Assembly: GCF_002113885.1 (NCBI RefSeq)
Contig: NW_018479852.1
Location: 1 to 64,000, forward strand
Length of the DNA: 64,000 nucleotides
Origin: Mizuhopecten yessoensis
Taxonomy: Eukaryota
Direction of reading: 5' to 3'
In this document: piece after piece, positions 1 through 64,000 of the stretch
Layout: each line of letters starts with the position of its first letter
Position numbering within the stretch: position 1 is the stretch's first letter
The notes under the pieces: model-generated
Database searches by the model: none
What the model was told of the DNA's origin: nothing
What the model saw: the letters and a program-made list of their open reading frames with translations, nothing else
Position numbers and translations under genes: made by a program

Positions 1-298
1 GAAATGACTGATACTGTTAGTGTGTGCTAGGAAATCAATGATACTATAAGCGTGTGCTAGGAAATGACTGTTACTGTTACTGTGTGCTAGGAAATGGCTG
101 ATACTGTAAGTGTTTTAGGAAATGACTGTTACTGTTAGTGTGTGCTAAGAAATCAATGATACTGTTAGAAGGAATTCAATTATACTGTTACAAGGAGTGT
201 GTGCTGGGAAATAACTGATACCGTTACTGTGTGCTAGGAAATGACTGATACTGTTAGTGTGTGCTAGGAAATCAATGATGCTGTTAGTGTGTGCTAGG
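1..298. repeat. 30-bp minisatellite (GGAAATGACTGATACTGTTAGTGTGTGCTA)n, ~10 units, truncated by the window start; lies in the first intron of TRIM copy 1
   Basis: Tandem units read directly; the same array and the same right flank (ctaggacactttcacca) recur at 44041-44926. Confidence 0.95.
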
Positions 299-1907
299 AC
301 ACTTTCACCAATTCAAAGTGTCACCTTTCACTTATAAAGTCCCTATTGGTACGACGCTTTCCTCAAGTAATTATTATGTTAGTTATGCTTAAAACTAATA
401 TTTGCTGTTATGACAAATTCGCACTTATTTGTGAGAGCAAAATTTATAAATATTAATAAATAACATATTTCATGAAAAGGATAATGTAGATATTATAAAT
501 GATCTCAAAGACAAAGCAGAGTACTCTCTTATATATTCCAAGATAGATGACGCTATAAGGTATCTGAAAACCATTTGTAAATTAGACACTGCTGGTGTGC
601 TTAAGTTGATCTTATATTATTAAGTTTAGTACATTTAGAGGAAAATATTTCCAGTGAGATATCATAATGCTACTTTCGTTTTAATTTATACTAGTATTCA
701 TCGTCGATGGTATAACTATAGTAAGAATCAATCTGTTTCAATTGAGATTACGTGTATGTCATATCTAGCTGACTTATATCAAACTTTAATACGTTATTGA
801 TTCAGAGAGTCAATAATTTAATTTTTGATGGATTATTTCCCTCTTTTACAATTTATTCGGAAGTGAAGATACCCGAGGTTTCCCATTAATGACCAGCATA
901 CGTAACACACATTTTCTATACAAAATACTTTGCATCGAGTAGGGCAGTATTATATACCGCACACCTACACATGTATACTACCTAGACGATCTGGATATGC
1001 AATCATCCGTAGGTAGTACACAACTTGTCATGTTACCCAACACTCATTATGAGACAAGACTTTTGACAGGTTTCGTGGATACGGTATTTACTATCAATGT
1101 GTATTGTCTGATACCGCGGTACATAACACGACATGTACAAGGTGTTTATAGCAACAATCAAACTATCACACCATCTTCATGCACTTCTAAATATAGACTT
1201 TGCGTATACCCGATAAGGGAAATATTTCTTTTCTTTAATTCATCTTGCTTCTGCAACCCTTTTTAATGCCATTTATAACACTGTTAGACACGTTACAACA
1301 TATTTTCAATACTCCTTCGTAATTTCTTCAGTTGACCTCCTTTATAACATTATTACAGCATTGATAATATACTTCTCCGGAATGCCTTTGATGATATTAT
1401 ATGATGAATATAATATGATGTGCCTTTGTAAACATAGTATTAACTCTTTTATCCCTGAATCAATGCTGATATCAAAGCCCTTGGCTTCTCGAGCTGATAT
1501 TTGAACTCGTGGATGTTTGCCTGAGCCTTCGTTAAAATATACAAGACCCAAGAAAGATTATTATTTTAGATATAAGTATTCATATACGTTGTGCAATTCT
1601 CAAACTGTATTTAGCTGTTTTCTCAATAAAATATTGTAATCTTTGATATGAGGGGTATGAAAATAGTTACTTACTGAAGCAATCACTGACTTGTTGTACA
1701 TATTTCTTTGTTATGTGCAGTTTAAGATCAGTTCTTATTTATTTAGTTTTGTAACATAACAGTTACATAAGTAACATAATTTCTCCACAAAGTTATGGAA
1801 AGGAATCTGTAGATGAAGTACTCTTTTTAAAGAACGATAAAGAATGTTGCAATTAAAACAATGTACTATTAATATATTGGTTTTAATTTTACAGGCCTGC
1901 AACCAGT

Positions 1908-3633
1908 ATGGCTTCGAGGAAGAAAAAAGACTACACAAAAGTGTTGTCAATTACAGAGTGTAATATCTGCCATTTGGATCTTTTCGACCCTCGTCGAATA
2001 GAGTGTGGACACGCCTTTTGCCTCCATTGTCTAAGTCAACACATAAGTTGTTCGTCTTCTTGTCCAACCTGTAAACGACCTATAAAGCCAAAATTAGGAA
2101 AGGTCGAAAACTACCCTGTTGCTATGGACATTGTGCACCTGCTGCAGTCTCTTCAAAACGTTGCAAGTAGCGGCCATATAGCAGATGAAGGAAGTTGTAC
2201 TGCAGATGATGTAAGGGGTGAAGAAGATGCGAACGAATATGAGGTTGTTGATTCTGACCCAGATCAAGGGGGGACTAAGACGTTACCTCAACAATCAAAG
2301 TCTGTCATGTCGAACGAAGAATGCGATATACATGGACAAAGAATAGTTTCTGTTTGTACCACTTGTGATGATGAACTTATCTGCGCCAAATGCAGCATCC
2401 ATTCTACCCACAATAAACTAGAGATATCTGAACATAATAGGCATCTCAAGCGACTACTCAAAAAACAAAGAGCTGATTTACTCCAACGGGGAAAAGATGA
2501 CGGAGCAAAAGAAGAAAGATTGCAGGAAATGATCGAAAAGCAAGTTCAACAAAAGGAAACCATTAGAGACGAGATAGAAGAAATTGCCGAGGAAATGTTC
2601 ACACAAATTCATATGAAAAAGGAAGAAATGCTTCGACCTATTGAGGAAAAGGCAGACGAATACGTCAAACAACTGACGGAGAGGCAGGAGGATATCAAAG
2701 ACAGAATATCTGAGTTCAGTCACATCAGCAACAGGATTGGAAAACTTTCGCATGATGACACAACAGACTATAGCAGAAAAGCAAAAAGATTGGTTAAACA
2801 AGCAAACATTGCACTCCTGATAGAAAACAAACCTGTACCACGTTACCGGAACATTGAGTTCACCAAGAATGACACAGTCCTAGAAGATCTGTCACAACTT
2901 CAGTTAGGTGATGTAAGGATAGATGAAGTATCAATAGCGCAGGACGAGGATGGGACAGCGTCCGACTTCTTTCCTGATGGGGAGAAATTGTACGTGAATG
3001 ATGTGTACCCGGACGATGTCCACACGTACGATGATTCAATCTCACCTCCACCACCCCCTCTTAGACCAAAACCGGAAAAATCTTATTATCCATTACCTAC
3101 ATCAGTGGCACGACCAACTATGGATGTTCGTCCTTTTTTTTCTCGCCCTCGTCCTCCACTTCCTCCACGACCTCAAAATCAATATCAAAATCAAAGTCTC
3201 CCAGCAGCTAAAAAAGATGAGCAAATCTACCATGACCTCGGCGATTCCCTATATGATAATACTACACGAAAACAAAAGCATGACACGGAACCTCCGGAAC
3301 AGAAAGAAGATGAACTGGACAGCCATTTCAATCCACCGCCATTATCTCCCTTTTCAGGAACATTTCGAAAATCGGTCTCTAAAGCAATCGACAACCGTGC
3401 ATTTCCGCAAAAATTGGTCCACCGTGTATTCCTCCCCTTTCGACCCTCGGGATTCACGGTTGTCCGAGGTTCAATCGGTCACTACTTTACATTTGTCACC
3501 GATGATAACGATGTGAAAATGTTTAGACAGAATGGATACTTATATAGGCCAATCACAGATCTCGTACGGGCGTTTGATGTTGCAAGCCAACAACATGGAG
3601 AGGCATGGACGCCATTGTACATAACGGATGAAG
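1908..3633 (+). CDS. TRIM-NHL copy 1, coding exon 1: RING (C3HC4), B-box2, coiled coil, Pro/Tyr-rich linker, first NHL blades
   Basis: CNIC..CGHAFCLHC..CPTC RING; CDIH..CTTC..CAKCSIHSTH B-box; heptad-rich helix; acceptor tttacag at 1894; donor G|GTAAAT at 3634 conserved in all complete copies. Confidence 0.92.
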
Positions 3634-3969
3634 GTAAATGATAACAAATGTCTACCTTTTGTAGTTGGAACATTGATAAAATAAATGGAAAGTGAAAATA
3701 ATGGAAATGTTTAATGAAGTTGAACTACAACCGTTACAACACAATTTGGTGGGTAAATGATCTTTATTATGCGAGAAAGGTGTCGCTTGTGAATTCGGAA
3801 ATCTTGTTAATACTTGTTTTTTACGATTGCAGATGTTGTAACATATACTTTCTATTCATTAAGGATTCCGTTTGTAAAACAAATTGCATTGATAAGTCGT
3901 TCATGTATATAACACAATGCAACATTTCTACTGAAATACATTTCTATATGTCTTATTATTTTAATTTAG

Positions 3970-4523
3970 GTCGAAGAACAGGAGATGGAAGTGTCAGGGT
4001 GTATACCTCCGAGGGAGAATTCCAGAAAGTGTTAGTGGGAAAGCTCAAGAAACCACAAGGAATTTCCATATCACGAGTGGGACTCGTTTACGTATGTGAC
4101 GAAGCAAATATCCTTGTGTTTTGTCCGAAAACGGGAAAAAGGAAGAGGATCATTTCTACCATTGGGAAAGATCCAATTTTTGTACGCCCTTTGTATGTGA
4201 TGGTGAGCGCCACTGGGAAGATTCTAGTCTCCGATGTGGGCACCAGAGAGCTCAAAATTCATGACGAAACCCGAAAGTACACCGACAAATTCAAACCAGA
4301 TGAGGACGAAGGGGAGCTTTACACAAGCTTCACTCCTGGAATGTGCGCCGAGGATTCTTCTTCGAATTACTACGTCATTGACCAGGAGAGAAACATACTT
4401 TATATATTGCGCGGTGGGGGGAGGTCAGAGAAGTTAGCGCTACCACAAAAGCCTCAGGGGCACGATGGAATACCAACAGCTGTATCCTTCGCCAACGATA
4501 CAGGGAACATTGTAGTGTTTTAG
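3970..4523 (+). CDS. TRIM-NHL copy 1, coding exon 2: remaining NHL blades (spliced CDS 2280 nt, ~759 aa)
   Basis: Acceptor tttag at 3969 restores frame (G|GT CGA AGA); NHL-type repeats KPQGISI..LVYVCD, RPLYVMV..ILVSD, YYVID; 554-nt exon in all four complete copies. Confidence 0.9.
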
Positions 4524-6004
4524 ACAAAAGATATACAGGATGTTGTTTTGATAAAGGAAATGTTTTTTGTATATACCCAAACGTACGTTTGACTGCGAAT
4601 AACACAACAACGCCAATCACGTCGTCTGCAATGATTCACGTCAGATATGCCCGGACGTTTTCCGATGTGATGTTAGAGGTCCATCCTTTTATGTTTATGT
4701 TATAGTAACTGAGTTCAATATATCTTATGACGGTCAGATTAAAGCCCATATGTTGAAAAAACTTCCTTTGAAAAAATGTAGGCATTCCAATCAATATTCA
4801 CGTAGTTAAGAATCAACTAATACGTCTGAACTTTAGACATATTTCTTAAAATATTATTTTATTAACCCTTAAACTTAGTTCAGTTTCCTTTTCGTTTTAG
4901 TATAAACGTTCGAGACAACTGATTAAACCAAGTTATATCATTGTTATAGATTGTTATATAAGTATATGAAATTACTGTAAATAATAATCCCGTTATATTT
5001 TTGCTTGGCCGATACTTAAAAAATAGACAAGAAAATCAAACATGGCTAGGAATGTGATCGCAATTAAACTTTTGTTTTGCCACGTTAGTATTTAAAAAAC
5101 ATACAGCTTGGTATTAGATACACGCAGCTCGTACTTACATAGGGAACTGATACAAACAATATACTTATAAATAATATAGTCCAGATATATTATACAAAAG
5201 CTACGGAGTTGTTTGTAAATACACAATATGACTAATTTTGCTAGTTTTTTTGAGCGGTTTTATGTCCGCTTCACTACCGAGTAGTTCTGTTATCCAGCAG
5301 ACGAGTGTGACTTATTACTCATTTGTGTGTTATACATGTGCATTTAGTTTAAATGACGCAAAGAAAATACGATAAACAGTAGTCTCGCTTTGTTGTAAAA
5401 ATCAATATCTGTCCAGGAGATCTAATACAAGATAAGCTGTAATCAGTTGTTTTAACCATCTACGTGACAAAACCGATTAGTCACTTTTAGGGACATACGA
5501 TAATTTTTACATCTCACAACATCTTATGTTCCACCCGTCAATGGTCTTAAATTGCTATAAGCATAAGATGAGTATCACCTTTGCGATGTTTCATATAGTT
5601 AAAACATGTTTTATTGTACAACGATACAAATGGATTGAACAACAAGTTATTTCAACTTAATGAAGTCCTATACCGAAATGGAGCGATGTTTCATTCGCTT
5701 ATCTAAACGACCTTTACTGTAACTGAACTTGCCTTAAAGTGTTGTTCATCAAAAGTTTTATATTCCTAATGTAAATAAACAGATATCATAATAATAGAGA
5801 TGACATAATTCGGATCCCTGGCAAACTGCTGGCAAACACTGTTAAAGAGGACTTAAATAATTAATTTTAAATCACTATCAATTATTTCAATTCCGTCGTT
5901 GTTTTCGATATAAGTTGTCAGTTGTGCAAAGACATAAAATCTAAATTCAATTGTTTGTGTTATATTTTTTGGAATACCCCTTATATTCAATATTTGTTAT
6001 CGGA

Positions 6005-6230
6005 TGGTCGGGTGGCGCAGTGGATATAACACTTGCCTTTCACCTAGGCGGCCGCGGTTCAATTCCCCAATCGGACGTGAAAAGGTAAGGGGTCACCTGC
6101 CCGACCCTCCGGTTACTTCGCTTTCCTCCGATATTTAGATACCCGCGCGCTAAAATCCAGGCCAACAAAAGTGATTAATATAAGTTGAAATAACTTGTTT
6201 TATAATTGTTGTAAAATAAATAAAGTTTAC
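6005..6230 (+). mobile_element. tRNA-derived SINE
   Basis: Pol III A box TGGCGCAGTGG (6013-6023), B box GGTTCAATTCC (6056-6066), CC(G)G..TTTCCTCC core, A-rich tail; decayed paralogs at ~21147-21340 and ~35856-36050. Confidence 0.8.
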
Positions 6231-6579
6231 AGATATTATATCATATATATTATATATTATTCAATATTTTAAATTTGGCATTCGACATTCGGCTCTTTTT
6301 TTTGGTTGGCTAATTGTTATAATAAGGCATTGCAATTCATTAGCATTATATTCTGTTGGTTGTTTACATTTTCGATCATATCAGGCATATAGCAGCACGA
6401 TAGAAGACCTGAGTGTTCTAAGGGTTGGGTGGTCCCTACCGGCGAGGTCTGCTGAGGTCTTATCTTATATGTTTAGTAAATTATTACACACCACAGCACT
6501 ATGCTACATGTTACGTGTTCTTGTTGCTATAAGGTATCGATCAGCTGATTAGTCATACTAAGAAATAGTAGAACTACAA

Positions 6580-6965
6580 AACTTTGTCACAAGTGTGGTG
6601 TGCTCTACCAAGATCATACAGAATATGTTGTATTAAGATGTGATTTTAAGAGAACTTTTAGATATAAGCTATGGATGGATATAGCCAATATACACAACCT
6701 GACATTTAATCATTATATAAATTCATTATCTGAAGCTGAAACTATGTATCATCTGCTCAGAGGCGAAGTTAACTTCAGGTTAAAAAATAATGAATTGGAA
6801 GAATTTAGAATTACTTCTGTGGCAAATGTCTATAAAATGTTAACAATTTACAGCAGCTGATTTGAAAGTTATTTATGACACATTCTTTATTGATTCACAT
6901 GCTTATATCACCGTTAGGGTGAATTTTATTGTACAATGTATGCATACCTTACCATATGTCAAATA
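6580..6965 (+). mobile_element. Decayed 3' end of a non-LTR retrotransposon (degenerate Cys-knuckle, probably RTE-X-like)
   Basis: LCHKCGVLYQDHTEYVVLRC followed by a helical tail, stop and aaataaataa. Confidence 0.4.
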
Positions 6966-7419
6966 AATAACATATATACATTTTTTTGTGGCATGTATGT
7001 AATTATCCATTGTTTTGATTTTGCTATTGTATTATTTTGTCTTTATTGATATGAAATATATTGTAATCTTCATTTGGAGGAAATAAAGATGATAATAAAG
7101 CATATAACACTGCCGTGAAGATAGGTTTATGGGCAAATGTAATAAAAAGTAACATTGCAGGAAAATCTTTCAAGTGATATATAACATCTGATTTCTGTAA
7201 CATCGGGGTAAAGCAGGGTCATTGGTAAAGACCTCTCTACGTTTACGTTTTCAGTCCATCTCAATGATACGGAAATATGTTTTATGCAAAACAGTATCGA
7301 ATGCCTTTTAGAAATAGGTTTTTTATTGACCTTTGTATTCTTAAATTCATTACGTGATCAAACGTACGCAATACTCAAATCTCAATTTGAATTTTAGACC
7401 ATATTAAGTGAAACTTAAA

Positions 7420-7562
7420 TGCCAAAATAGAATAACTGTGTGTTAATTCAGAACATCTAATACATATTGCCTATCAAAACTAGCCGATTGTCTGGGATAC
7501 CACGGTATGAGAAGATATGCCCATTATGTTTTTCGTGTGTTAGTGATAAGTATCATTATTCG
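7420..7562 (+). mobile_element. RTE-X-like LINE 3' fragment
   Basis: Frameshifted FRTSN..LPIKTSR..GIPRYEKICPLC...DKYHY, matching the FRTSNH.LPIE.GR..C..C...DE.H pattern of this group. Confidence 0.55.
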
Positions 7563-7611
7563 TCTATCCGTATAACAATTGCATCTGTCAATTAAAAGTC
7601 ATTGGAGCTTT

Positions 7612-9172
7612 GTAACTAATTACAGACCCATATCTATTCTTCCAATTTTATCCAAACTCTTAGAAAAACATGTGCAGACTACCTTTTATAAGTTTTTAAA
7701 CCAACACAATCTAATCATTGAGAATCAATCAGGATTTCGAAATATGCATTCATGTCAAACTGCTCTTACTGCACTTACAAATAGATGGTATGATGAATTG
7801 GACAAGGGAAACCTCATCGGTGTAATGTATATTGATTTTCGTAAGGCTTTTGACCTGGTTGACCATAAGATACTACTCCAGAAAATGAAAATATATGGAT
7901 GCTCTGAAAAATTCATTATGTTTTTTACCTCATACCTTTCAAACAGATTTCAGAAAGTATCTTTCAAAAGTTCTTTAAGTGATGCCTGTGAAATTACAAC
8001 TGGTGTACCTCAAGGTTCCATAATTGGGCCTTTGATGTTTTTATTATATGTCAATGATCTGCCACTCTGCTCAAAACATTGTGAACTTTTTATGTATGCA
8101 GATGATACTTCAATGCAAAAAGCAGACACAAATTTGGATGTTATCGAATCATGTCTACAAACGGATTTTAATCATGTAAAGAAATGGTGTGATGTCAACA
8201 AAATGGTCATAAATACTGATAAAACCAAAGTAATGTTAATTGGAAGTAAGCANNNNNNNNNNNNNNNNNNNNNNNNNNNNNNNNNNNNNNNNNNNNNNNN
8301 NNNNNNNNNNNNNNNNNNNNNNNNNNNNNNNNNNNNNNNNNNNNNNNNNNNNNNNNNNNNNNNNNNNNNNNNNNNNNNNNNNNNNNNNNNNNNNNNNNNN
8401 NNNNNNNNNNNNNNNNNNNNNNNNNNNNNNNNNNNNNNNNNNNNNNNNNNNNNNNNNNNNNNNNNNNNNNNNNNNNNNNNNNNNNNNNNNNNNNNNNNNN
8501 NNNNNNNNNNNNNNNNNNNNNNNNNNNNNNNNNNNNNNNNNNNNNNNNNNNNNNNNNNNNNNNNNNNNNNNNNNNNNNNNNNNNNNNNNNNNNNNNNNNN
8601 NNNNNNNNNNNNNNNNNNNNNNNNNNNNNNNNNNNNNNNNNNNNNNNNNNNNNNNNNNNNNNNNNNNNNNNNNNNNNNNNNNNNNNNNNNNNNNNNNNNN
8701 NNNNNNNNNNNNNNNNNNNNNNNNNTTTATCTTAATTACTATTCCTAATGCCCTAATCAACACTTTGGTATTAACTCACGCTACATTAGCGTATATTCTG
8801 TAATTTTTTACCCTTTGTCACAATGACATGTATGTATATTAGACGCATTATGCGTTTCTTAAATCTTCTAAAATGCAGCATGAGAATTTATGCATTGCAT
8901 GATATTTAGCCAACTTTTTATTTTCCAATACACGTGTGACATATTTTATTGTAAGCCTGTGTGATATCACATACCAATATATCTGTGATATGTATTACGT
9001 AGTTTTGTTATTGGATACAGGGTGCAAGAGTGTGTTGTTTTTATGTATGTACGTGTATGTCATATCCATGTTGTAAATATTGTACATTTTATGTCGACCA
9101 CATGTGAGACGAGTCATTGACTCAATGTGTTATCGAATTTAAATAAAGTCTATTATTATTATTATTATTATT
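7612..9172 (+). mobile_element. 5'-truncated L2/Crack-like (CR1 group) LINE, reverse transcriptase region, with N gap 8253-8725 and (ATT)n tail
   Basis: NYRPISILP, QSGFR, IDFRKAFD, GVPQGS, YADDT motifs; 3' end aaataaagtc(tat)n at 9141-9172. Confidence 0.88.
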
Positions 9173-9558
9173 AAAAGTAAATATAGACCTCACAACTAAA
9201 ATGCCGTTAATCAGAATAAAATGCACAGTCTACCAAGGAATGAAGTTCATCTTCAAAAGAACTTTTGGATTCTGACTGTTTGTTATCGTTTAGAGCTACA
9301 GAAGGAAAATTCACCACAACGGAAGTTAGTTAACAACTGCCTATGTCTAAAATTGACCACATTAAATACTAGTATATGATTCTGGTACAAGAGCTGTTTT
9401 ATACGTTCGATTAGTCCGAAGTTTGTTTCATTTAAATTGTCCCATATAGTTCCACAGTTCTTGATAACAATTGTTTCCGTCAACTGTTTTAAATCCAGTT
9501 TTGGAATTAGGGGTAAAGGCTCATACAGATTATGATCTTTTTTTTTTTTTACACGTAT

Positions 9559-10030
9559 AAGTTGTTTTATTGTACCGGTACAGTTAGAGATGTTGACATT
9601 TACAGTAAGGAATGTACATTTAAGTTGTTTTATTGTACCGTTACAGTTAGGGATGTAAATTGATATCCCTGACTGTACAGGTCAACATCTCTAACTGTAC
9701 CGGTACAATAATACAACTTCAATTTACATCCCTGACTGTACAGGTCAACATCCCTCACTGTACCGGTACAATAAAACAACTTAAATTTACATCCATTACT
9801 GTACAGATCAACATCTCTAGCTGTTACAGTACAATAATACAACTTTAATTTACGTCCCTGACTGTACAGGTCAACATCCTTAACTGTACTGGTACAATAG
9901 TACAACTTCAATTTACATCCCTGACTGTACAGGTCAACATCCTTAACTGTAATAGTACAATAATATAACTTCAAGTTATATCCCTTAATGTTTCTGTACA
10001 ATAAAACAATTTACATCCCTGACTGTACAT
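9559..10030. repeat. 63-bp minisatellite with an internal orientation switch at ~9660
   Basis: 21-aa periodicity in spurious ORF 9630-10001; 9559-9660 is the reverse complement of the units at 9663-10030. Confidence 0.85.
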
Positions 10031-10270
10031 GGCGGCTATTTCGTTTCATAAGCAAAGCGAACGCGCCGCGGTACGGATAGAGCCTTCCGATACAGGCAAG
10101 TACCTGTACCTGCGCGGATGTATGCTGACAGACCCTACTCCACATGCCTGCACCCTAGCCCTTAGCTGCGATAACGTAGCTTTCTGACGACGAGATATTT
10201 GTTTTTATATCTTGTGTCGTCGGACGCGGGGCAGAGGAGGCCGGGTATTGATATTAGTACTACCTAGTCC

Positions 10271-13200
10271 GGTCACCCTAATAAGTGTCCAGGGAAGAAT
10301 GAGTACCCAGGGAGTGTCCAGGGAGTGTCCAAGGAGGTTTTTAGGGCACCCAGGAATTCGTTATTTATATTGTTTTACTTTTTTTCTTCTATTTCATACA
10401 TTTTATACTATTACCTATTTGTATGCACTGCTATTTCAGACATTCACATTTATAAACAAAGACATTTTATCAAATTGTTCAAAAGTCTAATGCGGACACA
10501 TTTGGAATATGCCACTTGCATATGGTCTCCAATGTTTAAAAAAGATCAAATTGCCATTGAAAATGTGCAACGCAGGGCAACAAGACGCCTACCATTCTTA
10601 AAAGGTCAATCCTACAGTGAAAGACTTTGTACACTTGGCCTCCCCAGTTTAGAATATAGAAGATTGAGAGGAGATGTCGTACAAACCTATAAAATCATCA
10701 ATGACATTTTGATAAAGACAAAATTATTAAAATGGCTACATTGGTCGGAAGATGAAACTCCAAAAAACTTTTTCAAGAGAAGGATGAGGCTTAGCGTTAC
10801 CAAGAACCTGTACAGTAGTAGGGCCGTGGACGTGTGGAACTCCCTCCCAAATATAGTTGTAGAAGCCCCCTCCCTGAATAGTTTTAAATCCCGGCTAAAC
10901 AATCACTGGCGTCATCATCACCACAAATTTGGACCTACATGTTGCTCACAACCGGACACAATTATAGAACAGTATCAAGATGCGTCTCAAGAACCTGGAT
11001 CAGCTTACATCGACGTCGACACTATATCAAAACTACATAAAAACAAGCAAAATTGACGGTCGATCGTAACAGTAGAAAGTACCGAAATACGCCGATAAAG
11101 GTGCCTATTTGGGATGAATTAGTGTCCAGGGAGATTTCCGCGCGCCCAGGAATTCGGTATTTAACTGTTTTTACTTTTTGTCTTCTGATTCATAAAAAGA
11201 ATGATCGTACCTAGGTGTGTGCAAAATTTCAGGTCGATCGTAACAGTAGAAAGCACCGAAATACGTCGATACATATTATAGTTACCAACGAGGAATGAAT
11301 ATCCAGGCAGGTTTTCGTGCGCCCAGGAATTCGTTATTGGATTTATTTCACTTTTTCTTCTGAGTCATTATTTATATTCACATAGTTAGCTGATATATTT
11401 TACCTCTTGAAATATATGAATGTCAGATAATAAATTTGTTATTGGCAAACTTGAAACGGAGCATATATGCCTTATCTTAGGTTATGTTTTTGTTATAAAT
11501 AATCGTTTATTTGAGCCAAATTCTTATCGGTCATGTGTCTGATTCGGTGGGATCAACCACATATAGTACATCAAGTATGAAACGTCCATAATTGACCACC
11601 GATTGGTCTGAATTGCGACAATACATGGTCAAGCTTGTTTATCAAGAAATACTTGTATTGGAGGGCACCAGGTGCACCTGGCATTGGGAAAAGAAAACCC
11701 AGTTCACAATGATTATTGGATAACTACTGCCGATAATTACCTGCACATAACAGGTAGACTTATCTGTCACATAAACTACCCACTCAGTTCTCTGATGTAA
11801 CAGGTGTACTGGATATGGAAAACAGAAAGCCCAGTCCAGCCGATAGTTACCTGTACATAACCACGGAATTATGTTATCTAAGTCCGTGACTTAACAGATA
11901 AACCTGTAGGTAACAGTTGTACTGGACCTGGTGAGAGCAAAAACCAGTACACAGCGATAATTGGATAATTACTGCCGATAGTAACCGGTACATAACAGAT
12001 ACACTTACCTGTATAACTACACACACAGTCCTCTGTTGTAAAAGTTATAATGGACATGTTTAAAAACACAGTACGCAACCATTGTAAAAACAACCATACA
12101 TCTTGCAGTTGTATGCGTTTTATATATAAAACATTTTAATTAAAAATGTTACGTTTCGTTTTACCAGTTAAATTAAAGGCATAAATTTCAGGTTTTCTTT
12201 CAATCTTAATTACATTTTATGATATATACTTAATGTGTAATCAATGAATTATCAAATAACTTACCACAGTTAAATAATATGTAAACATACAATAAACAAT
12301 ATCTACATAACATTTGTTCTTTTAGATTTTACTAAATTAATGCAAATATCTATAACATTTGTTACAATTTAATGATGAGAAGTTAACTTGTCAAATAAAA
12401 CTGAAAATATGTATATAACTATAACAATACATTAATTAGAGACAGAAGTAATAAATATAAAAAATAAAAAAAATACTATTGATTAGGAATATTCAGAACA
12501 TGTAATGTAAATTGATATTTGAAATAAATTTGGTGGCAATTATTTATTAAACAGTGTAATAAATATAAATGAATAAATACAATGGGCTCTTATCTAGAAC
12601 TGCACCCGCGTCATAGAGCATGGTAGCATTAGTTCTACAGGTAAGTCCGTACGAGTTAACGTTCCTTTCAATGCATATAGTGCTTGAGCTTGCAAACTTT
12701 TATCGACTTATTTCGATAGTTTGCACTGTTATGATCTACCTGAAAAGTTGCACATAGCTATAGGTAATTGGATATAATTTATATATAAAAATATCTATTA
12801 ACGAATTCCTGTTCATGCGGAAACCTACCTAGATACTCCCTGGACACTCATACCTCCATCATAAGCTGCGATGACGTAGATTTCTGACGACGACAGATTT
12901 GTTTTTATATATTGCGTCGTCAGAGCTACGAAGCAGTCCTTTGCCACTAATGGAGCAAAATCAAAAGTACTAATATGTAAAATTACCTATAATTCACGCC
13001 TCATATGAGTATAATGTTATAAAAATATTGCTTCATTGTTGAAATAACGAATCCTTACCAATGACAAAAACTCTTTCACGAAATTAGCTAAGTCCGTCTT
13101 GGGGAAAGAAAAATAGAAACGACTGCCATGACGCGTGATGTTATCTCAGTTATCCTTTCTATATATGGCATACATAGCCAAATATAGTATTACTACTGAT

Positions 13201-14086
13201 GACGACATGTTTACTACAATTTCCATATTGGGTCATGACACCCATATATAGACGTCTGACCTATATCGGAAGAGAGACGAACTTTCCAACAATACGGTCA
13301 AATCAGAATTTGATTGCACTTGCTACGTTAAATTGATAATTTAATGACATTTTAGGCAGCGTTTAACTTCAGGTTATATAGGATATCAACAGACATCGTT
13401 TATACTACATTCCTATTTATGGATGCGTACCAATTTGCTGTCAATTAATTCTAAAATCTGCTCCATTACGAGGCATTGGATCGATTTAATACCCAGCCGG
13501 GGCAGAGGAGGCCGGGTATTAATATTCAGTACTACTCCCTTATAAGCATGATATAATTTATTTTGTCGGCGTATTTCGATACTTTGCCCTGTTATGATCA
13601 AACTGAAATTTTGCACACAGCTAGATATGTGAATATTAATAATGAATCAAAAGAAAAATATGAAATAAATGAAATAACGATTTCCTGGACGCGCGAAAAC
13701 CTCCATGGACACTCATCCCTTTCTGGACGCTCCCTCGTAAACTTACTATTTATCGACGTATTTTGGTACTTTCTATTACTACGATCGGCCTGAAATTATA
13801 CACACACCTAGGTAAGTGCAAAAGCGTGGAAGAAATGAAATAACAAGTTCCTTGGCGCGCGGAAATCTCCCTGGACACTCATTCCTTCCAAAAAGGCATA
13901 TTTATCGACGTATTTCGGTTCTTTCTTCTGTTATTATCAACATTTAATATTGTATACAGCTAGGTAAATGTATAAAATGTATGAATCAGAAAAAAAACGT
14001 TATTTTTTTTTTACAAATTCCTGGGGGCGCGAAAACCTCCATGGGCACTCCCTGGACACTCCCTGGACACTCATAAGGGTCACCCC
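10271..14086. mobile_element. Foldback-like non-autonomous DNA element with long modular imperfect inverted arms
   Basis: Left GGTCACCCTAAT(A/G)AGTGTCCAGGG.. versus right ..CCCTGGACACTCATAAGGGTCACC; ~170-190-bp submodules at 11057 and 11232 are reverse complements of those at 13563, 13750 and 13901; paralog at ~21947-26240, left-arm remnant at ~36655-36775. Confidence 0.55.
10427..11025 (+). mobile_element. CR1-type LINE 3' fragment inserted in the left arm of the foldback element
   Basis: KSLMRTHLEYATCIWSP..IENVQRRATR..YSERL..LGLPSLEYRRLRGD..VWNSLP..SFKSRL; paralogs at ~21970-22505 and ~36775-37056. Confidence 0.88.
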
Positions 14087-14452
14087 ACTGGCGTAGGCCC
14101 CTGTAAGTAGTTCGTTATGATCTAATTGTTTCAAATAAGATTGCCTGTTCATGTGAACTTTTTATTGTCTTCGATATGTATTTTGTCACATTGATTCAAT
14201 TTCTTTGTCTCCATTCAACCTTTTTTTCTCATTTTTTTTACAGATGACACAGGAAAGTCTTTCTACAGCTGTGTTGGATTTACACACACCGGTATGCGTG
14301 TAAGATGTCTTGGATGGACGTTACTATTGATGAATAATAAATTGTGAACCGCTTTGAGAGACCTACGAACTAGGTTGTGATAAAGCGGTATACAATGTAT
14401 AATAACCTCGAATTATTATTATGTATTATCATTAACATTGAAAAAGTGCATC

Positions 14453-15440
14453 AGCATAGCCCCATCTTACAGAAGATCAAGTCACCATAGCCCCATCTTA
14501 CAGAAGATCAAGTCAACATAGCCCCATCTTATAGAAGATCAAGTCAACATAGCCCCATTTTACAGAAGATCAAGTCAGCATAGCCCTATCTTACAGAAGA
14601 TCAAGTCAGCATAGTCCAATCTTACATAAGATAAAGTCAGCATAGTCCCACCTTACAGAAGATCAAGTCAGCATAGCCTCATCATACAGAAGATCAAGTC
14701 TGCATAGTCCCAAATTACAGAATAATAAGTCAGCATAGCCCCATCTTACAGAAGATCAAGTCAGCATAGCCCAATCTTACAGAAGATCAAGTCAGCATAG
14801 CCCTATCCTACAGAAGATCAAGTCAGCATAGCCCCATCTTACAGAAGATCAAGTCAGCATAGCCCCATCATACAGAAGATCAAGTCAGCAAAGCCCCATC
14901 TCACAGAAGATCAAGTCAGCATAGACCCATCTTACAGAAGATCAAGTCAGCATAGTCCCACCTTACAGAAGATCAAGTCAGCATAGCCTCATCTTACAGA
15001 AGATCAAGTCAGCATAGCCCCATCTTACAGAATAACAAGTCAGCATAGCCCTATCTCACAGAAGATCAAGTCAGCATAGCCCAATCTTACAGAAGATCAA
15101 GTCAGCATAGCCCCATCTCACAGAAGATCAAGTCAGCATATCCCCATCTTACATAAGATCAAGTCAGCATAGCCCCATCTTACAGAAGATCAAGTCAGCA
15201 TAGCCCCATATTACAGAAGATCAAGTCAGCATAACCCCATCTTACAGAAGATCAAGTCAGCATAGCCCCATCTTACAGAAGATCAAGTCAGCATAGCCCC
15301 ATCTAACATAAGCTCAAGTCAGCATAGTCCCATCTTACAGAAGATCAAGTCAGCATAGCCCCATCTCACAGAAGATCAAGTCAGCATAGCCCAATCTCAC
15401 AGAAGATCAAGTCAGCATAGCCGCGGGCATCTTACAGAAA
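14453..15440. repeat. 31-bp minisatellite (AGCATAGCCCCATCTTACAGAAGATCAAGTC)n, ~31 units
   Basis: Tandem units read directly. Confidence 0.97.
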
Positions 15441-15930
15441 ATCAAGAATATTTTTGAATTTTTGTATTGACTTTTTGCGTGTTTATTGACATCGTCCGTC
15501 ATTTGTAGATATTGTTTGAATAAACTTGTTTTGTTTACTTGTTTTGTTTTTGCCTCACTCATATAATAACTATTGTAAATTACAAAGATTGTTAAAAAGT
15601 GATTTAATTCATTAGAGTTCGGGTATTCGTTTTTGTATCCAATTGCTATGTTTTTTAGAGTCAACATATCTTTTCAATATCCTAGTTTTTCAAAAATGTA
15701 TCTGATTTTAAATTTTGTAAATATTTACATTTTATGAAAAAATGTTTTTAATCTTCTATAGTGTTGCAAACATTACAGTTTGGTGTATCTCTTATTTTCC
15801 ATTGATGCAGAATTTGCTTTGATATAAGGATTTTGTTTAGTTATTTCCATTTATATTCCTTCAGCTTGTTTTTTTTTAAGTAGTGAAGACAAAATTATTT
15901 GTAAATTTGAATTGGGCATCTGTTTTATTG
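15441..15930 (-). mobile_element. L1/Tx1-like LINE 3' fragment (truncated version of 27285-28900)
   Basis: Near-identical to 27285-27766. Confidence 0.7.
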
Positions 15931-16917
15931 CGATACCCTTCAAGTGCGTTAATCTCGCCCGATCTTACCTGCACTGTCGATATAAACTTCTAACTTACCA
16001 GAAACAAATACATGGTTTTAAAATATTGTTTCCACGAAATATAATCCCAACGAATTTGTCCCAATACAAAAACAACGAAGTTTAACCTTAACAAAAATAT
16101 ATGATTTTACACTAGTATCGGCAAGGTGAAATGTGATAAAAAAAAATACTGTTTCATTTAATTTATAATAGTTTATGTTTGAGTCTGAGAGATAAAAGAC
16201 GTTGTACAAACGTTTGGAGACAATTAAACCGTGAAACTACATTACAAACAGTTTTGTGGCAGTAATTTGACTGATTAAATACCTCTCTTTTAAAATTATT
16301 TGAAACATATACTTCTCTAAGTCGAAAATTAAGTATATTAGAAGGCTATCATACTGAAATTTCCCTTCGAAACTGTCACCGCCGATGGTATAACTGCGAC
16401 GAAACGTTTAACCGCTAATTGACAAATACTTCAGTCACTTACTTTGATAATTTATTTTGAGGTGTAGATATTCGAGTATACACATTAATTGCCAACATAA
16501 GTAACCAACAGTTTCTATATTGAATACTTGGTATTATGTAAGAAAGTACACATTACTGCACACGTACACACTTGTAATATGTAAACAACATGGATATGCA
16601 ATCACGCGTAGGTTGTATACAAGCGGTACCTTTAAATGTTATTCAACATGAGACAGGCCTTTTGTCAAGTGTATGCATACGTTATATAAAATCAATGTGA
16701 ACTAGTTTGTAGACATTCTTTAACGGCAATGAAAACGACGGCATGTCATAACATTGTTTCTTTGAGTTATCACATGATTTGACACTTAAAGCTTAATACC
16801 CGTGAAGTTAATATGTGATATGTCGAATATAATATGGTTTTATCCCGTCATAGATGCTGATCCCAAGGGCTCTTATATCGGAACTCTTGTATTTAAGCCT
16901 CATCGACGATTAATTAT

Positions 16918-17038
16918 GAAATTTTGTTTTTAGAAATCAATTATTAAATAGTTTAAAAAATGAAATACTTAAATCAAAACGATTTAAGTATTTCATTTTT
17001 TAAACTATTTAATAATTGATTTCTAAAAACAAAATTTC
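16918..17038. repeat. Perfect inverted repeat: 58-bp arms, 5-bp spacer (AAAAC)
   Basis: 16918-16975 is the exact reverse complement of 16981-17038. Confidence 0.95.
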
Positions 17039-17380
17039 GCTTCAATATGGTTGCGCTAATAGATGGTTTTGTATAATTTGAGAGTGCGCAAATTTATAAA
17101 TGCGTCATTACATGTATATTATAAAATTCGGTAATACGCTCAGATTTGAGTCAGCTAAAATAAGGACTTTAACTTATGATGTTTTCAAAATCGATACGCA
17201 TTTCTTATTTTTTATAAAACAGAATTATTTCTTTTCAACAATATAACAAAAAAATAAGACCAAGATTAAATTATCTTATCTATATTTCATAGATTGTAGG
17301 ATATAGCATATTGCAATCGAAACGAAATCAATGATATATTTTTCATTATTGAATTTGCTATAATATTTCAGACAACAAGA

Positions 17381-20006
17381 ATGACTTCAAGGAAGAAGAA
17401 AGACTACATGAAAGTGTTGTCAATAACAGAGTGTAACATCTGCCATTTGGATTTATCCGACCCTCGTCGGATAGAGTGTGGACACACCTTCTGTCTCCAT
17501 TGTTTAGGTAAACACGTAAGTTCTTCGTCTTCTTGTCCAACTTGTAAACGACCTATGAAACCAACATCTGGAAAGGTCGAAAATTATCCTGTTGCTATGG
17601 AAATAGTACACCTTCTGCAGACTCTTCAGAAGGTTGCAAGTTGCAGCAATATTGCAGGTGAGGAAGAGGATAAAACAGGTGAAGAGGATGAGTACCAATA
17701 TGTGGAGCTTGATACTGGTCAAGATGAGGTAAAGACTAAGACATTACCTCAACAATCAAAGTCTGTCATGTCGAACGATGTGTGCGATATACATGGACAA
17801 AGACTGGTATCTGTTTGTACCACTTGTGATGATGAACTCATCTGCGACAAATGCAGCATCCATTCGACCCACAATAAACAAGAGATATCTGAACATAATA
17901 GGCATCTCAAGCGACTACTCGAAAAACAAAGAGCGGATTTACTCCAACGGGAAAAGGATGACGTAGCAGAAGAAGAAACGTTGCAGGAAATGATCGAAAA
18001 GCAAGTTCAACAAAGGGAAATAATTAAAGACGAGATAGAAGAAATTACCGAGGAAATTTTTACACAAATTCAAATAAAAAAGGAAGAAATGCTTCGACCT
18101 ATTGAGGAAAAGGCAGACGAATACGTCAAACAACTGACGGAGAGGCAGGAGGATATCAAAGACAGGATATCTGAGTTTAGTCACATCAGCAACAGGATTG
18201 GAAAACTTTCGCATGATGACACAACAGACTACAGCAGAAAAGCAAAAAGATTGGTTAAACAAGCAAACATTGCACTCCTGATAGAAAACAAACCTGTACC
18301 ACGTTACCAGAACATTGAGTTCACCAAGAATGACACAGTCCTAGAAGATCTGTCACAACTTCAGTTAGGTGATGTAAGGATAGATGAAGTATCAATAGCG
18401 CAGGACGAGGAGGGTACAGCGTCCGACTTCTTTCCTGATGGGGAGAAAGTGTACGTGAATGATGTGTACCCGGACGATGTCTACACGTACGATGATTCAA
18501 TCTTACCTCCTCCACCAGCTCCTGTAAGACCAAAACCGGGAAAATCGTATCATCCATTACCTACACCAATGGCACCACCAACTATGGATGTTCCTTCTTT
18601 ATTTCCTCGCCCTCGTCCTCCACTTCCTCCACGACCTCAAAATCAATATCAAATCAAAGTCCCCCAGCAGCTAAAATCGAAGAGAAAATCTACCATGACC
18701 TGGGCGATTCTCTATCTGATAATACTATACGAAATCAAAAGCATGACATGGAACCTCTGGAACAGAAAAAAGATATACCGGACAGCCATTTCAATCCACC
18801 GCCATTATCTCCCTTTTCAGGAACATTTCGAAAATCGGCCTCTAAAGCAATCGACAACCGTGCATTTCCACAGAAATTGCTTCACCGTGTATTCCTACCC
18901 TTTAGACCCTCGGGGTTCACGGTTGTTCGAGGTTCTCTGGGACACTACTACACATTTGTCACAGATGATTACCACGTGAAAATGTTCAGAGAGAATGGAG
19001 ACTTCTATAGGACAATCACAGATCTCGTCCGGGCGTTCGATGCTGCAAGCCAACAACATGGCGAAGGCTTGACGCGTTTGTACATAACGGATGAAGGTAA
19101 ATGATAACAGCTATCTACCTTTTGTAGTTGGAATATTAATAAAATAGATGGTGAGTCAAAATAATGGCAATGTTTAATGAAGGTGAACTACAACCATTAC
19201 AACACAATTTGGTGGATATATGAACTTAATTATGCAAGAAAGGTGTCGCTTGGGAATTCGAAAATCATATTAAAACTTTGTTTTTACGATTATAGATGTT
19301 GTAACATATCCTTTTTTTTTTATTAAGGATACCGTTTGTAAAACAAATTGCATTGATAAGTCATTCATGTACATGAATATAACACAATGCAACATTTCTA
19401 TTGAAATAAATTTCTATGCGTCTTATCAAACTGACAAATTATTTTATTTTAGGACGAAGGACAGGAGATGGAAGTGTCAGGGTGTATACCTCCGAGGGAG
19501 AATTCCAGAAAGTGTTGGTTGGAAAGCTCAAGAAACCACAAGGAATTTCCATATCACGAGTGGGACTCGTTTACGTATGTGACGAAGCAAATATCCTTGT
19601 GTTTTGTCCAAAAACGGGGAAAAGAAAGAGGATCATTTCTACCATCGGGAGAGATCCAATTTTTGTACGCCCTTTGTATGTGATGGTGAGCGCCACTGGT
19701 AAGATTCTAGTCTCCGATGTTGGCACAAGAGAGCTCAAAATCCATGACGAAACCCGAAAGTACACCGACAAATTCAAACCAGATGAGGACGAAGGGGAGC
19801 TTTACACAAGCTTTACTCCTGGAATGTGTGCCGAGGATTCTTCTTCGAATTATTACGTCATTGACCAAGAGAGAAACATACTTTATATATTGCGCGGTGG
19901 GGGGAGGTCAGAGAAGCTAGCGCTACCACAAAAACCTCAGGGGCACGATGGAATACCAACAGCTGTATCCTTCGCCAACGATACAGGGAACATTGTAGTG
20001 TTTTAG
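17381..20006 (+). pseudogene. TRIM-NHL copy 2, frameshifted (exons 17381-19096 and 19453-20006), probable pseudogene
   Basis: Exon 1 is 1716 nt versus 1717 in copy 3; one A missing at ~18651 (tatcaaatcaaagt versus tatcaaaatcaaagt); upstream promoter/5' exon module deleted at 15931. Confidence 0.75.
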
Positions 20007-21969
20007 ACAAAAGATATACAGGATGTTGTTTCGATAAAACAAATGATTTTTGTATATACCCAAACGTACGTTTTACCGCGAATAACACCACAACGCCAAT
20101 CACGTCGTCTGCAATGATAGACGTCAGATATGCCCGGACGTTTTCCGATGTGATGTTAGAGGTCCATCCTTTCATGTTTATGTTATAGTAACTGAGTTCA
20201 ATATATTTTTTTGACGGTCAGATTAAGGATTAGTATTTAAAAAACATACAGCTTGGTAATAGATATAAGCAGCCCATACATATATAGGGTATTGATACAA
20301 ACAATATACTTGCATATGATAAAGTCCAGATATGTTACTACAAAAACTACTGGAGTTGTTTGTAAATACACAATATGACTAATTTTGCTTGTTTTTTTGA
20401 GCGGTTTTATGTCCGCTTCACTACCGAGTAGTTCGGTTATCCAGCAGACGAGTGTGACTTATTACTCATTTGTCTGTTATACATGTGGATTTAGTTTAAA
20501 TGACCCAAAGAAAATACGATAAACAGTAGTCTCCCTTTGTTGTAAAAATCAATATCTGTCCAGGAGATCTAATACAAGATAAGCTGTAATCAGTTGTTGG
20601 TAATCATCTACATCAAAAAAACCGATTAGTCACTTTTAAGGACATATGGTAATTTTTACATCACACCACATCTGTTGTTCCACCCGTCAAGGTATTAAAA
20701 TGTTATAATCATAAGATAATTATCACTTTTGCGATGTTTCATTTAGTTTAAACATGTTTTATTGTACAACGATACAAATGGATTGAACAACAAGTTATTT
20801 CAACTTAATGAAGTCCTATACCCAAATGGAGCGATGTTTCATTCGCTTATCTAAACGGCCTTTACTGTAATTGAACTTGCTTTAAAGTGTTGTTCATCAA
20901 AAGTTTAATATTCCTAATGTAAATAAACAGATATGATAATAATAGAGATGACATACTTCGGATCCCTGGCAAACTACTGGAAAACACTGTAAATAACTTC
21001 AACAATTAATTCTAAATCACTATCAATTATCTCAATTCAGTCTTTGTTTCCAATATAAATTGTCAGTTATGCAAAGACATAAAATCAAAATTCAATTGTT
21101 TGTGTTATATGTTTTGGAATACCCCTTATATTCAATATTTGTTATCGGATGGTCGAGTAACGCAGTGGATAGAACACTTGACTTGGCGTCCGGGTTTCAA
21201 TTCTCCGATCGGACGGTATGGAAAGGGGTCACCTTCCCATCCACCTGGGATTTCTCCGATTATTTCGCTCTTCTCCGATATCAAGATACCCGCGCGCTAA
21301 AATATAATTTTATAATTGTTGTAAAATGTATAAAGTTGACAGATATAATATCATAATTTTTTATATACTATTCAATTTTCGATTCTGTTAGTTGTCACGT
21401 GATGTTTACATTTTCGATCAGATCAGGCATATAGCAGCACGATAGAAAACCTGAGTGTTCCAAGGGTCGGGGGGTCCCTACCGGCGAGGTCTGCTCAGGT
21501 CTTATCGCGCGATATGTTATATATGTTTAGTAAATTATAACACACTAGGCTACATTTAACGTTTTTTCGTTGATAAAAGGTCTCAATCAGCTGATTAGCC
21601 ATATTGGCCTGGTTAATGTAGGCCTAGACGTATTGGATTGGGGAGGTCGATCCTATATCAGAAAGGTTTGTTCACACTCCACACCATATTTGTAAAATAA
21701 GAAATAGAAATATTTGTAAAAATTATATTCACATTTACACATAACAATCATATATGGCAGAATGACCTGATTTTTCCAAGGGTTTTGGGGCCCCCTACCG
21801 GCGAGGACTGTTCAGGTCTCATGCTTGCATCCTAGCCCGTAGCTGCGATAACGTAGCTTTCTGACGACGAGAGAGTTTTTTTATATATTGCGTCGTCAGA
21901 CGCGGGGCATAGTCGCCCGGTTGTTAATATTAATACTACCTTGCTCGGTCACCCTAATGAGTGTCCAGG

Positions 21970-22505
21970 TTTAAAAGTCTAGTGCGGCCACATTTGGAAT
22001 ATGCCACTTGCAATGTTTTAAAAAGATCAAATTGCTATTGAAAATGTCCAACGCAGGGCAACAAGACGCCTACCATTCTTTAAAGGACAATCCTACAGTG
22101 AAAGACTTTGTACACTAGACCTCCCAAGTTTAGAATATAGATTGACAGGAGATGTCGTATAAATCTATAAAATCATCAATGACATTGACATTTTTGACAA
22201 AAACAACATGATTAAAATGGCTGCATTGGTCATAAAAAAGGAAACTCCAAAAAAGGTCAAGAGAAGGATGAGGCTTAGCGTTACCAAGAACCTGTACAGT
22301 AGTAGGGCCGTGGACGTGTGGAACTCCCTCCCAAATATAGTTGTAGAAGCCCCCTCCCTGAATAGTTTTAAATCCTGACTAAACAATCACTGGCGTCATC
22401 ATAACCACAAATTTGGACCTACGTGTTGCTCACAACCGGACACAATTATAGAACAGTATCAAGATGCGTCTCAAGAACCTGGATCAGCTTACATCGACGT
22501 CGACA
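21970..22505 (+). mobile_element. CR1-type LINE 3' fragment (paralog of 10427-11025)
   Basis: Same degenerate ORF2 C-terminal sequence. Confidence 0.8.
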
Positions 22506-24603
22506 CTATATCAAAACTACATAAAAACAAGCAAAATTGACGGTCGATCGTAACAGTAGAAAGTACCGAAATACGCCGATAAAGGTGCCTATTTGGGATG
22601 AATTAGTGTCCAGGGAGATTTCCGCGCGCCCAGGAATTCGGTATTTAACTGTTTTACTTTTTGTCTTCTGATTCATAAAAAGAATGATCGTACCTAGGTG
22701 TGTGCAAAATGTCAGGTCGATCGTAACAGTAGAAAGCACCGAAATACGTCGATACATATTATAGTTACGAGCGAGGAATGAATATCCAGGCAGGTTTTCG
22801 TGCGCCCAGGAATTCGTTATTGGATTTATTTCACTTTTTCTTCTGAGTCATTATTTATATTCACATAGCTGATATATTTTACCTCTTGAAATATATGAAT
22901 GTCAGATAATAAATTTGTTATTGGCAAACTTGAAACGGAACATATATGCCTTATCTTAGGTTATGTTTTTGTTATAAATAATCGTTTATTTGAGCCAAAT
23001 TCCTTATCGGTCATGTGTCTGATACGGTGGGATCAACCACATATAGTACATCAAGTATGAAACGTCCATAATTGACCACCGATTGGTCTGAATTGCGACA
23101 ATACATGGTCAAGCTTGTTTATTAAGAAATACTTGTATTGGAGGGGACCAGGTGCACCTGGCATTGGGAAAAGAAAACCCAGTTCACAATGATTATTGGA
23201 TAACTACTGCCGATAATTACCTGTACATAACAGGTAGACTTATCTGTCACATAAACTACCCACTCAGTCCTCTGATGTTACAGGTGTACTGGATATGGAA
23301 AACAGAAAGCCCAGTCCAGTCGATAGTTACCTGTACATAACCACGGAATTATGTTATCTAAGTCCGTGACTTAACAGATAAACCTGTAGGTAACAGTTGT
23401 ACTGGACCTGGTGAGAGCAAAAACCAGTACACAGCGATAATTGGATAATTACTGCCGATAGTAACCGGTACATAACAGTTACACTTACCTGTATAACTAC
23501 ACACACAGTCCTCTGTTGTAAAAAATATAATGGACATGTTTAAAAACACAGTACGCAACCATTGTAAAAACAACCATACATCTTGCAGTTGTATGCGTTT
23601 TATATATAAAACATTTTAATTAAAAATGTTACGTTTCGTTTTACCAGTTAAATCAAAGGCATAAATTTCAGTTTATTTTTCAATCTTAATTACATTTTAT
23701 GATATATACTTAATGTGTAATAAATGAATTATCAAATAATTTACCACAGTTAAATAATATGTAAACATACAATAAACAATATCTACATAACATTTGTTCT
23801 TTTAGATTTTACTAAAGTAATGCAAATATCTATAACATTTGTTACAATTTAATGATGAGAAGTTAACTTGTCAAATAAAACTGAAAATATGTATATAACT
23901 ATAAAAATACATTAATTAGAGACAGAAGTAATATATATAAAAAATAAAAAAAATACTATTGATTAGGAATATTCAGAACATGTAATGTAAATTGATATTT
24001 GAAATAAATTTGGTGGCAATTATTTATTAAACAGTGTAATAAATATAAATGAATAAATACAATGGGCTCTTATCTAGAACTGCACCCGCGTCATAGAGCA
24101 TGGTAGCATTAGTTCTACAGGTAAGTCCGTACGAGTTAACGTCCCTTTCAATGCATATAGTGCTTGAGCTTGCAAACTTTTATCGACTTATTTCGATAGT
24201 TTGCACTGTTATGATCTACCTGAAAAGTTGCACATAGCTATAGGTAATTGGATATAATTTATATATAAAAATATCTATTAACGAATTCCTGTTCATGCGG
24301 AAACCTACCTAGATACTCCCTGGACACTCATACCTCCATCATAAGCTGCGATGACGTAGATTTCTGACGACGACAGATTTGTTTTTATATATTGCGTCGT
24401 CAGAGCTACGAAGCAGTCCTTTGCCACTAATGGAGCAAAATCAAAAGTACTAATATGTAAAATTACCTATAATTCACGCCTCATATGAGTATAATGTTAT
24501 AAAAATATTGCTTCATTGTTGAAATAACGAATCCTTACCAATGACAAAAACTCTTTCACGAAATTAGCTAAGTCCGTCTTGGGGAAAGAAAAATAGAAAC
24601 GAC

Positions 24604-25954
24604 TGCCATGACGCGTGATGTTATCTCAGTTATCCTTTCTATATATGGCATACATAGCCAAATATAGTATTACTACTGATGACGACATGTTTACTACAAT
24701 TTCCATATTGGGTCATGACACCCATATATAGACGTCTGACCTATATCGGAAGAGAGACGAACTTTCCAACAATACGGTCAAATCAGAATTTGATTGCACT
24801 TGCTACGTTAAATTGATAATTTAATGACATTTTAGGCAGCGTTTAACTTCAGGTTATATAGGATATCAACAGACATCGTTTATACTACATTCCTATTTAT
24901 GGATGCGTACCAATTTGCTGTCAATTAATTCTAAAATCTGCTCCATTACGAGGCATTGGATCGATTTAATACCCAGCCGGGGCAGAGGAGGCCGGGTATT
25001 AATATTCAGTACTACTCCCTTATAAGCATGATATAATTTATTTTGTCGGCGTATTTCGATACTTTGCCCTGTTATGATCAAACTGAAATTTTGCACACAG
25101 CTAGATATGTGAATATTAATAATGAATCAAAAGAAAAATATGAAATAAATGAAATAACGATTTCCTGGACGCGCGAAAACCTCCATGGACACTCATCCCT
25201 TTCTGGACGCTCCCTCGTAAACTTACTATTTATCGACGTATTTTGGTACTTTCTATTACTACGATCGGCCTGAAATTATNTGCCATGACGCGTGATGTTA
25301 TCTCAGTTATCCTTTCTATATATGGCATACATAGCCAAATATAGTATTACTACTGATGACGACATGTTTGCTACAATTTCCATATTGGGTCATGACACCC
25401 ATATATAGACGTCTGACCTATATCGGAAGAGAGACGAACTTTCCAACAATGCGGTCAAATCAGAATTTGATTGCACTTGCTATGTTAAATTGATAATTTA
25501 ATGACATTTTCGGCAGCGTTTAACTTCAGGTTATATAGGATATCAACAAACATAGTTTATACTACATTCCTATTTATGGATGCGTACCAATTTGCTGTCA
25601 ATTAATTCTAAAATCTGCTCCATTACGAGGCATTGGATCGATTTAATACCCAGCCGGGGCAGAGGAGGCCGAGTATTAATATTCAGTACTACTCCCTTAT
25701 AGCATGATATATTTATTTTGTCGGCGTATTTCGATACTTTGCCCTGTTATGATCAAACTGAAATTTTGCACACAGCTAGATATGTGAATATTAATAATGA
25801 ATCAAAAGAAAAATATGAAATAAATGAAATAACGATTTCCTGGACGCGCGAAAACCTCCATGGACACTCATCCCTTTCTGGACACTCCCTCGTAAACTTA
25901 CTATTTATCGACGTATTTTGGTACTTTCTATTACTACGATCGGCCTGAAATTAT
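24604..25954. other. ~676-bp direct duplication split by a single N (25280): probable unmerged contig overlap
   Basis: 24604-25279 repeats at 25281-~25954 with a few SNPs; single copy in the paralogous region 13124-13799. Confidence 0.8.
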
Positions 25955-26604
25955 ACACACACCTAGGTAAGTGCAAAAGCGTGGAAGAAATGAAATAACA
26001 AGTTCCTTGGCGCGCGGAAATCTCCCTGGACACTCATTCCTTCCAAAAAGGCATATTTATCGACGTATTTCGGTTCTTTCTTCTGTTATTATCAACATTT
26101 AATATTGTATACAGCTAGGTAAATGTATAAAATGTATGAATCAGAAAAAAAACGTTATTTTTTTTTTACAAATTCCTGGGGGCGCGAAAACCTCCATGGG
26201 CACTCCCTGGACACTCCCTGGACACTCATAAGGGTCACCCCACTGGCGTAGGCCCCTGTAAATAGTTCGTTATGATCTAATTGTTTCAAATAAGTTTGCC
26301 TGTTCATGTGAACTTTTTATTGTCTTCGATATGTATTTTGTCACATTGATTCAATTTCTTTGTCTCCATTCAACTTTTTTTTCTCATTTTTTGTACAGAT
26401 GACACAGGAAAGTCTTTTTACAGCTGTGTTGGATTTACACACACCGGTATGCGTGTAAGATGTCTTGGATGGACGTTATTGATGAATAATAAATTGTGAA
26501 CCGCTTTGAGACGACCTACGAACTAGGTTGTGATAAAGCGGTATACAATGTATAATAACCTCGAATTATTATTATGTATTATCATTAAGATTGAAAAAGT
26601 GCAT

Positions 26605-27284
26605 CAGCATAGCCCCACATTACTGAAGATCAAGTCAGCATAGCCCAATCTTACAGAAGATCAAGTCAGCATAGTCCCATCTTACAGAATAACAAGTCAG
26701 CATAGCCCCATCTTACAGAAGATCAAGTCAGCATAGCCCCATCTTACAGAAGATCAAGTCAGCATAGCACAATCTTACAGAAGATCAAGTCAGCATAGCC
26801 CTATCCTACAGAAGATCAAGTTAGCATAGCCCCATCTAACAGAAGCTCAAGTCAGCATAGCCCCATCTTACAGAAGATCAAGTCAGCATAGCCCAATCTT
26901 ACAGAAGATCAAGTCAGCATAGTCCCACCTTACAGAAGATCAAGTCAGCATAGCCCAATCTTACATAAGATCAAGTCAGCATAGTCCCATCTTACAGAAT
27001 AACAAGTCAGCATAACCCTATCTCACAGAAGATCAAGTCAGCATAGCCCAATCTTACAAAAGATCAAGTCAGCATAGCCCCATCTTACAGAAGATCAAGT
27101 CAGCATAGTCCCATCTAACATAAGCTCAAGTCAGCATAGTCCCATCTTACAGAAGATCAAGTCAGCATAGCCCCATCTTACCGAAGATCAAGTCAGCATA
27201 GCCCCATCTCACAGAAGATCAAGTCAGCATAGCCCCATCTCACAGAAGATCAAGTCAGCATAGCCCCGGGCATCTTACAGAAAA
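26605..27284. repeat. 31-bp minisatellite, ~21 units (paralog of 14453-15440)
   Basis: Same unit and same flanks. Confidence 0.97.
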
Positions 27285-28900
27285 TCAAGAATATTTTTGA
27301 ATTTTTGTATTGACTTTTTGCGTGTTTATTGACATCGTCCGTCATTTGTAGATATTGTTTGAATAAACTTGTTTTGTTTTTGCCCCACTCACATAATAAC
27401 TATTGTAAATTACAAAGCCAATGATTGTTAAAAAGTGATTTAATTCATTAGAGTTCGGGTATTCGTTTTTGTATCCAATTGCTATGTTTTTTAGAGTCAA
27501 CATATCTTTTTAATTTCCTAGTTTTTCAAAAATGTATCTGATTTTAAATTTTGTAAATATTTACATTTTATGAAAAAATGTTTTTAATCTTCTATAGTGT
27601 TGCAAACATTACAGTTTGGTGTATCTCTTATTTGCCATTGATGCAGAATTTGCTTTGATATAAGGATTTTGTTTATTTATTTCCATTTATATTCCTTCAG
27701 CTTGTTTTTTTTTAAGTAGTGAAGACAAAATTATTTGTAAATTTGAATTGGGCATCTGTTTTATTGCATTTGTTCTCCCAGTATATTCTTGCGATTGATT
27801 TTTCAGATTTCTTTCAATTTTTACTTTAAAGTTATGCGTGTTAACATTACTTTCTTTAATTTTTGTTAGTCGAGTTTTTGGTATTGCTTTTAACTATGGA
27901 TAGTTTTGATAGCAAATTAGTGCGTTTTTGCAAATTTTTCATATATTCTTCTATAATTTATTTCTACATTGTGTTGAAATTGATCCTTGATAGGAACAAT
28001 GTCTGATTCTATCCATTTTTAAAAAATATATGGTTTTACCTTCCATCTTGATATGTCTATTCCCCCATATAATTTGAGCTAACATGGTGTTATAATGTTT
28101 TGGTTCTTGGTTTGGTGCTCGTGGTTTGATCAATGTTGCTATGATTTCATAGTAAAAAGGAGAAAGCTTTTCACTTTTTGGAAGATTTTTAAGTTGTCTA
28201 GATTCATTTTACATATATGCATAATTTTGCCGAAAGTGTTTAGTTGTAGCATTGGGATAGTTTTCCATTATGCTGCTTCCTCTGCTACCAGTTTTTTTCA
28301 GCCAGGTTTTTCGTAATGTATCAATATTTGATCTTATATCGATTGAGTTGATCCCGCCTTCAGTGTATGGTCTGATTGATGTATTTCTTTTTACTCTTTC
28401 TTTAGTTATGATTTTACTATTTGTATTCTCCCTATTATAGTAAGTTTTCTGATTTTCCATTTGTTTATTAGTTTTTTTAACTTTATCCAGTTTACTTTTC
28501 CAATTTAAGTGTAGTGTTTGTTACTTATTTAGTCCAAAGTGAACTCCCAGTGCTTTGATTGTTATATCAATCCATGCGTTTCCGTCAAAATTGTCGTCGA
28601 TCTGTGTCTTATTACCTAGTATGAGTCCTTTTGACTTCTCTCTATTCAATATTAGACCAGAGTAGGTTCCGAATGTTTCTATTATATTTAGTGATTTAGT
28701 AATATATTTTTTTGTCTTTAAGAACAGTGTTGTGTCGTCTGCTAGTTGAGATATTTGTATGGTATGTTTTGCTGATTTTGTATTGTTATTCCTTGTACGT
28801 TTTGATTACTTTTGATTCTTATAGCCATTTCCTCTGCTGCCATAACAAACAATAATGCGGATGCAGGACAATCCTGCCATAAATCTCGGCACTACTTTTT
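27285..28900 (-). mobile_element. Decayed L1/Tx1-clade LINE ORF2 (RT and C-terminal part)
   Basis: Minus strand TIQISQLADDTTLFL, GTYSGLILNREKS, RPYTEGGINSIDIR..WLK, ALLFVMAAEEMAI. Confidence 0.8.
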
Positions 28901-29820
28901 CCGAATTAAGGATACCTGATGCATAATACTAATGACTTTTTTTATCAAAGGAAGATTTCAATTAACAATACAAAAATTATTATAAATTATAATTATAACA
29001 GTTAGCGTTTTCAGTAGGTTCAGGACAACTCCTACGCATCAGGAAGACATATTGATGTTAAATAAGATCCATGCCGACTGAATGTGTAAGGTGTGGAGGT
29101 GAAACTTGAACATTTGATACAAGGAGTTTGATACCAGACCTAATCATACCAGACATAATGACGATACGACACCAGGGATTCTTTACCCATCACAACACTA
29201 AGTTGGTGCATTCAACGTAGATATAGTAGGTTTATTTTGTGAATGGATAACAAAACGGACCAGTCCCCTCCCACTATGCCTCAAAGGATGGTTGGGTCAT
29301 TATTCTTCGATGAGTTTTCAATATTTCGATTGCACAAACGTAGTTTAACATTGTCCCTTTTTCTGAATCAACTAAAATACACGCTCAGGTCTTACATGCG
29401 GTAATATGTAATGGTAATTATGACTGCTTTAACACACAAAGGTAAATAGCATTCTAAAAATATGATCAGGATGCTTAAGACTACAAAATCAACCAAATAT
29501 TTCAAATGCCGTATATCAAGAACCTCTTGGTGAATTTTCATTCAGTTAATGAATATTAAATATGTTTTTTAGTATTAAATAACAAATACAATAAAAAAGA
29601 TTGTGGTAGAACTTATAAGTTTTCTTTAGCGTATTTCTAAGTTACATGTAATTGGGGTATCCAGGATGTTCTTACCTGCATATCAGTCATTAGCTGCATG
29701 GACGCACGCTATTTGTTAATAATCTTACTATTTACTACTATTAATAAAAGTTATTACTATATAAATGTAATATGTGCAAATAGTGTTGTGCGACTATGTA
29801 TACTTGTCGGATGAAGATTT

Positions 29821-29964
29821 ATTTCCCCTTTTTGCAGACATCACGTGATCTAACCTTAACATGGTGTAACTTACCAGAAGGAAACCGAAACAGTGTTTCT
29901 TTAAATTAAAGAAACGACTTAAACATTTCAACGTAATCAGCATTTGGCTAAGATAAAGGTATGT
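29821..29964 (+). promoter_or_regulatory. Conserved upstream module of copy 3: putative promoter/non-coding first exon with donor AAG|GTATGT (29959)
   Basis: Homologous blocks precede copies 4 and 5; contains TCACGTGA (29841) and GGAAACCGAAAC (29880); every ATG exon is preceded by a splice acceptor, so a 5' exon is required. Confidence 0.7.
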
Positions 29965-31628
29965 CCTATATATTATTAATAGGCAATTAATTTTAGATAT
30001 CTGAATGCAAGGAAGATTTTTAATTATCTAATGTTATGTCTACACAAACCGAAAGCACTTGAAGTAAGGAATGTGTATCAAAGGCCACTGTATTTTATAG
30101 AGAATTGAATTACTGTCTGAAGAATATGGTTACATGGGTTTTGAGCATTTGTTGTTATAGTGTTTTTGTTTGGAGATGGCTAATAAATCATAACGTAGTT
30201 TCCTGAATAGAAATCAAAACTAATAAAGTGGATCCCAGACGGGAAATTCCTTGATTTTGGAGGACTACTGTAAAAGCATAATATTTCGTTGGGGATATAC
30301 TTTTGTTTATTTTAGGGTTTAATAAAATCCACGAAATATAATCCGAGCTTAATTTTAAGCTCACGAAATACTAACTAAATGAAATATTAAATAAGCAATT
30401 AATTTTATTTCAAAATTCATGGTGTATTTGCATCTAAGAACAAGTCATGATTAACGGTGTAATTATTGTTACAGGCACAGAGTTAAACTCTCATAACAAC
30501 AGCGTTAAATGCGTAACACAGTTACTTTTATACAGGTACATGTACGTCTATGTGAGTCTACAAAGTAAACATTACGTGTATATCTCTTTTTGTATATAAG
30601 ATATAGAGCGTGACGGATTTGTCCGATACCCTTCAAGTGCGTTAATCTCGCCCGATCTTACCTGCACTGTCGATATAAACTTCTAACTTACCAGAAACAA
30701 ATACAGGGTTTTAAAATATTGTTTCCATGAAATATAATCCTAACGAATTTGTCCCAATACAAAAACATCGAAGTTTAACCTCAACAAAAATATATGATTT
30801 TACACTAGTATCGGCAAGGTGAAATGTGATAAAAAAAAATACTGTTTCATTTAATCTATAATAGTTTATGTTTGAGTCTGAGAGATAAAAGACGCTGTAC
30901 AAACGTTTGGAGACAACTAAACCGTGAAACTACATTACAAACAGTTTTGTGGCAGTAATTTGACTGATTAAATACCTCTCTTTTAAAAATATTTAAAACA
31001 TATACTTCTCTAAGTCGAAAATTAAGTATATTAGAAGGGGAAAACCTTCCAGTAAGCTATCATACTGAAATTTCCCTTCGAAACTGTCACCGCCGATGGT
31101 ATAACTGCGGCGAAACGTTTAACCGCTAATTGACAAATACTTCAGTCACTTACTTTGATAATTTATTTTGAGGTGTAGATATTCGAGTATACACATTAAT
31201 TGCCAACATAAGTAACCAACAGTTTCTATATTGAATACTTGGTATTATGTAAGAAAGTACACATTACTGCACACGTACACACTTGTAATACGTAAACAAC
31301 ATGGATATTCAATCACGCGTAGGTTGTATACAAGCGGTACCTTTAAATGTTATTCAACATGAGACAGGCCTTTTGTCAAGTGTATGCATACGTTATATAA
31401 AATCAATGTTAACTAGTTTGTAGACATTCTTTAACGGCAATGAAAAAGACGGCATGTCATAACATTGTTTCTTTGAGTTATCAGATGATTTGACACTTAA
31501 AGCTTAATACCCGTGAAGTTAATATGTGATATGTCGAATATAATATGGTTTTATCCCGTCATAGATGCTGATCCCAAGGGCTCTTATATCGGAACTCTTG
31601 TATTTAAGCCTCATCGACGATTAATTAT

Positions 31629-31749
31629 GAAATTTTGTTTTTAGAAATCAATCATTAAATAGTTTAAAAAATGAAATACTTAAATCAAAACGATTTAAGT
31701 ATTTCATTTTTTAAACTATTTAATAATTGATTTCTAAAAACAAAATTTC
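31629..31749. repeat. 58-bp-arm inverted repeat (one mismatch), paralog of 16918-17038
   Basis: Read directly. Confidence 0.95.
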
Positions 31750-32091
31750 GCTTCAATATGGTTGCGCTAATAGATGGTTTTGTATAATTTGAGAGTGCGC
31801 AAATTTATAAATGCGTCATTACATGTATATTATAAAATTCGGTAATACGCTCAGATTTGAGTCAGCTAAAATAAGGACTTTAACTTATGATGTTTTCAAA
31901 ATCGATACGCATTTCTTATTTTTTATAAAACAGAATTATTTCTTTTCAACAATATAACAAAAAAATAAGACCAAGATTAAATTATCTTATCTATATTTCA
32001 TAGATTGTAGGATATAGCATATTGCAATCGAAACGAAATCAATGATATGTTTTTCATTATTGAATTTGCTATAATATTTCAGACAACAAGA

Positions 32092-33808
32092 ATGACTTCA
32101 AGGAAGAAGAAAGACTACATGAAAGTGTTGTCAATAACAGAGTGTAACATCTGCCATTTGGATTTATCCGACCCTCGTCGGATAGAGTGTGGACACACCT
32201 TCTGTCTCCATTGTTTAGGTAAACACGTAAGTTCTTCGTCTTCTTGTCCAACTTGTAAACGACCTATGAAACCAACATCTGGAAAGGTCGAAAATTATCC
32301 TGTTGCTATGGAAATAGTACACCTTCTGCAGACACTTCAGAAGGTTGCAAGTTGCAGCAATATTGCAGGTGAGGAAGAGGATAAAACAGGGGAAGAGGAT
32401 GAGTACCAATATGTGGAGCTTGATACTGATCAAGATGAGGTAAAGACTAAGACATTACCTCAACAATCAAAGTCTGTCATGTCGAACGATGTATGCGATA
32501 TACATGGACAAAGACTGGTATCTGTTTGTACCACTTGTGATGATGAACTCATCTGCGACAAATGCAGCATCCATTCGACCCACAATAAACAAGAGATATC
32601 TGAACATAATAGGCATCTCAAGCGACTACTCGAAAAACAAAGAGCGGATTTACTCCAACGGGAAAAGGATGACGTAGCAGAAGAAGAAACGTTGCAGGAA
32701 ATGATCGAAAAGCAAGTTCAACAAAGGGAAATAATTAAAGACGAGATAGAAGAAATTACCGAGGAAATTTTTACACAAATTCACATGAAAAAGGAAGAAA
32801 TGCTTCGACCTATTGAGGAAAAGGCAGACGAATACGTCAAACAACTGACGGAGAGGCAGGAGGATATCAAAGACAGGCTATCTGAGTTTAGTCACATCAG
32901 CAACAGGATTGGAAAACTTTCGCATGATGACACAACAGACTACAGCAGAAAAGCAAAAAGATTGGTTAAACAAGCAAACATTGCACTCCTGATAGAAAAC
33001 AAACCTGTACCACGTTACCAGAACATTGAGTTCACCAAGAATGACACAGTCCTAGAAGATCTGTCACAACTTCAGTTAGGTGATGTAAGGATAGATGAAG
33101 TATCAATAGCGCAGGACGAGGAGGGTACAGCGTCCGACTTCTTTCCTGATGGGGAGAAAGTGTACGTGAATGATGTGTACCCGGACGATGTCTACACGTA
33201 CGATGATTCAATCTTACCTCCTCCACCAGCTCCTGTAAGACCAAAACCGGGAAAATCGTATCATCCATTACCTACACCAATGGCACCACCAACTATGGAT
33301 GTTCCTTCTTTATTTCCTCGCCCTCGTCCTCCACTTCCTCCACGACCTCAAAATCAATATCAAAATCAAAGTCCCCCAGCAGCTAAAAACGAAGAGAAAA
33401 TCTACCATGACCTGGACGATTCTCTATCTGATAATACTATACGGAATCAAAAGCATGACACGGAACCTCTGGAACAGAAAGAAGATATACCGGACAGCCA
33501 TTTCAATCCACCGCCATTATCTCCCTTTTCAGGAACATTTCGAAAATCGGCCTCTAAAGCAATTGACAACCGTGCATTTCCACAGAAATTGCTTCACCGT
33601 GTATTCCTCCCCTTTAGACCCTCGGGGTTCACGGTTGTTCGAGGTTCTCTGGGACACTACTACACATTTGTCACAGATGATTACCACGTGAAAATGTTCA
33701 GAGAGAATGGAGACTTCTATAGGACAATCACAGATCTCGTCCGGGCGTTCGATGCTGCAAGCCAACAACATGGCGAAGGCTTGACGCTTTTGTACATAAC
33801 GGATGAAG
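32092..33808 (+). CDS. TRIM-NHL copy 3, coding exon 1
   Basis: Intact ORF; acceptor tttcag at 32082; RING, B-box, coiled coil; donor G|GTAAAT at 33809. Confidence 0.92.
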
Positions 33809-34161
33809 GTAAATGATAACAGCTATCTACCTTTTGTAGTTGGAATATTAATAAAATAGATGGTGAGTCAAAATAATGGCAATGTTTAATGAAGGTGAAC
33901 TACAACCATTACAACACAATTTGGTGGATATATGAACTTAATTATGCAAGAAAGGTGTCGCTTGGGAATTCAAAAATCATATTAAAACTTCGTTTTTACG
34001 ATTATAGATGTTGTAACATATCCTTTTTTTATTAAGGATACCGTTTGTAAAATAAATTGCATTGATAAGTCATTCATGTACATGAATATAACACAATGCA
34101 ACATTTCTATTGAAATAAATTTCTATGCGTCTTATTAAACTGACAAATTATTTTATTTTAG

Positions 34162-34715
34162 GACGAAGGACAGGAGATGGAAGTGTCAGGGTGTATACCT
34201 CCGAGGGAGAATTCCAGAAAGTGTTGGTTGGAAAGCTCAAGAAACCACAAGGAATTTCCATATCACGAGTGGGACTCGTTTACGTATGTGACGAAGCAAA
34301 TATCCTTGTGTTTTGTCCAAAAACGGGGAAAAGAAAGAGGATCATTTCTACCATCGGGAGGGATCCAATTTTTGTATGCCCTTTGTATGTGATGGTGAGC
34401 GCCACTGGGAAGATTCTAGTCTCCGATGTTGGCACAAGAGAGCTCAAAATCCATGACGAAACCCGAAAGTACACCGACAAATTCAAACCAGATGAGGACG
34501 AAGGGGAGCTTTACACAAGCTTTACTCCTGGAATGTGTGCCGAGGATTCTTCTTCGAATTATTACGTCATTGACCAAGAGAGAAACATTCTTTATATATT
34601 GCGCGGTGGGGGGAGGTCAGAGAAGCTAGCGCTACCACAAAAACCTCAGGGGCACGATGGAATACCAACAGCTGTATCTTTCGCCAACGATACAGGGAAC
34701 ATTGTAGTGTTTTAG
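34162..34715 (+). CDS. TRIM-NHL copy 3, coding exon 2 (spliced ~756 aa)
   Basis: Acceptor ttttag at 34161; 554-nt NHL exon. Confidence 0.9.
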
Positions 34716-37055
34716 ACAAAAGATATACAGGATGTTGTTTTGATAAAACAAATGATTTTTGTATATACCCAAACGTACGTTTTACCGCGAATAACACCAC
34801 AACGCCAATCACGTCGTCTGCAATGATAGACGTCAGATATGCCCGGACGTTTTCCGATGTGATGTTAGAGGTCCATCCTTTCATGTTTATGTTATAGTAA
34901 CTGAGTTCAATATATTTTTTGACGGTCAGATTAAGGATTAGTATTTAAAAGACATACAGCTTGGTAATAGATATAAGCAGCCCATACATATATAGGGTAT
35001 TGATACAAACAATATACTTGCATATGATAAAGTCCAGATATGTTACTACAAAAACTACTGGAGTTGTTTGTAAATACACAATATGACTAATTTTGCTTGT
35101 TTTTTTGAGCGGTTTTATGTCCGCTTCACTACCGAGTAGTTCGGTTATCCAGCAGACGAGTGTGACTTATTACTCATTTGTCTGTTATACATGTGGATTT
35201 AGTTTAAATGACCCAAAGAAAATACGATAAACAGTAGTCTCGCTTTGTTGTAAAAATCAATATCTGTCCAGGAGATCTAATACAAGATAAGCTGTAATCA
35301 GTTGTTGGTAATCATCTACATCAAAAAAACCGATTAGTCACTTTTAAGGACATATGGTATTTTTTACATCACACCACATCTGTTGTTCCACCCGTCAAGG
35401 TATTAAAATGTTATAATCATAAGATAATTATCACTTTTGCGATGTTTCCTTTAGTTTAAACATGTTTTATTGTACAAAGATACTAATCGATTAAACAACA
35501 AGTTATTTCAACTTAATAAAGTACTATCCCGAAATGGAGCGATGTTTCATTCGCTTATCTAAACGGCCTTTACTGTAATTGAACTTGCTTTAAAGTGTTG
35601 TTCATCAAAAGTTTAATATTCCTAATGTAAATAAACAGATATGATAATAATAGAGATGACATACTTCGGATCCCTGGCGAACTACTGGCAAACACTGTAA
35701 ATAACTTCAACAATTAATTCTAAATCACTATCAATTATCTCAATTCAGTCTTTGTTTCCAATATAAATTGTCAGTTATGCAAAGACATAAAATCTAAATT
35801 CAATTGTTTGTGCAATGTTTTTTGGAATACCCCTTATATTCAATATTTGTTATCGGATGGTCGAGTAACGCAGTGGATGGAACACTTGCCTTGGCGTCCG
35901 GGTTTCAATTCCCCGATCGGACGGTATGGTAAGGGGTCACCTTCCCGTCCACCTGGGATTTCTCCGATTATTTCGCTTTCCTCCGATATCAAGATACCCG
36001 CGCGCTTAAATATAATTTTATAATTGTTGTAAAATGTATAAAGTTGAAAGATATTATATAATATTTTTTATATACTATTCAATATTCGATTCTATTAGTT
36101 GTCACGTGATGTTTACATTTTCGATCAGATCAGGCATATAGCAGCACGATAGAAAACCTGAGTGTTCCAAGGGTTGGGGGTCCTTGGCAGCGAGGTCTGC
36201 TCAGGTCTTATCGTGCGATATGTTATATATGCTTAGTAAATTATTACACACTAGGCTACATTTAACGTTTTTCCGTTGATAAAAAGGTCTCAATCAGCTG
36301 ATAAGCCATATTGGCCTGGTTAATGTAGACCTAGACGTATTGGGTTGGGGAGGTCGATACTTTATCAGAAAGGTTTGTTCACACTCCACATCATATTTGT
36401 AAACTAAGAAATAGAAATATTTGTGAAAATTATGTTTACATTTACATATAACACTCGCATATGGCAGAATGACCTGATTTTTCCAAGGGTTTTGGGGCCT
36501 CCTACCGGCGAGGTCTGTTCAGGTCTCATGCTTGCATCCTAGCCCGTAGCTGCGATAACGTGGCTTTCTGACGACGAGAGAGTTTTTTTATATATATTGC
36601 GTCGTCAGACGCGGGGCATAGTCGCCCGGTTGTTAATTTTAATACTACCTTGCCCGGTCACCCTAATGAGTGTCCAGGGAGGTTTTCGGGCGCCCAGGAA
36701 TTCGTTATTTTACTTTTTTTTTTACTTTTTTCTTCTGGTTCATACATTTATACACTTTCCTAGCTGTATGTACTGCTATTTCGGACATTCACATTTATCA
36801 ACAAAGAATTTGTCATCCAATTGTTTAAAAGTCTAGTGCGGCCACATTTGGAAAGAACAAATTGCTATTGAAAATGTCCAACGCAGGGCAACAAGACGCC
36901 TACCAATCTTTAAAGGACAGTCCTACAGTGAAAGACTTTGTGCACTGGGCCTCCTAAGTTTAGAATATAGATTGACAGGAGATGTCGTGTAAATCTATAA
37001 AATCATCAATGACATTGACATTTTTGACAAAAACAACATGATTAAAATGGCTGCA

Positions 37056-38445
37056 TTTTTTTGCCTCACTCACATAATAACTTTTGTAAATTACAAAGCC
37101 AATGATTGTTTACAGGTGATTTAATTCATTAGAGTTCGGGTATTCGTTTTTGTATCCAATTGCTATGTTTTTTAGAGTCAACATATCTTTTTTGATATCC
37201 TAGTTTTTCAAAAATATATCCGATTTAAAATTTTGTAAATATTTACATTTTATGGGAAAATGTTTTTAATCTTCTATTGTGTATTACAGTTTGGTGTATC
37301 TCTTATTTTCCATTGATGCAGAATTTGCTTTGATGTAAGGATTTTGTCTAGTTATTTCCATTTATATTCCTTCAGATTGTTGGTTTTTAAGTATTGAAAG
37401 ACAAAATCATTTGTAAATTTGAATTGGGCATCTGTTTTATTGCATTTGTTCTCCCAGTATATTCTTCCGATTGATTTTTCAGAACGCAGAGTGTTTGAAG
37501 ATTGTTCGATTATTACAATTTTCAATGGTTACTGTTCCTAGTTTTGGAATTTTGATGACCAGATTTCTTTCGATTTTTACTCTAAAGTTATGCACGTTAA
37601 CATAATTTTCTTTAATTTTTGATAGCCGAGTTTTTGGTATTGCTTTTTTACTATGGATAGTTTTGATAGCAAATTAGTTTTTTTGTTAATTTTTCATATA
37701 TGGTTTTATCATTTATTTCTACATTGTGTTGTAATTGATCCTTGATAGTTACAATGTCTGATTCTATCCATTTTTAAAAATATATGGTTTTACCTTTCAT
37801 CTTAATATGCCTATTCCCCCATATAATTTGAGCTAACATGGTGTTTTAATGTTTTGGTTCTTGGTTTGGTGCTCGTAGTTTGATCAATGTTGCTATGATT
37901 TCATAGTAAAAAGGGGATAGCTTTTCACTTTTTGGAAGATTTTTTAAGTTGTCGAGACTCATTTTACATATATGCATATTTTTGCCGAAAGTGTTTAGTT
38001 GTAGCATTGGGATAGTTTTCCATAATGCTGCTTCCTCTGATAACATTTTTTTTCAGCCAGGTTATTCGTAATGTATCAATATGTGATCTTATATCGATTG
38101 AGTTGATCCCGCCATCAGTGTATGGTCTGATTATTGTATTTCTTTTTACTCTTTCTTTGGTTATGATTTTACTATTTGTATTCTCCCTATTATAGTAAGT
38201 TTTCTGATTTTCCATTTATTTATTAGTTTTTTAACTTTATCCAGTTTACTTTTCCAATTTAAGTGTAGTGTTTGTTACTTATTTAGTCCAAAGTGAACTC
38301 CTAGTGCTTTGATTGTTATATCAGTCCATGCGATTCCTTGTACGTTTTGATTGCTTCTGATTCTTATAGCCATTTCCTCTGCTGCCATAACAAACAATAA
38401 TGCTGATGCAGGACAATCCTGCCATAAATCTCGGCACTGCTTTTT
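37056..38445 (-). mobile_element. L1/Tx1-like LINE relic, older paralog of 27285-28900
   Basis: ALLFVMAAEEMAIRIRSNQNVQGI, RPYTDGGINSIDIR; collinear with 27370-28900. Confidence 0.78.
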
Positions 38446-39339
38446 CCGAATTAAGGATACCTGATGCATAATACTAATGACTTTTTTTTATCAAAGGAAG
38501 ATTTCGATTAACAATACAAATATTATAATAAATTATAATTATAACCGTTAGCGTTTTCAGTAGGTTCAGGAGAACTCCTACGCATCAGGAAGACATATTG
38601 ATGTTAAATAAGATCCGACTGAATGTGTAAGGTGTGGAGGTGAAACTTAAACATTTGATACAAGGAGTTTGATACCAGACCTAATCATACCAGGCCTAAT
38701 GACGGTACGACATCAGGGAATCTTTACCCATCACAACACTAAGTTGGTGGATTCAACGTAGAAATAGTACGTTCATTTTGGGAATGGATAACAAAATGGA
38801 CCAGTTCCCTCCCTCTATGTCCCAAAGGATGGTTGAGTCATTATTCTTCGATGAGTTTTCAACATTTCGATTACGTAAACGTAGTTTAACATTGTCCCTT
38901 TTTCTGTATCAACTAAAATACACGCTCAGGTCTTACATGCTGTAATATGTAATGGTAATTATGAATGCTTAAACACATAAAGGTAAATAGCATTCCCAAA
39001 ATATGATCAGGATGCTAAAACTACAAAATCAACCAAATATTTCAAGTGCCGTATATCAAGAATTTTCATTCAGTTAATGAATATTAAATATGATTTTTAG
39101 TATTAAATAACAAATACAATACAAACAAAAAATTGGTAGAAATTGTAAGTTTTCTGTAGCGTATTTCTAAGTTACATGTAATTGGGGTATCCAGGTGGTT
39201 CCTACCTGCATATCAATCATTAGCTGCATGGACGTACACTATCTGTTAATCATCTTTCTATATACTACTATTAAAACTACTAATTACCATATAAATGTAG
39301 TATGTGCAAATAGTGTTGTGCGTATATGTGCGGATGAAG

Positions 39340-39430
39340 ATTTATTTCCCCTTTTTGCAGACATCACGTGATCTAACCTTAACATGGTGTAACTTACCAG
39401 AAGGAAACCGAAGCAGTGTTTCTTTAAGTT
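39340..39430 (+). promoter_or_regulatory. Orphan copy of the upstream module; splice donor deleted and no linked TRIM CDS
   Basis: Nearly identical to 29815-29905 (TCACGTGA at 39364, GGAAACCGAAGC), but the ~55 bp containing AAG|GTATGT is missing. Confidence 0.7.
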
Positions 39431-41911
39431 ATATTATATTATCAATGTGCAGTTAATTTCATATGCCTGAAAACAAGGAAGATTCTTAATGATCTAATGT
39501 TATATAAACACAAACCGAAAGTACATTGTTTTTGTTCAGGAATTGCTAATAAAACATTACGGAGTTTCCTGAATAGAAATCCAACTAATAAAGTGGATAC
39601 AAGAAGGAAAATTTCTTGATTTTAATTCAACAAAACACGACGTCCAGATAGGTGCACTCGATAATTATCCTCGTCAGGATTCACAAAGCAGACCTAAGGA
39701 CTACTGTAAAAGCAAAATATTTCTTTGTGGACATACTTTTGTTTATTTTAGGGTTTAATAAAATCCACGAAATATAATCCGAGCTTGATTTTTTAGCTCA
39801 TGAAATACTAACTAAATGAAATATTAAATAAGCAATTAATTTTATTTCAAAATTCATGGTGTATTTACATCTAAGAACAAGTCATGATTAACGGTGTAAT
39901 TATCGTTACAGGCACAGAGTTAAACTCTCATAACAACAGCGTTAAATGCGTGACACAGTTATTGTTACACGGGTACATTTGCGTCTATGTGAGTCTTCAC
40001 AGTAATCATTATGTGTATATCGCTCTTTGTATTTAAGCTATAGAGCGTGACGGATTTCTCCGATACCCTTCGAATGCGTTAATCTCGCCCGATCTTACCT
40101 GCACTGCACAAGGAATACATGCGATTTATCAGCAGATTTCAGAACATTTCAGAAGATTACATAAAACTCAAAAATATGGCTCTGATGTCATATTATTTTG
40201 TTTTGAATCAAGTAATTTACGGAGTATTTAGTCTGTGTAGCCGCTGTGCTGTATACGTATCTTATATACGTCTTACATGTACGTCCATGCCATATCTGAA
40301 TCGTCCTCCGATGTAAATATTTACAATGTACGTAAATTGTGATTTGTCTTTGTCCTGTCTTCAACCTAAATTGGTAGAGAACTATATTAAGGATGTAGTT
40401 CATGCCAAGAATCACACTATCATACGTGTTGATTGAAACAAACAGAAATATACAGCTAGGAGGGGTGTAGCTCGGCTGAACCCTAGCAGAGACGTATATA
40501 TTACTGTAATACATTTGTATATTCGTCTCTGACCCTAGCTACTGTTATATGGGCCAGTGACCAAAACGTGCCACTCCAACGTAAGAAGTATCACGTGACC
40601 TGTTAGCCATTAAACTTATTGCACAGTGAGGAGCAGTCACCTGTAATTGCCCATATCTAGGGAACGGGACCGTTCTGAGCGCGCGTTGATGGATGATTTG
40701 GTATTTATTTAAGTATATAACAGGTTTCGCTTATTTTTACAAAACGTAAAATGTCTTGGTCAAGACCCTTTAACTGTATTTTACACGTGTTTTTACCTGA
40801 GGTTAGTTACCTGGACCAAAATATTAAAAAATGTTTGTACACCATATACGATAAAAGGATATTTATTAAATTTTTAAATTATAAAGTGTCATAATTTTTG
40901 TAGCAATGGTGGTGCTGGTAAAAAAATATCAAAATAAAAAAAAATGTTTGGTAATCTTCAGGGGGGGATCCAGGATTTCGTGATGAGTGGTGACACATTA
41001 TTTTCATAAAAAAACCTTCCGATTTTATCATAAACCTGAGACTGCCAGTTAATCCAAGTTTATTCCAGTTTCTGTTTATAAACATTGTCTTTTAAAACAA
41101 ACACCAAAACTAATGTTGTGTAGCCGAAGGTTATTGACTTTCATCGACTGGAGCGAGGCAGAATTATTTTCTTTTTTTCGGGTTTGAATTTCACATGAAG
41201 CGATGAGTCAATTTTAGGAACCTGTTTCTTTTCTGAAAAAAACATATATCTATATTATGAACGGTACTCGTTTTCCTAAATACAGATTAGAGATGACAAG
41301 GATTTTAGGAAACGGGCTGATCTCATTCTCGTTTCCCGATTTCAGCCCAGGTATCCGAAGCAATATTTCCATTAAATATTATTTTAAACTCGTTTCAGTC
41401 ACACTTGTCTGTGACGTGTTGACAGTTTGATTATCATCAGACATTAATTGGTGGCATACGTTCATTCATTCATTCTTTATTAACCAAAAGCCCTTAGGCT
41501 TCTTCTTCTTCTTCCATTTACTGTGGCAGATATCATAGATATGAGTGCAGTTGCCGCAATATTACAGGCTTATACGTACACACATGGGTCTAGAATTAAG
41601 AAGATATAGACTATACCGCCCATTAATTTTATTTTTCACTGGAGTAATATTCGCAAACATAACAAACCAAATTGAATGAAAGCAAGTGTGTTCCATGCCC
41701 ACGTGCGTGTTATACTAAATCTATCTCAGAATAGCAAACGGTCAGCTTGGTAAACAATGTACTTACAGAGGTTGATATGTCATTTTTCCATTAAAGTAGG
41801 AATACAAGCAATTTGTGATCAGTTGTCATAATATTACAGTTGATTACATTCTAAATATCTTACATTAAAAAGTTGCAAAAGCTTTAAAATGACCCTTACA
41901 TTGTGTTTTAA

Positions 41912-42158
41912 TCCAGTGATATACAGAGATTTGATTCAGTTATATATAGAGATTTGATTCAGTGATATACAGAGATTTGATTCAGTGACATACAGAGATT
42001 TGATTCAGTGATATACAGAGATTTGATTCAGTTATATATAGAGATTTGATTAAGTGATATACCGAGATTTGATTCAGTGATATACAGAGATTTGATTCAG
42101 TGATATACAGAGATTTGATTCAGAGATTTGATTCAGTGATATACAGAGATTTGATTCA
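41912..42158. repeat. 23-bp minisatellite (GATTCAGTGATATACAGAGATTT)n, ~10 units
   Basis: Tandem units read directly. Confidence 0.95.
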
Positions 42159-43414
42159 ATGAAGACGCTGTTCTATGTGCGTATCTTCTTTACGTCCCTG
42201 TCATTTTAGAATCGTCCTCCGATATCAGATTTTAAATAGTTTTTAATAGTGTTTTGTCTTCGTACTGACTTCGACTTAAGTTGGAAGGAAATTATATTTA
42301 GTGTGTACTTCACGGCGAGAATCACTCTATCAGTCGTTTCCATTAAATAAAATTAGAAATATATGTGAGGTGCAGCTCCTGAATACTAACAACTGAAATA
42401 TGAACCGGTGACCCGAAGCTACTCTATGTGGTCGTAAGTACAACGTGATCGGTAAGCTCATTAAAATTCTCACCAGTAAGGAGCGGTCACCTTTGATTGC
42501 CTTTATCTAGATAATGGGACCCATCTGAATACTCTTTGATAAACATTTGTTAATTTATTGAACTGTTTCTACGGTTTTGCTAATTTTCACAAAAAGCCAA
42601 AATTCTTCGACCCAATTTGTTTGAAGCAACGCGAAAAATCACCCTGTTCATCGAGCTATGGGAAAAGCAATGTTAATGGACTTTTAAAAAGCATTAATGA
42701 ATCTGCGTCTGTCGTCACAAAATCTATTAATTAAATCTGGAAGACATAAAAATATACCCGTTCCTTAAGACTATGTCCATTCTGTAAAAATCATGCGGAG
42801 GAAGAATTTCACTTTTTATAAAAATGTCCCTCCTTTTACGACCTTAAAGGCAAATACATTAAAACTTACTTCCGTAAAACCCAGAGATCTACAAATTAAT
42901 CAGTTTACTATCAACTGGAAAGGTAAAAGGTATAAATAACCTAGATACTTGTGTATATCACGAAAGTGTACTGCCATCTACATTATTTGTAAGTAACTAG
43001 AAATTTCGCACTTTAATATATAGTTACTACAATTGTTGATTTCAAAATGTATTCCATACAGTATTCGGATCACATAGCACCAAACAGCTGTTCCGTCCTT
43101 CTAGGACTCAACGGTGATGCTAGAGGCCAGAACGGTGATTATTGTCACACAAAGAGAGGTGGATAAAACCCCTTATTTATAAGAATTTCAGCATTAAGAA
43201 CAACGAGTATTTGCATATAAATAACGAATAACGTGTGTATATTATGAACTCTACCAAACTAACCATTTCGTTTGTAAATTGTTTGTTTACCTATCACATC
43301 AATCTTTAGCTCCACACATGTACGGTTTTTGTTATCATTTTAACCGTTTCTAAATATATCAAGCACATGTGTATATTTTGTTGCGTATACCTATATGCAG
43401 TCGGGTGAACTGAG

Positions 43415-43556
43415 TTGTTCCCCTTTGCAGAAACTACGTGACCTACCTTTCATTGGGTGTACTACTAAGCAGGAAGTCGAAGCACTGTTTCTTTAAATCA
43501 AAGGAACAAATCACAACTTTAAGCGTAATCAACATTTGTCTAAGATAAAGGTATGT
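43415..43556 (+). promoter_or_regulatory. Upstream module of copy 4, donor AAG|GTATGT at 43551
   Basis: Collinear homology with 29821-29964 and 60541-60683. Confidence 0.7.
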
Positions 43557-44040
43557 CCTATATGGTATTAACATGTAATTAATTTGAGATTTCTAGAAAC
43601 AAGTAAGATTCTTAATTATCTAATGCTCTGTCTACACAAACAGAAAGCACTTTATGTTAGCCATGTGTCGCTGAGCCATTAACGCAGTTTAAAAACATTT
43701 TATTACAGTCCAAAAGAATATGTAGTTACATGGACTTTGAACTTTTGAGTATTTGTATTTGAGGGAATGGCTAATAAAACGTGATATAGAATCGAAATAA
43801 AAATGACTAAAGGGATTCCCGAAAGGAAATTCTCCATTAAACTATTTGACATTACTGAGGTGGTTATCAACACAACACGATGTTCTAGATGAATGCACTT
43901 GATACGTACACCTACCTCAACACACGGCCATTATGAAAAATTTCACACTACTTCAAATAAACTGTGTTTTTTTTCTATATAAAGAACCAATGCAATACTT
44001 GAAAAGTTCATCAGAATTTTTAAGTATTATACAAATTGCT

Positions 44041-44926
44041 GGATGACTGATACTGTTAGTGTGTGCTAGGAAATGACTGTTACTGTTAGCGTGTGCTAGG
44101 AAATGACTGATACTGTTAGTGTGTGCTAAGAAATGACTGTTACTGTGATTGTGTGCTAGGAAATAACTGATACTGTTAGCGTGTGCTAGGAAATGACTGA
44201 TACTGTTAGTTTGGGCTAGGAAATGACTGATACTGTTGGTGTGTGTTAGGAAATGACTGATACTGTTAGTGTGTGTTAGGAAATGACTGATACTGTTAGT
44301 GTGTGCTAAGAAATGACTGTTACTGTGATTGTGTGCTAGGAAATGACTGATACTGTTAGCGTGTGCTAGGAAATGACTGATTCTGTTAGTTTGTGCTAGG
44401 AAATGACTGATCCTGTTAGTGTGTGTTAGGAAATGACTGATAATGTTAGTGTGTGCTAAGAAATGACTGTTACTGTGATTGTGTGCTAGGAAATGACTGA
44501 TACTGTTAATAGGAAATGACTGATACCAATTTGAAGATAAAATGTCAGACTAATACTGTTAGTGTGTGCTAGGAAATGACTGAAACTGTTAGTGTGTGCT
44601 AGCAAATCAATGATACTGTTAGTAGGAAATCAATGATACTGTTACATGTAGTGTGTGCTAGGAAATGACTGATACTGTTAATAGGAAATGACTGATACTG
44701 TTAGTGTGTGCTAGGAAATGCCTGATACTGTTAGTGTGTGCTAGGAAATGCCTGATACTGTTAATGTGTGCTAGGAAATGCATGATACTGTTAGTGTGTG
44801 CTAGGAAATCAATGTTACTGTTAGTTTGTGATAGGAAATCAGTGATACTGTTAGTGTGTGCTAGGAAATAACTGATACTGTTAGTGTGTGCTAGGAAATA
44901 ACTGATACTGTTAGTGTGTGCTAGGA
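44041..44926. repeat. 30-bp minisatellite, ~29 units, in the first intron of copy 4
   Basis: Same unit as 1-298. Confidence 0.96.
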
Positions 44927-45548
44927 CACTTTCACCAAGTCAAACTGTAACCTTTCACTTATAAAGTCCCTAGTTGTACGACGCTTTTCTTAAGTAACTA
45001 TTACGTTAGTTATGCTTTAAACTAGTATTGGCTGTCATAACAAATTCGCACTTATTTGTGATGACAAAATTGGTAAATAACAATAAATAACTTATCTCGT
45101 GATAAGGATAATGTAGAACTTATTAAAGATCTCAAAGACAAAGCACAATACTCTTTTAAATATTCCAAGAAAGATGACGCTATGAGGTATCCGAAAACAA
45201 CAGACAAAGATTCCTTGTTTTAAGAATTAGAGACTGCATATGTGTTTTAGTTGATCTTATTTTTTTAAGTTTTAGTATATTAAGAGGAAAATTATTTCCA
45301 GTGAGATATCATACTGTAACTTTCCTTTTAATTTATACTAGTATTCATCGTCGGTGGTATAACTATAGTAAGAATCAATCAATTTCAAATGAGATTACAT
45401 GTATGTCATATCTAACTGCATTATATAAAACTTTAATACGTTACTGATTCAGAGAGTCAATAATTTATTTTGTGATGGGTTATTTCCGTTTTTTATAATT
45501 TATTCTGAAGTGAACATACCCGAGATTTCCCATTAATGACCAGCATAC

Positions 45549-47461
45549 TTCTACTTCTACTTCTAAATGGTACTGACCAACTTCAACAATTTGAAGATAA
45601 AATGTCAGACGAGGAGTGAAACATGGAAAGAGAGTGTTTTTAAAAGATACGAGATGGTCTAATTTGCGTTTGAAAGGTGACGGTAGAGGGCTGATTTGAA
45701 TAATTCCGTTGGTGGGCTCGAAATAATGTCAAGTGGGAGTTTATTCCACTCGGGTATAGTTCGAGGGAAGAATGATGCCTTTCTGATCTGGGTTTTTGAG
45801 TGGGGAATTTTATACGAAAACTGGTGGTTTGTTCGGGATTTTCTAACTGTAGGGATTTACGATAGCGACTTTCTGGTTTACAATGTTATGAAGCATGGTT
45901 AGACGAGCATCTCTACGTCTATCTGCTAGAGGGCGCAGCTTCAGGTGGTCCAACATTTCTGACACACTGGAGGTACGATGGTTGTACCTGTGCTTATTGA
46001 GCACATAGTGCGCTGCCCTTCGCTGGACCATTTCCAACTTGTCAATATTTGTTTGGGTGTGAGGGTCCCATACTGTACAGGCATACTCAAGTGATGGTCG
46101 AACTAATGATTTGTATGCCTGTATTTTGGCTGATGTTGAGCCAATTTTAAGATTTCGTCTTAAAAAGCCTAGGGTAGAATTTGCTTTTGGGCATATAGTA
46201 TTTATATGTGAATCCCATTTAAGGTCAGATGATAGTGTTACACCCAGATACTTGGNNNNNNNTTGTAGCATTTAGACCCACAGGGATATCGTTTATAAAG
46301 TAAAGAAATAAACTGGGTCCCAAAACTGACCCCTGGGGTACCCCGGAATGGACATCGACAAAATCAGACTTCTCCCCTTCAACTACTACTGTCTGAGTTC
46401 TACCGGTCAGGAAACTCTCGATCCAGTTTGCGACATTTCCACGTATACCATAATGTTTTAGTTTATGGTTTAGGAGAGAATGACTGACCTTGTCGAAAGC
46501 CTTAGCAAAGTCCATTATGAGGATATCTGTTTGGCGTCCCTCATCAAGATTCTTTGAGATGTCATCCACAAATTCAAGAAGTTGGGTTTCGCATGATCGC
46601 GATTTGCGAAAACCATGTTGGAACGGATACAATATGTTATGGGTATCGGCATGGGTCATGATAGTTGAGACCACAATGTGTTCCATAATTTTGCTACAGA
46701 TACAGGTCAGAGATATGGGCCTGTAGTTTTCTGGGTGAAATTTTGGACCCTTTTTATAAGCAGGTGATACATTTGCAGATTTCCAGTCTGAAGGCACTAT
46801 ACCTGTTTCCAGAGACTGATTAAATATTAGGGTTAATATCGGGGCTATTTCTGTTGCAAGCTCTTTTAGTACTCTGTGTTTGATGTCATCAGGGCCCGAG
46901 GCCTTGTATGGATTTAGGCCTTGGAGCAGTTTTAAGACGCCCTTTTCATGTATAGAAATTTCAGGCATGGCAGGGTATTTATCGTGAGTAGACATGTTGC
47001 ATCTAGTGCGAAACTGCTGGTCGGTAAAGATTTCAGGAGGAGTAAAAACAGGTTGAAATTGTGCGTTTAGCACCTGGGCCTTGGTGGTAGGGTCATAAAC
47101 AAGTTTACCGTCCTTTTTCAGAGGATCTATGCCACTATGGTCTGATCGTTTGGATTTTATATATGAACAAAACCGTTTTTTGCAGGAAAATTTGTTTTCA
47201 TTGGTTGTGTTTTCTGGGGTGATGATATTATCAATATGGCTCCAGTAAGATGTAAGGAGTTTTTTCTGCATATGATGTTTCAGGTTTTTATACTTATTTT
47301 TTATTTCAGTGTCTCCTGATTTTTTTGATCGTTTGTACAATCTATTTTTTCTCCTGATAAGTTTCTTTATGTCAGGGGTAACCCAAGGTAGGCTGGGTTT
47401 TGTCTTAACTATCTTGTGGGAGATATGTTCTTTTATGAGTTTAGACAATTCAATTTTTCAA
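45549..47461 (-). mobile_element. 5'-truncated CR1-group LINE (RT-containing ORF2) inserted antisense in the first intron of copy 4; (TAGAAG)n tail
   Basis: [48 protein letters not shown]; the N gap 46255-46262 covers the expected xADD motif; empty site gcatac|gtaac seen at 896-906. Confidence 0.93.
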
Positions 47462-48488
47462 ACGTAACACACATTTTCTATACTTAATACTTTGCATCGA
47501 GTAGGGCAGTATTATATACCGCACACCTACACACGTATCCTACCTAGACGACCTGGATATGCAATCATCCGTAGGTTGTACACAACTTGTCATGTTACCC
47601 AACACTCATTATGAGACAGGACTTTTGTCAGGTATCGTGGATACGGTATTTATATCACTGTGTATTGTCTGATATACATTTTTAACCGCGGTACATAACA
47701 CGACATGAACAAGGTGTTTATAGCTACAAGCAAACTATCATACCATCTTCATGTACTTCTAAATATAGACTTTGCGTATACCCGATCAGAAAAATATTTC
47801 TTTTCTTTAATTCATCTTGCTTCCGCTACCTTTTTAATGCCATTTATAACACTGTTAGACACGTTACACCCTATTTTCATTACTCCTTCGTAATTTCTTC
47901 AGTTGACCTCCTTTATAACATTATTAAAGCATAATGATAATATACTTCTCCGGAATGCCTTTGATGATATTATATGATGAATATAATATTTTATGGCTTT
48001 GTCCACATACAGTAACTCTTTTATCCCTGAATCAATGCTGATATCAAAGCCCTTGGCCTCTCGGGCTGATATTGGATCTCGTGGATGTTTGCCTGAGCCT
48101 TCGCTTAAATATACAAGACCCAAGAAAGATTATTATTTCAGATATAAGTATTCATATACGTTGTGCAATTCTCAAACTGTATTTAGCTATTTTCTCAATA
48201 AAATATTGTAGTCTTTGATAAGAGGAGTATGGAAATAGTTACTTCCTGAAGCAATCACTGACTTGTTGTACTTATTTCTTTGAGTTATGTGCAGTTTAAG
48301 ATCAGTTCTTATTTATTTAGTTTTTTAACATAACAGTCACATAAGTAACATAATTTCTCCACAAAGTTAAGGAAATGGAGCTGTATATGAATTACTCTTT
48401 ATTTAATAGATAGAACGATTAAGAATGTTGCAATTAAAATAATGTACTAATAATATATCGGTTTTAATTTTACAGGCCTGCAACAAGT

Positions 48489-50163
48489 ATGGCTTCAAGG
48501 AAGAAAAAAGACTACACAAAAGTGTTATCAATTACAGAGTGTAATATCTGCCATTTGGATCTTTCCGACCCTCGTCGGATAGAGTGTGGACACGTCTTCT
48601 GCCTCCATTGTCTAAGTCAACACGTAAGTTGTTCGTCTTCTTGTCCAACTTGTAAACGACCTATGAAGCCAAAATTAGGAACGGTCGAAAACTACCCTGT
48701 TGCTATGGAAATTGTACACCTGCTGCAGTCTCTTCAAAAAGTTGCAAGTTGCGGCCATATAGTAGATGAAGGAAGTTGTACTGAAGATAATGTAAAGGGT
48801 GAAGAAGATGCGAACGAATATGATGTAGTTGATTCTGACCCAGATCTGGGGGAGACTAAGACGTTACCTCAAAAATCAAAATCTGTCATGTCGAACGAAG
48901 TGTGCGATATACATGGACAAAGACTGGTTTCTGTTTGTACCACTTGTGATGATGAACTTATCTGCGCCAAATGCAGCATCCATTCTACCCACAATAAACA
49001 AGAGATATCTGAACATAATAGGCATCTCAAGCGACTACTCGAAAAACAAAGAGCTGATTTACTCCAACGGGGAAAAGATGACGGAGCAAAAGAAGAAATA
49101 TTGCAGGAAATGATCGAAGAGCAAGTTCAACAAAAGGAAACCATTAAAGACGAGATAGAAGAAATTGCCGAGGAAATGTTCACACAAATTCATATGAAAA
49201 AGGAAGAAATGCTTTTACCTATTGAGGAAAAGGCAGACGAATACGTCAAACAACTGACGGAGAGGCAGGAGGATATCAAAGACAGGATATCTGTGTTCAG
49301 TCACATCAGCAACAGGATTGGAAAAATTTCACATGATGACACAACAGACTACAGCAGAAAAGCAAAAATATTGGTTAAACAAGCAAACATTGCACTCCAG
49401 ATAGAATACAAACCTGTACCACGTTACCAGAACATTGAGTTCACCAAGAATGACAAAGTCCTAGAAGATCTGTTAAAACTTCAGTTAGGTGATGTAAAGG
49501 TAGATGAAGTATCAATAGCGCAGGACGAGGAGGGTAAAGCGTCCGATTTCATTTCTGATGAGGAGGAAGGATACAATGACTGTAATTGCACGGACGATGG
49601 CTCAGTCGTGCCTCCACCACCTCCTGTGAGACCAAAATATAATTATCCATTACCTACACATATGTCACAGTCATCTATGGATCCTCCACTTCCTCCACGA
49701 CCTCAAAATCAATATCAAAATCAAAGTCCCCTAGCATCTAAAAACGAAGAGGAAATCTACTATGACCTTGGCGATTCCATATATGTCAATCCTATACGGA
49801 AACAAAAGCACGACACGGAACCTCCAGAACAGAAAGAACATAAACTGGACAGCCATTTCACTCCACCGCCATTATCTCCCTTTTCAGGAACATTTCGAAA
49901 ATCGGTCTCTTTACCAATCGACAACCGTGCGTTTCAACAGAGATTGCTTCACCGTGTATTCCTCCCCTTTAGACCCTCGGGGTTCACGGTTGTCCGAGGT
50001 TCTATGGGACACTACTTTACATTTGTCACAGATGATTTCCACGTGAAAATGTTCAGAGAGACTGGAGACTTATATAGGACAATAACAGATGTCGTCCGAG
50101 CGTTTGATGCTGCAAGCCAACAACATGGAGAGGCATTGACGCCATTGTACATAACAGATGAAG
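48489..50163 (+). CDS. TRIM-NHL copy 4, coding exon 1
   Basis: Intact ORF; acceptor tttacag at 48475; donor G|GTAAAA at 50164. Confidence 0.92.
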
Positions 50164-50681
50164 GTAAAAGATAACAACTTTCTGGTCGGAATATTAATAT
50201 GAAAAATATAATTTTGAAACAATAATCGAAATAAAACAAGTGTTGTTGTGTCATGGATATATACGACCAAACCAAAACACTAACACATTTTGTTGTTCGT
50301 CTGTAACAATTAATAATGATACTGATAGATAAACAAAATTTGAGCAAGCTAAGTCAGAAGTCAAAAGAATGCAAACATTCAAGGAAGTGAACTAAAATCG
50401 ATACAATACAATTGGTTAAGATATATGAACTGGATAATGCAAGAAATGTGTCGCGTGAGAAGTCGAATAACAGGTGGATATTTAGTTTTACGATGTTGTA
50501 ACATATACATTCTATTAATTCTGAATTGGAAAACAGGTTATGAGAATAATTAATGGTAATAAACAAGTAAAAACGGATATCGTTACATTAATTAGTCATT
50601 ATTGTATATAACACAATGCAAAATTTCTGATTAAATAAATTTCTATGCATTTTATTGAACTGATAAATTATTTCATTTAAG

Positions 50682-51235
50682 GACGAAGGACAGGAGATGG
50701 AAGTGTCAAAGTGTATACGTCCGAGGGAGAATTCCAGAAAGTGTTGGTTGGAAAGCTTAAGAAACCACAAGGAATTTCAATATCACGAGTGGGACTTGTT
50801 TACGTATGTGACGAAGTAAATATCCTTGTGTTTTGTCCAAAAACGGGGAAAAGGAAGAGGATAATATCTACCATCGGGAAAGATCCAATTTTTGTACACC
50901 CATTGTATGTGATGGTGAGCGCCACTGGAAAGATCCTAGTCTCCGATGTGGGCACTAGGGAGCTCAAAATTCATGACGAAACCCGAAAGTACACCGACAA
51001 GTTCAAACCAGACGAGGACGAAGGGGAGCTTTACACAAGCTTTACTCCTGGAATGTGTGCCGAGGATTCTTCTTCGAATTATTACGTCATTGACCAAGAG
51101 AGAAACATACTTTATATATTGCGCGGTGGGGGGAGGTCAGAGAAGCTGGTGCTACCACAAAAACCTCAGGGGCACGATGGAATACCAACAACTGTTTCCT
51201 TTGCCAACGATACGGGCAACATTGTCGTGTTTTAG
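50682..51235 (+). CDS. TRIM-NHL copy 4, coding exon 2 (spliced ~742 aa)
   Basis: 554-nt NHL exon; acceptor is AAG (50679-50681) rather than TAG. Confidence 0.85.
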
Positions 51236-51889
51236 ATAAACGGAAACAGGGTAATGTTTTGATAAAACAAACTTATGGCTGTACACACTCAAACAACGCA
51301 ACACTACGTTAATCAACATTATACCACAACGTCGATCGTTAATTAACCTTTATGTAGTCCTGCTTTGTTATCAACCAAACACTTGTTGGATGAACTAGAT
51401 AGAAGAGTTCAGAATCGCCTAAACTTGATCAACATAAAAACCACCCTAAATTTGCCAATGGCGTAAAAATCCTAAATGGACAATTAATACCATTCTGAAC
51501 TCTTTTCTACGCTAAATTAAAGACGCTTTGGGTGCCCAATGAGGATACACACGATATTGTGGAGCAGTTCTACAACTACAACCATTTCTACTTTGAGTAA
51601 CTAAGGGTATTTTATTTTACAACGCACTCACCAACGCCCTATTTAAAAAATGAAATATCTAAAACATGTAGGTGATCAGATTAATATCCACGTAGTACAT
51701 CGGGAACAAGTACACCTGGAATTTAAACATGTTGCTTAAAATTATTTATTCTTTTTACCCTTTAACTTGGAGTTTGGTTTTTTCTACGTTTCAGTATTTG
51801 TTGCTCAATGTAATCGGTTTGACACAAAGCCAGGCCGCTTTTGTGAATGAGCACAATTATATATTAAAATCAATTATAATAGTAATTAA

Positions 51890-52143
51890 ATTGTTCAATG
51901 TTAAAAGTAATCCTATTGTTCCATTAAAATAGTTATCCTATTGTTCAATGTAAAAAGTAATCACATTGTTCAATGTAAATAGTATTCCCTTTGTTTAATG
52001 TCAAAAGTAATCCCATCGTTTAATGTACAAGGTAACCAAATTGTTCAATGTAAAAAGTAATCACATTGTTCAATATGAATAGCAATCCTTTTGTTCAATG
52101 TAAACAGTAATCCCATTGTTCAATATAAATAGCAATCGCGTTG
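51890..52143. repeat. Degenerate ~25-bp tandem repeat (ATTGTTCAATGTAAAAAGTAATCAC-like), ~10 units
   Basis: Read directly. Confidence 0.8.
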
Positions 52144-52878
52144 TTTTGTTTGGTCGAGCCATGAAATATACACACAAAAAGGCAAGCATAGAAAGCTAAT
52201 GTATTATTTAGCTGACATGTTTTGTTGTTTATACTTCTATTTTGTCTCGTTCACATTTAAAGACATAGAGCTTGGTTATAGACATGGGGAGCTCGTCCAT
52301 ACATAATGTATCGTTTACAAGTTGAACAATATACTTACATATGTACATATCATGTAAATCATGGCCCTAATATATACTTACTTTATACTACGGGAATTGT
52401 TCTTAAGCAAACGATATACTTTGCTATATGACTAGTTTTGTTTGTTTGACTCCCGAGCACTTTGGTTATCGAGCAGGCGAGTATGACTTATTTACTAATA
52501 TATGTGTTATGTATGTCTGTTTAGTTTTACTAATTCAGAGGAATCACGTTTGTGCTTAGGTAAATGAAACTATCTTTGTTTGGTGACTCTGAATAGCTCA
52601 CGTACATCAGGGACGAGACCCAGTATTTCTTCATAACTAATTATTTGATTTCCATCAAACTTCACCATTTTATTTCGTAATGTACAAAGATTACTTTATT
52701 TCAACATGTTAAATAGTTTAGGGTTCCTTTAAGGGTTGTACTTCAGGTATAGGTTTGTGGGTGTAGACTACAAGTTTACGCTCAAGCTTTAGCAGTTTCA
52801 TTGTACCGGTTTGTCAACCAACTCGTCATCAGCGAGTCCAGGTATAAATCCAGTATTAACACATATTATCTAGTTTAA

Positions 52879-54448
52879 AGGGACATCCCGTTTCAAATGT
52901 CCAGTTTGACCACTTGAATTGTTCGGGAATGCCTTGTTAAAAAAGTGCCAAAACGTCATGTGACGGTTTTGAAACGATGCAGTAAACACAGGTGGTCTGA
53001 CCGAGATGCAAAGTTTCCAAAGTGGCCTTCAGTAAGGGGCCGTCAGGCAGCTGCAACCTCTTACCGGACTATGAAACCATGGAATATGATTTCACAGTCC
53101 GTGTTGAAACTTATTGAATCCTCTTAGCAGTAATTATTCATCATCAAAAGTTAATTGCACACATGCCATTACTCAAAATTAAAATGTAGAAATATGTGTT
53201 GACCTATCGGCATTATTTATAGACACCAGGAAATATCTATTACCGGAATGTGACCATAGTAAGCCATATAAGCCATCACACACAATAAACATTTCTGACA
53301 AAACCACTACATGTACATGTAGAATAAGTGTCGGATATGGAACATGTTGAGATACTTGATAGTTATATGTTTTCAATACTTTACAGAGATTAAAGCATAC
53401 TTATTAATAGACCCATTATTATGTTAAGATAACTTTTCTTTAATCAGTTCCTTTTGTCCGAAACAAAAGCCGTAGTTATCGGTTGCACGCCCCATTTTTA
53501 TAACGTAAACAAATGATTTTTTTCCCCCGTTTTCAATGCGTATTCCGATTCTATATAAAGTCGAAAATTAATTGTTTATAGACAAAGTTGTTGCATAATC
53601 ATACATTCTAAGTCAACATCATGAAAACATGAACTTTGGAAACATTACGATTAAAAAAGTCATTTTTGTTATGCGATCATATTTACTATAAGTAGGTTCT
53701 CATTCCTCAGTTATTCATCTTGAACCGTCATTTTGATATATTTAAATCTTGCATGTGAAAAAAAAATGTTTACTTCAGCAATATAATTAAATCATACCAT
53801 TTTACTGAACCGGGATTGTTGTAAATTATGTTAATCTTATAGCGCATGTTTCTCATTTGACCCCGAATACCGACAGCGGACCCCGGAGAGGACATCACAA
53901 CATATACAGTTACCCCTTGGAGGGACCCATAGCAAAATCAAACTAACCAGTCACTTTTTCCTTCCACAGGCATAAACTACGGTATATAGAAACGCAAAGT
54001 AAACGCTCTCCGATACATGCCCATAACATAACAAAATAAGTTTAATTTGTTTTCCAACTTAAACAAAGATACTAGCGAGGTTAATATTTTCAGATATTTA
54101 TTCATAACATAAACAGCATTTCTGTTGATTCCATTTCAGCTTTATACAGGCTATCCGGCACCGTACTAACTGCTAGGGCAGTTCATTTCTTCTTGAATAC
54201 TTCCCACCTGCTAAAATGTTTTCGTAACGTAATCCTTGCGCTATCTTTTGACCATTTGGCAGCTTTTCACCTCGTAGCTGACGCGGTCACGATTTTCACT
54301 CACTAACTTCCCACGGCCATTTTGTTTACAATGAAATGGTGTGCTATGCGCATGCGCTAGAAGAGGGAAATCCTTGACCAAACATTGGTCAGAAAGGTAG
54401 AAATCCTGAAAAAAACGAAAATAAAATATTCTTCGCCTTGATGTCCCT
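52879..54448. mobile_element. Kolobok-like non-autonomous DNA transposon
   Basis: TTAA|AGGGACATC ... GATGTCCCT|TTAA: TTAA target duplication with purine-starting 9-bp TIRs. Confidence 0.65.
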
Positions 54449-55422
54449 TTAAACCTTACCCTAAAAACAGGTGATAAATATGTTCAGAGTAATCATAATT
54501 TCAACTCATTTCTCACACTAATTAAACAATTTTTAATAACATGAATCTTATAATACAAATGGCAAGAAAGAATGACTTCGGTACTTCCTAATGATATAAA
54601 ATGGATGTATGTTTGATTAATAAAAACGGGATGATACACGAAATACCATTGTCTTGTCTGTACAGCATTAATTTTATTGAAGGGAGACAACTCGGTAAGA
54701 TTAATGAATAAACCAACACCAATACAAATACTAAGGGCTTTACTCTAACAGTAATTTATGTCAAGGAAATATCCCTTAGTTGTGGAACTATTACTTTCTA
54801 GAATAAAACTCTATGTACTAAGAGCAGCGCTCTTAATGAAGACGAGTGTGTTATACATATACTAAAAGACTACTATAATGGGACACCACTCGAAGAACTA
54901 AGAGCCGAACATTTTAAGTAAGATGAATGTTTATTCTAGCTAAGACAATACTTAGTCAGGCTTACCAGGTTCCTGCACTTATATTCCAACAAGGAAGCAA
55001 TGCGAGAGTCTTGTAAGCATCATAAAAAATGTCTGGTACCGGTGAAACGGAGATACCGAATCCATGCGCGCTCACCACTAACACATAAATGGTTCACAAT
55101 TGACTGAAATAGTCATAGCACTTATCACAAACTTAAACTAAAATTCCATAGAACAATGTCTATAACGTGCCTTATACAGACCTTGATGCCAAATGAGACG
55201 TTAGCAGCGGCACGCAAACAAGCAATTGCCAAGGTGAATGAATTCCCGTATATGGACGTGAACGTGAATTGCCCCCCCCCTTAAATGTTTCCTTTTTCTT
55301 TTATAATAAATAACGGCAAAATCCTTATTTTTGAAAAATATGTAATGATACAAAAAATATTAAAATATCATTAATTATTCATATATTTGAAATCAACTCA
55401 AATCAAATCAACGTGTGACTTT

Positions 55423-56085
55423 TACAGGACGGGACTATCCAGTGTGACGTTTACAGAACGGGACTGTACATTTTGTGACGATAACAGGACGGGACTGTTC
55501 ATTTTGTGACGATTACAGGACGGGACTGTTCATTTTGTGACGATTACAGGACGGGACTGTACATTTTGTGACTATTACAGGACGGGACTGTACATTTTGT
55601 GACGATTACAGGACGGGACTGTACATTGTGTGACGATAACAGGACGGGACTGTACATTTTGTGACGATTACAGGACGGGACTGTACATTTTGTGACGATT
55701 ACAGGACAGGACTGTTCACTTTGTGACGATTACAGGACGGGACTGTACATTTTGTGACGATAACAGGACGGGACTGTACATTGTGTGACTATTACAGGAC
55801 GGAACTGTTCATTTTGTGACGATTACAAGACGGGACTGTACATTGTGTGACGATAATAGGACGGGACTGTACATTTTGTGACGATAACAGGACGGGACTG
55901 TACATTCTGTGACTATTACAGGACGGGACTGTACATTCTGTGACGATTACAGGACGGGACTGTACATTGTGTGACGATAACAGGACGGAACTGTACATTA
56001 TGACAATTTCAGGACGAAACTGTACAGTGTGACAATTACAGAACAGGACTATACATTGTGATGATAACAAGACGGGACAGTACAA
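55423..56085. repeat. 31-bp minisatellite (ACAGGACGGGACTGTACATTTTGTGACGATT)n, ~21 units
   Basis: Tandem units read directly. Confidence 0.96.
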
Positions 56086-56319
56086 TCTTAATTAAACTCG
56101 GTTTGAATACTGTCATTGGTACCCCTGTACGTGCAACTTTTCAAAAGTTGGTCACCGGCATCCGTTTTACATTTTTTTACCCTTTGATCTAACTAACTTT
56201 ACTTTTAATGGAATGACGAATAACTGTCCAAATAGTTCAGATTACAGCTTGCTTCTCTCTATGCAGCTATTTTTAGCTCGCGTGCCCTGATACACTCGTG
56301 CAATATTGACAAGCAATAA

Positions 56320-56870
56320 CCCTCACACATCAAAGCCGCCAGCTTTACTAAATTATTGCATAATTTAATAATTCATTTCTGAAGATACGGTGTGTATCTT
56401 CAAATACAAATTATTAAATTATGCAAGTAGTTTAACGAACTCATATTTAGAAGTTGGTTTAAACTACTATTTTACAATAAATATCTGTATATTTTTTTGC
56501 ATTTAAATAATGAACGAGAAAGGAGTACGCGTTTTCCTGTGGCATGAAAGAAATAAGTCTCACACATCAAAGCCATCATCTTAAATCATTTATTTTGAAA
56601 GCACCGTAATTTCGGAGCTTAATGATTAAACATTGCAAGCTCATATTAGGAAGATGGCTAGAAATACTATTTTAGAATAAATATATATGACGACGTTTTT
56701 GAATTTAAATAATGAACAAGAAGGGAGTATGTATTCTCATGGGATTGGAAAAAATAACCCCCAAACACCATAGCCCCCATTTGAACTTGTTTTTTTTCTG
56801 AAAATACCGTATTTTCAGAGCTAAATTCTTAAATTTTGCAAGTATCTTAATGAGCTCATATTTAGAAAAT
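56320..56870. repeat. Old diverged tandem repeat, ~200-240-bp unit, ~2.5 copies
   Basis: Recurrent ctcacacatcaaagcc / ctcatattta.gaa / atttaaataatgaac..gaa.ggagta blocks. Confidence 0.65.
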
Positions 56871-57899
56871 TTTCAAAATTATATGTACTGTTTCAATTTA
56901 CTATAGGATTGGGCATAAATATAAAAGCTCTTTCTATATAGAAAGACAAACATTTGAAAAATATACTGCCTGTAAATTGAAGATGTAATATATTAAATTT
57001 AGGTAGATACAACGCAGGGTCGGTTTAACCAATAAGCCAGTTATATATATATATACATATAGATTGGCAGTCTAATTGGAATATCAGGATTTTGACAGGG
57101 TAGCTCAAGTGTTTGGTTAGGCACTGCAAAGTCACTGTCCCTACATACAGTGCCATATCAACCAAATACATTAGAAGTACACGAAATTAATGATACATGA
57201 TATAATACGTGGTACAATTTAGTTAGAATCTTTCAGATTTGTCAAAAGAAGCCATGACACAAGAGAGAATAAACACATTTGTTTCTATACTTAAATTCAT
57301 ATATTCCATTTGGAGGAAATTAGTATCTAATATGATTCTGTCAATTTTCATTAGATAATGAATTGAATGAAATTTGTCTTTCATCAACATATCAAGGGCA
57401 AGTTAGGAAGAAGTGACCTACATGTTCTATCAAATTACCACAAGCACAATTTGGGTTATCAGTTAGATGATCATTAGATAAGTCTGAGTTAAGTTGACTC
57501 ACATTATTCCTCAGTAGAAATGATATTATATTTAATTTCCTAGATCAACCATATTCAAAAATGTCAGTACAGTTTGATGGTTGTATATATTGCTTACAAA
57601 TCATTTCTAGAGACTTTCTATTAAGATTTTGTTTAAGCATTCGTACTATCTGAAGTTTTGTACTATTTTGTTGTCATACATGCAATTAACATGATCTGAC
57701 CATGAACCATGGGTGTTAAAAACAAAAAATAACATAACTATTAGAGAATATATAGTCTGGTTGAGCTGACTCAGGGTTATTTATTTAGATATTTATAATG
57801 ATCTGTTTTGTTTGTGTTAAATATTATACCCCATTTATCTGCCGAAGAGTCATTTTCCTAAGATTTTCCTTACGAATATCTGCAGCATGCCTACCATCA

Positions 57900-58200
57900 T
57901 TATCTATAAAAACATAAAGAGAAGCGTCATCAGCAAAACGTTTGACATCGGAGAGTGGTCATCTTCAGGGTCATTGATAGATATTAAAAATAAGAGAACC
58001 GACCATTGTGATACTCAATAAACAAGACTTAATACATCTAATCATACTCTCTGTGGCATATTAGTTAAACAACACTGAATCCAGTTAAGAAAATCCTCAG
58101 GAATTCTTCAGCTTTTCAATTTATAAATCTAGCCACTGTGCAACACCCTGTCAAACGCTTTGCTGATATCATAACATAGAATCCTGGCTTCTTTTTCTCT
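57900..58200 (-). mobile_element. Decayed CR1/L2 LINE RT fragment
   Basis: Minus strand YDISKAFDRVLHSG and DVKRFADDASLYV. Confidence 0.7.
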
Positions 58201-59228
58201 ATCATGTGATAAAAAAAAGATATTTAAAAACAATATTTTCGAGCATTTTAATAAAAAGAGATATAACAGAAATAGGTCTATAATTGCTGGGGTCACATCT
58301 TTATCCCTTGCCATAACATACTGTGGTTACCTTAAAAATAACCTTTTTAAACACATCTTAATTTTATTATTCCTTATTCTTGGAATACGTTAGTTTGCTT
58401 TGTAGATGTCAATATTGTTTCTAACGTGGCATCAATATTAACGTAGACAGTTGCAGTGTATATATACCAACTACTTTTATCACACATTTTACATTTGTAT
58501 GCCGTGTATATATACCAACTACTTTTATCACACATATTACATTTGTATACAGTATATATATGCCAATTGAAACGGACGTTTTCACGTGCCTCTGATCATA
58601 CTCATATATTCTCGTATGTTATGTTACATGCAATAAGCTTTTGTATTGAATGTACTCGTACACCTGTGTATTTATGTTATCCTATATAAATTCACCTTCG
58701 AGGTAAACATCACATGGCCATTATACTGACCACTTTTTTCCATACCTCTTTAATCTAGAACCAGCCACCTTTCAAGCTTCAACTCTATTTCTGGCCGTAT
58801 CGGCCTACTCTACGAGCAAACTCCTCCATTATTAAATGCATAAGAAAATTATCTGTCCTTCAGATCCATCTATCGTTTTCGAAAACCAAATGTTTGTATT
58901 TCTTTTTCCTTAGCCCTTCCTATCCATCTTATGTACAGTACCAAGCAACCTTAATCGATCCACCAGCCAAAGCCAGACATAATCATGTATGCTCTACAAT
59001 TATGTATCGTTTAATGTTCCATTCCAACACACTTTTTATTCTTATTACAGGTTTTAAATAATGCAAAGCTGCCTCAACATATATCGTGCTCCGCTAGGAG
59101 CGTTCAGCCAACACTGTCAATCTGTCAAGTTTAGAATATTTATTAATGTGCACGGTATATTCTGTATTAGTCTTGTGTATATTTTGTCCCATATTGATGA
59201 ATATATACCCTTTTGTATTAAAATCTAT

Positions 59229-59570
59229 ATGATGAAACTATACTTGTCAGGTGATATAGAATGTAACACTGGTCCAATAACAAATACCACAGGTTCCTTT
59301 TTAGTATTTGATATAAGTGACTTGTTAGAAAGTAATAAATATTCTTTTGTTCATCAAAATGTACAAAGTTTTAAGCAGAAGCTTGATATTCTTCATACTG
59401 AATTATTTCGTCATACAGTTTTATCCTTCAACGAGACATTGCTATCACCTGTCGATGTAGATTTCCCGATCTAAGCCTGTCTGGAGGTGGTGTTTTTGTA
59501 AACGTTATAAACTATATACCAGATTAAAAATTTCTGTACGGTACTTTTTACCACCCTCCGAGCTCTTACT
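59229..59570 (+). mobile_element. Decayed LINE ORF2 5' part: 2A-like motif plus APE endonuclease fragment
   Basis: LYLSGDIECNTGP, then SFVHQNVQS..KLDIL..EL..FNETLL, GGGV, GTFYHPP. Confidence 0.7.
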
Positions 59571-60540
59571 ACTGTACATTCTTTTCGGACCATATTGCTC
59601 AGTTGACAGATTTGGCGCATAATTCTGAAATATCCAATGATTAAGAGACATATAATGGTTGTTTAATCAAGGAAATTACAACCTATATTGACAAAAACTT
59701 TCTCTTATCGACTTCGACAATCTGAGCTGAAGCATTGAACTGTTTTTGACTTGCAGTGTTTTATTTTCTGCAACAAAATGTGGCTGCGACGGTCAGATAC
59801 CATACATACCCTAACCTTGGAGTAGGCTTTCTCTCCCTTGCTGCAAGATCTCCAAATTTTGTAAATGTCCTTTTTACATAGTTCTGGAACACGACAGCAA
59901 ATCTACAAGCATCTATATAATATAGAGCAACAAAATCAAACCCATTGTTCTACCCAGGCCTTTCCTGACTCCTCAGATCTAGGCATTCCCTGGTCTCTCT
60001 CTACATCAAAACCTCAAATACCAACTCTCAACTCTCAACTCCGACTCTAGACTCCTTCAAAAATTCTTTCTCCAGAACGTGCAGCAATTTAATCTAACTC
60101 ATAAGCTAACTTTCCCTTCATCTACCGGAACAACAATAATAGATGTACCATATGGCAATGACAGTTACCCCCGTCTGTTTATCTGGCCGCCACTAGATGG
60201 ATATCCCTATAATACTATCTTCAATTCCTAAGTTCCCTGTCGATCAATATACGGTGTTACCCAAATCGTAAGATTTGACCTCGATCTTACTTTTGAACAA
60301 ATCGCTGCTCTCTATTGATTACCACTTTATTACATGTTATTCGGTGATTTTATTCTTTATCATTAATAACTAATTATCGGCCCCCATTTTGTTACACTCC
60401 ACCAAAAAATATATAACAATCTTGAATGTAAATTCGGTATCCAGGTCGTTGTTTTGTTCTCACAATAATCTTAAGCTCCACACGTATTTAGTATATGTAA
60501 ATGTTTTGTTCCGTATACGTATCTTCAGTCGGGAGAATAG

Positions 60541-60683
60541 TTGTTCCCCTTTGCATAGATCACGTGACCTACCTTTTACTGGGTGTCACTACACTGAAGG
60601 AAATCGAAGAACTGTTTCATTAAAGGAGAGGGGCGAATCATAATTTCCAACCTAATCAGCATTTGGCTAAGATAAAGGTATGT
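60541..60683 (+). promoter_or_regulatory. Upstream module of copy 5, donor AAG|GTATGT at 60678
   Basis: TCACGTGAC at 60560; collinear with the modules of copies 3 and 4. Confidence 0.7.
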
Positions 60684-62661
60684 CCTATATATTATCAATA
60701 TGTAATTGATTTGAGATTTCTAACAACAAGGAAGGTTCTTAGTTATCTAATGTTATGTCTTCACAAACCAAAAGCACTTTAAATTAGAAATGTGTACCAA
60801 AGTTCACTAGGCCACTAATGTTTTTACAGAAAACTTTAATACTGTCTAAAGAATATGGTTACATGGGTTTCGAACGGCTGTGTATTTGATTTATATCTTT
60901 ACTTTGAGTGGATGGCTAATAAATCCTGAATCAAAATGAATTAGAGTATACTCGGAAGGAAATAACCTATATTCGTTTAAATATTTGAGTTTTACTGAAG
61001 TGTGTATCAACATAACAAATTGTTCCAGGGGTTGCACTTGATGTATACATCCACGTCAACATACGGGCATTGTGAAATGTTTCACACTAATTCAAATGAA
61101 CTGCATTTTTTAGATAAAGTACCAAAACAATACTTGGAAAGTTTAAAACGAAATTATAAAGTATTATACAAATTGCCCTCCTAAAGTAATAATAAATTTG
61201 AGTGGAGTAAATATTTAACGAATACACAATCGTAACGTCTCTTGGGGAATACAGTTTTCTTATGCGTCTCAACCAAAGAAAATAAGTTCTTAGTTGCTCA
61301 TTATCCAGGATTTTAGATAATTACATCTGTAAGTATACATTAGCTATTATGCACATTTAATAAGTCGATAGAACGATGGCGTCACAATTTTAATTTAGTC
61401 TCTGTTAAGAATTACAATTCGTACACACGGACACGACACGATTTAAATTACCAAAAATTAATATATAAATTGGTTAAAACTGCTTTTTGTTTTTAATTTT
61501 ACATATATACTAACACTGTAAGTGTATGCTAGGAAATTTTGGCCAAGTCAAACTTTCGCCCTTTTCTTATAAAATCCGAATAAGCACGACACTTTTATTT
61601 AATTATTTCGTTAAGTATGCTATAAACTAATATTTGCTGCCATGGCAAATTCGTCCTTATGAGGGAGGGGAAAGATACAGAGAATCAAATTGTGACGAAC
61701 ATTTTCTGGTAAACAGTAATTCTTTATTGTTAAAAAACAGAAAATACCATAGGATTATCCTTCAAATTTACAAGTTAATAACCTAAGATAACTCACTTTA
61801 ACGTAATAAGACTTCGAACAACCAGATCAAGACAATAACTTCTTTTGTTATTAGCAAACAAGTTAGAGAAACCAATTAGCTATAAAGTATGTTGAGTCTG
61901 CGGGATACCAATTAGGGATACACATGTTTGGATACTATTAACTTTGGACTTGTATTTCGTTATAATATCTGGGTAGAAAAGTGAGATTCGATTACAAATA
62001 CATATATTAATCTACAGTTTAATCAAAGCAATTGAGAGACTCAAGAACTGTATAGCAATAAAAAAAAATATAAACACATGTTTCTGTCAGTCATACAGAA
62101 AGTATATCAAGAGGAAAAACATTTCCAGTGAGATATCATACTGGAATTTCCTTTGGAATGTAAACTAGTATTTTTCGCCAGTGGTATTACTATAACAACA
62201 TTCAACCTATTACAATTGAGATTACATGTACATCATTTTGTGATGAGTTATATCAAACTTTATTGTCTCTCAAAGTCAATAATTAATCAAGTCATGGATC
62301 ATTTCCTTCTTACTTTCACAATTTATTCTGAAGTGTAGATACCCAAGTATTCACATTAATAACCAACACAAGTAACCAACATTGTCTATACTGAATACTT
62401 GGCATCAAGTAAGACAGTATTACATACTGCACACATACTGATAAAACGACATGGATATAAAATCACAAGGGGATTGTACACAAACGTTATCTTTAATGTT
62501 ACCGAACATTAGATAGGACTTTTTTTCAGGTGTGTGCATACTTTATATAATATCAATTTTTATTATCTTATATACATCTTTAACAGTGGTGAATAACACG
62601 ACATGGACAAGGTGTTTATGGCGACAATCAAACTCTCATACGATGTTTATGTACTTCTAAA

Positions 62662-62808
62662 TGTAACGTGCGGGCGGGCACTCATCCAACTACTGATCAC
62701 GCTCGACGTTGCTGAACTAGTGAGCGGGTCCTGGGTTATAACGCATCATTGGAAAAGCTAACTTGCCAGTAAGGCAGTATTTCCCCCTCATATACCTTAT
62801 CTGTTACA
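62662..62808. mobile_element. 147-bp solo-LTR-like insertion
   Basis: TGTAAC...GTTACA termini, 4-bp TSD TAAA (62658-62661 and 62809-62812); absent at the homologous site of copies 1 and 4 (acttctaaa|tatagac). Confidence 0.72.
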
Positions 62809-63549
62809 TAAAGATATACTTTATGTATGCTTAATAAGGTAAATATTTCTTTTCTTTAACACATGTTGTTTGCGCTTTCATTTTTGATGCCAATTATAAC
62901 ACAGCTAGACACGTTACAGCCTACTCATTCGGAATACCTTTATTTAATCCCTTTTATAGCATGGTTACAGCCTTTATGATATACTTCTTCAGAGTGCCTT
63001 CTAAGTTATTATATGATGAATATGATATCAAAAGGCCTTGACTTCTTGGGCTGATATTGGAACTCCCGGATTTTTGCCTGAGTCTTTGTTCAAGAAAGAT
63101 TGGTATTTCAGTAACCAGTATTTAAGTAATTTTAATTTTTATGACACGAACTTTAAAATCATCACCATAATGATTGTTCGGTTTCTAAAAAAACAACAGC
63201 AACAAATAAGAGTAAACCTCGTATGATAGTATAACACACCAAAATTACCGTGCATGTTTCGTACATCAGGTAACATTGTGCGATCTTACAACTGTATTTG
63301 GATACTCTTTCAATAAAACGAATTTAGTATTTAACATGGGGAATATGGAAATAGTCACTTACTGAAGCAATCACAAACTTGTACCCATTTTTTCGAGTTA
63401 TGCACATTTTTAAGTTCGGTTTTTATTTATTTATTTGTGTTATATAAAAATAGTATCAGTAACATAATATGTCCATAGTGTTATGGAAAGGGTGCTGTAG
63501 ATATATTAAATTGACTTATTGGTTTCAATTTTACAGTCCTGCTACAAGT

Positions 63550-64000
63550 ATGGCTTCAAGGAAGAAAAAAGACTACACGAAGGTGTTGTCAATTACAGAG
63601 TGTAATATCTGCCATTTTGAGTTATACGAACCTCGTCGGATAGAGTGTGGACACGTCTTCTGCCTCCATTGTCTAAGTCAACACGTAAGTTGTTCGTCTT
63701 CTTGTCCAACTTGCAAGCGACCTATGAAACCAAAATTAGGAAAGGTCGAAAACTACCCTGTTGCTATGGAAATAGTACACCTGCTGCAGTCTCTTCAAAA
63801 GGTTGCAAGTTGCGGCCATATAGCAGATGAAGAAAGTAGTACAAAAGAGGATGGAAAAGGCGAGGAAGATGCGTATCAATATGAGGTAGTTGATTCTGAC
63901 CCAGATCAGGAGGAGACTAAGACGTTACCTCAACACTCAAAGTCTGTCATGTCGAACGAAGTGTGCGATATACATGGACAAAGAGTAGTTTCTGTTTGTA
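63550..64000 (+). CDS. TRIM-NHL copy 5, N-terminal part (RING to start of B-box), truncated by the window end; not in the ORF track
   Basis: MASRKKKDYTKVLSITECNICHFELYEPRRIECGHVFCLHCL...; acceptor tttacag at 63536; no stop seen. Confidence 0.9.
   Translation, partial: MASRKKKDYTKVLSITECNICHFELYEPRRIECGHVFCLHCLSQHVSCSSSCPTCKRPMKPKLGKVENYPVAMEIVHLLQSLQKVASCGHIADEESSTKEDGKGEEDAYQYEVVDSDPDQEETKTLPQHSKSVMSNEVCDIHGQRVVSVC

What the first reader, a model, noticed from the sequence alone, without database searches (positions are those of the whole stretch)
2840..3400. TRIM-NHL E3 ligase carrying a tyrosine-kinase adaptor-like linker (YxN, acidic-Tyr and PxxPxR clusters)
Seen: between the coiled coil and NHL, where TRIM2/3/71 have a filamin domain, these proteins have ~150 aa of low-complexity sequence holding Y(R/Q)N, YVN (2991-2999), YQN, YDN, EQIYHDL, PPPPLRPK and RPPLPPR. 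A second acidic-Tyr motif (EDANEYEVV / EEDEYQYV / EEDAYQYEVV) sits where B-box1 would be. Established: pYxN is the Grb2-SH2 consensus, PxxPxR is a class II SH3 ligand (SOS/Cbl type), and acidic residues before Tyr favour Src/Syk-type kinases. Inference: an expanded family of Cbl-like scaffold/E3 hybrids coupling an NHL sensor to phosphotyrosine signalling. I do not recognise this architecture from characterised TRIM-NHL proteins.
Basis: partly seen in the sequence, partly recalled or inferred. Interest (0 to 1): 0.8.

Follow-up and report, generated by a model that had tools for sequence, protein, structure and literature searches.

The report
Scallop TRIM-NHL ligases with motif-bearing linkers
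Five tandem scallop genes encode ordinary TRIM32-type RING/B-box/coiled-coil/NHL ubiquitin ligases whose disordered linkers carry one robustly conserved SH3-type proline motif and several less secure tyrosine motifs, so the proposed link to tyrosine-kinase signalling is plausible but unproven.

Summary
The window is from Mizuhopecten yessoensis (Yesso scallop). It holds five tandem two-exon paralogs; copy 2 is frameshifted and copy 5 is cut by the window end. They encode RING, B-box2, coiled coil, a ~140-aa linker and a six-bladed NHL propeller.

The linker looks disordered: no Pfam domain, AF2 pLDDT ~25, 18% Pro, and dN/dS 0.6-0.9 against 0.03-0.07 for the NHL exon.

Conservation across 14 relatives in three scallop genera:
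- **PxΦPPR (aa 416-421):** the only statistically robust island. It is an exact class II SH3 consensus, by my reading of the alignment in about 10 of the 13 sequences that span the site.
- **Acidic YxxΦ (aa 111-114):** Tyr and the +3 aliphatic are kept in all 12 sequences that have the region. Tyr441 is kept in 7 of 8.
- **YxN (Grb2-type):** not conserved in position, but about 3-fold enriched over shuffles, also in independent homologs.

The acidic YxxΦ sites match a FUNDC1-like LC3-interacting motif as well as an SH2 ligand. Lacking a filamin domain is normal for TRIM32, Thin and Mei-P26. No phosphorylation or binding could be tested.

Verdict: observation confirmed, interpretation partly supported. 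This is a new variant of a known kind, of moderate interest.

The parts
1908..3633 (+). Copy 1, exon 1 (aa 1-575 plus the first base of Gly576): RING, linker, B-box2, coiled coil, linker and the first ~95 aa of the NHL domain. GT donor at 3634.
   Evidence: ORF; splice inferred from the sequence. Database protein P0001 (LOC110441370, 759 aa) begins exactly with this exon.
3970..4523 (+). Copy 1, exon 2 (rest of the NHL propeller plus stop). AG acceptor at 3968-3969.
   Evidence: The last 184 aa of P0001 show 0 mismatches to it.
1956..2075 (+). RING finger, C3HC4 (aa 17-56)
   Evidence: Pfam RING models: 23.5 bits in copy 1 (below cut-off), 27-31 bits in copies 2-4 (at or above cut-off). All eight Zn ligands are visible and invariant among the window copies that were aligned.
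2217..2258 (+). Acidic YxxΦ[D/N] motif in the RING-B-box linker (aa 104-117; Y111, V114, D115)
   Evidence: Tyr and the +3 aliphatic are present in all 12 homologs that have the region; +4 is D or N in all. In the reduced set of divergent lineages, Y111 and V114 each score 8/8 by residue class. The window-mean permutation test is not significant, P=0.11.
2322..2435 (+). B-box type 2 (aa 139-176)
   Evidence: zf-B_box and ANCHR-like_BBOX hits are sub-threshold (18-22 bits). The Cys/His ligand pattern is conserved in A4.
2442..2927 (+).
   Evidence: AF2 helices 170-282 and 285-305; TRIM_CC sub-threshold. P311 is invariant and Y313 is 9/9, but N315 is only 1/9.
2928..3341 (+). Disordered CC-NHL linker (aa 341-478), 18% Pro, 5.8% Tyr
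   Evidence: No Pfam hit. pLDDT ~25 with no secondary structure. On the disordered side of the charge-hydropathy boundary. dN/dS 0.58-0.94. No fold match in the ESM Atlas.
3048..3071 (+). Poly-Pro / first PxxPxR (PPPPLRPK, aa 381-388)
   Evidence: Moderately conserved (5-6 of 9). Not significant as a window (P=0.27).
3150..3170 (+). Conserved class II SH3-type motif RPPLPPR (aa 415-421; P-x-L/I-P-P-R)
   Evidence: P416 is invariant. By my reading of alignment A4, an exact PxΦPx[RK] is kept in about 10 of the 13 homologs that span the site. It is the best-conserved island of the linker (P<0.0005).
3219..3239 (+). Acidic I-Y-x-D-L motif (EQIYHDL, aa 438-444)
   Evidence: Y441 is conserved in 7 of 8 and L444 by class in 5 of 8. 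YxxL/I is readable in most homologs. Not significant as a window.
2991..2999 (+). YVN (aa 362-364). Y362 is semi-conserved; the Asn is not.
3183..3191 (+). YQN (aa 426-428), confined to the M. yessoensis cluster
3252..3260 (+). YDN (aa 449-451), partly conserved: YDN, YVN, YSN; Tyr lost in copy 3 and in P0005
3342..3633 (+). Conserved lead-in (SPFSGTFRKSVS) and first blades of the NHL propeller (aa 479-575)
   Evidence: AF2 NHL model pLDDT 86.3. Foldseek top matches are Thin, Lin41, TRIM2 and TRIM71 NHL.
17381..20006 (+). Copy 2 (exon 1 from 17381, exon 2 19453-20006). The reading frame is broken by a 1-bp deletion in an A-run just after 18650.
32092..34715 (+). Copy 3 (exon 1 32092-33808, exon 2 34162-34715)
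48489..51235 (+). Copy 4 (exon 1 48489-50166, exon 2 50682-51235). It lacks the YVN/YPDD block and part of the Pro-rich stretch.
63550..64000 (+). Copy 5, first 150 aa only (cut by the window end); equals protein P0004
   Evidence: tblastn, 100% over aa 1-150

Best explanation
These genes encode TRIM32/Thin-type TRIM-NHL RING E3 ubiquitin ligases.

Shown here:
- The protein has a RING, one B-box2, a long coiled coil and a six-bladed NHL propeller.
- The propeller is under very strong purifying selection.
- The folded parts are joined by two linkers that look disordered and evolve fast.
- The linkers keep a few short islands across scallop genera.

Inferred:
- The linkers are docking platforms for modular-domain proteins.
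- The invariant P-x-L/I-P-P-R at aa 416-421 binds an SH3 domain as a class II ligand, of the kind the N-SH3 of Grb2/Drk recognises.
- The Tyr residues sit in E/D(-3,-4), I(-1), N/D(+2), L/I/V(+3) contexts, which suit Src/Syk-type kinases.
- Once phosphorylated, these Tyr act as SH2 docking or regulatory sites.
- The conserved core is YxxΦ. The YxN (Grb2-type) sites are kept only by turnover.

The net effect would be to recruit or switch a dimeric E3 at tyrosine-kinase signalling complexes. The constant NHL domain would supply the substrate or RNA.
For: - **Architecture:** Pfam RING, B-box and TRIM_CC hits. PDB sequence hits to TRIM2/3/71/Thin NHL at E 2.6e-11. NHL model pLDDT 86.3, with Foldseek top matches Thin, Lin41 and TRIM2.
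- **Disorder:**
- **Selection:** linker dN/dS 0.58-0.94 against NHL exon 2 at 0.03-0.07, with dS 0.17-0.31.
- **PxΦPPR:** the only significant conserved island of the linker. By my reading of the alignment it is exact in about 10 of 13 homologs from three genera. It recurs as PPIPPR in a separate scallop TRIM-NHL, P0021.
- **Conserved Tyr:** Y111 with Φ114 in 12 of 12; Y441 in 7 of 8.
- **Independent homologs:** YxN 9 observed vs 3.1 expected (p=0.003). Yxx[LIV] 15 vs 7.7 (p=0.005).
- **Unbiased Tyr-context scan:** E(-3) and N(+2) rank among the three strongest contexts in both sequence sets, and are the top two in the independent set.
- **One positionally kept YxN:** a site conserved between Argopecten and Pecten paralogs (YIN, YMN, YTN, YIN, YRN).
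- **Reader domains exist:** at least 48 SH2 exon matches in the same genome.
- **Consensus definitions:** pYxNx for the Grb2/Drk SH2 and PxxPxR for the N-SH3 (PMC10968029, PMC11203457).
Against: - No phosphorylation, expression or binding evidence of any kind.
- Short motifs have high false-positive rates.
- Only the Pro motif passes a strict column-permutation test. The Tyr windows do not (P=0.11 to 1.0).
- The enrichment p-values do not survive Bonferroni correction over 160 contexts, and the sequences are related.
- Copy 4 and P0005 lack several of the motifs.
- +4 D/N is invariant at motif 1, a feature shared with the FUNDC1 LIR and not needed by SH2 domains.
- PPLP-type stretches can also bind WW, profilin or EVH1 modules.
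Confidence: 0.4

Rival explanations
1. The acidic YxxΦ motifs (aa 111-114 and 441-444) are LC3/GABARAP-interacting regions. The proteins would be TRIM-type selective-autophagy receptors or regulators. Tyr phosphorylation might switch the LIR off, as in FUNDC1. The Pro motif would still bind some SH3/WW partner.
For: - Motif 1 (acidic run, then Y-E/D-x-V/I/L-D/N) is close to the crystallographically defined FUNDC1 LIR peptide DYESDDDSYEVLDLTE. Its Y18xxL21 core is phosphorylated by Src (PMC5233613).
- Tyr, the +3 aliphatic and the +4 D/N are present in all 12 homologs.
- TRIM proteins are described as LIR-bearing autophagy scaffolds (PMC10790450).
- Atg8-family exons are present in this genome.
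Against: - Tyr-type LIRs are the minority class (my own knowledge).
- Ile at -1 and Glu at -3/-4 in motif 3 resemble the Src substrate optimum (my own knowledge).
- A LIR reading does not explain the YxN enrichment or the conserved PxΦPPR.
- No Atg8 binding could be tested, because a full-length scallop Atg8 was not available by reference.
Confidence: 0.25
2. The linker is a Tyr/Pro/Asp-rich disordered spacer. Its Tyr residues would act as generic 'stickers' for condensate or RNP-granule formation, or it would simply set the distance between coiled coil and NHL. There would be no dedicated SH2 or LIR partners.
For: - Tyr content is held at 6-9 per linker in all 12 homologs, although most positions are not conserved.
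- The linker as a whole evolves almost neutrally.
- It is rich in indels.
- IDR-driven condensation of TRIM proteins has been reported (bioRxiv 10.1101/2025.01.02.630836, seen as an abstract only).
Against: - A sticker model does not predict an invariant PxΦPPR.
- It does not predict the invariant +3 aliphatic and +4 D/N at Y111.
- It does not predict the specific E(-3)/N(+2) context of Tyr beyond composition.
Confidence: 0.2
3. The motifs have no function. They would be chance products of a Pro/Tyr/Asp/Asn-rich composition, internal micro-duplications (YVNDV-YPDDV-HTYDD) and shared ancestry among few, closely related scallop sequences.
For: - Only 14 related sequences from three named species and one unnamed run.
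- Most Tyr windows are not significant.
- The p-values are uncorrected.
- Linker dN/dS reaches 0.94.
- Motifs are lost in copy 4, P0005 and P0012.
Against: - PxΦPPR is retained at 45-65% overall identity in a linker that is otherwise unalignable.
- Y111 and Φ114 are invariant in 12 of 12.
- The YxN and Yxx[LIV] excess was replicated in homologs that were not used to form the hypothesis.
Confidence: 0.15

Closest known systems
TRIM32 / Drosophila Thin (Abba)
   Same: RING, a single B-box2, coiled coil, a non-globular linker and a six-bladed NHL, with no filamin domain. The Thin NHL is the top structural match (E 2.9e-12). Both belong to TRIM subfamily C (PMC3503706).
   Different: Only about 21% identity in the NHL. 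The scallop family is lineage-restricted and tandemly duplicated. Its linkers carry a conserved PxΦPPR and acidic Tyr motifs; I did not check these in TRIM32 or Thin.
TRIM2 / TRIM3 / TRIM71 (LIN-41)
   Same: These are the best PDB sequence matches of the NHL domain (E 2.6e-11) and have the same RBCC-NHL order.
   Different: They have a filamin/ABP280 repeat between coiled coil and NHL. None is detected here; a disordered segment of ~140 aa takes that place.
Cbl-family RING E3 adaptors
   Same: A RING E3 combined with a Pro-rich SH3-ligand region and Tyr motifs in a disordered part. This is a working analogy for how the scallop proteins might be recruited to kinase complexes.
   Different: No TKB (four-helix/EF-hand/SH2) domain, no UBA, and no sequence homology. 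Cbl reads phosphotyrosine itself, whereas here the protein would only be read. It is not a family member.
FUNDC1 LC3-interacting region (Y18-E-V-L)
   Same: An acidic run followed by Y-E-V-L/V-D. The Tyr is a Src site that gates LC3 binding (PMC5233613).
   Different: FUNDC1 is a mitochondrial outer-membrane protein, unrelated in fold. The resemblance covers about 10 residues and was not tested by binding.
SOS1 / Gab-type Grb2 ligands (PxxPxR; pYxN)
   Same: aa 416-421 fit the PxxPxR preference of the N-SH3. YVN, YQN and YDN fit pYxNx (PMC10968029). Shc-type pYVNV is the reference peptide.
   Different: Motif-level similarity only. The YxN sites here shift position between paralogs.

Membership tests
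TRIM (RBCC) subfamily C, TRIM-NHL | N-terminal C3HC4 RING finger | tested here: met
   Pfam zf-C3HC4_2 scores 27.2-31.4 bits in copies 2-4 (cut-off 27) and 23.5 in copy 1. All eight Cys/His ligands are present and invariant among the window copies that were aligned.
TRIM (RBCC) subfamily C, TRIM-NHL | B-box zinc finger after the RING | tested here: met
   One B-box2 at aa 139-176. Pfam zf-B_box scores 21.7-21.8 (cut-off 24.1), so it is sub-threshold, but the Cys/His pattern is intact and conserved in all homologs. Relative P0016 passes at 29.5 bits. No B-box1.
TRIM (RBCC) subfamily C, TRIM-NHL | Coiled coil following the B-box | tested here: met
   AF2 helices 170-282 and 285-305 at pLDDT 70-82. 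TRIM_CC is sub-threshold.
TRIM (RBCC) subfamily C, TRIM-NHL | C-terminal six-bladed NHL beta-propeller | tested here: met
   phmmer against the PDB: TRIM2, TRIM3, TRIM71 and Thin NHL at E 2.6e-11 to 9e-8. AF2 model pLDDT 86.3 with 24 strands. Foldseek: Thin, Lin41, TRIM2, TRIM71, Mei-P26 and Brat NHL, probability 1.00. The Pfam NHL repeat alone is sub-threshold (17.9-19.5 vs 20).
TRIM2/3/71 subgroup | Filamin/ABP280 repeat between coiled coil and NHL | tested here: not met
   No Filamin hit in any copy at E<=1. The control relatives P0074, P0063 and P0081 show one.
Cbl-family E3 adaptors | Tyrosine-kinase-binding (TKB) domain with an embedded SH2, N-terminal to the RING | tested here: not met
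   No such domain in the Pfam scans. The RING starts at aa 17.
Class II SH3 ligand | P-x-Φ-P-x-[RK] in an accessible, disordered segment, conserved among orthologs | tested here: met
   aa 416-421. By my reading of the alignment, exact in about 10 of 13 homologs. Best-conserved island of the linker (P<0.0005). pLDDT ~25.
Class II SH3 ligand | Physical binding to an SH3 domain | not testable with these tools
   No full-length scallop SH3 adaptor was available by reference. No complex job was sent.
Grb2/Drk SH2 ligand (pYxN) | Y-x-N present more often than composition predicts | tested here: met
   4 vs 0.38 in copy 1. 9 vs 3.1 in independent homologs, p=0.003. N(+2) is among the top Tyr contexts.
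Grb2/Drk SH2 ligand (pYxN) | The YxN sites are conserved in position among orthologs | tested here: not met
   The windows 362-364, 426-428 and 449-451 are no better conserved than the linker mean. N315 is 1/9. One different YxN site is shared by Argopecten and Pecten paralogs but is absent from window copies 1-3, judged from their proteins P0001-P0003.
Grb2/Drk SH2 ligand (pYxN) | The tyrosine is phosphorylated in vivo | not testable with these tools
   No phosphoproteome is available here.
LIR/AIM (Atg8-interacting motif) | [W/F/Y]-x-x-[L/I/V] core preceded by acidic residues, in a disordered region, conserved | tested here: met
   aa 111-114 in 12 of 12 homologs, with an acidic run at -3 to -7 and D/N at +4. 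It resembles the FUNDC1 LIR.
LIR/AIM (Atg8-interacting motif) | Binding to an Atg8-family protein | not tested
   Only Atg8 exons and mis-called fragments could be referenced.

The most novel reading that the evidence does not exclude
A scallop-specific family of TRIM-NHL E3 ligases is wired into phosphotyrosine signalling. Src/Syk-type kinases would phosphorylate the acidic Tyr sites. A Grb2/Drk-like adaptor would clamp the linker bivalently: SH2 on pYxN or pYxxΦ, and N-SH3 on PxΦPPR. The dimeric ligase would thereby be brought to activated receptors. There its invariant NHL domain would select protein or RNA targets. Functionally this is a Cbl analogue built on a TRIM-NHL chassis, with paralogs differing mainly in their motif complement.
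Probability: 0.15. Interest if true: 0.65.

Novelty: new variant of a known kind. Interest (0 to 1): 0.35.

Why it matters
TRIM-NHL proteins (TRIM32, TRIM71, Brat, Mei-P26) are known mainly through their NHL domains. How they are recruited or switched is poorly understood.

A family in which the NHL is frozen (dN/dS 0.03-0.07), while paralogs differ in motif-bearing linkers, points to regulation through docking motifs. If that holds, it would give a simple model for coupling an NHL ligase to SH3/SH2 signalling or to autophagy.

The hypothesis can be tested with peptides and point mutants. If the motifs prove inert, the locus is simply one more lineage-specific TRIM expansion in a bivalve.

Tried and rejected
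1. **Full-length AF2 model on 9 sequences:** poor (mean pLDDT 47.8). It was used only for the coiled-coil helices and as weak support for disorder.
2. **Testing the LIR reading by complex prediction:** the genome holds Atg8 exons. A search with the largest exon returned only fragments and intron read-through models of at most 116 aa. The same applies to Grb2/Drk SH2 and SH3 domains.
3. **Alignment-based word search for more family members:** returned no sequence that I did not already have. The exhaustive representative search found only 10 clusters at E<1e-30, all from scallops or one unnamed run.
4. **ESM Atlas look-alikes of the linker:** nothing usable.
5. **Literature searches for scallop or bivalve TRIM-NHL descriptions:** found no paper on this family. 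One paper lists only a B-box orthogroup expansion in bivalves (PMC8382680).
6. **PPxY (WW) motifs:** none present.
7. **ITAM reading of YHDL-x4-YDN:** rejected, because the second site lacks L/I at +3 and the spacing is too short (my own knowledge of the consensus).
8. **SUMO-interaction motif reading of YEVVDSD:** rejected, because other homologs keep only two hydrophobic positions.
9. **Spliced protein:** never assembled by me. The database protein P0001, which matches both exons exactly, was used instead.
10. **Human DNA:** no contig was taken for human.
Full report
**What is there.** The exon-1 ORF at 1908-3638 is 100% identical to the N-terminal 577 aa of an annotated 759-aa protein of Mizuhopecten yessoensis (LOC110441370, P0001). 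So the window is Yesso scallop DNA.

The gene has two exons:
- Exon 1 is 1908-3633, followed by a GT donor.
- Exon 2 is 3970-4523, preceded by an AG acceptor.
- Codon 576 (Gly) is split across the junction.

P0001 begins exactly with exon 1 and ends exactly with exon 2 (0 mismatches), so I used it by reference.

The window holds five tandem paralogs about 15-16 kb apart, on the + strand:
- Copy 1 at 1908.
- Copy 2 at 17381, with its frame broken by a 1-bp deletion in an A-run just after 18650.
- Copy 3 at 32092.
- Copy 4 at 48489.
- Copy 5 from 63550, only the first 150 aa, cut by the window end.

**Architecture.** The domain order is as follows.
- RING at aa 17-56. It has C3HC4 with all ligands. 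Pfam scores are above cut-off in copies 2-4 and just below in copy 1.
- An acidic linker without a B-box1.
- A B-box2 at aa 139-176. The Pfam score is sub-threshold, but the ligand pattern is intact.
- A long helix at aa 170-305.
- A Pro/Tyr/Asp-rich stretch of about 140 aa.
- A C-terminal beta-propeller.

The propeller is an NHL domain:
- phmmer against the PDB gives TRIM2, TRIM3, TRIM71 and Thin NHL domains at E 2.6e-11 to 9e-8.
- An AF2 model of aa 470-759 on a 25-sequence alignment reaches pLDDT 86.3 and pTM 0.87.
- Foldseek ranks Drosophila Thin first, followed by Lin41, TRIM2, TRIM71, TRIM3, Mei-P26 and Brat.

No filamin repeat is detected, while the control relatives P0074, P0063 and P0081 show one. 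RING/B-box2/coiled-coil/linker/NHL without filamin is the TRIM32, Thin and Mei-P26 arrangement within TRIM subfamily C (PMC3503706). The domain architecture itself is therefore not new.

**Checking the observation.** Every motif is at the coordinates given. Against 20,000 composition-preserving shuffles of the copy-1 stretch:
- YxN occurs 4 times against 0.38 expected, and no shuffle reaches 4.
- PxxPx[RK] occurs 2 times against 0.46 expected (P=0.07).
- The remaining patterns are unremarkable.

The interval 2840-3400 is not all linker. Its start (P311, Y313) belongs to a conserved segment after the coiled coil. Its end (SPFSGTFRKSVS) is the conserved lead-in to the propeller.

**Is it disordered?** Several lines agree.
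- There is no Pfam hit.
- In the full-length AF2 model, residues 306-514 have almost no secondary structure and pLDDT about 25. That model is poor overall.
- The segment lies on the disordered side of the charge-hydropathy boundary. It has 18% Pro and 17% order-promoting residues.
- No fold match turned up in the ESM Atlas.
- The alignment is full of indels.
- Among copies 1, 3 and 4 the linker has dN/dS 0.58-0.94. The RING has about 0.2, and the NHL exon 2 has 0.03-0.07 at dS 0.17-0.31.

The propeller is therefore strongly constrained, not merely homogenised. The paralogs differ mainly in their linkers.

**Relatives.**
- The word search found 11 proteins.
- The exhaustive search of 1.84 billion representatives found 10 clusters at E<1e-30.
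- A profile word search added none.
- All named members come from three scallops: M. yessoensis, Pecten maximus and Argopecten irradians. One further member comes from an unnamed sequencing run.
- The next relatives are RING-less B-box/coiled-coil/NHL proteins of scallops (P0015, P0016). After them come generic NHL proteins.

I used the 14-sequence alignment A4 and a reduced set of divergent lineages.

1. P-x-L/I-P-P-R at aa 416-421.
   - Its column identities are 9, 6, 4, 7, 8 and 7 of 9, in a linker whose typical column scores 0-2.
   - In a column-permutation test, no permuted linker produced a six-column window as conserved (P<0.0005).
   - By my reading of the alignment, about 10 of the 13 sequences that span the site keep an exact class II consensus.
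2. The acidic motif between RING and B-box2.
   - It keeps Tyr111, an aliphatic at +3 and D/N at +4 in all 12 sequences that have the region.
   - It usually has an acidic residue at +1 and an acidic run upstream.
   - As a five-column window it reaches only P=0.11, because the wildcard positions vary.
3. Tyr441 is kept in 7 of 8, with L/I/V at +3 in most. The window test is not significant.
   - N315 is 1/9.
   - The windows 362-364, 426-428 and 449-451 sit at the linker mean.

YxN nevertheless recurs elsewhere:
- Argopecten and Pecten paralogs share a different YxN site (YIN, YMN, YTN, YIN, YRN) that copies 1-3 lack.
- In eight homologs not used to form the hypothesis, YxN is 9 observed vs 3.1 expected (p=0.003). 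Yxx[LIV] is 15 vs 7.7 (p=0.005).
- An unbiased scan of all residues at -4 to +4 around Tyr puts E(-3) and N(+2) on top in the independent set. Both are among the three strongest in the window cluster. D(+2) and D(-3) come next in the independent set.

These p-values are uncorrected, and the sequences are related, so I treat them as suggestive.

A separate scallop TRIM-NHL shows the same grammar. P0021 has about 30% identity in the NHL, and its linker carries PPIPPR and an acidic YTN.

**Mechanism.**

The secure inference is an SH3-type docking site at aa 416-421. PxxPxR is the stated preference of the Grb2 N-SH3 (PMC10968029).

The Tyr sites can be read in two ways.
- Their context (Glu/Asp at -3/-4, Ile at -1 in motif 3, Asn/Asp at +2, aliphatic at +3) suits Src/Syk-type kinases and SH2 readers. 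The kinase preference is my own knowledge. The pYxNx rule for Grb2 and for its fly homologue Drk is from PMC10968029 and PMC11203457. The genome has at least 48 SH2 exon matches.
- Motif 1 also closely resembles the FUNDC1 LC3-interacting region, peptide DYESDDDSYEVLDLTE with core Y18xxL21. That Tyr is itself a Src site which gates LC3B binding (PMC5233613). TRIM proteins are discussed as LIR-bearing autophagy scaffolds (PMC10790450).

I could not discriminate between the two readings. Only Atg8 exons and mis-called fragments were available by reference, so no complex prediction was sent.

A third reading treats Tyr as a generic 'sticker' in a condensate-forming IDR. It fits the steady Tyr count of 6-9 per linker in all homologs. 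It does not fit the invariant Pro motif or the specific Tyr contexts.

**Comparison and verdict.**

The proteins are members of the TRIM-NHL group, TRIM32/Thin type. They are not members of the Cbl family, which needs a TKB domain. 'Cbl-like' is only a functional analogy.

It is strong for the SH3-type site and suggestive for phospho-Tyr docking.
- The four named YxN sites fail the positional conservation test, so the Grb2-SH2 reading rests on enrichment alone.
- An LIR alternative is of similar weight for the acidic YxxΦ sites.
- I rate this a new variant of a known kind, of moderate interest. Everything beyond motif conservation awaits phosphoproteomics and binding assays.

The dS pattern is mosaic. 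Copy 1 is close to copy 4 in the RING-to-coiled-coil part and close to copy 3 in the coiled coil and linker. This agrees with the earlier first-reader note s1-508115 that copy 1 is a mosaic, and it points to gene conversion within the array.

Noticed in passing
window 18640-18660 (copy 2): Copy 2 lacks one A of the run TATCAAAATC, which the other three copies keep. This shifts the frame after QNQYQ. It is either a young pseudogene or a homopolymer assembly error. Downstream sequence is otherwise intact in the shifted frame.
   Followed up: yes
window 1908-4523, 32092-34715, 48489-51235: Synonymous divergence between copies is mosaic. Copies 1 and 4 have dS 0.04-0.14 from RING to coiled coil but 0.29 in the linker. 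Copies 1 and 3 have dS 0.09-0.10 in coiled coil and linker but 0.36-0.53 in the RING region. This indicates gene conversion or recombination within the array.
   Followed up: partly
window 3970-4523, 34162-34715, 50682-51235 (exon 2): The NHL exon is 97-99% identical in protein although dS is 0.17-0.31 (dN/dS 0.03-0.07). That is unusually strong purifying selection for a tandemly expanded gene. The ligand-binding module is not diversifying.
   Followed up: yes
window 32092-33808 plus 50682-51235: The deposited protein P0002 ('Tripartite motif-containing protein 10') consists of exon 1 of copy 3 joined to exon 2 of copy 4, with 0 mismatches. It has 6 mismatches to copy 3's own exon 2. This is probably a gene-model artefact that skips about 16 kb.
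   Followed up: yes
window 7579-8748 (+), 10325-11056 (+), 46225-47448 (-): The first and third are ORFs with reverse-transcriptase-like sequence (non-LTR retrotransposon type by eye). The second (10325-11056) is a further large unannotated intergenic ORF that I did not examine. All three lie between the TRIM copies. The first is interrupted by a run of N at about 8240-8730, which I did not fill or look up.
   Followed up: no
protein P0021 (M. yessoensis, another scaffold): A separate TRIM-NHL ('TRIM3-like', with two B-boxes) also has a filamin-less Pro/Tyr-rich linker, carrying PPIPPR and an acidic YTN. The motif grammar may therefore be older than, or convergent with, the family studied here.
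   Followed up: partly
proteins P0015 and P0016 (M. yessoensis, A. irradians): The nearest outgroup proteins lack the RING (B-box, coiled coil, ~280-aa linker, NHL). Their linkers hold acidic Tyr clusters and YxxL sites at matching places (for example LYESLL and EYERLL).
   Followed up: no
It has low pLDDT in the NHL model and contains a basic RKSxS stretch that could be a Ser-kinase site or a propeller-closing element.
   Followed up: no
window 3291-3308 (aa 462-467, PPEQKE): A P-x-E-x-x-acidic string resembles the TRAF6-binding consensus (recalled from memory). It is present only in the M. yessoensis cluster, not in Pecten or Argopecten homologs.
   Followed up: no
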